Both the position numbers and the translations under genes were made by a program. This document shows positions 1 through 39,681 of a stretch of DNA of 39,681 bases, in pieces. The first letter of the stretch is position 1. Each line of letters opens with the position of its first letter. The notes under the pieces are model-generated. The model was not told where the DNA came from. It did no database searches and worked only from the letters and a program-made list of their open reading frames with translations. The stretch is from a virus, in the IMG/VR virus record IMGVR_UViG_3300045988_096728, positions 1-39,681 of that record; one strand, given 5' to 3'.

Positions 1-32
1 TTAAAAGGAACCCGATATATCGTTACCCCGGC
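1..32. repeat. Terminal direct repeat copy 1 (identical to 39650..39681)
   Basis: ttaaaaggaacccgatatatcgttaccccggc at both ends; contains perfect palindrome CGATATATCG at 13..22. Confidence 0.95.
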
Positions 33-63
33 CGGAGGTTCGGCTCCTTTCTTTGATTTATTT

Positions 64-339
64 TTATCTGCTCCGGAGTTCTTTCAACTCCTCAAGCATA
101 TCTGCGATCTCTGTATGATACTGTCTGTTCAGTTCAATAGCTGTATCATCTGCATCTTCCAATCCAGCATATTTTGCTTCCCATCTCTCATGCTTGATAG
201 CTTCCTCAATCTCCATCATCTGCCACCTCTTCAAAACTACCGGATCCACAACTTGGGCACACTGCTGTATGTTCATATGCCGGCTGTCCCTGATATTCAC
301 CGATGCACTCCCGGACCATGTCCGGTTCATCAAACTCAT
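64..339 (-). CDS. hypothetical early protein
   Basis: 91-aa ORF co-oriented with the early operon, helical acidic C-terminus; start uncertain (ATG 339 or 330, or internal MNIQQ). Confidence 0.5.
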   Translation of the reverse strand: MSLMNRTWSGSASVNIRDSRHMNIQQCAQVVDPVVLKRWQMMEIEEAIKHERWEAKYAGLEDADDTAIELNRQYHTEIADMLEELKELRSR

Positions 340-356
340 AAAAGCAATCCGTGCAC

Positions 357-893
357 CTATACATCATCCTGTCTCCCTTCTAACATCATCTGGCTCCTGC
401 TCTGGATCCGCTGTATAGCACTTCTAAGCTGTACCGGAATCAAGGCATCCTTCTGTTTGCGTTTTGCCAGTTCTTCATACACAATCCGGAAATTTGCCCG
501 GTCTATGTCAATATTCTCACTTCTGCAGATGCTGACGAATCCACCGATCTGTTTCACAGTTCTGGCCGTCAGATCATCAAATGTGAACATTGCATCCTGC
601 GGTCTGTATGATCCATATATCCGGATCGCATGTAAGACAGTCTCCCATGCTTCGCTCCATGCCGGAATCTCGCCCTGCCTGACCTCACAGCACATCTGAC
701 GTATCTCTGCGATACTTGGGGACCATTTGTTTGTTGACACCCATTTGTTGAGTGCTGTCTCTGCCACTTCATACGGCAGATCCTGAAGCTGTCTGTACCA
801 GAGTTCCATCGCCGGTCTGTTCGGCAGTAAGTTCTCTCTCGGGTAATATGTCTTTAGTCCCATTGCAAACTTCGCAAACTCCTGTTCTGTCAT
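357..893 (-). CDS. replicative helicase loader, SPP1 G39P-like
   Basis: MTEQEFAKFAMGLKTYYPRE..ELWYRQLQDLPYEVAETALNKWV..SPSIAEIRQ fits the G39P loader N-terminal domain pattern; follows the replisome organiser; ORF is open to 947 (alternative ATGs at 947 and 932). Confidence 0.7.
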   Translation of the reverse strand: MTEQEFAKFAMGLKTYYPRENLLPNRPAMELWYRQLQDLPYEVAETALNKWVSTNKWSPSIAEIRQMCCEVRQGEIPAWSEAWETVLHAIRIYGSYRPQDAMFTFDDLTARTVKQIGGFVSICRSENIDIDRANFRIVYEELAKRKQKDALIPVQLRSAIQRIQSRSQMMLEGRQDDV

Positions 894-1062
894 TCCGCTT
901 CTTTGCTCCTCTCCAGTTCTCGCATCTGCCATATTCAAGCCTTGCATTGCCTATGTACGAATGATCCAGCTCACAGATATGCAATATCCTGCCTGTATCC
1001 GTTAATGTGCAAGTCTGATCATGCCGGCAGGTGCTGCATCGTTTATTTGCCGCTTTTTTCAT
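769..1062 (-). CDS. Cys-rich hypothetical protein (possible zinc ribbon)
   Basis: ATG 1062 has AGGAGA 6 nt upstream; CSTC..HICELDH..CEVC; the last ~125 nt overlap the loader ORF in another frame, so the 3' extent is doubtful. Confidence 0.35.
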   Translation of the reverse strand: MKKAANKRCSTCRHDQTCTLTDTGRILHICELDHSYIGNARLEYGRCENWRGAKKRNDRTGVCEVCNGTKDILPERELTAEQTGDGTLVQTASGSAV

Positions 1063-1387
1063 GTATGATCTCCTGTTTTGCTTTCTCGATAAGCTCAGTC
1101 AAAACTACCTCTCTCTGCTCATCGACCTGATCTGCTATGCCGAATAACTCTGCCAGTGCAGCAGTTGTGATCTGAGCCCATGCGATCTGCTCTGCAAGTG
1201 TATCGTTCATTTCTGCCACTTCACTTCTGGTTTCTCTCCTAGTCGTCTCATTGTTCCACCACCAGGTAAATACATTGATCAATAATGCAAAGCATGAAAT
1301 ACACTGTCTGACCAGACGACCCTTGCCATAATGTCTTGCGATCAACTTAATTTTTCTTGTTGCTGAATTATCCATCTCTTTTTTCAT
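1043..1387 (-). CDS. hypothetical protein
   Basis: 114-aa ORF; AGGGAGG 8 nt upstream of ATG 1387; overlaps the organiser stop by 20 nt (coupled). Confidence 0.55.
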   Translation of the reverse strand: MKKEMDNSATRKIKLIARHYGKGRLVRQCISCFALLINVFTWWWNNETTRRETRSEVAEMNDTLAEQIAWAQITTAALAELFGIADQVDEQREVVLTELIEKAKQEIIHEKSGK

Positions 1388-2303
1388 CTGCGAAGCCTCC
1401 CTTTTCTGCTCGTTCCTGCGCCCATTCAGCCATCATCTTGTATGATTCATCCAACTGATCCGCTACCCGGTTGTTCCCGGAATAATTTGTCTTTGCTGTC
1501 GGTGCTGTATTTGCATAGTTATCATCAAGGACCTTTGCCATGTTGGTATCCTTTAACAGCCAGTCAAATGTGGCTATCCAGTTTCTGTTGTTCTTGCCCT
1601 TCAAGAAGTCCGACGATTCAGCTTTCTTGAACATTTCCTCAAAATCAGCAAGCGTGTAATGATTAAGCCTTGCTTTGATTGCCTTTTTTCTGGCATCTGA
1701 TAAACACTTAACAACCGGGAGCGAAGGGCAATGGGCATTGTACATCTGGACAATGCGATCATAGTCGATTTTCTTTTCTTCTACTTCTTTTATCTCCCTC
1801 TTATCTCTTTCTTTATCTTCTTCTCTTTCTTCTTCTGCATCGTCTACAAGACATCTCGTAGAATCTACGGTAGAATCTACAGTAGATTCTACAAAGCTAT
1901 CTACAGTAGATTTTTTTGCTTTCTGTTTATCTCTCCATCTTGACTGAGCCATTCGCTTACTTTCTCTTATCTTATCCATGCCCTCAGTGTTCTGGTGTTC
2001 CTGCCATCTGGCAACCGTTATAAAATCACCAGATCTAATGATCATTCCAAGCTGTTCAAGAGATAAAATAGCCTGTTTTACGATGTTTTCCTTAAATCCA
2101 AGCTCATCAGCAAGCATCTTGGTTGTGTAAGGAATGTCCTCCGTAAGAAAGATTCTTCCATCAGAATTGCATTTTCCTGCCATTGTGAGTAACATAATCC
2201 AAATAAGAACAATATTGTTTCCATCCGGCAGTTTTCTCAAATGCTTGATCTTTCTATTGTCAAACATTCCGGTTGTAATCTTTATCCACTTCACATCTGC
2301 CAT
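1368..2303 (-). CDS. phage replisome organiser (Phage_rep_org_N + Phg_2220_C-like C-terminus)
   Basis: MADVKWIKITTGMFDNRKIKHLRKLPDGNNIVLIWIMLL.. is the replisome-organiser N-domain pattern; C-terminal ..SDFLKGKNNRNWIATFDWLLK.. is the conserved phage C-terminus pattern; ATG 2303 has AGGGTGA 5 nt upstream (ORF open to 2384). Confidence 0.9.
   Translation of the reverse strand: MADVKWIKITTGMFDNRKIKHLRKLPDGNNIVLIWIMLLTMAGKCNSDGRIFLTEDIPYTTKMLADELGFKENIVKQAILSLEQLGMIIRSGDFITVARWQEHQNTEGMDKIRESKRMAQSRWRDKQKAKKSTVDSFVESTVDSTVDSTRCLVDDAEEEREEDKERDKREIKEVEEKKIDYDRIVQMYNAHCPSLPVVKCLSDARKKAIKARLNHYTLADFEEMFKKAESSDFLKGKNNRNWIATFDWLLKDTNMAKVLDDNYANTAPTAKTNYSGNNRVADQLDESYKMMAEWAQERAEKGGFADEKRDG
1858..1911. 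repeat. 4.5 tandem 12-bp repeats (GTAGAATCTACR) inside the replisome-organiser gene; candidate iterons
   Basis: gtagaatctacg / gtagaatctaca / gtagattctaca / aagctatctaca / gtagat; TCTAC recurs every 12 nt; adjacent to a strongly strand-skewed pyrimidine tract about 1769..1836. Confidence 0.8.
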
Positions 2304-2655
2304 TCTGGTCACCCTTTCTTGCATACTCCCTGAAAGCCTGCTCATTCTTCTGCCGCATCGATCGCACATATCTGTTACCGGCAAGCCACGGATTTGCCGC
2401 CTGTATCTTCTGTCTTGTACGTCTCACTGTCTCGGTCGACGGAAGACCAAGCCCTGATCGATTCTCAAAGAATTTTTTTACCTGAATATGATCTATGTTG
2501 TATCCATGCTTTCTTTCTCCGATCAGCTTACATACAAGGTAATACAGGAAATCATCATTATTTCTTGCATCTGTATTTTTTTCAAGGATCTCATAAACGA
2601 CATCCTGTATTGAAATCAGTTCCTTTTTCTTTGCTTCGATAAGATCTGTTATCAT
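2260..2655 (-). CDS. hypothetical protein
   Basis: 131-aa ORF; AAGGAGG 10 nt upstream of ATG 2655. Confidence 0.6.
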   Translation of the reverse strand: MITDLIEAKKKELISIQDVVYEILEKNTDARNNDDFLYYLVCKLIGERKHGYNIDHIQVKKFFENRSGLGLPSTETVRRTRQKIQAANPWLAGNRYVRSMRQKNEQAFREYARKGDQNGRCEVDKDYNRNV

Positions 2656-2660
2656 ACCCT

Positions 2661-3071
2661 CTATACCTCCTTAATTCGTATTCCATAACGGTGGAGCATC
2701 AATTTCCGCTTAATTACATATTCTTTCGTTTTCATGCCCTTGGTGTCCTCTACAACTATGCAATCACCCTCTTTGTAGACAAAATCGGCAACATAGTAGC
2801 AGCTCTGCTCTATGACCTTACCGGGCTTATATTCGCCCTTATGAGGCCCAGCCTTATACATTTCAGTCGATTGTTCTCTCTGTCTCGGTATAAGCTCGTA
2901 TCTGACCTGTCTCTTGAGGTCTGTGATCTGTCCGGCTTTTTCCAGTAACTTAAGCTCCATATAACGGTTTGCTTCTTTCTTGGAATCAAATAGAATCCCA
3001 TCGACCTCAACCTTTTTATTCCTGTACTTTCTGCTATTCAACGATGCGCTCTTTATCCACTGTGGATTCAT
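2661..3071 (-). CDS. DUF1064-family protein (PD-(D/E)XK-like nuclease, possible resolvase)
   Basis: NKKVEVDGILFDSKKEANRYMELKLLEKAGQITDLKRQVRYEL and C-terminal ADFVY..VVEDTKG fit the DUF1064 pattern; ATG 3071 has AAAGGAG 9 nt upstream. Confidence 0.75.
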   Translation of the reverse strand: MNPQWIKSASLNSRKYRNKKVEVDGILFDSKKEANRYMELKLLEKAGQITDLKRQVRYELIPRQREQSTEMYKAGPHKGEYKPGKVIEQSCYYVADFVYKEGDCIVVEDTKGMKTKEYVIKRKLMLHRYGIRIKEV

Positions 3072-3166
3072 CAATCAATGCTCCTTTCTCCCTGCCACCG
3101 GATCAGCGGCAGGGCTATATACAATGGCTTATACTGTGTGATGTGTGTATCTGCCATGAACAAGTA

Positions 3167-3940
3167 TTATGAAAACAATGCAGCAGCGGCAGGATTCTGC
3201 TGTGTAGTCTGCTGTTCACTACTACCATTTTCCTGAATGTGCTCCTGTGATTCCTGCATATTATTTGAAGACTGCTGATCAGCAAGCTCCTGCTGTAGCT
3301 GTTCCACCGGCATTTCTACCGGTTCTTCCTGTCCAACTTCTTCTGCCGTATACATACCAGATATGATATTATGAGGAAATGACTCTCTAAGTGCCTGCAC
3401 AAGTGCCACTTTTCGGATCATTGTTGCCGGTTTCTTTGACCACTGACCATTTAATGATCCATCTTTTTTTCTTCCTGCATATTCATCCATGCTAACCTCA
3501 ACTCTGCAAGAATGTGATCTATCTTTTCTGAACACCTCTGCAAATCCACCTATAACAGTTTCGCTCGGAAGCTTAAATGTTCCTGTTCTATATTCGATCT
3601 CACCTGATTCCGTAGATACGATGATTCCTGAAACGCTACCATCATATGCAGGATGAGCTTCTGCACGCTTCTGAAAGGCTTCCTTACCAACAACCATTGT
3701 TGCTGGTTCATTTCCATATTTGATACAATAGGCTTCTTTAAGCCATGGATTCAAACCATTGAATCTGCACAGATTTATAAATACTGCAAGTTCATTAATT
3801 GTTACTGCTTCCTTGTTACCACTGACAAGATAATTTCTTACGGTTTCCGGTGAAAGGGAAATCTTCGTACCATTTGATTCATATTCAACAATATTAGATG
3901 TCTTCTTTGCTTTTGGTGCCAAACTATTATTAACTGCCAT
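3167..3940 (-). CDS. recT: RecT-family single-strand annealing recombinase
   Basis: ..LAVFINLCRFNGLNPWLKEAYCIKYG..MVVGKEAF..WSKKPATMIRKVALVQALRESFP.. is a typical RecT core; AGGAGG 8 nt upstream of ATG. Confidence 0.9.
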   Translation of the reverse strand: MAVNNSLAPKAKKTSNIVEYESNGTKISLSPETVRNYLVSGNKEAVTINELAVFINLCRFNGLNPWLKEAYCIKYGNEPATMVVGKEAFQKRAEAHPAYDGSVSGIIVSTESGEIEYRTGTFKLPSETVIGGFAEVFRKDRSHSCRVEVSMDEYAGRKKDGSLNGQWSKKPATMIRKVALVQALRESFPHNIISGMYTAEEVGQEEPVEMPVEQLQQELADQQSSNNMQESQEHIQENGSSEQQTTQQNPAAAALFS

Positions 3941-3952
3941 TTACTTTTCCTC

Positions 3953-4201
3953 CTAATGCATGATCATGTCTTTTAATGCCTTGAGAAACGCATCTTCGAA
4001 AATTGATGTCGGATCCTCTGTACTGTCCTTGTTACTATCGGCTTTCGCCAATATGGTGCACACATCCTGTATGAGACCTTTCATGCTCTCGTCAAGATCT
4101 TCTTCGGCTTTTGATACTTCCATAGCTCTGTTTATCAACTGCTCTGTAGCAAGTGATTCTCTTATTGCCTTCACTGTGAGTGCCAACTCCGATATAATCA
4201 A
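3953..4201 (-). CDS. hypothetical acidic helical protein
   Basis: 82-aa ORF filling the gap up to the recT RBS; first in-frame start is TTG 4201 without an SD (see finding on ATG 4253). Confidence 0.5.
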   Translation of the reverse strand: MIISELALTVKAIRESLATEQLINRAMEVSKAEEDLDESMKGLIQDVCTILAKADSNKDSTEDPTSIFEDAFLKALKDMIMH

Positions 4202-4265
4202 TCATCGGTGCTGATCCGTTTATTGATACTAATCCGCTTACTGCTTTAATCATCTTGTATACCTC

Positions 4266-5123
4266 CTAAATAGCTTTAAATTCTATGTTTCTCTCTGCAA
4301 ACCACAAGTTAAGTTCTTCGCCCTGCTTCTCTGTCATTATGGCTTCAAATCTCACAGGGAACTTTGGCTCACTCTGCGCCAGTTCGGACGGTGTCACAGC
4401 CTGCTTATTCTGTTCTGACGGTACTATAACCGTCTGTGAAAGTTCTTCCTTAATCTCCTGTGCCTTGCGTTCTTCCTGTGCCTTTCGTGCTTCTTCTGCT
4501 GCTTTGGCAGCGGCTTTCTTCTGTTCCATCTCTCTATTTTTCTGAACAACATCTACGGCTGTATCAATAAGCAGTGTTTCCTTGAAAGCCTCCATAGCCT
4601 CAAATGAAAACTCAGGGAACTGGCTTATTCTCAGAACATTGTCACCAATCTCATACATTCTTGACCGCATCTGTTCCTCAATGCTTTTCATCGAAGTGGA
4701 TGCATTCAGCCACTTAGGATCCCAAATCTTTTCAAGTGTAACGAAACTCTGAAAGCCCATGCCGGCAAACAGTTCTTCAATAGCTTTCTTCTTCTGTGCT
4801 TTCTGTTCATCATTGTAAGCAGCAATTCTCTCATCTATCACTGCAATAGGCTTATCAACGATTGCTATGAGCTCATTAATCTGAGACTTAAACTGATTGA
4901 ACGGCTTCATATATTCCTTCTCTTTTCTGATACGTTCAGAGTTCGCTGTATTCTTAAATTTGTTCAGCATTGCTCTATCTGCCTTAGCATCCTTGATCTG
5001 CTCATCTGTATATAAAAGAGATCCATAGTATTCAGCCTTATCCTTAAGTTCAGCCTTAAGTTCTTCAAAGTTTAAAACTTTAATCTCCTCCGGTATTGTT
5101 ACCTCATTCACTCTTAATTCCAT
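4266..5123 (-). CDS. DUF1351-family phage protein (RecT-associated)
   Basis: N-terminal ..EELKAELKDKAEYYGSLLYTDEQIKDAKADRAMLNKFKN.. fits the DUF1351 pattern and sits next to recT; ATG 5123 has GGGAGG 6 nt upstream (ORF open to 5129). Confidence 0.7.
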   Translation of the reverse strand: MELRVNEVTIPEEIKVLNFEELKAELKDKAEYYGSLLYTDEQIKDAKADRAMLNKFKNTANSERIRKEKEYMKPFNQFKSQINELIAIVDKPIAVIDERIAAYNDEQKAQKKKAIEELFAGMGFQSFVTLEKIWDPKWLNASTSMKSIEEQMRSRMYEIGDNVLRISQFPEFSFEAMEAFKETLLIDTAVDVVQKNREMEQKKAAAKAAEEARKAQEERKAQEIKEELSQTVIVPSEQNKQAVTPSELAQSEPKFPVRFEAIMTEKQGEELNLWFAERNIEFKAI

Positions 5124-5281
5124 GTACATCCTCCCACCATAGCCAGTTCATACTGACCATCTTTGTTTATTTTCATCATGCTCATGATCCGGTCTGTCTG
5201 TTTCTGTCTCTCCTCTTCACAGTCGCATCGCTCTCCCGGATCAAGATTCGCTCCGCAGTTACTGCAAATTCTGTAATACAT
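5114..5281 (-). CDS. small zinc-ribbon-like protein (55 aa)
   Basis: Not in the ORF track (<60 aa). MYYRICSNCGANLDPGERCDCEEE..; GGGGTGA 7 nt upstream of ATG 5281; fills an otherwise empty 170-nt gap. Confidence 0.5.
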   Translation of the reverse strand: MYYRICSNCGANLDPGERCDCEEERQKQTDRIMSMMKINKDGQYELAMVGGCTWN

Positions 5282-5299
5282 TTTTCTCTCACCCCTTTA

Positions 5300-5947
5300 C
5301 TATATTTCCGGTAATTTCAGTGCCGGTGCTTTTTTCATCTGTACATGCTCCCAGAACTTTGATTCTTCCTCAATCAGATACTTGATATCTTCTTCAACCT
5401 CCGACCGTTCTATCGGATAATGTCTTGTCTGTAAGTACACATTCTCTCCATATACAGATTTAAGCTGTGCCTTAAGTACAACGTAGTCAAACTCTGTAAC
5501 CATTAAGTAATGCAGCACCTGTATGTAATAGTTATCCGGTATCCTGTGATCCCACTTTTCTTTTTGCATGGACTGTAAGATATTCGTCGTCTTACATTCC
5601 CATATGCCTTTACGACCATCCTGATCTATGAGCCATCCATCAAGAGATGCATGTGCCCACGGATACTTGTCATTGAACCAAATGTTATTCTCTTCATAAC
5701 ACACCTGGTATTCCGGATAGTCCAATTTGAACAATTCCCTGAGAAGCGGCTCAGCTTCTGTTCCATATTTCACATATGGCTTATCCGATATATCCACCGG
5801 TTCAATTCCATATGCTTTTTCTTTCCAAAGCTCCACATTGCTTTTATATGGGTTCATTCCCACAATAGCCGAAGCATCCGAACCACCTATCTTTGTTCTT
5901 GCCTTGAGCCATTCTTCATGGCTTGATAACACTTTCATCTCAACCAT
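5300..5947 (-). CDS. YqaJ-like (lambda Exo-type) recombination exonuclease
   Basis: ..EEWLKARTKIGGSDASAIVGMNPYKS..ELW..GTEAEP..ASLDGWL..GIWECKT.. is the YqaJ motif set; ATG 5947 has AGGAGA 5 nt upstream (the longer 6118 start is unlikely). Confidence 0.85.
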   Translation of the reverse strand: MVEMKVLSSHEEWLKARTKIGGSDASAIVGMNPYKSNVELWKEKAYGIEPVDISDKPYVKYGTEAEPLLRELFKLDYPEYQVCYEENNIWFNDKYPWAHASLDGWLIDQDGRKGIWECKTTNILQSMQKEKWDHRIPDNYYIQVLHYLMVTEFDYVVLKAQLKSVYGENVYLQTRHYPIERSEVEEDIKYLIEEESKFWEHVQMKKAPALKLPEI

Positions 5948-6138
5948 GCTTTTCTCCTGCCTACCAGATAAGGGAGTGTCAGCAGCACTCCGGCAAATGC
6001 CTGTCCAAGGTGCGCATACCACGGTTCCACGATCCTCATATCTTCCGCAAATGCCACAGAGCTTGCCGCTCCATATATAAGCATGAAGCCAATAAAGAAC
6101 ATGATCCCAACAGCACATTTACATATCTTCTTTTTCAC
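5935..6138 (-). CDS. small membrane protein
   Basis: Two hydrophobic segments (AVGIMFFIGFMLIYGAASSV, AFAGVLLTLPYLV); GTG 6138 has GGGGTGA 7 nt upstream. Confidence 0.45.
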   Translation of the reverse strand: MKKKICKCAVGIMFFIGFMLIYGAASSVAFAEDMRIVEPWYAHLGQAFAGVLLTLPYLVGRRKAWLR

Positions 6139-6159
6139 TACCAACTCACCCCTTTCCTA

Positions 6160-6372
6160 TCATCCCATAGTTTTTATGAGATCATTTAACTGCTCTATTG
6201 TGATGCCCTGTCTCGCTGCAAGCTTCCCGGGAGAAATGTTGTAAGTCCAGATGCTTGACATCTTGATCGCATCACCTATATCCAATAAGTTTCTCTGCAT
6301 TCCAATCCGGATAAACTGAGGGGAGCATCCCATTACCTCAGCCGCCTGATTCGGTGTTATCTTCTTTACCAT
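6160..6372 (-). CDS. small HTH DNA-binding protein (possible excisionase-like/regulator)
   Basis: ITPNQAAEVMGCSPQFIRIGMQ is an HTH-like segment; AAAGGAG 8 nt upstream of ATG. Confidence 0.55.
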   Translation of the reverse strand: MVKKITPNQAAEVMGCSPQFIRIGMQRNLLDIGDAIKMSSIWTYNISPGKLAARQGITIEQLNDLIKTMG

Positions 6373-6459
6373 GTCGATTTCTCCTTTCTTTTCTTGATTT
6401 CCAAATGTCGAAAATCAACCTTCCGACAAATGTTCCAATGGCTATGCCAATGATCGTGC

Positions 6460-6588
6460 TTAACATGATTCTATTTTTACCCTTCTTCTGCTAAAACAAA
6501 TACATCTACCAAATGGCAGATTGATCTGTAACCATGATTCAACGTATCTGTTCCCATTCTCCGTGTATTTTGTTATGTAGTGATGCAT
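6460..6588 (-). CDS. small conserved-looking protein (42 aa)
   Basis: Not in the ORF track. MHHYITKYTENGNRYVESWLQINLPFGRCICFSRRRVKIESC; AAGGAG 6 nt upstream of ATG 6588; its stop overlaps the ATG (6466) of a further possible 42-aa TM peptide ORF. Confidence 0.4.
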   Translation of the reverse strand: MHHYITKYTENGNRYVESWLQINLPFGRCICFSRRRVKIESC

Positions 6589-6649
6589 GGGGCTCTCCTT
6601 TCTCACTGTTTTGTGTTACAATGGTAAAAAACTATGGAGGTTATCGCCT

Positions 6650-6979
6650 ATGTACGATTTTGATAAAATTGATTTAACCATGAAGGAAAAATACAAACTC
6701 TTTGTCACAAAGATTCGAAAAGAGTCACCTGCTGAATATTTTGGTGATTCATTTTCCTATTTGTCAGAAATAAAATTTATCCAAAAAAATCTGCGCAAAA
6801 TATCAAGAAACCAATATAATTACACATATTTTGTTACTGACAAATACCATCGTTATCTCATCCATCAAAGAAACAAAGTATTCTTTGGAATCCTTACATC
6901 GTTCATTACTCCTATAGTTGTGTCTGTAATTACATCAATAGTGACAGTGTTAGTCCTAAAATTATTAGGCATAGGATAA
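6650..6979 (+). CDS. C-terminally membrane-anchored protein on the lysogeny strand (moron-like)
   Basis: GGAGG 9 nt upstream of ATG 6650; upstream TGtTACAAT extended -10-like element (about 6613..6621); C-terminal TM FFGILTSFITPIVVSVITSIVTVLVLKLL; AT-rich; opposite orientation to its neighbours. Confidence 0.55.
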   Translation: MYDFDKIDLTMKEKYKLFVTKIRKESPAEYFGDSFSYLSEIKFIQKNLRKISRNQYNYTYFVTDKYHRYLIHQRNKVFFGILTSFITPIVVSVITSIVTVLVLKLLGIG

Positions 6980-7163
6980 GGATCGCAGTTCTATACTTGC
7001 GTTCCCTTCGGTACATGTAATCAAAAAACAATAGCTCCTCATCATTTACATGGTGGAACTCCTGCCAGTCTTTAAACTTCTCCAACAGTTCTTCCTGCCG
7101 CATTTCTTTGGCTATCTGTTTCATTTCCTTGTGTTCTTCTACCAGTCTTTTTATTATGTTCAT
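6930..7163 (-). CDS. hypothetical protein with C-terminal TM helix
   Basis: AAAGGAGAGGAG upstream of ATG 7163; C-terminal AILILCLIILGLTLSLLM; 3' end overlaps 6650..6979 by 50 nt. Confidence 0.5.
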   Translation of the reverse strand: MNIIKRLVEEHKEMKQIAKEMRQEELLEKFKDWQEFHHVNDEELLFFDYMYRRERKYRTAILILCLIILGLTLSLLM

Positions 7164-7184
7164 TCTCACTCTCCTCTCCTTTCT

Positions 7185-7200
7185 ATCACTTTAAGTGGAT
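7185..7200. promoter_or_regulatory. operator-like site (ATCACTTTAAGTGGAT, core CACT-N3-AGTG)
   Basis: Exact 16-nt copy of 7434..7449; lies at the 3' end of the cro-like gene. Confidence 0.6.
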
Positions 7201-7400
7201 TTCTTAGGCAAAAAAATATAGTCTAGTGGCATCTTATATAATCTGGATAGTGTATCCAGTATAGCAAAAGATGGCGTAACTATACCTTTTTCCCAGTTAA
7301 TCACAGTTTTTTTACTCACTTTAAGCTTTTTCGCAACATCTTCCTGTGTCATTCCAGCATTTACCCTTGCTGCAGCTAATGTAATCTTAACACTACGCAA
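7191..7400 (-). CDS. Cro-like XRE-family HTH repressor (first lytic-strand gene)
   Basis: AGMTQEDVAKKLKVSKKTVINWEKG is a typical XRE HTH; TTG start with AAGGAG 10 nt upstream; divergent from the CI-like gene. Confidence 0.85.
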   Translation of the reverse strand: MRSVKITLAAARVNAGMTQEDVAKKLKVSKKTVINWEKGIVTPSFAILDTLSRLYKMPLDYIFLPKKST

Positions 7401-7425
7401 CTGTTATCATCTCCTTTCACATATC

Positions 7426-7454
7426 AGAATACCATCACTTTAAGTGGATGTCAA
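7426..7454 (-). promoter_or_regulatory. early lytic promoter (TTGACA-17-TATTCT with TG at -15/-14)
   Basis: Minus-strand reading: ttgacatccacttaaagtgatggtattct; the spacer contains operator 7434..7449. Confidence 0.6.
7434..7449. promoter_or_regulatory. operator-like site (ATCACTTTAAGTGGAT)
   Basis: Imperfect palindrome CACTTTAAGTG between -35 and -10 of the lytic promoter. Confidence 0.6.
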
Positions 7455-7466
7455 CACTAAAAGTGA
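7455..7466. promoter_or_regulatory. operator-like site (CACTAAAAGTGA)
   Basis: Same CACT-N3-AGTG palindrome, centre 18 bp from the previous site. Confidence 0.5.
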
Positions 7467-7483
7467 ATTTTTTTCATTTTTAG

Positions 7484-7512
7484 TTGATTCAAATTCCCTT
7501 TAGGTGTATAAT
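7484..7512 (+). promoter_or_regulatory. lysogeny-strand promoter (TTGATT-17-TATAAT)
   Basis: ttgattcaaattccctttaggtgtataat lies 24 nt upstream of the CI-like ATG. Confidence 0.6.
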
Positions 7513-7535
7513 GAGCATTGCAAGGAGGTGTTGAT

Positions 7536-7928
7536 ATGCCATACGAGGAATTTAATAAATTATTTGCTAAAAATCTACGATATTACTTAAATAAAAATAA
7601 TATGACACAGGCTGAACTTGCAAAACGCTTAAATGTTGGAACTACATCTGTATACAACTGGTGCAACGGTATTAAATCACCAAGAATGGATAAAGTAGAT
7701 GCCATGTGTGATATATTCAACTGTAAGAGATCTAACCTAATTGAAGATAAAGAACATGTTGAAGAAAATGAATACTATCTTGATCCGGAAACAGCTAAAA
7801 AGGCACAGGAGATCTTTGAAAACAAGCAACTCTCTCTTCTCTTCGATGCCGCAAGGGACGCAGAGCCAGAGGACTTGGAAACAGTTCACACAATGCTCAT
7901 GGCTCTCAAGAATAAAGAGAAACGATAA
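7536..7928 (+). CDS. CI-like XRE-family repressor (HTH only, no S24 peptidase domain)
   Basis: NNMTQAELAKRLNVGTTSVYNWCNG is an HTH; AGGAGG 7 nt upstream of ATG 7536. Confidence 0.85.
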   Translation: MPYEEFNKLFAKNLRYYLNKNNMTQAELAKRLNVGTTSVYNWCNGIKSPRMDKVDAMCDIFNCKRSNLIEDKEHVEENEYYLDPETAKKAQEIFENKQLSLLFDAARDAEPEDLETVHTMLMALKNKEKR

Positions 7929-7995
7929 TGTACAAAAAACATCCCACGGTATTTGTTATTGTATCTACGACTATGTTACAAGGGGGATGAGTTAA

Positions 7996-8232
7996 TTGTA
8001 TGATATAAATGTACAGATGATGGATCTGAAGACTACAAAAGTTAAAGAAACTGTTACCTGCAATGAAGATGGTTCATATACTATCTTTCTTAATACACGA
8101 TTCACACAGGAGCAGCTTAACGATGCTTATATCCATGCACTCAACCATATCATCAGAGCAGACTTTGATAAACACACTAGCTCTGTAGATACCATTGAGG
8201 CTTATGCGCATGGGTTAAATAAAATTCTATAA
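7996..8232 (+). CDS. short ImmA/IrrE-like protein with a degenerate metal-binding motif
   Basis: ..YTIFLNTRFTQEQLNDAYIHALNHIIRADFD.. resembles short ImmA/IrrE proteins but reads HALNH where HExxH is expected; TTG start with AGGGGGA 8 nt upstream; directly follows the repressor. Confidence 0.5.
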   Translation: MYDINVQMMDLKTTKVKETVTCNEDGSYTIFLNTRFTQEQLNDAYIHALNHIIRADFDKHTSSVDTIEAYAHGLNKIL

Positions 8233-8252
8233 GAAAAAGGGGGGATAATTTT

Positions 8253-8699
8253 ATGAACATTACGGAATATATAAAAACACGAGTTGACGATCAGATTGCA
8301 TGGTATGATAAGAAATCTGTAACATGCCAGCGTTGGTATAAGGTCTTTCAGGCAATAGAAATTTTCATAGCCGCCAGCATTCCTGTACTCTCTGGTTATG
8401 CCAGCAAGTATGGTGTAATACCTTTGATTATAGGTATTGAGGGAGCTATTATAACTATAGTTGAATCTATCACCAGATTGTACAAGTTCCATGAAAACTG
8501 GATAGAATACAGAACTACATGCGAACTTCTGAGATATCAAAAGCATTTGTATCTTACAAGCTCTGCACCGTATAATGCAGAACCTGAAAGCATTGAGAAT
8601 ATTTTTGTAAGGAATATTGAGAATATTATATCTTCTGAAAATAATAAATGGAAAGCTGTCAATATGCAGGAAATAACAGAGAAAAAAACTGTTAATTGA
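8253..8699 (+). CDS. DUF4231/SLATT-like two-TM effector protein
   Basis: IAWYDKK.., two TM helices ([19 protein letters not shown]; [19 protein letters not shown]), then [20 protein letters not shown]; G-rich SD 8 nt upstream of ATG. Confidence 0.7.
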
Positions 8700-8889
8700 T
8701 CCTTTGATATGTTTTTTCAAATATATCTGGTTTGCAGGGATATTGCTCTCCGTTTACTCCTGTGATGATCCAATCACCGGGAGATGCGGTCATCTTTCCC
8801 TCTAATGTATCAATAATTATTTTTACATCTGTTTGATAAGCCTCTACAATTACAGGTTTCTTTTGAAATTTTTGTTTACAGGAACTCAT
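8692..8889 (-). CDS. conserved phage protein of unknown function
   Basis: ..[41 protein letters not shown] is a motif I recognise from widespread uncharacterised phage/bacterial proteins; GGAGGTG 5 nt upstream of ATG. Confidence 0.6.
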
Positions 8890-8924
8890 AAATACACCTC
8901 CAAAAAGAAAGGGGATTCAAAAAT

Positions 8925-9341
8925 ATGACTACATATAATATTTTTATAAGCCACGCTTGGAAATATACCGAACATTACAATAAAATTGTTCAGTGGCTCG
9001 ATGAGGCACAGGACGAGGGTAAATTCAAATGGAAAAACTACTCTGTTCCGGAACATGATCCGCTTATTGATCCAAACAGTTCGGCTGGTAAAAACAAACT
9101 AAAATCAGAACTTAACGAGCAGATCCGACCAGCCTCAAAAGTTATTATCCTTGCCGGTATGTATGCTGCCTACAGTGATTGGATTGACTATGAACTTACA
9201 ACTGCTGTAAACATGGATAAGTACATAATTGGCGTAAAACCGTGGGGACAGGAACGTGTCCCTGCTATTATAACTAATAATTCCGACACTATTGTAGGTT
9301 GGAATAAAGATTCCGTTATTAATGCAATTTTAAATTCTTAG
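8925..9341 (+). CDS. TIR-like protein, ThsB/DUF1863 type
   Basis: YNIFISHAWKY..Y, VIILAGMYAAYSDWIDYELTTA (Glu90 at the catalytic-Glu position), IIGVKPWG, IVGWN. Confidence 0.8.
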   Translation: MTTYNIFISHAWKYTEHYNKIVQWLDEAQDEGKFKWKNYSVPEHDPLIDPNSSAGKNKLKSELNEQIRPASKVIILAGMYAAYSDWIDYELTTAVNMDKYIIGVKPWGQERVPAIITNNSDTIVGWNKDSVINAILNS

Positions 9342-9378
9342 GATTTATTATAACAGATGTAAATAATTATAACAACCT

Positions 9379-9408
9379 GTGTTCCTCGGCATACCAGCCG
9401 AGGAATAC
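9379..9408 (+). terminator. 12-bp stem hairpin downstream of the TIR-like gene (no clear U-tract)
   Basis: gtgttcctcggc-atacca-gccgaggaatac. Confidence 0.3.
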
Positions 9409-9494
9409 ACTTAAAAATTGAATAGTGTATTTAACCGGGCAACCGAGGGGTGTTACACCATATCCGTTCGAGTCTTGGAAGGGAGTGGTGCCTT

Positions 9495-9572
9495 ATGAGT
9501 ACATATGAGGAATTTATGGTTATATTAACCACTGCAATACTTATTGTAACGATTCTGAATAATAGAAAATAA
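9495..9572 (+). CDS. holin-like toxin (Hol-Tox-type) 25-aa hydrophobic peptide; type I toxin candidate
   Basis: Not in the ORF track. MSTYEEFMVILTTAILIVTILNNRK; GGGAG 9 nt upstream; matches the M-S/T-x-Y-E..hydrophobic..K pattern of 'putative holin-like toxin' peptides. Confidence 0.6.
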   Translation: MSTYEEFMVILTTAILIVTILNNRK

Positions 9573-9666
9573 GAAAAACACCTCGGCCTGACAAGCATAC
9601 GGGGTGTTTTCCTTTAGTCATGTTTGCCGGACGGATAGGAAGTATCTATCGCTCGGCTGTCTTGTT
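9565..9666 (-). ncRNA. putative antisense antitoxin sRNA (3'-overlapping)
   Basis: Would start about 7 nt downstream of the consensus promoter at 9673..9700 and end at the bidirectional terminator; overlaps the toxin stop codon and 3' UTR; ends are estimates. Confidence 0.4.
9574..9610. terminator. bidirectional hairpin terminator at the toxin 3' end
   Basis: aaaaacacc..(19-nt loop)..gggtgtttt, with T-rich runs after it on both strands. Confidence 0.5.
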
Positions 9667-9672
9667 AAGTAC

Positions 9673-9700
9673 ATTATACAACATTTTATGTATTTGTCAA
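9673..9700 (-). promoter_or_regulatory. consensus sigma-A promoter pointing antisense to the toxin ORF
   Basis: Minus-strand reading: TTGACA aatacataaaatgttg TATAAT (16-nt spacer). Confidence 0.65.
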
Positions 9701-9856
9701 AACAAAAAAGTCCAGAGCGTTGTCACTTCCCTCATACCGGGAGGACGTTGCTAAGGACTTGTTATAAAATCCCCCAGGTGTTACCAGCACCCGGAGGATA
9801 GTTACCCACAAACCGAAGGCTTATGACTAACGTTTCAACAAACTACATTATATCAC

Positions 9857-9887
9857 AAGCCTTCCATTTTTGATAGGCTTATTTTTT
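9857..9887 (+). terminator. hairpin plus T-run just upstream of the int RBS
   Basis: aagcct-(12 nt)-aggctt atttttt. Confidence 0.35.
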
Positions 9888-9916
9888 ATGCCTATTTTTA
9901 AGAAAGGATGATTGAT

Positions 9917-10975
9917 ATGAGAAATGCAAACGGATTCGGATCTGTGTATAAGCTGTCTGGAAAGCGCAGGAAGCCATGGATTGCTCGTAAAACGAAAGGA
10001 TGGGCTATTGACGAAGAATCAGGAAAGGCTAAGCAGTTATATGCTACCATCGGCTATTACAGTACCCGGGCAGAAGCTCTTACTGCTCTGACCAATTATA
10101 ATCAGAATCCCTATGATATTGATACCGTAAATATTACATTCTCTGAACTCTATGATAAATGGTCAGATATACATTTTCAGGAAATAGTACCATCTGCCGC
10201 AAGAACATGGGCATCTGCTTACAATCACTCAAAGCCACTCTGGGACATGCGAATGAGAGATATTCGTCCTAATCACATGGAGGGAACGATCCGGAATGCA
10301 GATGTTGGTCAGAGTACGAAGCAAAGAATGAAATCTCTCTACAACATGCTCTATAAATATGCTATGAAGCTGGAGATTGTTGATAAGAACTATGCCCAGA
10401 TGTGTGATTCCATCAAGCGTGGAAAGTCTCAGATCATTCGTGTTCCATTTACGCCGGAGGAAATAGATTTACTCTGGAAGAACATAAACTATGGTGTTGT
10501 TGATATGATTCTAATTGGTATATACAGCGGATGGCGACCACAAGAATTGTCTATCTTGAAAATAGCTGATATTGATCTGGAAAATAATACCATGTTCGGC
10601 GGTCTTAAGACTGATGCAGGGCGCAACAGGTGCGTTCCTATTCATCCAAAAATAAGAGATTTGATCATAAAACGAGTAGACCAGGCTAAAGAATTGGAAT
10701 CCGATTATTTATTCAATGATCCGGATAGTCAGTCTGGTATGCGCATGACATACGACAAATACAGAAGCCGTTGGAATAAGGTCATGGGAAAATTAAAACT
10801 CTCCCACCGTCCTCACGATACAAGACATACATTTATTACATTGGCAAAAGATGCTGGCATGGATGAATACATCATAAAGCTGATAGTTGGTCATTCTATC
10901 GAGGATGTGACTGAGAAAGTGTACACCCACAGGACCATGAAGCAACTTCACACTGAAATTGAAAAGATAGAATAA
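9917..10975 (+). CDS. int: tyrosine integrase with N-terminal AP2-like arm-binding domain
   Basis: GFGSVYKLSGKRRKPWIARKT (arm-binding domain); catalytic R (GWRPQEL), HDTRHTF, GHS..VYTHRT; ATG 9917 has AAAGGA 8 nt upstream (ORF open from 9908). Confidence 0.95.
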   Translation: MRNANGFGSVYKLSGKRRKPWIARKTKGWAIDEESGKAKQLYATIGYYSTRAEALTALTNYNQNPYDIDTVNITFSELYDKWSDIHFQEIVPSAARTWASAYNHSKPLWDMRMRDIRPNHMEGTIRNADVGQSTKQRMKSLYNMLYKYAMKLEIVDKNYAQMCDSIKRGKSQIIRVPFTPEEIDLLWKNINYGVVDMILIGIYSGWRPQELSILKIADIDLENNTMFGGLKTDAGRNRCVPIHPKIRDLIIKRVDQAKELESDYLFNDPDSQSGMRMTYDKYRSRWNKVMGKLKLSHRPHDTRHTFITLAKDAGMDEYIIKLIVGHSIEDVTEKVYTHRTMKQLHTEIEKIE

Positions 10976-10981
10976 AAAATA

Positions 10982-11018
10982 TGGGGCAACAATCATTATA
11001 ATTGCTGCCCCATTTTTT
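10982..11018. terminator. bidirectional rho-independent terminator after int
   Basis: tggggcaacaat-cattata-attgctgcccca followed by tttttt; A-run on the other side. Confidence 0.7.
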
Positions 11019-11062
11019 GTTAGTTACGAGTGTTAGTTACCTGTTAGTTGTTTGTTAGTTAC
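11018..11062 (+). repeat. phased direct repeats TGTTAGTTAC (3 perfect + 1 partial); candidate integrase arm-type sites of attP
   Basis: Copies start at 11018, 11031, 11042 (partial) and 11053; spacing 13/11/11 bp. Confidence 0.7.
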
Positions 11063-11192
11063 AATCACTTTTTCAGGTATTTTCACGTTTCTTTATTTGG
11101 CTTATTTCCTAGCTTTTTTAGAACTTACCAGCCTTTGCAGCTTCCTCAACAGAAACAAGAAATGGCTTAAAACCTTACTATTTTAATGGTTT

Positions 11193-11211
11193 TGTGTCTT
11201 GTATGTGTCTT
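11193..11211 (+). repeat. direct repeat TGTGTCTT x2, 11 bp apart (within putative attP)
   Basis: 11193..11200 and 11204..11211. Confidence 0.5.
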
Positions 11212-11277
11212 ACCTCGTTTCTCTAAGGTATCCTGTTCTTTCCTTATTTATATAAGCACTTATATATTATCACAATA

Positions 11278-12126
11278 CTAAGCTGCTGGCAATGTCAGAA
11301 CCTGTCCTACATGAATCGTGGTGCCGGTGATCTTCGACAGGCTCATGATCTCAACATATCGGCTGCCGTTCTTCAGGTTCTTCTCTGCAATTCCCCAGAG
11401 CGTGTCGCCTTTCTTTACGGTGTATGTCTTTGTCTTCTTAGCTGCTTCGTTTGCTTTCGCATTTGTGCCCGGGATACTAAGTACCAAGCCTGGATGAATC
11501 GTTGCACTTGTAAGTGAGTTTAAACTCATGATCTCTCTATATCGTGATCCTGATCTGAGGTACTTCTCTGCAATACCCCAGAGTGTGTCGCCTTTCTTTA
11601 CCTCTACAGTCTTGTATCCGGTATCATTATCTTTTATATCTGCTTTAACATTGTCGGCATATGACGGCACGCCATATCCGATGATGTACGGATCATTTAA
11701 TAAGTATTTGCGTTCGTGAACGGCATCTGAAGTATTTCCCTCTACTGTATATACATATGTAGATGTTACTTTCGTCACAATTCCAACGTGCGACGGATCT
11801 GTCAGCTTATGTCCCTTTGAGAAGAAAATCAAAATGCCCGGAACTGGTGTGTATGTGCCACCATAAGCCTTTGCATTCTTCAATTTTCCCTGCTTGATAA
11901 ACCATTTCATTCCGGCAGTACATGATGCAAATCTTGTAACCACATCCTTTGCCACACCACACATATACATTACCCAAGTTACGAAAATGGCACACCATGC
12001 CACATCCATACCGAATTTTGTCCCAGTCAGCTCATTGTATACTTTAATGTATTTGTCGTCACCATCCGGCTCACAGATCCCGATCTGACTCTTTGCTGTG
12101 CTTATAATTTTGTCAATAATACTCAT
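11278..12126 (-). CDS. endolysin: N-terminal CHAP/NlpC-P60-type amidase-peptidase + two LysM domains
   Basis: AWCAIFVTW (Cys), PSHVGIV (His), EGN; two copies of Y.V.KGDTLWGIAEK....GSRY.EIMSLN..T...IH.G.VL..P. Confidence 0.9.
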   Translation of the reverse strand: MSIIDKIISTAKSQIGICEPDGDDKYIKVYNELTGTKFGMDVAWCAIFVTWVMYMCGVAKDVVTRFASCTAGMKWFIKQGKLKNAKAYGGTYTPVPGILIFFSKGHKLTDPSHVGIVTKVTSTYVYTVEGNTSDAVHERKYLLNDPYIIGYGVPSYADNVKADIKDNDTGYKTVEVKKGDTLWGIAEKYLRSGSRYREIMSLNSLTSATIHPGLVLSIPGTNAKANEAAKKTKTYTVKKGDTLWGIAEKNLKNGSRYVEIMSLSKITGTTIHVGQVLTLPAA

Positions 12127-12129
12127 ATT

Positions 12130-12549
12130 CTATTTCTCGCTTTCTGATTTTTTCTGCAATATATCAATAGCCTTAGTAATAACCGCCGGGAGTGGTACAC
12201 CCATAAGACCAGCGTTCTCGATAAGTGATATCAGTTCGTTCGCAATGAATGCTATGATCACCGCATCCCTGATATAGTTTGTTCCGATAATCAAATCAAG
12301 CCTGTACGACACAAGAACAAATACAAGCGTCATGCATTTACGGCATAACCCTTTCCAGCACGTCTTGCTTTCAAGACTGCCGGTGTCAGTTTTTTTACTC
12401 TTATGAAAAACCCCTGCGACTACAAGGCCTGATACATAATCAAGTCCCATAAATATTAAAAGGGATACCAACCCGGTATCCCATCCTCCAAACAATGCTG
12501 CTATTCCGGAGCCAACCGCTCCGATCACTGTACATATAACCTGTTTCAT
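12130..12549 (-). CDS. holin (Phage_holin_4_1 / toxin-secretion holin family)
   Basis: 3-4 TM segments; ..DYVSGLVVAGVF.. and ..FIANELISLIENAGLMGVPLP.. are typical of that family; sits immediately upstream of the lysin. Confidence 0.85.
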   Translation of the reverse strand: MKQVICTVIGAVGSGIAALFGGWDTGLVSLLIFMGLDYVSGLVVAGVFHKSKKTDTGSLESKTCWKGLCRKCMTLVFVLVSYRLDLIIGTNYIRDAVIIAFIANELISLIENAGLMGVPLPAVITKAIDILQKKSESEK

Positions 12550-12562
12550 ATTGTCCTCCTTA

Positions 12563-15475
12563 TTATGTAATTGCTACCCATTTCACCGATGTATCTCCAT
12601 TGTCTGTTCTTGTAACATAGAGATCAAAACCTGTCGTAGTGATATTTGTTGCTGAACATCCCTTAAATACTGTTCCCGGAACAGTAGTCAACGGATCAAG
12701 TAATACAGCCGGTACCTTTGGCAGTGTTTCTTGGAACTTTACATGTGTTGCTGTCGGCTTATTGGCTACTGCTGCACAAACTGCCGTTCCTGTCGTTATA
12801 GTGTGACCATTGAAACTGCTCGCCTGTATGTCTCCTTCTTCTGTGACTACCATAGCATTTGAAGTTTTTCCCCGGGTCCCATTACCGACAATGAAAAGTG
12901 CAGTGTCCACCGCTTTATTGTATCTGCCTACAACAGTCTGTGAATCTCCACTTGCGTAATTTCCTGTACCTCCGGCATGAGAGTTTTCTCCACTTGCTGT
13001 ATTACCACAACCTTCTACATGGGAATTTTTACCTTCTGCAATATTAGAGTTTCCCTCTGCATGAGAGTTTTCTCCACTTGCTGTGTTATTGTTACCTTCC
13101 ACATGTGAATTTTTTCCGTTTGCTGTATTGATACTTCCCTCTGCGTGTGAATAGGAAGAATTAACAATATTCTGACTACCTTCCACATGCGAATCATAAC
13201 AACTATTTATAGTATTATTACTGCCTTCTGCATGAGATTCTTTTCCACTTACAGTATTGCTATAACCTTCTGCATGAGATTCTCTTCCACTTACAGTATT
13301 GCTGCAACCTTCTGCATAAGAACACAAACCGCTTGCAATATTATCAACACCTTCTGCGACTGAATATGCTCCAACACTACTGCCATCCAGTCTGGTACCG
13401 ATCGTATAAAATGGCGCATTGGTTTTGTTTCCATCAGAATCAACTACATCTTTGGCATACCCGATCTGGAAAACTAATTGATCATAATCATAAAAATGGA
13501 AACCATCTGAATTAATTTTGGAATATCGTCCATCTTCCTCGCCGATTCTGGTTTCTTTTCCAAAACTTGCAACAGAGATACCATTTTCATAAATCTGAAT
13601 ACTCTCATTGCTGATCTCCAATACCTTTTCAGATGCAGAATCTCCCAGTCTGAGAGAGCCATCATTGAATGTAATGTAATCCGTATGCTTGTCCGTATTT
13701 GCATCTTTTGTATTGAGTATCTTATCCAGATTTGATGTAACACCTGTTATATTCTTTATAATGTCCTCTATATTCTGCTTACCAAGTTTCATTTCATCTG
13801 CCGATATGGCAAGGTGAGTATTCCCCTGTGCATCTATATAAAACATAATAAAGTTCTCGGAATCACCTATGTTAAGCTGTCCATCGTTTCCAAGAAACAT
13901 TCCCATTGAAACATTATCAAGAGCTTCTTTTGTACCGGAATACAGACCACTATCGGTTATATGCCAGCCGCCAATAGTTGCTCCAAAGGCAACCAAATCT
14001 TCAACCGCTATCTTAGTTGCCGTAATAGACTTAGCTCTGATCACACCACCATCAAGGCTGTTGTAGTCTGTCTGCTCTTTCTCTACAGTTTTCCCATCTG
14101 TATTGAGCTTATAATACAGACCATCCTCACCTTTGATAACAAGCTTATCCGCTATGACTGTACCACCTTTGATACTGTCACCTAAGATCGTTACACCAAC
14201 CAGTGTGCCAGTGATCTGCTGATCTCCGACAACAACATTCTCGATCAATCCGGATTTTGCAAAAAACTGTTCCAGTGCCGCTTTTTCGATGTTTGAAAAG
14301 TCTATCTTTGCATATTTGATGTCTGCATCCGTCGCATTGAGCTTATCAGTCTTTAATTTTTTGATATCCCCCTCTGCCGCCTGCAGTTTCTTAATAGTCG
14401 CAAACTTTATATAAGCCTGTGTAACATCTAACTTATCCGCATATAATCGTCTGAATACCTGCTGAACATAGTTCTCAGTTGGGCTCACAAAAGTAGCTTC
14501 ACTAAGCTCTGTACTGCCATACGAACCTATATCTGTTGTAAGGCCACCATCAAAACTGAAATTAAGGCTCATAATCGGAACATCATATACTTTCCCAGCT
14601 TTATCTGATACCTGAACAATATCTCCAAGGTCAAGGCGCATATCTCCGGCAAAACTGCATGTCACCGGGTGATAGCTCATATCTTTCAATGCCGTATACA
14701 GACTATCAAGGATCTCCTGTGTCATCAGAAAGTTGCTTGTTGCTATTCCGGTCGTTCCATCTCCGGCTTTAAGTGTACTGTTCTCATCTACGGCACATGA
14801 AATATAGCCAACCTGAAACAGATTCTCCTGCACAACAACATCATCAAATGATCGATTGAGATCTATCAGATAATCTACCGGAGTGTACCATCTAAAATCC
14901 AGTACACCATCCCTATCAAATGTTGCAAATTTTCCTGCAAGCCCGGCTATAAATCCAGCTGCCTGCCGGTATGTATAACCGTCAAAGTTCTTTTGTATGC
15001 TGATTCCAGACGGAGCATTCTTCATAGTGATACCTGTCATGGAACTTATCTCTTTACACACGTCTGACACATCACACGGATATGTGAGTTTTGACAAATA
15101 ATATCCAGACATTCTATAAGCCATCCGGTCATAGGCTGTGAATGTGATCCGGTCATCATCTACAGACGGTTTCTGTGCCATGAAGTATCCCATTTTGGCA
15201 TACTCAATACTTTCATCATCAAGCATAAGCCCAAGCTCAAAAAGAAATTCTCTACCTGTAAGGCTGATATCCGGCTGGATCATTGTGATATCAAGCTGTG
15301 TGGAACTGGCGCACCCTATTTCTAAAGTGCTTGTTCCAGTTCCAGCTATACACTTCATATCACAACTGACAAATCCGGATTCGATCACAGTATCATCAAG
15401 CGTCATACGAGCTCTGAATGTTCTGCCATCTCCTGCCATTCTATTTTTTAAGTCTTCTGATACATTTATGTACAA
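12563..15475 (-). CDS. tail-associated / receptor-binding fibre protein (Tal-like N-terminus, coiled coil, Hep_Hag-like repeats)
   Basis: 970 aa downstream of the tape measure; N-terminus resembles the phage minor structural protein N-region; about ten 14-aa SHAEG.NNTASG.. repeats; C-terminal globular domain. Confidence 0.8.
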   Translation of the reverse strand: MYINVSEDLKNRMAGDGRTFRARMTLDDTVIESGFVSCDMKCIAGTGTSTLEIGCASSTQLDITMIQPDISLTGREFLFELGLMLDDESIEYAKMGYFMAQKPSVDDDRITFTAYDRMAYRMSGYYLSKLTYPCDVSDVCKEISSMTGITMKNAPSGISIQKNFDGYTYRQAAGFIAGLAGKFATFDRDGVLDFRWYTPVDYLIDLNRSFDDVVVQENLFQVGYISCAVDENSTLKAGDGTTGIATSNFLMTQEILDSLYTALKDMSYHPVTCSFAGDMRLDLGDIVQVSDKAGKVYDVPIMSLNFSFDGGLTTDIGSYGSTELSEATFVSPTENYVQQVFRRLYADKLDVTQAYIKFATIKKLQAAEGDIKKLKTDKLNATDADIKYAKIDFSNIEKAALEQFFAKSGLIENVVVGDQQITGTLVGVTILGDSIKGGTVIADKLVIKGEDGLYYKLNTDGKTVEKEQTDYNSLDGGVIRAKSITATKIAVEDLVAFGATIGGWHITDSGLYSGTKEALDNVSMGMFLGNDGQLNIGDSENFIMFYIDAQGNTHLAISADEMKLGKQNIEDIIKNITGVTSNLDKILNTKDANTDKHTDYITFNDGSLRLGDSASEKVLEISNESIQIYENGISVASFGKETRIGEEDGRYSKINSDGFHFYDYDQLVFQIGYAKDVVDSDGNKTNAPFYTIGTRLDGSSVGAYSVAEGVDNIASGLCSYAEGCSNTVSGRESHAEGYSNTVSGKESHAEGSNNTINSCYDSHVEGSQNIVNSSYSHAEGSINTANGKNSHVEGNNNTASGENSHAEGNSNIAEGKNSHVEGCGNTASGENSHAGGTGNYASGDSQTVVGRYNKAVDTALFIVGNGTRGKTSNAMVVTEEGDIQASSFNGHTITTGTAVCAAVANKPTATHVKFQETLPKVPAVLLDPLTTVPGTVFKGCSATNITTTGFDLYVTRTDNGDTSVKWVAIT
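12940..13370 (-). repeat. approx. 42-nt (14-aa) tandem repeat array inside the fibre gene
   Basis: e.g. 13224..13265 and 13266..13307 are near identical; encodes (K/E)(N/E)SHAEG(N/S)(N/S)NT(A/V)SG units. Confidence 0.85.
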
Positions 15476-15486
15476 TCTGTAACCTC

Positions 15487-15852
15487 CTACTTCTCGATCA
15501 GGTCAACTCCTACACCTGTATATCTGTATGATCCGTTTCGCACATCATACACAGGATAAGTCGGAGTGCCTGCATACATCTTTTTAGTTACATACTTCTT
15601 TGTTCGTGGATCCTTGAATTTGACATCAAAAAAAGAATCATAGATTGCACTTTCGATGAGTGCTATCTGTGATTCTGTGAGATAGTTCCACTTAATCTTC
15701 AACGTCATTTTTCTTGCCACTATGTCACCGAACATTTCTCCGTTTGAGGTTCGCCCGGTGTTCTTGCTCCAGATCTTCTCCGGAGCATAAGTGAGACCGC
15801 CATTGATCGCAGGATCTGGCATGTCTACTCCATTTATTACAAGCTCTGCCAC
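15487..15852 (-). CDS. small tail protein in the distal-tail (Dit) position
   Basis: 121 aa between the tape measure and the fibre; beta-rich; function inferred from position only. Confidence 0.45.
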   Translation of the reverse strand: MAELVINGVDMPDPAINGGLTYAPEKIWSKNTGRTSNGEMFGDIVARKMTLKIKWNYLTESQIALIESAIYDSFFDVKFKDPRTKKYVTKKMYAGTPTYPVYDVRNGSYRYTGVGVDLIEK

Positions 15853-15866
15853 AGTCTCACTCCTTT

Positions 15867-18800
15867 CTATACCAGTAGCGGATTCTTGCCTGTCTGTATG
15901 GTCCTGTCATTGATATCCTTTACAACAACATCTGTCACTTCTTTTCCACCAACATATACATTGATCACAGGAGATGATCCACCTGATCTGCCACTACTGC
16001 TGTTTGCAGCCGTAACTGCTCTGTATACACCAGCTTCGATACCTTCGACAATCTGTGCATTATTTGCTACCGCTGTCTTACCGTTGCTGAACTTACCAAC
16101 AAGCTCCCCGTGGTTCGCCATGAAGAGACCATCCTCCGGAAAACCACCAGTTGCATAAGCCGGTGTAAAACTATATACACCATTCATGGCTCCCTTGAGC
16201 GGATCTGGACCACTTCTTACTGCTAGTTTTATTGCGTTTTTTGACATTCCAGCATATATTTGTTTTGACACATTCTGTCCAATGCTTTGCAAGGTTGAAT
16301 CACTCTGTGTTGTCACATTATACAAAACAGTCTTTCCTGTAAAATAACTCTTCATTGAGTTGCTTGTAGATTCAACCGTTTTTGCCGATCCGCCAACGCC
16401 ATTAACTGCTGTATAGGTACCATATGTAACATTCTTGCCTGTCCAAGCTACTTTATTTTTTGTTGCTGCATTCTTTATTTTATCTTTTTTTGTTGTATTA
16501 ATCTTATATGATACTGTTTTGCCCTTCCATGATGCAGTATAGCTGTTTGCAACCTTTGCAAATGCTTTCGACGTCGGCATATTCCTGCCATTCGCCTGCG
16601 TTATGGCATCAAAATAAGCTTTCTTACCATTAAAACTGCTATTAAAAACATTTGATATCCGTTTGATCTGCTTTCCATTTGAATCCGCCACTCCGTTTGT
16701 TGTTGTCTTTACATCAACTACTGGACTCCGATCTGGTGTCGCATCTAAAAGGCTCTTTTTCATCCCCTTAAATTCTGGATCAGATACTCCATTGACTGTA
16801 GTTTCAACATTAAGTTTTACATTACTTTTGAATTCCTTTCCTATAAGAGTACCAGTGCTTGATCCATCACTAAGTTCGCCATCATCGTTCATATCAATAT
16901 GCTGACCGGTAAGTGCATTTCCAAGAGTCTCTACTATTCCGTCTGCCCAACTTTGCACTGAATCAAAATTGTTATACAATGTATTACCAATTTTAAATCC
17001 AAGTGATGCAACTCCAACACAAATTGCAGCTTGAGGATTTCCTGTTATCATTAACGTCCCTAAAGCTGTACTTAATGTTGAAATAACAGTATTGCCAAAA
17101 GTCGGCTCATTTATTGTAGAAATATTAACTCCTATTCCACTCACAAGAAGTGTAGCTCCCGCTAACTTCTTTGTCGCTGCGCCTAATATTCCACTTCCAA
17201 CAGTGTTGCCTGCAGCCGTTACCGCTGTTGTTGTAGCATTTGCAGCAACAGCATTCTTTACAACTTCAGCTAACATACCTGATAATTTGCTAATAAGTTG
17301 TGCTGTTCCAATGCTCAGAGTTAATGCTGTCAAAGCAACAGTAATTGCCTTTGAAACATTAACTTTGTCTTTTCCATCAAATAACCACGCAGCAAAGGAA
17401 TCTGACCACTCTTGTACTTTAGGAATATGATCATATAATGCATTTCCTATTTTAAATCCTACAATAGCCGTTATTACAGATAAACCAATCGTTGTTGAAA
17501 CAGAAACCGATTCCTTTCCAATACCAAGTGCGATCTGTTTATTAAGAAGTCCTTTAAGCACACCTGCCGCAATCTGTTTTCCACCATATTTCCAAAGAAA
17601 AGCTCCTATCAGTATTGATACCGTATCAAGATTTAATTCCGTCAGGAAATCCAGACCACCTTTCAGAATTGTACTCCATGATATACCAGTCAATGCACTT
17701 TTTATTGCTGTTTTTAGACCTCCTACCCAAGCATTCAGTGCTGATGCTGCCTTCTTCCAATCAAAATTCTTAAAAAAGTTATTGATCGCTGTAGCAATAG
17801 ATGTTCCAAAATTTGACCAGTCGAAAGTTGTTCCAAAGCTATCAAGAAAACTTAATGCAGTATTCAATGCGCCTGCGATCGTAGTTCCAAGATCTCCGAA
17901 AAGCGTTGGTGTAATAAGCCCATTCAAAAAAGTTGCAAGATTTGTTCCAAATGCGCCTGCCTTAGCATATACACTATTCCAATCGATTGATTCTAATGCA
18001 GAACATAACTTGTTACTGATAGCGGTACCAACAGCTCCCCAGTCACTATCCTTTATAGCATCTGCAAGACTACTTGATATATCAACCTTTGTAGTTTCCC
18101 AGTTGCCTGTATTTAACGATCCAGAGCCATCTCCAGATCCGGAACTTCCGCTGTTATCTTCAAGCTTTGTGATCTCATCAAATCCAAGAAGCACATTCTT
18201 AAGTGCCTGTGCACTCTTTGTAGACTTGTCGAGACTTGCCGAATAATCTTTCTGTGTATATACAGCTTTTTCAAATGTCGTCTGACCTGTAAGATATGCA
18301 AAGAACTCTGCCAGCTTATTGAATGCATCAGCTACTGTATTTACAATACTTGTAAGTATCGGTGTTATATAGCTGAGTAGAGGCTGAAATGCAGACAATA
18401 TACTACTTTTCAGGTATGTAAACGATGATGCCAGTAAGGACAGATCACTATTTACAACCCTTGACTGCTTTGCAAAACTCTGCAGGTTCTCGCCCATATC
18501 TCCAATCAACTGCATTAACAGCATAGAAAGTACCATGGACTTAACCATTCTTGTGGTCTGTGACATTCTTGATCCTAAATCTGATATTCTCGATCCAAAT
18601 TTTCGTGCGTGGGGCTCTCCATTTTGAAATCTATGAATAAGAGATGCCGTTGCATTACCGATATTTTTTACCGTTGATGCCAACCTGCCAAAGAATCCGG
18701 TAGAAGATTTTCGTGCAGTATTCTGTAATGCTTCTCCAAGCTGAGTAATCTTCTCTTTTGCACTCTGAACAGATTCCTTTGTATGCTGCATTTTCGCCTT

Positions 18801-19877
18801 TAAAATCTCTTGCTGTCCACCTAATGTTGCCGACTGTGAAGATGCAGTATTATATGCATTCTGCAATGATCTGAGTTTATTCTCCTGCTGTGTGATTACA
18901 GAGTTCAGCCTCTGCATACCCTGTGCACTTCCAAATGTTCTGCTCTTTGCACTTACATCTTCCATAGCAGTTTCAAGCCGTTCCAGCTTGCTCCAAGCGT
19001 CTTCACTTGATGTATCAAGCTCATCCATCTTTCTGATTATTGCATCCATAGACATAAATGATTTTCCAACATCTACAATCTCATATGGTGACTGTTCCAG
19101 TCGTTTTTTCGCAGCATCAAGTTCATTGAATGATATCTTATTCTCCTCAAGTGTAGTCCTGAGCCTTTTCATCTCTTCATTAATGCTGTCATTTATATTC
19201 ATCTCAGACATTATTGAAGACATAGCCTCATAATCTCTTTTCAGTACATCAAGACTTGCCTGCTGAGATTTTATCTCACTTTCTGTTTTCTGAAGCTTCT
19301 GTGAAGATAGATCATACTTCTGATTGATAACATCCAGCTTGATCTGCTGTTCATTTAATGTATTAAGCAACTTCTGAAGCTTTGCCTGTTCTGAATCAAG
19401 TGCTTTCTGTGTTGGATTCTGTGATGAATCTCCTGCACTACGAGATGATACACCAGATGCCTGTGCAGTACCGGTATTTCTTGCATTAAATGTCGGGCGT
19501 GCTTTTCCAACTTCCAGCATCTTATCTTTTACCTTCTGCCATCCAGCAACCATCTTTGTTGTCTCAGCCATGCTCTGTTTAGAAGTCTTCTGTGTATCTG
19601 CTGCAGTCTGCGAGATAACACGATTTGCGCTGCCTACTGTCTTTGTCAGATCAGACATTCTCTTATTGTACGCCTCACTTTGATTCACAAGTGAACGGAT
19701 ATCTTTTGACATGTCCTTGATCGGCTGCGTGATCTCATCCATAGCACTTGCTATATCTAAAGTCTGCGCTTCCGTACCTTTCAGGGATTCTGTGATCTCT
19801 GACAAAGCCCTTTTCAGGTTGTTCGTATCCGCTGTAAACTTGACTGAAATTTCTTCTATAGTCATATTCCGTCCCAC
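15867..19877 (-). CDS. tail tape measure protein
   Basis: 1336 aa; N-terminal coiled coil, central Gly/Ala-rich hydrophobic segments; follows the chaperone pair; start is GTG 19877 or ATG 19865. Confidence 0.9.
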   Translation of the reverse strand: MGRNMTIEEISVKFTADTNNLKRALSEITESLKGTEAQTLDIASAMDEITQPIKDMSKDIRSLVNQSEAYNKRMSDLTKTVGSANRVISQTAADTQKTSKQSMAETTKMVAGWQKVKDKMLEVGKARPTFNARNTGTAQASGVSSRSAGDSSQNPTQKALDSEQAKLQKLLNTLNEQQIKLDVINQKYDLSSQKLQKTESEIKSQQASLDVLKRDYEAMSSIMSEMNINDSINEEMKRLRTTLEENKISFNELDAAKKRLEQSPYEIVDVGKSFMSMDAIIRKMDELDTSSEDAWSKLERLETAMEDVSAKSRTFGSAQGMQRLNSVITQQENKLRSLQNAYNTASSQSATLGGQQEILKAKMQHTKESVQSAKEKITQLGEALQNTARKSSTGFFGRLASTVKNIGNATASLIHRFQNGEPHARKFGSRISDLGSRMSQTTRMVKSMVLSMLLMQLIGDMGENLQSFAKQSRVVNSDLSLLASSFTYLKSSILSAFQPLLSYITPILTSIVNTVADAFNKLAEFFAYLTGQTTFEKAVYTQKDYSASLDKSTKSAQALKNVLLGFDEITKLEDNSGSSGSGDGSGSLNTGNWETTKVDISSSLADAIKDSDWGAVGTAISNKLCSALESIDWNSVYAKAGAFGTNLATFLNGLITPTLFGDLGTTIAGALNTALSFLDSFGTTFDWSNFGTSIATAINNFFKNFDWKKAASALNAWVGGLKTAIKSALTGISWSTILKGGLDFLTELNLDTVSILIGAFLWKYGGKQIAAGVLKGLLNKQIALGIGKESVSVSTTIGLSVITAIVGFKIGNALYDHIPKVQEWSDSFAAWLFDGKDKVNVSKAITVALTALTLSIGTAQLISKLSGMLAEVVKNAVAANATTTAVTAAGNTVGSGILGAATKKLAGATLLVSGIGVNISTINEPTFGNTVISTLSTALGTLMITGNPQAAICVGVASLGFKIGNTLYNNFDSVQSWADGIVETLGNALTGQHIDMNDDGELSDGSSTGTLIGKEFKSNVKLNVETTVNGVSDPEFKGMKKSLLDATPDRSPVVDVKTTTNGVADSNGKQIKRISNVFNSSFNGKKAYFDAITQANGRNMPTSKAFAKVANSYTASWKGKTVSYKINTTKKDKIKNAATKNKVAWTGKNVTYGTYTAVNGVGGSAKTVESTSNSMKSYFTGKTVLYNVTTQSDSTLQSIGQNVSKQIYAGMSKNAIKLAVRSGPDPLKGAMNGVYSFTPAYATGGFPEDGLFMANHGELVGKFSNGKTAVANNAQIVEGIEAGVYRAVTAANSSSGRSGGSSPVINVYVGGKEVTDVVVKDINDRTIQTGKNPLLV

Positions 19878-19900
19878 CTCCTTCCTTTCTTATTTCTTTA

Positions 19901-20122
19901 TTATTTGTGGCTTCTAGCCGCATATCTGTACATAAGCACCTTATACTTTTCAAGCTCTGCCTGTTTCTTTTCTTCCTCATTCCAGTATGGAAATACATCT
20001 GATACATTGATATCTCCGTCATTCTTCCATACCCACATGGATATGAGCTCGGCCTGCCGGAAAGCAATGTTTGCCTCATGTTGGTGCATCCTGCGTTCAC
20101 GCTCATTGTAGACCTTTATCAT
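19901..20122 (-). CDS. tail assembly chaperone, T-like ORF
   Basis: Lies between the G-like ORF and the tape measure; no SD at ATG 20122; its frame stays open across the upstream stop (+1 frame). Confidence 0.5.
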   Translation of the reverse strand: MIKVYNERERRMHQHEANIAFRQAELISMWVWKNDGDINVSDVFPYWNEEEKKQAELEKYKVLMYRYAARSHK

Positions 20123-20207
20123 ATCTACAAGCTCGCCCCAGGTATAATCTAGAGCTTCAAAGAAACCGACACCTGTGATCCTTGCTTCAAACAGAAGTTT
20201 ATCAACA

Positions 20208-20678
20208 TCATAAGGGAGTATTCTCTGCCTCTGTCTTCACTTCATCTCCTGCTGCCGGGATCACTCCATTCTCTTCCTGAATCCTTTTTACATTCTCTTC
20301 CAGATTGTCGAACATAGTCTTATAGGTTGCATTGATACTGTTCATGACACTGTTTGCCTGATCCTTTTTGATGATGCCGGAATTAACAGCAATATCTGTA
20401 AGAACCTTTGCAAAGTCCTCCGCTCCGTTTCTACCGTTCTCGACAAGCAGATCATAGAACTGCTCTCCATCCGTGATCTCATTGTCATTGTCCTTGTAAT
20501 TCAATGCTGCATCTAAGATATCAACTGCTCTGTCGATATCATCCACTGCACTCATAAGCGTTGCCAGCATGTTCTCATCGTACTTCTCTTTAAGTTTTTT
20601 CTGACCACCTGCTGTAAGTCTCAAATGAAATTTCTTGTCTACTCCATCCACCTTGAGTTTGATCTCTAATGTCTTCAT
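20208..20678 (-). CDS. tail assembly chaperone, G-like
   Basis: 156-aa acidic protein directly after the major tail gene; assignment is positional. Confidence 0.6.
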   Translation of the reverse strand: MKTLEIKLKVDGVDKKFHLRLTAGGQKKLKEKYDENMLATLMSAVDDIDRAVDILDAALNYKDNDNEITDGEQFYDLLVENGRNGAEDFAKVLTDIAVNSGIIKKDQANSVMNSINATYKTMFDNLEENVKRIQEENGVIPAAGDEVKTEAENTPL

Positions 20679-20692
20679 TGTTTACCTCCTGA

Positions 20693-20719
20693 AAAAAGCA
20701 GGGAGAAAAACTCCCTGCC
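20693..20719 (-). terminator. rho-independent terminator after the major tail gene
   Basis: Minus strand: gcagggag-ttttt-ctccctgc tttttt. Confidence 0.7.
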
Positions 20720-20747
20720 TGTAATACTTTATTCTTTCAACTGCATT

Positions 20748-21167
20748 TTAGGCTGCCGGGTTTGTCGTTTCCCATTCGCCCTGAAGGTTTACGATTGCTT
20801 TTGCCTTTACAAGCTGATTTACCTCGGCACCTGTAACTGTAGTTGTTACATATCCCTTGTTCTTGAAAACAGTTTTATCCGGGAATGTAACCTCGACATC
20901 AACGATTGCTCCAGCTTTTTCAAGGGCTTTCAGCACACGGTAATCTGAGGTGGTTGCTGTATTGTCGTAGAGATATTCAACCTCCCAGCTATCATTCTCC
21001 TGAACACCCGGTACACTCTTCTTTGACTTGTCCTTGAAACATGTAGCTTCCAGTGCTGACGGTGCACCTCCGATATCTCCGATCTTTGTTGCAAAATTGA
21101 GGGCTGTTGTTCCAATCTTGATATCAAGACCGATAGAAGCAAGCCCCTGTTTTGGTGTATCTGCCAT
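20748..21167 (-). CDS. major tail protein
   Basis: 139 aa, beta-rich, upstream of the chaperones; followed by an attenuating terminator as is common for major tail genes. Confidence 0.7.
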   Translation of the reverse strand: MADTPKQGLASIGLDIKIGTTALNFATKIGDIGGAPSALEATCFKDKSKKSVPGVQENDSWEVEYLYDNTATTSDYRVLKALEKAGAIVDVEVTFPDKTVFKNKGYVTTTVTGAEVNQLVKAKAIVNLQGEWETTNPAA

Positions 21168-21189
21168 ATTTTTATACCATCCTTTCTAC

Positions 21190-21561
21190 TTATGAACTTA
21201 TAAGTCTGTTTGTTCTTGTATCTACTTTACTGCTATATCTGAGAGTCTTTTTATAGTATCCACTGGCATCTATGATATCTGAATCCGGGCTTTCATAATC
21301 CCTGTTGAATCCAAGATCTATCATTTTTTCATCGACCAAAAGTGTTATATCTATACATTCGTCAAAGTTATCCGTCCATACATCTATCTGGAAACTTAAA
21401 TTATCAATAACACTGTGCATACCGGAACCGGTATTGCCGATCTGAAAGAATGTGATAAGTGGAACTCCATTAATGGACTTCGGATAGTTCATTTTGACAG
21501 TTAGTCCGTCATACTCTATGCTTTCAAGCAGCTCTCTGATCTGTATTCTTGCATCTATCAT
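21190..21561 (-). CDS. tail completion/terminator-like protein
   Basis: 123 aa between the gp10-like and major tail genes; assignment is positional. Confidence 0.5.
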   Translation of the reverse strand: MIDARIQIRELLESIEYDGLTVKMNYPKSINGVPLITFFQIGNTGSGMHSVIDNLSFQIDVWTDNFDECIDITLLVDEKMIDLGFNRDYESPDSDIIDASGYYKKTLRYSSKVDTRTNRLISS

Positions 21562-22085
21562 CTGTTAATCTTACTCTCCATTCTTACTGCTGTTTTCAGC
21601 GTTTCAACGATATGATCCTCATTATTCTTCATAGCTGGATAAAGGAATGGCTGTGGTGCCTGTCCTCTTGTGAGATATCCAATGACCTCACCATCTTCTT
21701 TTATAGGGATAAAGCGATACTTCTCAGCCGTACTTTTATCTATCTTTCCAACCGGTATCATCCATGGTGTCTGCCGGTATGCAAGATCAATTCCATCAAT
21801 CTTAAGCCCAGCAGCCTGTCCGACAGGACCGGTACCAAATTCCACATATGCTGCATAATTTGCATTGTTATAAACTTCTCCAGCTATCTTACCATCAGCT
21901 TCTGTGGTTCGAATTTGTATCTTTTCTCTAAGATAACCACCATCAACAGGGGCAAGTGCCTTGGCTTCTCCGGCTATGCGGTTTGCTTCCTGCTCTACAA
22001 TCTGCTTCACATTGCCATCAATGCCGTTTACAAATGCATCAAAATCATTTATCAGCTTATCCAGACCTTTGGTATCCATGTGCAT
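21558..22085 (-). CDS. HK97 gp10-family head-tail joining protein
   Basis: ..LAPVDGGYLREKI..NYAAYVEFGTGP.. is the gp10-family motif. Confidence 0.8.
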   Translation of the reverse strand: MHMDTKGLDKLINDFDAFVNGIDGNVKQIVEQEANRIAGEAKALAPVDGGYLREKIQIRTTEADGKIAGEVYNNANYAAYVEFGTGPVGQAAGLKIDGIDLAYRQTPWMIPVGKIDKSTAEKYRFIPIKEDGEVIGYLTRGQAPQPFLYPAMKNNEDHIVETLKTAVRMESKINR

Positions 22086-22087
22086 AT

Positions 22088-22423
22088 CTACTTCACCCTT
22101 TCTATGATCACAAGGCGGTAAGAAGGATAAGGTTTGATAGATTCCACATTGTACATGTTGTCGCCCACTTTTACCCTATCCTTTTCTTTCAGACTGATAT
22201 TATCATCAAACACACAGCCCTGAAGCATCTCATTGACACGCTCGCCGTACTCGGCTACCTCTACCTCTGATGAAATAGGGCTCCAAAGAATCCCTTCAAG
22301 AATTTCAGACGGCTCTGTCTCATATTTATATGTTTCATTGCCATATCTACCTTCTTGAACGGAATATCTGTATATACCGCTATTCTGCCGCTTCTGTGCT
22401 ATCTTTCTTCTTATGCTTGACAT
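22088..22423 (-). CDS. head closure protein (SPP1 gp16-like)
   Basis: Position and size; likely start is ATG 22423 (MSSIRRK); ORF is open to 22516. Confidence 0.55.
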   Translation of the reverse strand: MSSIRRKIAQKRQNSGIYRYSVQEGRYGNETYKYETEPSEILEGILWSPISSEVEVAEYGERVNEMLQGCVFDDNISLKEKDRVKVGDNMYNVESIKPYPSYRLVIIERVK

Positions 22424-22742
22424 ATACCCTTCTGTACCTTTTGAGACTATTAAGCACACCATCAATCTGTACATCGAAGCTGTCACTTGTGAGGTATGTA
22501 GTATTCTCTGATACAACGCCCTCGGAATAGCTCTCAGACTTCACATGCTTGTCTGTCTCATCCTTTTCATATAATATAGCTGCGATCTCAACAGCCTTTG
22601 AAGTAAAAGCATCATTAAACTGCTCAACATTCAAGAACAGATTAATGATGTCCTTTGCCTCTTCCAGATAGTCATTCAATGTATCCGTATCTATCTGCTT
22701 TTCAGATCCTATCTTTCTTCCAAGTCTCGCCAGTGCATCCAT
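22380..22742 (-). CDS. head-tail connector (gp6-like DNA-packaging/connector protein)
   Basis: 120 aa, helical, directly after the capsid region; assignment is positional. Confidence 0.55.
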   Translation of the reverse strand: MDALARLGRKIGSEKQIDTDTLNDYLEEAKDIINLFLNVEQFNDAFTSKAVEIAAILYEKDETDKHVKSESYSEGVVSENTTYLTSDSFDVQIDGVLNSLKRYRRVYVKHKKKDSTEAAE

Positions 22743-22753
22743 TATGTCACCTC

Positions 22754-22909
22754 TCAGTCGGCTGTCTTTGCAGCCGGTTTGGTTCTTTTCTGGGTCTTTG
22801 GCTCATCCTCGATCACATATGTTTTGCTGTCTTTCTTACAGTGGTCAATGACACGTTCATTTCTACAAATAAAGCTGTGTCCTGTATCAAGGTTCTTTAT
22901 TACGGCCAT
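22754..22909 (-). CDS. small protein (51 aa) between capsid and connector genes
   Basis: Not in the ORF track. MAVIKNLDTGHSFICRNERVIDHC..; GGAGGG 6 nt upstream of ATG 22909. Confidence 0.5.
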   Translation of the reverse strand: MAVIKNLDTGHSFICRNERVIDHCKKDSKTYVIEDEPKTQKRTKPAAKTAD

Positions 22910-22920
22910 ATCATACCCTC

Positions 22921-23760
22921 CTATTTCTTATTGACTGTGAGAGTTGCAAGTGCATTCTTCTGGAGTACCTTGGCACCGCAAAGATGCAGACCTTTGACAG
23001 CATCTGAGAAGTTACTCTCTGGTCTGTAACCCTCTGTCTCAGTGATCTGTTCAGCGAATGTTGCGCCAGCATTCGTACCAGCAAGAATCTTGTACTTTGC
23101 ACCCTCTGTATTCGGCACATTGTTTGATACATAGATCTGGAAGCCTGCTGCAGCACCGATATGTCCACCCTGAAGGATAGCCATGTTGACATCTGTACCA
23201 TTGCCAACGAATCTTGAATCCTTCTGAAGGAGTCCATGATAGAATGGCGGCACAACTACCCAACGGCCTACTAATGGCACATTCTTCTCCGTGAGCTCTG
23301 TTCCCAGATCTACAAGACAATCATATGCATCATCCTTGGTCGGAACAACTGGAGATTCATCACTTCCGAGTGCTCCGGCGGCACCTGCTACCATGATTCC
23401 TGCAAGCAGTGAATCGATCGTATCATTCAAGGAATAGGCTGCTCTTGCCATAGCCTCGTTCATAAGCTTAGGATTTGTCTGAGCATTGTCCACATCCTTG
23501 ATGGCAAAATTGAAGTAATTTGCCTGATCAATAGTAAGTGTGTTCTGCTCACCTGTAAGCTCCTCTGGGTCATCAATAGCAGCTCCTGTATACTTCTTGA
23601 TTGTGATATCACCGATCTGGTTGATCTTTACAGTATCACCATACTGCTTGATCTCACCCTCATAGTCTCTGTTGACAAGACTTGCATATACATGCACCTT
23701 GTCAAGGTGTGCAAGAAGTCTTGCACTCCAAATCTGTGGAATAAAATTCTTTACTGACAT
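22921..23760 (-). CDS. major capsid protein (HK97 fold, P22-coat-like N-terminal motif)
   Basis: FIPQIWSARLLAHLDKVHVYASLVNRDYEGEIKQYGDTVKI is a typical N-terminus of this capsid family; follows the scaffold gene. Confidence 0.9.
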   Translation of the reverse strand: MSVKNFIPQIWSARLLAHLDKVHVYASLVNRDYEGEIKQYGDTVKINQIGDITIKKYTGAAIDDPEELTGEQNTLTIDQANYFNFAIKDVDNAQTNPKLMNEAMARAAYSLNDTIDSLLAGIMVAGAAGALGSDESPVVPTKDDAYDCLVDLGTELTEKNVPLVGRWVVVPPFYHGLLQKDSRFVGNGTDVNMAILQGGHIGAAAGFQIYVSNNVPNTEGAKYKILAGTNAGATFAEQITETEGYRPESNFSDAVKGLHLCGAKVLQKNALATLTVNKK

Positions 23761-23782
23761 ATTTCATCGTCCTTTCTGTTTA

Positions 23783-24442
23783 TTATTTGCTCTGTTTGAG
23801 GACTTTCTGCACCTCATCCCAGTTCGCATTGATCTCTTCCATGCTCATAGCCTTAATGCCATCCATAGTGAGCTTTGTTGTCTGGCTCTTATCTTTTGGT
23901 GCTGTTCCTCTCATTTTGTCGCTTACAGAATCCGCAACGGCTGTTCTGAAAGATGCTTCAAACTTATCAATCTTATCCGCTGTTTCTTCTGCTGTACTTC
24001 CGGTCAGAACTTCAGCAAATGAAGCATCCAGGCCTCTCTTCATCAGCTCCTTGCCTGTTGCAAGTACAAGCTGCTGTCTTTCAAATGCTTTCTTCTCAGC
24101 ATCAAAGGCGGCCTTATCCTTATCAAACTGATACTTAGCTCTCTGATCCGCTGTCATTTTCTCCAGCTTCTTCGCCTCGTCAAGGTTATCAAGAGCTTCC
24201 TTATCCCACTTTGCCTTAGCTGTTGTAAGTGCCTGTGTAACTCTCGCATCTGTTACTGACTGAACAGCCTTCTTGAACTCTGGTCTTGCCAGAATTTCCT
24301 CTGGTGTCATTGATTCCAAAACAGCCTCAAGTGTTGCAGTTCCTGCCTGATTCGGCTGTGTTCCCTGTGCCTGTACTCCGGTCTGATCTGCTCCGGTACC
24401 CTGCTGTGTCTGTGCGTTCATGTTCTGCTGTGTTTCATCCAT
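23783..24442 (-). CDS. capsid scaffolding protein (DUF4355-like)
   Basis: Gln-rich N-terminus, then charged coiled coil (..KAKWDKEALDNLDEAKKLEKMTADQRAKYQFDKDKAAFDAEKKAFE..); immediately upstream of the capsid gene; likely start ATG 24442. Confidence 0.8.
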   Translation of the reverse strand: MDETQQNMNAQTQQGTGADQTGVQAQGTQPNQAGTATLEAVLESMTPEEILARPEFKKAVQSVTDARVTQALTTAKAKWDKEALDNLDEAKKLEKMTADQRAKYQFDKDKAAFDAEKKAFERQQLVLATGKELMKRGLDASFAEVLTGSTAEETADKIDKFEASFRTAVADSVSDKMRGTAPKDKSQTTKLTMDGIKAMSMEEINANWDEVQKVLKQSK

Positions 24443-24474
24443 TTTTTTCTGTTTCCTTTCTCTTTGTGCCTGCC

Positions 24475-24525
24475 AGTTCATGCCTGCCAGTAGTCTATTG
24501 ATATATCCCCAGCAAGTTCATGCCT
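24475..24525. repeat. 11-mer AGTTCATGCCT repeated 40 bp apart upstream of the scaffold gene
   Basis: 24475..24485 and 24515..24525. Confidence 0.6.
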
Positions 24526-24558
24526 TGCTGTTGAGGTTTTAATGTCTTTTCCTTGACA

Positions 24559-24588
24559 ATAAAAAAGACCATGTTTTTATCATGGTCT
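24559..24588 (-). terminator. rho-independent terminator after the DUF2829 gene
   Basis: Minus strand: agaccatg-ataaaaa-catggtct ttttttatt. Confidence 0.7.
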
Positions 24589-24609
24589 GAATTAACAATT
24601 ATTCTGTTT

Positions 24610-25077
24610 CTACTCCACTATTACCCAATCTTCAGCAAGGCAATCGTTTATACTCGGCACCCACATAGAATGTGAACCATCAACACATCTGATCTGCAGA
24701 TATGGGTTACACTTGAATAAGTCACCCTCGCTGATTCCCCAGGCTTCTGCGGTCTGCTTGTTACATGGTATGCCATCAGGATATCCCTTCTGGAATACAA
24801 CAAACATTCCTTTGCCATTCCAACCCTTTCTTGCAACTCTGAAGCCCTTCTTGAGCATTTCAAGAGCAATCCCAAACGTCATGTTGTCACATGGTCTGTA
24901 TGCCTCATCAAACTGCTTCTCCGGTGACCAGCTCTCATACCCATCTGAATACTTGACAAGATATCCCTTATCGTTTGGATCTTCGTCTACCGGTATCTGC
25001 CAGCCCCTGTAGATGTTATATTCTCCTCTGGGCATCGGTCTTGCCTCAATCTGTTTTGTTCCAATATACTTCTGCAT
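24610..25077 (-). CDS. DUF2829 (Tad2-like) domain protein with an extra N-terminal domain
   Basis: C-terminal half MTFGIALEMLKKGFRVARKGWNGKGMFVV..PYLQI..DGS..WVPSINDCLAEDWVIVE is the DUF2829 signature; AGGAGG 8 nt upstream of ATG. Confidence 0.8.
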   Translation of the reverse strand: MQKYIGTKQIEARPMPRGEYNIYRGWQIPVDEDPNDKGYLVKYSDGYESWSPEKQFDEAYRPCDNMTFGIALEMLKKGFRVARKGWNGKGMFVVFQKGYPDGIPCNKQTAEAWGISEGDLFKCNPYLQIRCVDGSHSMWVPSINDCLAEDWVIVE

Positions 25078-25103
25078 TCTTTCATCCTCCTATTTTTGTG
25101 CAT

Positions 25104-25133
25104 TAAAAAAGCACCCTGCTACTGCGGAGTGCT
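25104..25133 (-). terminator. hairpin + T-run after the immunity-like gene
   Basis: Minus strand: aagcac(t)cc..gg(g)tgctt ttttt. Confidence 0.45.
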
Positions 25134-25135
25134 TG

Positions 25136-25330
25136 TTATAACATATCTAATATTGATTCACACATTTCACCTTCTTGGTTTGGCGAATAATCCTCATTGA
25201 ACCCTTTTTTCTGTAAATATTCCGAAACCTTTTCCTCAATCAATAAGATATCAGAATCAGAAATGTTTTCATGATTGATTGAAATTCCAATCTTTTTCAT
25301 GAACTCTATTTGATTGTTATTAAATTTCAT
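25136..25330 (-). CDS. putative immunity protein for the MuF C-terminal toxin domain
   Basis: 64 aa, acidic; ATG 25330 is 1 nt after the MuF stop with a GGTGGTGA SD inside the MuF 3' end; function inferred from position. Confidence 0.5.
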   Translation of the reverse strand: MKFNNNQIEFMKKIGISINHENISDSDILLIEEKVSEYLQKKGFNEDYSPNQEGEMCESILDML

Positions 25331-25331
25331 A

Positions 25332-26675
25332 TCAATCACCACCTTCATACTTTTTTCTAATCCTCGACCCGGTTTTCCACGTTGTAATTTCTGTATTTGT
25401 GTCAGGATTCATAATTACTGTTGCTTCCCTACCAATATATTTAATACTTTTTCTTCCGTATTCATCCATTACAACCTCGCCTTTAAATAGCGGATTCTGT
25501 AATGCATCTTGTATTGCTGCTTCCGAAATGTTTCTTTCTGCTTCTCTGTCTTCTGCATGTCTTGATTTATCTGCAAAAAACTGTAAATTCATTTTTATTA
25601 TATCATTTTCAGGTTTATTTTCAAGCGATGAGTTATTATCTTTCTTCTCCAACACATACTTCCTGTACCACTGTGCATAACTCATTTCAAACGGCACATG
25701 AATATTCTTGTTGGTCTCTTGATCTCTTGCAGTTCTCTCTTTAGGAAAAATCCCATCCTCTGGATATGCCATGGTTGTTGATCTGCAATTTGGATGCATC
25801 GGGGGGAAGTTTACACCTACTTCTGCTTTGGAAACGAAGAATACCTCTTTATCTAAGCTCCGACATATGGATGATGTCCTCATATCAAGTGTAGCAAGAT
25901 AAATATACCTGAGTGTCCCTGCCGCCTTGTATGACATCAATGTCCCCTGATTGCAACAGTGGTTCACCTCGGTGCGGATTACTCTGTTTATATTGTACCT
26001 GCCGCCGTCTATCTTCGCTTCCAGCGCAAGATCCATGTTCCTGATGCTCTGACCGGTCATAAGTCCCTGTGTTATGACCTGCTCAAGGCTTTTCGCCAGC
26101 ATGTCGGTATTCTTCCATATCCTTTTGGAATAGTTGGAGCCTGCCCATTCGGTCTCTATGGCTGCCTGTACATCCCTGTCAGCCAGCTTTGTAAAATCAA
26201 AACCGGACTCAATTCTGCGCTGCATATCATATATATTTCTGTAATAGCTCTGCTCATATGTATCTATAAGCCTGTTCTCAAGCCTTCTGTGCGCATCGGC
26301 ACCAACCATGTAAGCCTGTGAGTATACCAAATCTTTCAGAGCTTCCAGCCTTGATATTCTCGCCGCATAAGCCGGAGCATTGAGTCTTGCAAGTATTGCC
26401 TGTCTTGCAACTTCTTCCTGACACTGGGCAAGTGTGGTCATGAGATTGCGGCGCAATGTATCTGTCTGCTTCTCATTGAGCAATTTAAGCGCAGAATCCT
26501 GTGTCAAGCCGGAATCACGAGCATACTTATCAAATATCTCATCTATCTGCTTCTCTATGATCTCTATAGCCCCATCAAACAGCTTATTTACATGCATGAC
26601 ATCAACATCGGCTCTGTCCTGAGTGAGTTTTTCAAGATCTACGGCTCTCTTTTCCCAGTAGTTGTTGTCACTCAT
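25332..26675 (-). CDS. MuF/SPP1 gp7-like minor head protein fused to a C-terminal DUF4258/RelE-like toxin domain
   Basis: Follows the portal gene; ..RVIRTEVNHCCNQG..NFPPMHPNCRST.. is the MuF core; last 85 aa (25335..25589) NLQFFADKSRHAEDREAERNIS..IKYIGREATVIMNPDTNTEITTW fits the DUF4258 pattern. Confidence 0.8.
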   Translation of the reverse strand: MSDNNYWEKRAVDLEKLTQDRADVDVMHVNKLFDGAIEIIEKQIDEIFDKYARDSGLTQDSALKLLNEKQTDTLRRNLMTTLAQCQEEVARQAILARLNAPAYAARISRLEALKDLVYSQAYMVGADAHRRLENRLIDTYEQSYYRNIYDMQRRIESGFDFTKLADRDVQAAIETEWAGSNYSKRIWKNTDMLAKSLEQVITQGLMTGQSIRNMDLALEAKIDGGRYNINRVIRTEVNHCCNQGTLMSYKAAGTLRYIYLATLDMRTSSICRSLDKEVFFVSKAEVGVNFPPMHPNCRSTTMAYPEDGIFPKERTARDQETNKNIHVPFEMSYAQWYRKYVLEKKDNNSSLENKPENDIIKMNLQFFADKSRHAEDREAERNISEAAIQDALQNPLFKGEVVMDEYGRKSIKYIGREATVIMNPDTNTEITTWKTGSRIRKKYEGGD

Positions 26676-26682
26676 AGATCAC

Positions 26683-28197
26683 CTACTCTTTCTCTGAGCC
26701 TTTATCCCCGGTCTTATCCTCATCATCTTTGACAGGTGTTTCCATGTCCCTTACTCTCTGATTGCCAAAGGTTGCAAGATACTGCTGCTGTTCTTCGGCT
26801 TTCTGCTTCTTTACAGCTTCAAGCACCTCATCCACATCTTTGATGAACCACAGCTGTGACAGCAGCGTCTTATCATCCACAATGCCTCTGAGCTGTGTTA
26901 CCATGCTGATGATCGTTGGCTTGTCTATTGGCATAGCCACTGTGAATACCACATCAAGTTCTTTCTTGTCTATGAGAGGCATCTCCCCCTTAACATTAAG
27001 CCAGTGATTGTACATCTCAAACCGTTTCTTAAGTCCCTTTTCAAGGCTTCTCATCTTGTTTTTGACAAGCATATTCATGACCATAAGCTTAAGCATAAGA
27101 GCCTGTCCAGAGCTGTTCCCGGCAAAGTTCTCATCTGTCATATCAACGGTAAGTGTCATCTTGTGGATCTCCCGGATAATGTCATTACAGAGCACAGCAA
27201 CGCTGTTCTCATCGAATGCTTTCTGTATATATTCAATCTTTCCATCCAAAGGAAGACCATCCAGAAAGCGTTCCTTTTTAAGGTTCTTGGTATCCTCATC
27301 ATCCAATGTCATACCATACATGGCCAAAATACTGTTGACAAACTTCTTCTTGTCTGTCACACGATCGCTAAAGAGCTCATTGAGAGCATCCTGCATAGGA
27401 ATGATCTGCTCAAAGTCGCCCTGCCGCTCGTCATTGTTCTGATATTCCACAACAGGAACCTCACCAAAGAAATGTTCCTGCTCACTGCCCTCAACAAGAT
27501 AAAATTCAAAGTTATCAAGATCCTGACTCTTGTATTCTTTGATATTGTGGTCGTTGCATACTGTGATGGAATAATACTTGGATTCGTTCAAATCTTCCTG
27601 TATCTCGTAAATGATTGCAAACAACTTATTATGCTCTACAGTATTGTCTCTGACCATGATACAGTTCATTGGACTAACAACCGTACTTCGTGGCTCCGGG
27701 CTAGCATCACTATTCGCATAGAGCTGTTCATAAGCTTCTCCATATATGCCTATAGACTTACCTACCTTGGAATCTATCTCTGATATGGTTTCATTATCGT
27801 ATACATCCTGAATCCGGCTTATATCAATCTTCTGCGCCAGATCCGGATCATATAACTTTACACTACCATTCCTGATAGAAGCCTTTACGCCTCCATCAAG
27901 TTCCTTCCGCTTCTGATCGGCTTTATCTGCCTTATCACTGTTGTACTTGACCGGTTCACCAAGATAGTAACCAAGTCCGACATCAACCACATATTTGGCA
28001 TAGTTTACGTTGAATTTCACCGTATCCTCATCGTCGCTTTCATTCGGAGCAAATATTGCATGTCTGCCTTCATAGTAGTCCTTGCACTTAGCCCATCTGG
28101 CAAGTTGCCTTTTATGCTTCTGTATGAGGTATTTGAACACTTTTGAATCTATGTTGTCTAAGTCCGGTACCATTGCCGGATCTATGTATATTGCCAT
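26683..28197 (-). CDS. portal protein (SPP1 gp6 family)
   Basis: 504 aa directly after terL; N-terminal ..KRQLARWAKCKDYYEGRH.. and overall pattern are typical of SPP1-type portals. Confidence 0.9.
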   Translation of the reverse strand: MAIYIDPAMVPDLDNIDSKVFKYLIQKHKRQLARWAKCKDYYEGRHAIFAPNESDDEDTVKFNVNYAKYVVDVGLGYYLGEPVKYNSDKADKADQKRKELDGGVKASIRNGSVKLYDPDLAQKIDISRIQDVYDNETISEIDSKVGKSIGIYGEAYEQLYANSDASPEPRSTVVSPMNCIMVRDNTVEHNKLFAIIYEIQEDLNESKYYSITVCNDHNIKEYKSQDLDNFEFYLVEGSEQEHFFGEVPVVEYQNNDERQGDFEQIIPMQDALNELFSDRVTDKKKFVNSILAMYGMTLDDEDTKNLKKERFLDGLPLDGKIEYIQKAFDENSVAVLCNDIIREIHKMTLTVDMTDENFAGNSSGQALMLKLMVMNMLVKNKMRSLEKGLKKRFEMYNHWLNVKGEMPLIDKKELDVVFTVAMPIDKPTIISMVTQLRGIVDDKTLLSQLWFIKDVDEVLEAVKKQKAEEQQQYLATFGNQRVRDMETPVKDDEDKTGDKGSEKE

Positions 28198-28223
28198 TGC
28201 GTTTCCTTTCTGCTTGATAGCCT

Positions 28224-29477
28224 TTACAAGCCTCTCGGCTTCTTTCTAGGCTTCACACGGCTGTTTCTTCTTATATCTTCTATTGAGTATCTGAGTGCTG
28301 CCATTGCATCATCGAAAAATGGTACCGGCTCATCTGTATACTCATTTGTCTTCTGGTCAAGCTGCCACTTCCACTGCCGGATCTCATCATAGGTATTTGT
28401 ACAGCTATGATGTATATGTATCTTTGGTATCTGCTTCAGATAATCTATCTGAGCATGTACACTTCCCGGCTCTTTCAGAACTCCTCTGGCTCTCTTATAT
28501 CCAGCTTTCTGCCACATCTTGATTCTGTCCGGCTCCGCTGAATCGCAGTACATATTGAGCTTTTTATCAAACTGCTTTTCGGCTGCCATCTGTATAATCT
28601 CATTTGTGTCTTTCTCGTATACATAAAGCTCTTTGCATATATACAATTCGCCATCCTTGAATGCAACTTCAAGTAAAGCATTCGCATGATTGAATCCGAA
28701 ATCCTGTGCATTCACTACATAATCGAAGTTGCTGTGATCTGTATCAAAGTCCTCAACAACATAGTTTGTAAGGATAAGTCCGCCGACTTCTCCCCATTCT
28801 CCAAGTCCATACACTCTGTATCCTTCCGGATCTACTTTCTTACGTCTTTCCATTCTGGCTCTGTATGCCGCATCAATAAACCTGTTATTGACATAATTGC
28901 TGGAATGTGTCAGTACATTCTCATCCTCGATATCAAAGAAATTCTTCTTTATCCAGTGGGTTGCTGATACAGGGTTGAATGTCATCTTGATCTGGTAAAA
29001 CTGCCCCGGTGGCAGCTTACCTCTGAGACGGTCATCTATAATCTCAAAATCACTCTGCATAAGCTCTGTGGCTTCCTCTATCCATACATCCGTGAGCTTT
29101 CCACGCTTGAATGTGATAGATTTCAGCTTTTCTCGCTGTTTGTCATCATTCACACCTCTGAATATAATCTGATTGCCGTTTGCCTTGCATTCGATCATGA
29201 GTGGGTTCTGTTTGATAACAAAATACTTCTCATACTTATCACCGAACATACGAAAAATAGCACCCTGCAATTCTGCAAAAGTGCTATCCCTGTTTGTTAT
29301 ATCCGATTTTCTTACACATAATAAATTCCTGCCCGGGTCCTGAAGCAGTCTCAATATATAGTTAGTAGCTGTATCAACGCTTTTCCCAGATCCGGCTGAG
29401 CCTTTCATGACTATATATCTTCTCTTGCTCCTGTTCACTTCCTTAAATGCAGGATTGAGCTCAACTTTTATGTTCAT
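28224..29477 (-). CDS. terL: terminase large subunit (PBSX/Terminase_3 family)
   Basis: Walker A KGSAGSGKS near the N-terminus; 417 aa; C-terminal nuclease-type acidic motifs. Confidence 0.95.
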   Translation of the reverse strand: MNIKVELNPAFKEVNRSKRRYIVMKGSAGSGKSVDTATNYILRLLQDPGRNLLCVRKSDITNRDSTFAELQGAIFRMFGDKYEKYFVIKQNPLMIECKANGNQIIFRGVNDDKQREKLKSITFKRGKLTDVWIEEATELMQSDFEIIDDRLRGKLPPGQFYQIKMTFNPVSATHWIKKNFFDIEDENVLTHSSNYVNNRFIDAAYRARMERRKKVDPEGYRVYGLGEWGEVGGLILTNYVVEDFDTDHSNFDYVVNAQDFGFNHANALLEVAFKDGELYICKELYVYEKDTNEIIQMAAEKQFDKKLNMYCDSAEPDRIKMWQKAGYKRARGVLKEPGSVHAQIDYLKQIPKIHIHHSCTNTYDEIRQWKWQLDQKTNEYTDEPVPFFDDAMAALRYSIEDIRRNSRVKPRKKPRGL

Positions 29478-29494
29478 TCATTTATCACAACCTT

Positions 29495-30235
29495 CTATTC
29501 AAGCATGCTATCATCAAGCTCGATTGCCCACTTACAATTAGTTCCACCATCACTTGCCATATATTTTTTATTATCTAAAACAAACACATAGTGATCATCT
29601 GAATTTTTATTTATATCGCATCTGTACAAACCGTCGATGATTGCATTTTTATCCTTTAATGCGATTGCTGACATTAAAACGAGATTATCAGCAAATCCAT
29701 ACACATTACTTAAATTGTAAGATGCTGATGTGTTGTCAGACAATGAGAGCATATAGCTTCCGGCTGAAATATATCCATATACAGCAATTTTTTCATCAGT
29801 TCCAGCAACAGTTGCTACTGCTATACAATACGATAAATCAACATTTCCATCACTTGCAAATTTAAAAAGTGATGCTCCATTCTTCCCTGTTGCATAATTT
29901 AAAACTAATCTTTTGATAGAGGTCGAATTAGCAATCTGTACTCTGCACATTAAATTACTACCCATAGAAGTGCCTGTCGTTGCCTGATTATTGATATATC
30001 TACGAACTTCAAAATAGCCACTGGCAATCTGACATAACCAGCCATTTTCTGTGTTTTCTCCTTTATATAACAACCACTTACTACCACTCGTGATTATCAA
30101 TAAATTACAGCCTACCGCTGTAGCAATCTCTTGCATCTTATCATCTGTGATATCTGCCTCATATTCTTCCGAGCTGCTGCCCAGTGTAACCTTCGTTTTA
30201 TACAGTTTTATAGTCTTATACCCTAATATACTCAT
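29495..30235 (-). CDS. hypothetical beta-rich protein, partner of the collagen-like gene
   Basis: 246 aa; its ATG overlaps the upstream stop (TAATG) with AGGAGG 4 nt upstream; no motif recognised. Confidence 0.6.
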   Translation of the reverse strand: MSILGYKTIKLYKTKVTLGSSSEEYEADITDDKMQEIATAVGCNLLIITSGSKWLLYKGENTENGWLCQIASGYFEVRRYINNQATTGTSMGSNLMCRVQIANSTSIKRLVLNYATGKNGASLFKFASDGNVDLSYCIAVATVAGTDEKIAVYGYISAGSYMLSLSDNTSASYNLSNVYGFADNLVLMSAIALKDKNAIIDGLYRCDINKNSDDHYVFVLDNKKYMASDGGTNCKWAIELDDSMLE

Positions 30236-30969
30236 TATGCCTCCTGTTTTTCATACAAGCCATATATGGCTGTCAGTGAACCGTCTGCCTGTATCGTTGT
30301 ATCGACATATCCGCTCACTCCATATCCGACTGTTGGAATCTGCTGAATATTCTCTATCATCGTACTGAATGTTGCTGTGCTTGCTGTATTAACACCTTTC
30401 GCAGTGATAGCATCAGCAAGCTGTTCCTTGCTATCACTCACAGATTTTTTTACTTCAATCATCTCTTTCTCGATATCACTCTTAAACAGCTCATATTCTT
30501 TTCTTAATTCTGTATCATCGTATGGGTCGCCAGGATCTCCCTTGTCGCCCTTTTCCCCTTTCTCGCCCGGATCTCCTTTATCTCCCTTTTCTCCATCTGC
30601 TCCATCGTTTCCGTCTTTTCCGTTAAAATCTCCACGTTCGGCACGTTCTTCCATCAGAGCAACAGCAACATTGACCTTATTAACAAGATCTTCAAATGTT
30701 TCCTGTCTGGTCGGAGTATAAATATAATCAGGTGGTACCGGTCTTTCAGTGACATTAAATCTATATGCCGATCTTGTTCCATTCTTAAAGCATTCATATA
30801 CAGTATGTAAACCGCTCTCCTGAAGCAGCTCGTCTGGTATCATGCATTTACCATCTGATACCTCAACCCTATATACTTCTTCCTTGATCGTATAGTCTAT
30901 ATAGTTACCTTCAACCTGAATAAAATACTGGTCCGTATCCCACTGGTACAGCTTTTTACTTGTCTTCAT
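30235..30969 (-). CDS. collagen-like repeat protein (fibre-like; BppU-like N-terminal region possible)
   Basis: 11 uninterrupted GXY triplets GKDGNDGADGEKGDKGDPGEKGEKGDKGDPGDP; ACGGAGG 6 nt upstream of ATG 30969; C-terminal ..LADAITAKGVNTASTATFSTMIENIQQIP.. resembles fibre proteins. Confidence 0.8.
   Translation of the reverse strand: MKTSKKLYQWDTDQYFIQVEGNYIDYTIKEEVYRVEVSDGKCMIPDELLQESGLHTVYECFKNGTRSAYRFNVTERPVPPDYIYTPTRQETFEDLVNKVNVAVALMEERAERGDFNGKDGNDGADGEKGDKGDPGEKGEKGDKGDPGDPYDDTELRKEYELFKSDIEKEMIEVKKSVSDSKEQLADAITAKGVNTASTATFSTMIENIQQIPTVGYGVSGYVDTTIQADGSLTAIYGLYEKQEA
30523..30621 (-). repeat. GXY collagen-triplet coding repeat
   Basis: 33 codons with Gly at every third position. Confidence 0.9.
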
Positions 30970-31369
30970 TTTCAACCTCCGTGCTTACTGCTTCATTGTC
31001 GCCATAGGAAACATTGATATTTAATGTCATATCTTCACCCTCAGTATTCAGATTAATAATATCTTCCGGCCGCTGTCCTACTGTGTCTCGGATGAACTCT
31101 GCGCTGGCTATAGAACCTTTGAGAGCTTTCTGCACCTGTCCGATCAATATAGCATCCTGAACTGTTATATTTCTGCCCTTAATATCCGCTATATTCTTTA
31201 TATTATCTATATTAGTAACTGCGCCTTTCTTCAGGCTCATGGACAGGATCGTTTCAAGTGATTCTTTCATCTGCTTCTTTGCGGCTCTGGTCTTTCCTGA
31301 GTTGATTCCGCCTTTCTTTCCTGCTTCCTGCCGTTCTTCTTTTGTCATGTCTTTTATGCTCTTTCCCAT
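30956..31369 (-). CDS. putative terminase small subunit
   Basis: 137 aa; basic N-terminus ..EAGKKGGINSGKTRAAKK.. and ..ILIGQVQKALKGSIASAEFIRDTVGQRP.. resemble small terminases of Firmicute phages; ATG 31369 has AGGTGA 5 nt upstream. Confidence 0.5.
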   Translation of the reverse strand: MGKSIKDMTKEERQEAGKKGGINSGKTRAAKKQMKESLETILSMSLKKGAVTNIDNIKNIADIKGRNITVQDAILIGQVQKALKGSIASAEFIRDTVGQRPEDIINLNTEGEDMTLNINVSYGDNEAVSTEVENEDK

Positions 31370-31402
31370 CCATTTCACCTACCTTTCATATGATCAATTT
31401 AT

Positions 31403-32026
31403 TTACACCTTATTCTTTGCCGGCTTATATGAATATTCATATCCATACTTCTTTGCATTTCTGCTAAGCCATTTACTGAGATCTGCATCATAGTTATCAC
31501 TGCTTACCTTAACACTATGAATAGCTTTGCTAAACTCCGCAGCTTTAAAATGTGATTTCTTTTTAATTGTATATGTTCCTGCTCTTCTTTTACTGTATAG
31601 CTTGGGATTTATACCTTTAGGTGGCAATTCGTTTCTGCTGCTCGCTGTTACTGCTTTTTGTCCACTACCTGCCCATGTTTCAAGATCTGTTCCGCTAAAA
31701 TTACCCCATCCATGCGCAGGATGGTTATGTATAAAATGTTTACCCTCGCTTTCAGATGCGTCATAGCTCACACTACCTCTGGAGCCCTTGTAATAATGTG
31801 TCACATATCCATTATCATCCACTTGTACTCCCCATTCCCTAGCACTTTGTGTATGTTTTTCGTTAAAATTCTTGATAACCCTGTCTATACTTCCTGTATT
31901 TTTTGCCCCATTCATCCAGGAAGGAAACATCTTATCAGATGGTTTACCTTTTCCACCTGAAAATGATAGTCCTCTATCTCCTTGTTTTGCCCTATCTGAA
32001 AATGCGCTTGCTCCTCTGCCGCCCAA
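31403..32026 (-). CDS. JAB/MPN-like (RadC-type HNHP motif) protein
   Basis: REWGVQVDDNGYV..GKHFIHNHPAHGWGNFSGTDLE approximates E..HxH-x(7-8)-S-xx-D; TTG 32026 has GGAGGT 7-8 nt upstream (ORF open to GTG 32041, no SD). Confidence 0.4.
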   Translation of the reverse strand: MGGRGASAFSDRAKQGDRGLSFSGGKGKPSDKMFPSWMNGAKNTGSIDRVIKNFNEKHTQSAREWGVQVDDNGYVTHYYKGSRGSVSYDASESEGKHFIHNHPAHGWGNFSGTDLETWAGSGQKAVTASSRNELPPKGINPKLYSKRRAGTYTIKKKSHFKAAEFSKAIHSVKVSSDNYDADLSKWLSRNAKKYGYEYSYKPAKNKV

Positions 32027-32041
32027 CTGTTTTACCTCCAC

Positions 32042-32072
32042 GAAAAAAGGACACTTCTTCTTGAAGTGTCCT
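32042..32072 (-). terminator. strong rho-independent terminator (perfect 10-bp stem)
   Basis: Minus strand: aggacacttc-aagaa-gaagtgtcct tttttcg. Confidence 0.8.
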
Positions 32073-32095
32073 AATATACTTTATCTGTATAATAT

Positions 32096-32377
32096 CTATT
32101 CTTCCTCTATTGGGAACCACAAACTACTGTCGTCATTCACACACATACATAAAGGATTGTTAAATGCATCCTCCTCAGATTCCCAAAACTCTTTAAGTTT
32201 TTTATCTCCAAGCATTCCATTCTCATAGAGGTCATCTATATTCTTGAATGTTATCTCCTCATCCGTATCATAATTAACGATTGATGCCGGACTATAATAT
32301 ATAAAATAATCTCCAATCCTGAATGCCTGAGCTTTCTTCATATGATGTAAAAACGTGTCCTTAAGCATATCTCCCAC
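32096..32377 (-). CDS. hypothetical protein
   Basis: 93-aa ORF abutting the ParB-like stop; start is GTG 32377 or ATG 32368. Confidence 0.55.
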   Translation of the reverse strand: MGDMLKDTFLHHMKKAQAFRIGDYFIYYSPASIVNYDTDEEITFKNIDDLYENGMLGDKKLKEFWESEEDAFNNPLCMCVNDDSSLWFPIEEE

Positions 32378-33418
32378 CTAACCTCTCTTAAATGCTTTAT
32401 TGTCATAATACTTCACCTGAATACTATCAAGGAATTTATAACCTATATCGCCGCCATATACAAGCACTCTCTTTGGCTTGATGCGCTTGAGTGCTTCTGT
32501 CATTCCATTATACCACATCTGCTTATTTTCGTCATCCAGCTTCACTCCAATAGTTGATACTGAAACCGTTCCACCCTGCTGTATACCGTCAAAACAAAAT
32601 GTATATGTTTCTTTCTCAGCCCATGAAAGCGTTGGTATTACTGTTATCCCACAATCCTGCATCATCTGACCGATGAGGCGACTTCTGTATACGTTCCATA
32701 TCTTCATAGGCATTGGCATATCCATATACAGACTAAAATCCGGAGTGAATACACAGTCAAACTCTCTCAGCTTGTCCATATACTGCTGTGGGCTGTTCCA
32801 GATCCGTTCAAACTGGTAGTCATCAATGTAAAAATGTACTCCACATTTACGCTTCTTTGTGGATAGTACATAATTGAATGATATCAATTCTTCCGGCTCT
32901 GCATCCTGTGCCTCAATGACCGGCATCTGGTAAAATCCCTCTGCCCTTGCTCCATCAAAATCATCAAGGTTGTATGCCTCATATGTCCGTTCCCTTTCAT
33001 CTCCGTAATATCCGGCATCGTCATCCTCGTCATCGAGAAGATCAGGAACATCAAAGCCAAAGTCTGACATATCAAAATCTGCTATATCTGTAAGCTCTTG
33101 TGTAAGCAGATCCAGATCAAAACCACTGTTCATAGTCAGTTTATTGTGTGCCAGAATATATGCTTTCTTCTGCTGCTCTGTAAGGTCAGTAAGTCTGACA
33201 CATGGCAGTTTGGTATATCCAAGCTCTTTAGCAGCTATAAGTCGTCCATGCCCCTCTATCAGAACATTGTTCTCATCAACTGCAAGCGGATCATTGAATC
33301 CAAAATCTCTGATAGACTGCTTGATCTGCTCAATCTGTTCCTGCGGATGCTTCTTTGCATTCTTGGCATATGGTATTAAATTTTCGACTGATACATTCTC
33401 AATCTCCATCTCTATCAC
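32378..33418 (-). CDS. ParB-like N-terminal nuclease domain + DUF4417 fusion protein
   Basis: ..LIPYAKNAKKHPQEQIEQIKQSIRDFGFNDPLAVDENNVLIEGHGRLIAA.. (ParB-N); C-terminal ..FYIDDYQFERIW..VFTPDFSLY..W.VYRSR..G (DUF4417 pattern). Confidence 0.85.
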   Translation of the reverse strand: MIEMEIENVSVENLIPYAKNAKKHPQEQIEQIKQSIRDFGFNDPLAVDENNVLIEGHGRLIAAKELGYTKLPCVRLTDLTEQQKKAYILAHNKLTMNSGFDLDLLTQELTDIADFDMSDFGFDVPDLLDDEDDDAGYYGDERERTYEAYNLDDFDGARAEGFYQMPVIEAQDAEPEELISFNYVLSTKKRKCGVHFYIDDYQFERIWNSPQQYMDKLREFDCVFTPDFSLYMDMPMPMKIWNVYRSRLIGQMMQDCGITVIPTLSWAEKETYTFCFDGIQQGGTVSVSTIGVKLDDENKQMWYNGMTEALKRIKPKRVLVYGGDIGYKFLDSIQVKYYDNKAFKRG

Positions 33419-33560
33419 CTTCTCAGCTTCAGTATAGGTTTGAAGCTGTTACTTTCTTCACACTCTCCCAAATCATATATCAAACAAAATAGCCCAGTGG
33501 CAAGAGATTATCATTCACATTAAAGGGGTGGGAGAGGGTTTGTATAACCACTGGGCATAA

Positions 33561-33596
33561 GAAAAGGGACACAACCTATGGCAACGGCTATGTCCC
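33561..33596 (-). terminator. weak hairpin + T-run after the late-regulator gene
   Basis: Minus strand: gggaca..(19 nt)..tgtccc ttttctt. Confidence 0.35.
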
Positions 33597-33647
33597 TTAT
33601 GAATCAATACTATATAATTTTACCACTACAGTATATCACAGTTGCTA

Positions 33648-33697
33648 GGTGCTATTCGGTGCTAAATGGTGCTAAATGGTGCTATTTGGTGTCAACT
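33648..33697. repeat. five tandem 10-bp repeats GGTGCTAWWT (last one degenerate)
   Basis: ggtgctattc ggtgctaaat ggtgctaaat ggtgctattt ggtgtcaact; helical-turn phasing; overlaps the stop of 33692..34111. Confidence 0.85.
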
Positions 33698-34111
33698 TTT
33701 CAAAATCTTTATCCGAAATGCCTCAAGAGCAACTCCATGAATATGTTTTGTCCTGTCATATGAATACTTTATTTCAGATGCTATATCCTTTAACGACTTG
33801 TACTCTATATACTTCTTAAACAGAATCTTCATGTAGATAGGATTGTTCAAACTGTGGATCTGATTGATCACTCTATGCTTGAGTTCCGCAAATCTTACAA
33901 TATCCTCCTGCAGCTCTCTCTCAAAATCAACATACTTCGCTATTTTCCCGCTTATTGATTCAGATGCACTTGTCTGTACCTTTTCCTTTGAATAGTCAAA
34001 TGCCCCTAAGCCTATTGCATTGCCTTTAAGGCTATCTAATTCTATCTTCTTCTGCTGTATTTTCGCATCAAGCGTTTCTACCTGTTTCAGGTACTCTTTC
34101 GCTATATTCAC
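33692..34111 (-). CDS. DUF1492 / sigma-70 region-4-like late transcriptional regulator
   Basis: N-terminal MNIAKEYLKQVETLDAKIQQKKIELDSL and C-terminal ..ILFKKYIEYKSLKDIASEIKYSYDRTKHIHGVALEAF fit the DUF1492/ArpU-RinA-like class; last gene before the packaging region. Confidence 0.65.
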   Translation of the reverse strand: MNIAKEYLKQVETLDAKIQQKKIELDSLKGNAIGLGAFDYSKEKVQTSASESISGKIAKYVDFERELQEDIVRFAELKHRVINQIHSLNNPIYMKILFKKYIEYKSLKDIASEIKYSYDRTKHIHGVALEAFRIKILKS

Positions 34112-34127
34112 TACCTTATCACCTCAC

Positions 34128-34514
34128 TTACTTGTTTTCCCTGATGGAAAACTCTATTCCGGTTTCTTCCCTCAGTGCATCTATGAAATCATCCCAGATC
34201 ACATCTCCATCACATATACACTCTGTCTTCAAATTGAATCGGTCAAAGAACTGTTTGATCCTTTTCTGCCCAAATCCAAACTCATCTCTCAACACCATGC
34301 AAGACATAATCAGCACAGTATCGATCGTATTCATCTTGATCTTCTCAACTGATTCTTCCAGTTGTGCTTGATTGATCTCTAACGGAATGAACATAGCTCT
34401 CCTTACTGCAAGCTCTTTCTTAGCCTCTTCCATGCCCTTATCCTCGATCAGCTTCATGATCCATATTGCACCAGCCATTCTTGCCTCATGTAATTTTCTA
34501 TCCGACTTAGCCAT
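34128..34514 (-). CDS. hypothetical protein
   Basis: 128-aa ORF in the operon; no motif recognised. Confidence 0.6.
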   Translation of the reverse strand: MAKSDRKLHEARMAGAIWIMKLIEDKGMEEAKKELAVRRAMFIPLEINQAQLEESVEKIKMNTIDTVLIMSCMVLRDEFGFGQKRIKQFFDRFNLKTECICDGDVIWDDFIDALREETGIEFSIRENK

Positions 34515-34677
34515 GATAATTCACCTCACTTCTGATCTGATCCGTGATGTGCTCCCACTCACGGATGAATCTGAACGCCCATAATGCCGGATATTTCGAC
34601 CTGCCAAGTTTATCTGATATTCGACTTGCTCTATTCCATTCTGGCTCACTTGCTATACTATCTGGTATTCTTGGCAT
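34507..34677 (-). CDS. small protein (56 aa)
   Basis: Not in the ORF track. MPRIPDSIASEPEWNRASRISDKLG..; GGAGGTG 6 nt upstream of ATG 34677; ATGGCTAA overlap with the next gene. Confidence 0.5.
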   Translation of the reverse strand: MPRIPDSIASEPEWNRASRISDKLGRSKYPALWAFRFIREWEHITDQIRSEVNYHG

Positions 34678-34680
34678 ATC

Positions 34681-35187
34681 TTACACCTCCATTTCTAATA
34701 AATCCGGATTGTCAAAAATATTGCCGATAACCTCTACTGTGTTTACCGAATCATCCTCATCATTAAAATTCCAATAGATTTCCCACAATGATATATAATT
34801 ATCGTTTTCGCAAGCATATAAAATGTTTCCACATCCTGTAATACGCATGATATTGGCTTGTATTTCTTCCCAATCAATATTTTTTCGATATCCAATGCCA
34901 AAGCCGCCACATGTAAATTTGATAACTCCTCTATGTCCTAAGAGTTCCACAATATCATTCTCCCAAATCAGCGTGCCGTTCTTGTCTTTCAAGCCTGTGC
35001 ATTGACAGATTGTGGATGGGCCTATTTCGTTCCACCCATCTGTTTCGCCATTAGAATAAAATATTGTGGCAGGTTCAAAAATTAGATGAACTTCTTTGTC
35101 ATACATATCTAAACCTTTTACATAATATCCTGTAACCCATTCACCATTATCAACTCTCTTCGCCTTGAATAAATATCTATTTTCCAT
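34681..35187 (-). CDS. YopX-family protein (paralog 1)
   Basis: YLFKAKRVDNGEWV..QCTGLKDKNGTLIWENDIV..VIGNIFDNPDLLE is the YopX signature. Confidence 0.85.
   Translation of the reverse strand: MENRYLFKAKRVDNGEWVTGYYVKGLDMYDKEVHLIFEPATIFYSNGETDGWNEIGPSTICQCTGLKDKNGTLIWENDIVELLGHRGVIKFTCGGFGIGYRKNIDWEEIQANIMRITGCGNILYACENDNYISLWEIYWNFNDEDDSVNTVEVIGNIFDNPDLLEMEV
34949..35016. repeat. 68-nt segment about 90% identical to 35842..35909 (YopX core duplication)
   Basis: acaatatcattctcccaaatcagcgtgccgttcttgtctttcaagcctgtgcattgacagattgtgga compared with the second copy. Confidence 0.85.
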
Positions 35188-35620
35188 TTTCTTCACATCT
35201 CAATTCTTTCAGCTTTGCTTCGGCTTCGGATTTTTTCAAAAATACCGACTTGCCGATTTCACTTTCTGCAAAACTTCCTGTGATACTTCCGCTCAAGTTT
35301 TCATAATAGAATACGGCTTCTTTTGTTGTAACAGGTTCACAAATGTATTCTTCGCATTCACCAAATGAAAAGGCTGTTATTGTACATGCAAAAGGTATGC
35401 CATAGTCAATATCCCATACTGTATCCCCCACCTTGCAAGGTAACTTGATAAGTCTGCCATGCTTCTCTAAGTCCTCATACTCTGCAAGTTTTTCAAGTGC
35501 CTGTATTGCCATTCCATAAGCATTTTCAAAAGAACTTCCCCATGAAGTATCACATGGAATTGCTTTACCAAGTTCATTGCAATCATATTTTAGTTCTTCG
35601 ATAGCTTCACGCTCTGTCAT
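35177..35620 (-). CDS. hypothetical protein
   Basis: MTEREAIEEL.. with C-terminal ..FLKKSEAEAKLKEL; ATG 35620 is 1 nt after the upstream stop. Confidence 0.6.
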   Translation of the reverse strand: MTEREAIEELKYDCNELGKAIPCDTSWGSSFENAYGMAIQALEKLAEYEDLEKHGRLIKLPCKVGDTVWDIDYGIPFACTITAFSFGECEEYICEPVTTKEAVFYYENLSGSITGSFAESEIGKSVFLKKSEAEAKLKELRCEENGK

Positions 35621-35621
35621 A

Positions 35622-36095
35622 TTATTCCTCACTTTCTAATAATTCTGGATTGTCAGATATGTTGCCAATAACTTCTATATCAACCATATGAATCCAATAA
35701 CCAAAATCTTTTCTGTAATATTTAGTATACTTTCCCGACCAATCTACATAAAATCCGATATGCTCTGCTTTTGTGCTATCAAAACAGTTTTGATAACTGC
35801 CATATCTAATTGGTGCGCACGCATCACTGAAGAAATCTTTTACAATATCATTCTCCCAGATCAGCTTACCGTTCTTATCTTTCAAGCCTGTGCATTGGCA
35901 GATGGTGGAGGGGTCTACTTCAATGGCATATATTTCAGCAGTCCACATATTTTCTTCTAAATAATGAGTTCTTAATAAATTTTCATTATCTTTTATCAGA
36001 ATTACCGTTTTCCCTTCAATTTCAAAAGGTACTCCTTGCACCCATTCTCCGTTATCAAGCCTCTTTGCCTTGAATAAATACCTATCTTTCATCAT
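35622..36095 (-). CDS. YopX-family protein (paralog 2)
   Basis: YLFKAKRLDNGEWV..QCTGLKDKNGKLIWENDIV..VIGNISDNPELLE; GAGGAGGAGAG 5 nt upstream of ATG 36095. Confidence 0.85.
   Translation of the reverse strand: MMKDRYLFKAKRLDNGEWVQGVPFEIEGKTVILIKDNENLLRTHYLEENMWTAEIYAIEVDPSTICQCTGLKDKNGKLIWENDIVKDFFSDACAPIRYGSYQNCFDSTKAEHIGFYVDWSGKYTKYYRKDFGYWIHMVDIEVIGNISDNPELLESEE
35842..35909. repeat. second copy of the YopX core repeat
   Basis: See 34949..35016. Confidence 0.85.
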
Positions 36096-36330
36096 CGTCA
36101 CTCTCCTCCTCATCAATTACTAAGTCCGAAAACTCTGATTCAATCAATTCTTCTGGACTTGAATAGTTATTTTCTCCATCAGGTTGTGCATAATAAACCG
36201 TATCCTCATCACATTCACCATCCTGCTTTAATTCAAAGTACAGATCATATAAATCTCCACCATAATCCTCATCCCAAAGAGACGTGTCTTCTTCACTATA
36301 ATGCTTGCCCTTATATTCATATATTTTCAT
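36082..36330 (-). CDS. hyper-acidic small protein
   Basis: 82 aa; by my count 30 D/E against 5 K/R. Confidence 0.6.
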   Translation of the reverse strand: MKIYEYKGKHYSEEDTSLWDEDYGGDLYDLYFELKQDGECDEDTVYYAQPDGENNYSSPEELIESEFSDLVIDEEESDDDER

Positions 36331-36334
36331 CCAC

Positions 36335-36613
36335 TTATACCTCTCTTTCTGCCATAAGCCAGTTCAATGTACATTCCTGGCAAAACTTATCATCCTTGTG
36401 GCATTCTACTTCATCAAACCCTATCTCATTCGGGCACATTACAATCTGTGCAAGATCAACATCACTGAGCGACCGGATATAATCTCCGTTGGTCATTGGC
36501 TCATAGTTATCCGTCGCATTCTTGGTACAGTGTACACATGGCTCATCTGTTTTATATCTACTCTGATATTTGCATGTCTCACAGCTCTTATCCTGTACTG
36601 GTACTATTTCCAT
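36335..36613 (-). CDS. Cys-rich hypothetical protein
   Basis: CETC..CVHC and C..C..FCQEC clusters. Confidence 0.55.
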   Translation of the reverse strand: MEIVPVQDKSCETCKYQSRYKTDEPCVHCTKNATDNYEPMTNGDYIRSLSDVDLAQIVMCPNEIGFDEVECHKDDKFCQECTLNWLMAEREV

Positions 36614-36843
36614 CGAATCTCTCCTCTCCTGATCATCTCAACAATATCTATTCTGGTGAAGCTCTCCCGGTAGCCGTATTCACTCTTCATCACTATGTGA
36701 TGATCGTAAACCTCCACAATGGTCCATTTCTTCCATGTCATGATAAAATTCCGCCCACTGGTGGTTTCTTTTGTATGGATTCGCACGACCTGCCCCGGTC
36801 GGCAGATCATGTTGTATGTAATTTCTATCTCAAAATTTGTCAT
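36604..36843 (-). CDS. hypothetical protein
   Basis: 79-aa ORF in the operon. Confidence 0.55.
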   Translation of the reverse strand: MTNFEIEITYNMICRPGQVVRIHTKETTSGRNFIMTWKKWTIVEVYDHHIVMKSEYGYRESFTRIDIVEMIRRGEIRWK

Positions 36844-36857
36844 GTTGTTTCTCCTTT

Positions 36858-37592
36858 TTACTCTGCCAGAAATTTATTTACAAAATACTGCTGTCCCTTA
36901 CCGGTAACCTTTGGTGTTCTGTTGATCCGGATTGAACCATCCGGGTTATTGATTGTGCTTTCTTTCACCTCAAACAGTTTCATCTCCATACTTCTCTGAG
37001 TTGGCATATTCCAATCTGAGCCATTTCGTCTGATAAGATAGCCATTGTCACGAAGCCACTTAAATAAACGCTTCTGACCGATGTTTACACCATTCTGGTT
37101 TATGAGCTTTGCAAGGTCTCCGATCAATATGGATGTATGACTTGTAGCAACTGCATCGGCGAATATTGCCTTTGGCTTCATGGTCTCTATCTGCCTGTCT
37201 CTCTCCATTATCTTGTTCTGAGCCACCTGCAACGCTCTGGCCATCAGTTCATCATCCGACATGGTTTCCTGTCCGGCTATGTAACCGCCGTTCTTGCGGA
37301 TGGATGGAAGTACCTCACTTGTCACCCACTTACGAAACTTCTTAGCGTTCGGTTTATCACTTCTCAAAATAACCGTATATAAACCACTTTCTGTTATAAA
37401 ATTTGTTTCGCCCTGACGCCCTAAGTCTAACTTAGTACGTTCATCATCATCTAATCTCTGTGCAACTATGGTGGGATTGCTCATTTCCAATGCTTTGCAA
37501 ATGTCTATCAAGCAAAACATAGGCTCATCATCCACAACCGCTGTTCTGATCTCTCCAAATTCTTTGTTCTCAAATATTTTTAAATTGTTCAT
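36858..37592 (-). CDS. antirepressor (Bro-N domain + KilAC/ANT C-terminal domain)
   Basis: LKIFENKEFGEIRTAVVDDEPMFCLIDICKAL.. (Bro-N); ..FADAVATSHTSILIGDLAKLINQNGVNIGQKRLFKWLRDNGYL (KilAC); AAGGAG upstream. Confidence 0.9.
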   Translation of the reverse strand: MNNLKIFENKEFGEIRTAVVDDEPMFCLIDICKALEMSNPTIVAQRLDDDERTKLDLGRQGETNFITESGLYTVILRSDKPNAKKFRKWVTSEVLPSIRKNGGYIAGQETMSDDELMARALQVAQNKIMERDRQIETMKPKAIFADAVATSHTSILIGDLAKLINQNGVNIGQKRLFKWLRDNGYLIRRNGSDWNMPTQRSMEMKLFEVKESTINNPDGSIRINRTPKVTGKGQQYFVNKFLAE

Positions 37593-37685
37593 GTTATCTC
37601 CTTTTCTTCTTGTTTTTTGAATCGGAGTACCCTATAATCAACTTACAAGGTACTCCTTGTGTGTAAGACAATTCTTATGTGCTGG

Positions 37686-37862
37686 CTAGGCGGTTTGAAT
37701 TGTCTTATTTTTTTTAGTTCTTTCACTTGATGTATAATCAATCAATAAATCAACAAATTCCTTACTTAGGCTTTTGTTCATTCGTAAACTGACTACTGCC
37801 TCCTGAAAAGATTCATCTGATAATTCAATCATCAACTTGATAATTTCCATAAGTTCAAGCAT
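37686..37862 (-). CDS. small protein (58 aa) upstream of the antirepressor
   Basis: Not in the ORF track. MLELMEIIKLMIELSDESFQEAVV..; GGAGG 7 nt upstream of ATG 37862. Confidence 0.45.
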   Translation of the reverse strand: MLELMEIIKLMIELSDESFQEAVVSLRMNKSLSKEFVDLLIDYTSSERTKKNKTIQTA

Positions 37863-37874
37863 ATGTATACCTCC
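37860..37874. repeat. 15-nt inverted repeat arm (GGAGGTATACATATG on the minus strand)
   Basis: Identical SD-spacer-ATG cassette to 37959..37973 on the plus strand. Confidence 0.85.
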
Positions 37875-37958
37875 TGTTATTTTTTTACGTCCGTTTCGGG
37901 CGTATATCTTTTGTGAAGTATAGCGTACAATATGGGCGTAGTCAAGTATTATTTATGT

Positions 37959-37973
37959 GGAGGTATACATATG
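37959..37973. repeat. 15-nt inverted repeat arm (GGAGGTATACATATG)
   Basis: See 37860..37874. Confidence 0.85.
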
Positions 37974-38201
37974 TTTGGTAAAAGGCTTCGCCAAATACGA
38001 ATGAAAAATGGTTTTACTCAGCAAAGAACTGCTGATTTACTTGGTATAACCTTACGCTCATATCAAAAGTATGAGCAGGGTGAACGATCACCATCTTTGG
38101 ATTGTCTCGTTAAAATAGCTGACATTTTTAATGTATCTCTCGATTATCTGTTATGTAGGGATGCATTTATTCAATCTCACGCAAAATCCTCTGATGAATA
38201 G
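37971..38201 (+). CDS. XRE-family HTH regulator on the lysogeny strand
   Basis: MFGKRLRQIRMKNGFTQQRTADLLGITLRSYQKYEQG; GGAGG 7 nt upstream of ATG 37971. Confidence 0.75.
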   Translation: MFGKRLRQIRMKNGFTQQRTADLLGITLRSYQKYEQGERSPSLDCLVKIADIFNVSLDYLLCRDAFIQSHAKSSDE

Positions 38202-38358
38202 AAAACAAATCCTCTAAGTTATCCCAGATCTCAAAATCACCGGTTCGGTCTCCAGATTCTATCTTTTGGTAATATCTGAGACCGATACCTAAATAATCGG
38301 CAACTCCCTGTTGTGTCATTCCTTTTGTTTTTCTGGCATTTTTTAAATTATTTCTCAT
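38167..38358 (-). CDS. XRE-family HTH regulator
   Basis: LKNARKTKGMTQQGVADYLGIGLRYYQKIESG; GGAGGTGG 5 nt upstream of ATG 38358; 3' end overlaps the plus-strand XRE gene by 35 nt. Confidence 0.75.
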   Translation of the reverse strand: MRNNLKNARKTKGMTQQGVADYLGIGLRYYQKIESGDRTGDFEIWDNLEDLFSIHQRILREIE

Positions 38359-38376
38359 AATAACCACCTCCGTTTA

Positions 38377-39645
38377 TCATGGCTGCACCTCCGGGTAATC
38401 ATAAATATTCATCTGTACCGCTGGTTCATCTTCCCATGCGACACCTATGTAATCTAACACTCTTCCCCAACCGAACTTCTCACCAGTCTTCGGATCCGTG
38501 CAGCACCGGTACATGTAAAACTCCCATTCCTTTGGGTTCCGTTCTCTGAGCCTGTCAAACCTGTGCGGTCGTTCTTCCATGTGAATTCCAAAACCACACA
38601 TACTGCATCCGGTTCTCTGTGCTCTTGTTGTCCTAAGTTCTCCGTTATCATTCACGATCTGACCATATATAGCCGGTATGATCGTATCAACCGGTTCATA
38701 CGGTATTACATTTCCATCCTTGTCCTTGCTGTATGGCTGCTCATAATAAAGCTTTGCAAACACATCTGTGTGATCGTGATACCAGGCATCCATCTCCTGC
38801 GCAAGTCTTAAAATGTCATTTCTGAGGTATGGTGCAAATGGTGCTGATCTCATTACCGTCTTTCCATAGTAGTTGCATCCATGATCTGTGAGAGCTTCTT
38901 CTCTCTGCCCACCTTCAGATGCCATCATTCCCAGGAACGGATAACTTGAATGTTCTCTTGCCCAGTCGTCACATGGCTTTTCTTTCAAATAATAGCAACA
39001 ATCATTTGATACCTTGAAATTCGGTTTGTAATACATAACCCCTTCATTCTCGTTCTCATATCCACCAAACAGATTAAGCCACTTCTGTGGAAGCTTCATA
39101 CGGCTGTTTTTCTGGAAGTGTCCAAGCTCTCCACATTCCCCTGTGATTATTGCATGTCTGACTGTCTTATTGTTCTCTGTAGGGTTCTGAAGTAGGGCAA
39201 TCTTGCCAGCTATTCTCTTACTGATAACCGGGAATCCAACTTCATTGAGCACTTCTACTTTTGTCTTAAGCGGCTTCAAAATCGTTACTCCAAGAGCTTT
39301 GTGTACCCTCTGTATGCTCTTATCTTCCAGAGATGATACCGATACCGCTGGAACATTGATTCCTATCGACTTCAGGAATATGTGTAGTGTGATACTATCA
39401 AGTCCACCCACACTCACATGAGCATTTTTATCTCGCTTGTCCATCTGCTCTATGAACTCATAGGCTCTTAATTTTGATCGTGCAACTTTGACCTCATACG
39501 GTTGTCTCTGTAACGCAATCATGCGATCTCTCGCTTCTTTCTTTCGCTGCTTGTACTCAGCAAGCCCCTCATCTGGCTTATCAATGTCCAGCTCTCCATC
39601 CTCGCCAAATACACGAAGGATCAAATCGTCTTTTTCTTCATTCAT
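38377..39645 (-). CDS. PAPS-reductase-family (PP-loop ATP pyrophosphatase; DndC/IbrA-like) protein
   Basis: PP-loop VSVGGLDS; 422 aa; C-terminal Cys cluster ..RTGCSMCGFG.. Confidence 0.85.
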   Translation of the reverse strand: MNEEKDDLILRVFGEDGELDIDKPDEGLAEYKQRKKEARDRMIALQRQPYEVKVARSKLRAYEFIEQMDKRDKNAHVSVGGLDSITLHIFLKSIGINVPAVSVSSLEDKSIQRVHKALGVTILKPLKTKVEVLNEVGFPVISKRIAGKIALLQNPTENNKTVRHAIITGECGELGHFQKNSRMKLPQKWLNLFGGYENENEGVMYYKPNFKVSNDCCYYLKEKPCDDWAREHSSYPFLGMMASEGGQREEALTDHGCNYYGKTVMRSAPFAPYLRNDILRLAQEMDAWYHDHTDVFAKLYYEQPYSKDKDGNVIPYEPVDTIIPAIYGQIVNDNGELRTTRAQRTGCSMCGFGIHMEERPHRFDRLRERNPKEWEFYMYRCCTDPKTGEKFGWGRVLDYIGVAWEDEPAVQMNIYDYPEVQP

Positions 39646-39649
39646 TTTT

Positions 39650-39681
39650 TTAAAAGGAACCCGATATATCGTTACCCCGGC
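39650..39681. repeat. Terminal direct repeat copy 2
   Basis: Exact 32/32 match to 1..32. Confidence 0.95.

Follow-up and report, generated by a model that had tools for sequence, protein, structure and literature searches.

Between the repressor and integrase genes of a temperate phage lies what is very probably a prophage-borne type VII Thoeris defense system, split by a conserved antisense gene whose product belongs, as judged from its sequence, to the very large uncharacterized PGDYG family of phage proteins. We lean slightly towards the view that this small protein inhibits the system, i.e., that the prophage Thoeris carries its own antidote. The explanation as a whole, a type VII Thoeris system with a cognate off-switch tied to the prophage lytic cycle, has a probability of about 0.5 in our estimate. 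The gene pair itself is of an already published type; the undescribed part is the conserved antisense gene.

Genomic context of the cassette

The window, i.e., the whole 39,681-nucleotide stretch of DNA analyzed here, represents a ~39.65-kb complete temperate phage of gut Lachnospiraceae. The lysogeny module alone occupies its plus strand, which also carries the SLATT and TIR genes of the pair, and the minus strand holds almost all remaining genes. The lysogeny operon opens with a CI-like HTH repressor gene (7518..7928, plus strand; Pfam HTH_3, E 6e-12; PHROG transcriptional repressor families), and the final gene of this strand encodes a tyrosine integrase (9908..10975, plus strand; Pfam Phage_integrase, E 1e-15), followed 3' by a hairpin and T-run at ~10983-11018, as read from the sequence. 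A candidate promoter returned by consensus scan only (TTGATT-17-TATAAT, 7484..7512, plus strand, 10/12 matches) may drive the cI operon, and a divergent candidate promoter of a cro-like gene, likewise from a consensus scan, runs from 7454 to 7426 on the minus strand.

An earlier note on this DNA had placed the gene pair downstream of a CI-like repressor and an ImmA-like gene and upstream of int. The repressor, the integrase and the moron position on the lysogeny strand all hold, but the ImmA label is not supported. The ORF concerned (78 aa, 7996..8232, plus strand) has no ImmA/Peptidase_M78 match and compares with a real ImmA at a pairwise E of 0.03; it matches phrog_20886 (E 2e-21), and close relatives (L001-L008 and L019) likewise have it beside CI. 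The segment was rightly described as AT-rich, since the GC content of the cassette (0.343, versus ~0.41 for the window) makes it the lowest-GC 1-kb bin. Scanning 7300-10000 for intrinsic terminators returned none, and a tRNA search found none. Rfam gave no match at the cassette in the same interval, where its sole match was a weak BsrG inside the TIR-int gap.

A ThsB-type TIR next to a short SLATT effector

The first gene of the pair (8253..8699, plus strand) encodes a thsH-like effector, a single SLATT_1/DUF4231 protein of 148 aa with two predicted transmembrane helices. Matches to Pfam DUF4231 (E 5.5e-21, 75.4 bits, cut-off 24.7), Pfam SLATT_1 (E 1.4e-12) and NCBIfam SLATT_1 (126.6 bits, cut-off 41) place it in both families above their cut-offs. 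Its AlphaFold2 (AF2) model is helical throughout (pLDDT 84.7), and residues ~30-77 of it form a helical hairpin. According to hydropathy and the AF2 helices H3-47 and H55-77, residues ~30-48 and ~54-77 (8340..8483, plus strand) form a predicted transmembrane hairpin that probably inserts into the membrane. Neither sequence nor fold searches found a solved structure for the SLATT protein. The second gene, thsB (8925..9341, plus strand), encodes a ThsB-type TIR protein of 138 aa, a putative signal synthase, that matches Pfam ThsB_TIR (PF08937; E 2.7e-18, 66.6 bits, cut-off 21.2) and PADLOC ThsB (E 2.2e-14). Both calls had been made in the earlier note, whose coordinates and quoted motifs for the two ORFs are found in place, and the profile check that it had proposed thus returned significant DUF4231, SLATT_1 and ThsB_TIR matches.

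The glutamate at the catalytic position of TIR NADases, a residue whose catalytic role is established knowledge for these enzymes, was also correctly located. In the alignment of TIR homologues, Glu90 (codon 9192..9194, plus strand) is invariant in 127/127 sequences and falls in the column in which validated ThsBs of types VII and VIII have their Glu, which makes it the putative catalytic residue. A full-length alignment over 134 aa gives the TIR 36% identity (E 2e-30) with the validated type VII ThsB of Pseudohongiella nitratireducens (IMG 2745918373; "defence: Yes"). Its cluster (2734565194) also holds type VIII and type IV (caspase) ThsBs besides those of type VII, and because of the type IV members the signal is not readable from the TIR alone.

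The SLATT protein leads to the same type by a comparison involving a validated ThsB other than that of Pseudohongiella. It shares 42% identity (E 3e-38) with the short SLATT of locus L149, which sits next to a TIR with 71% identity to that ThsB, and 25% identity (E 5e-6) with the SLATT_1 module of a 294-aa effector, which adjoins a TIR 95% identical to the same ThsB. The TIR and SLATT genes occur together in dozens of independent loci, including most of the fetched ones and all 36 viral loci of the cassette type, so that the conserved neighborhood on which the earlier note had made its reading depend is present.

The combination of TIR and SLATT has been published as type VII Thoeris, composed of ThsB and ThsH, with defense via canonical cADPR shown in Escherichia coli and Bacillus subtilis (Yirmiya et al., bioRxiv, Dec 2025, 10.64898/2025.12.03.692087). 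The earlier proposal of a defense system therefore agrees with a type that has been experimentally validated elsewhere, and its statement that such a pair is uncharacterized is superseded. Since the domain matches exceed curated cut-offs, the TIR resembles a validated ThsB with an invariant Glu90, and the SLATT is homologous to effectors beside validated-type ThsBs in a pair that recurs in dozens of loci, assignment of the locus to type VII has strong support from sequence comparison. The window shares with the published type a ThsB-type TIR adjoining a SLATT membrane effector with a homologous SLATT_1 module, as well as its occurrence in Bacillota, as reported by Yirmiya et al. It differs in three respects. 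Its effector is a single 148-aa SLATT_1 protein, whereas the Alteromonadales-type ThsH that we retrieved is a 294-aa double SLATT (SLATT_3 plus SLATT_1). Temperate phages and a satellite carry the system in their lysogeny module, unlike in the published description. Finally, the two genes are neighbors yet separated by a conserved antisense gene, of which the type VII paper makes no mention. A literature search combining DUF4231, TIR and phage found no paper.

A conserved antisense gene of the PGDYG family

The intervening gene (8692..8889, minus strand) encodes 65 aa and shares 8 nt with the SLATT 3' end. It is a real gene because it is under purifying selection, with a dN/dS of about 0.05-0.18, and it also shows substitution bias at third codon positions. 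Among diverged cassettes, the small protein is 64-91% identical in most (40% in L017), compared to 33-57% for the TIR and 35-41% for the SLATT, so that at large divergence conservation is highest in the antisense gene. The earlier note had noticed this gene, its overlap and its conservation, and missed that it is a conserved third component of the cassette and that its family is fused to anti-Thoeris sponges.

The small protein is modeled by AF2 with a pLDDT of 90 as six strands and one helix, and its conserved core reads PGD[WY]I-ITG-GE-YP-KPDIF-KTY. Against the Pfam profile PF14083 ("PGDYG protein"), it reaches 19.3 bits where the cut-off is 27, and spans the first third of the 102 profile positions; it would thus be a minimal form of a domain whose longer relatives exceed the Pfam threshold. 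Of 97 longer homologues, 89 have a PGDYG match, PF14083 is annotated on some of the listed homologues, and NCBI names one 65-aa homologue "PGDYG domain-containing protein". All structural matches in BFVD are PGDYG proteins (top TM 0.81). No other Pfam family matched, no PDB entry matched by sequence, and Foldseek against the PDB returned only generic SH3/Tudor-like barrels with E > 1. A literature search for "PGDYG" found no paper. The family occurs in 856 of 50,697 INPHARED phage records (1.7%), virulent phages included, and comprises about 21,000 clusters at 50% identity, with up to 30 copies arrayed in one protein. Stand-alone homologues are codirectional in lytic gene arrays, and the neighborhoods of those in lytic phages such as SBSphiJ7 and Acj9 hold only unnamed small genes that give no functional lead.

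The layout of SLATT, TIR and antisense gene was found in more than 40 loci, and in each of its three gene orders the small gene runs antisense to the other two. It occurs in prophages of Clostridia, Bacilli and Negativicutes, its carriers including Lachnospiraceae, Paenibacillus, Bacillus, Acidaminococcales, Sedimentibacter, Clostridioides difficile phage phiCDKH01, Staphylococcus pseudintermedius phages, Streptococcus phages and a phage satellite. Among the 80 closest viral homologues of the small gene, SLATT and TIR are both adjacent in 36 and both lacking in 44, and not a single homologue has only one of them; in all 36 linked cases the small gene lies on the strand opposite to the pair.

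Probable transcription across the junction

Only 35 nt (8890..8924) separate the divergent start codons of the antisense and TIR genes, with back-to-back ribosome binding sites (GGAGGTG on the minus strand, AAAGGGGA on the plus strand), and the start-to-start gap is 29-68 nt across 15 measured cassettes, the window included. Such a junction leaves no room for intergenic promoters, and in the simplest case the TIR gene would share with the SLATT gene one transcript that runs through the antisense gene. A candidate promoter of the latter (TTTCCA-17-TATTAT, 8935..8963, minus strand, 9/12 in the consensus scan) falls within the initial 40 nt of the TIR ORF, a stretch whose coding constraint (motif YNIFISHAWKY) cannot be told apart from conservation of the promoter. 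The weak TTGAAA-18-CATAAA promoter that the earlier note had drawn facing the TIR gene (8863..8892) was rejected, as the consensus scan does not return it and its -10 hexamer overlaps the antisense start codon.

Relation to known signal sponges

Some longer homologues join the PGDYG domain to known anti-Thoeris sponges, namely a Tad2-like domain (4/97) or Sequestin (PF21825; 1/97). These proteins derive from metagenomic gene calls; the fusion architecture was confirmed for P0443, P0463, P0473 and P0409, and the sponge-fused copies are 63-68% identical to the small protein of the window. Fusion to known sponges was the criterion by which Sequestin was discovered. The PGDYG family resembles signal sponges in that its members are small, very widespread phage proteins found among early accessory genes, and sponges are fused to one another much as PGDYG is to the Tad2-like and Sequestin domains. 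Other domains fused in long family members (Annexin, FYVE, DUF551, Lar) gave no functional lead. As for PGDYG-Tad2 fusions in cultured phages, the candidates from Dorea phage DO134P1 and Latilactobacillus phage TMW 1.2272 P1 were discarded; both have Tad2-like domains and no PGDYG match, and at its N terminus the one from Dorea phage bears no relation to the small protein.

The small protein itself matched none of the known sponges (Tad1, Tad2, Sequestin, Lockin, TadIV-1, Acb2 and Acb4) in sequence or fold. TadIV-1 and Sequestin are helical, Tad2 is a different domain (DUF2829), and Lockin was not found in the INPHARED phage genomes in which PGDYG is so frequent. Neither type VII nor type VIII Thoeris is inhibited by Tad1 or MoTad2 (10.64898/2025.12.03.692087), and none of the literature searched reports an inhibitor of these cADPR-based types. 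Inhibition of cADPR signaling would therefore be a new activity.

Proposed mechanism and alternative readings

We infer the following course of events. In the lysogen, the cI operon would express ThsB (TIR) and the short ThsH (SLATT). Upon sensing of a superinfecting phage, ThsB would use NAD+ to make a cyclic form of ADP-ribose as the signal, canonical cADPR being the likeliest, and ThsH would respond by oligomerizing and breaching the membrane, aborting the infection. The antisense PGDYG protein is most likely a cognate inhibitor, probably sequestering or otherwise neutralizing the signal. When the prophage goes lytic, antisense transcription and the protein would switch the system off, sparing the phage's own replication.

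The logic of this off-switch is that of tha/ith in Staphylococcus aureus phage 80alpha (PMC11087260), which together with Tai/Ati of phage phi80 (PMC11364771) provides experimentally tested precedents. In both, the small gene encodes a cognate inhibitor that prevents autoimmunity at induction. Like them, the window has its defense genes in the cI operon, within the repressor-to-integrase interval, and a ~65-aa opposite-strand gene that interrupts or overlaps the 3' end of a defense gene. The resemblance to tha/ith is in logic only, with no homology; Ith-1 was dismissed as a relative of the small protein (BLASTP E 0.94) and belongs to a different Pfam family, DUF7938. Furthermore, Tha (HEPN) and Tai (tail interference) are single proteins, whereas the defense of the window is a two-gene signaling system, and its putative inhibitor, unlike Ith and Ati, comes from a pan-phage family that extends to virulent phages. 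These precedents, together with the conserved trio, the opposite strand, the all-or-none census, purifying selection and the sponge fusions, are why we read the small protein as an inhibitor.

The same protein could instead be a constitutive buffer or antitoxin built into the system, one that sets the activation threshold in every uninfected cell, by soaking up basal signal or by keeping ThsH or ThsB inactive, and is no lytic-cycle switch. We regard this as unlikely, albeit with some observations in its favor: the chromosome of Bacillus sp. FJAT-27264 holds the intact trio beside a small HTH gene and no obvious prophage genes, an arrangement no less compatible with a constitutive regulator than with a lytic-phase switch; the start of the TIR ORF contains a candidate promoter for the antisense gene itself; the ith promoter of 80alpha is constitutive (PMC11087260); and sponge fusions are equally compatible with signal binding by a buffer. 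On the other hand, validated type VII systems function as two genes (10.64898/2025.12.03.692087), and PGDYG genes are absent from the marine type VII loci, so that the system can do without one. The abundance of homologues in virulent phages that lack Thoeris points to a phage-side, anti-defense origin, and strict placement on the opposite strand is what would be expected of a differentially regulated antagonist. Somewhat less credible still is that the small gene merely shares the repressor-integrase hot spot as an independent phage accessory gene, functionally unlinked to the pair and serving, e.g., as anti-defense against other hosts' systems or in an unrelated early function. The family is huge and widespread, the 44 homologues with neither SLATT nor TIR show that it often stands alone, and cassette and stand-alone copies differ little (median best cross-class identity, 81-85%). 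A chance neighbor would hardly have both genes beside it 36 times and a single one never, nor would its adjacency be expected to outlast three gene-order rearrangements, phylum-level host jumps and a move into a satellite. In addition, the cassette travels as a unit among prophages whose integrases and repressors are unrelated, and the fit is tight, with overlap of the SLATT 3' end in Lachnospiraceae cassettes and the short distance to the TIR start in all measured ones.

A more radical alternative denies signaling by the pair, which would then be a plain NAD+-depleting TIR effector or sensor with an unrelated membrane protein, or a toxin-antitoxin or superinfection exclusion module. Many bacterial TIRs are indeed NADase effectors, and no PADLOC 2.0 model calls this SLATT. 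We nevertheless consider this reading highly improbable in view of the full-length homology of the TIR to ThsBs that make cADPR only upon infection, the response of SLATT effectors of this kind to cADPR (10.64898/2025.12.03.692087), and the homologous short SLATT_1 adjoining a validated-type ThsB in L149.

If the off-switch reading is correct, this would be the first signaling (Thoeris-type) system with a cognate antidote in a noncontiguous operon, extending a principle shown so far only for the single-protein defenses Tha and Tai. Temperate phages of Bacillota would then package signaling immunity and its antidote as one mobile three-gene cassette, and the PGDYG domain would gain a function. 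The small protein is in any case a concrete candidate inhibitor of the cADPR-based types VII and VIII, which offers a testable function for one of the larger uncharacterized phage protein families. Taken alone, the TIR and SLATT pair amounts to one more type VII Thoeris, with a minimal effector and borne by a prophage. For annotation, the locus is instructive in that PADLOC 2.0 reports only an orphan ThsB there, and two-gene definitions of type VII would miss the third gene.

A probable type VII Thoeris pair in a prophage lysogeny module

The first and last 32 nt of the window (1-32 and 39650-39681) are identical, and the sequence thus represents a circular assembly of a complete temperate-phage genome of ~39.65 kb. 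Human-gut metagenome contigs hold identical integrated copies, and close relatives are present in Lachnospiraceae metagenome-assembled genomes (MAGs) and isolates. Nearly all genes lie on the minus strand, the exception being the lysogeny module, which encodes CI, a 78-aa ORF, a SLATT protein, a TIR protein, and the integrase. The plus-strand ORFs for the SLATT (8253-8699) and TIR (8925-9341) proteins, and the minus-strand 65-aa ORF between them (8692-8889; here, the small gene), sit exactly where an earlier note had placed them. Its SLATT/DUF4231 assignment of the first product (148 aa) is borne out by matches to Pfam DUF4231 (E 5.5e-21) and SLATT_1 (E 1.4e-12) and to NCBIfam SLATT_1 (126.6 bits; cut-off, 41); the structure prediction is helical throughout (pLDDT 84.7), residues ~30-77 forming a helical hairpin. 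The second product (138 aa) had been read as a ThsB-type TIR with Glu90 at the catalytic position, in agreement with its matches to Pfam ThsB_TIR (E 2.7e-18) and the PADLOC ThsB models and with the invariance of Glu90 among 127 aligned homologues.

The note was also right about the kind of locus, a defense system, but its claim of novelty is outdated, since TIR + SLATT operons have been described as type VII Thoeris, consisting of ThsB and the effector ThsH (Sorek laboratory preprint, December 2025; 10.64898/2025.12.03.692087). Three such systems defend E. coli or B. subtilis against phage, type VII TIRs make canonical cADPR in an infection-dependent manner, and toxicity in cells with a type VII system is specific to cADPR (10.64898/2025.12.03.692087). 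The TIR domains in Table S1 of that preprint served as references; because effector sequences are absent there, effectors were compared via metagenome loci carrying a TIR with 95% identity to the validated Alteromonadales ThsB. In a full-length alignment, the window TIR is 36% identical (E 2e-30) to the validated Pseudohongiella nitratireducens ThsB, whose TIR cluster also includes cADPR-producing type VIII ThsBs and type IV (caspase) ThsBs, so that the signal is not deducible from the TIR alone. Adjoining the TIRs 95% identical to the Alteromonadales ThsB is a 294-aa SLATT_3 + SLATT_1 protein, the SLATT_1 module of which is 25% identical to the window SLATT (E 5e-6); in related loci, the same TIR type adjoins a short single-module SLATT that is 42% identical to the window's (E 3e-38). 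In every sequence-level test for type VII Thoeris, the window pair behaves as predicted for a member. It is very probably a new prophage-borne, minimal-effector representative of this type.

What is new at the locus is the conserved antisense PGDYG mini-gene beside a Thoeris pair of known type. The preprint makes no mention of a third, accessory, or antisense gene (10.64898/2025.12.03.692087), and marine type VII loci are without the small gene. In one marine metagenome locus (L146, 3048-5760), three genes follow one another on the same strand: a short SLATT_1 gene, a TIR gene whose product is 71% identical to the Alteromonadales ThsB that was validated, and an ORF of 420 aa. The preprint mentions dual-effector (ThsH + ThsI) operons, and L146 may be such a case.

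Conservation and arrangement of the antisense gene

The three window proteins were compared with 45 related loci fetched via the TIR or the small protein. The order SLATT(+)/small gene(-)/TIR(+) is shared by loci from Lachnospiraceae, Paenibacillus, Bacillus, an Acidaminococcales MAG, Sedimentibacter, and IMG/VR contigs, and the cultured C. difficile phage phiCDKH01 has the trio in this same order; S. pseudintermedius phages (SpT5, SN8, and others), Streptococcus phage Javan616, and the satellite Javan277 have SLATT, TIR, small gene. All trio loci, cultured phages included, have the small gene on the strand opposite to the pair. Where identity drops to 33-57% for the TIR and 35-41% for the SLATT protein, the small protein is still 64-91% identical, with locus L017 (40%) as the sole exception. 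Substitutions cluster at third codon positions and dN/dS is 0.05-0.18 where dS was estimable, indicating that the gene encodes a protein under strong purifying selection.

A reverse census, taken over the 80 viral homologues closest to the small protein, found both SLATT and TIR adjacent in 36, neither in 44, and only one in none, with three gene orders and strands always opposed. The whole cassette transfers among prophages whose repressors, replication genes, tyrosine integrases, and serine recombinases are unrelated, and its position is constant, with repressor/ImmA genes on one side and the recombinase on the other. In the 15 cassettes measured, 29-68 nt separate the start codon of the small gene from that of the TIR gene, and in the window this gap (35 nt) is occupied by back-to-back ribosome-binding sites; the TIR gene is thus most simply co-transcribed with SLATT, through the antisense gene.

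A group of related loci (L001-L008 and L037-L045) combines one repressor and Thoeris cassette with recombinases and integration sites that differ: the integrase is in one case 86% identical to the window's, with a GGGtGRT-domain gene as its neighbor, and in another 41% identical, next to rpsI/rplM; relatives have serine recombinases. Two of the copies (L005 and L006) share a contig at a distance of ~40 kb. Host genes follow one of them and phage lysis genes the other, suggesting either a tandem prophage or a mixed assembly.

The small protein and its putative role

The small protein is confidently predicted as a beta-protein of six strands and a C-terminal helix (pLDDT 90). No solved structural relative was found, and its matches in a viral structure library are solely proteins named 'PGDYG protein'. 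A profile search retrieved 20,925 clusters (50% identity), and some of the proteins have as many as 30 tandem copies. Since longer members score above the Pfam PGDYG threshold, the window protein is a minimal form of this uncharacterized domain, a name that appears in no paper found by our literature search. Of 50,697 phage records, 856 contain a homologue, among them virulent phages that infect Bacillus, Acinetobacter, Caulobacter, Mycobacterium, and Gordonia; core identity is up to ~75% across phyla. Most of the stand-alone copies mapped belong to phage gene arrays and share their direction. The 30 tandem copies belong to a predicted protein of 3,743 aa (P0361); P0362 (892 aa) and P0365 (1,452 aa, with an Annexin match) have four to five.

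Two lines of evidence bear on the role of the small protein, domain fusion and gene architecture. In a set of 97 longer close homologues, a Tad2-like anti-Thoeris sponge domain is the most frequent fusion partner (4/97), Sequestin (PF21825) and a weak Lar match being found once each. The PGDYG-like + Tad2-like architecture was confirmed in P0443, P0463, and P0473 (67-79 bits) and that of Sequestin + PGDYG-like in P0409; the fused PGDYG-like copies are 63-68% identical to the window's small protein. Sequestin was itself discovered by the criterion of fusion to known sponges (Tal et al.). Phages without a Thoeris system hold nearly identical copies of the small protein. Such copies, and its constancy as TIR and SLATT diverge, would fit better with an invariant target, e.g., a small molecule, than with tailored protein-protein inhibition.

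The layout has a precedent in S. aureus phage 80alpha, where the defense gene tha-1 lies within the cI operon and ith-1, a 66-aa antisense gene that has a promoter to itself and extends into the 3' end of tha-1, encodes a Tha-1 inhibitor; this "noncontiguous operon" is needed for lysogen immunity and productive induction (PMC11087260). Tai/Ati of phage phi80 is a second case (PMC11364771). The window shares the tha/ith gene layout, but its small protein is unrelated in sequence to Ith-1. Around the domain identities, homologies, conservation, and fusions observed, we infer the following steps of transcription, signaling, killing, and inhibition. In the lysogen, ThsB and the short ThsH would be expressed from the cI operon; upon superinfection, ThsB would produce a cyclic ADPR as the signal, most probably canonical cADPR, and ThsH would then assemble in the membrane, with the infected cell dying or ceasing to grow. 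At prophage induction, transcription from the cI promoter would drop and the antisense gene would prevail via transcript and protein, neutralizing the Thoeris system and leaving the induced phage free to replicate. In phages without Thoeris, the same protein in lytic operons would act in counter-defense.

Alternatively, the small protein could act constitutively, as a buffer or an antitoxin, as suggested by the trio of Bacillus sp. FJAT-27264, which has no obvious surrounding prophage. The small gene could also be an unrelated accessory gene that shares the hot spot, but the all-or-none census and an adjacency that survives rearrangements argue against this, and homology to validated components makes it unlikely that the SLATT + TIR pair acts without signaling. 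As a putative induction-linked Thoeris antagonist, the antisense mini-gene provides a specific, cheap, and testable hypothesis for a very large uncharacterized phage protein family.

Other features of the lysogeny module

Between CI and SLATT, where related prophages encode a full ImmA of 143-155 aa, the window has the 78-aa ORF (7996-8232, plus strand; phrog_20886). This ORF is kept in close relatives and contains an H-x3-H motif (HALNH), but it gave no match to Peptidase_M78; its product may be truncated or unrelated. The integrase gene ends at 10975 and is directly followed by endolysin and holin genes on the opposite strand, which places the expected attP at ~10976-11277. A G+C-rich hairpin (GGGGCAACAAT...ATTGCTGCCCC) and T-run at 10983-11018, just 3' of the integrase stop, is the likely terminator of the lysogeny-strand transcript; the stretch 7300-10000 yielded no terminator-like sites.

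A gap of 566 bp separates the TIR stop from the integrase start; in L009 and L019, two related loci with integrases 97% identical to the window's, it measures only ~148 bp. The window's gap contains a weak Rfam BsrG match (22.6 bits, E 0.012, under the gathering score), a short ORF with the hydrophobic end MSTYEEFMVILTTAILIVTILNNRK and a weak Pfam Hol_Tox match (E 0.013), and a perfect TTGACA-16-TATAAT promoter sequence on the opposite, minus strand (9700->9673). The region (9420-9708, plus strand) looks like a BsrG/SR4-type type I toxin-antitoxin module.

Past the cro-like gene, as seen from the repressor, an ORF of 130 aa on the plus strand (6587-6979), hydrophobic in its C-terminal segment, lies among minus-strand early genes. 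A family search with it gave no match, and relatives have a 109-113-aa gene in its place; it could be a further lysogeny-expressed moron.
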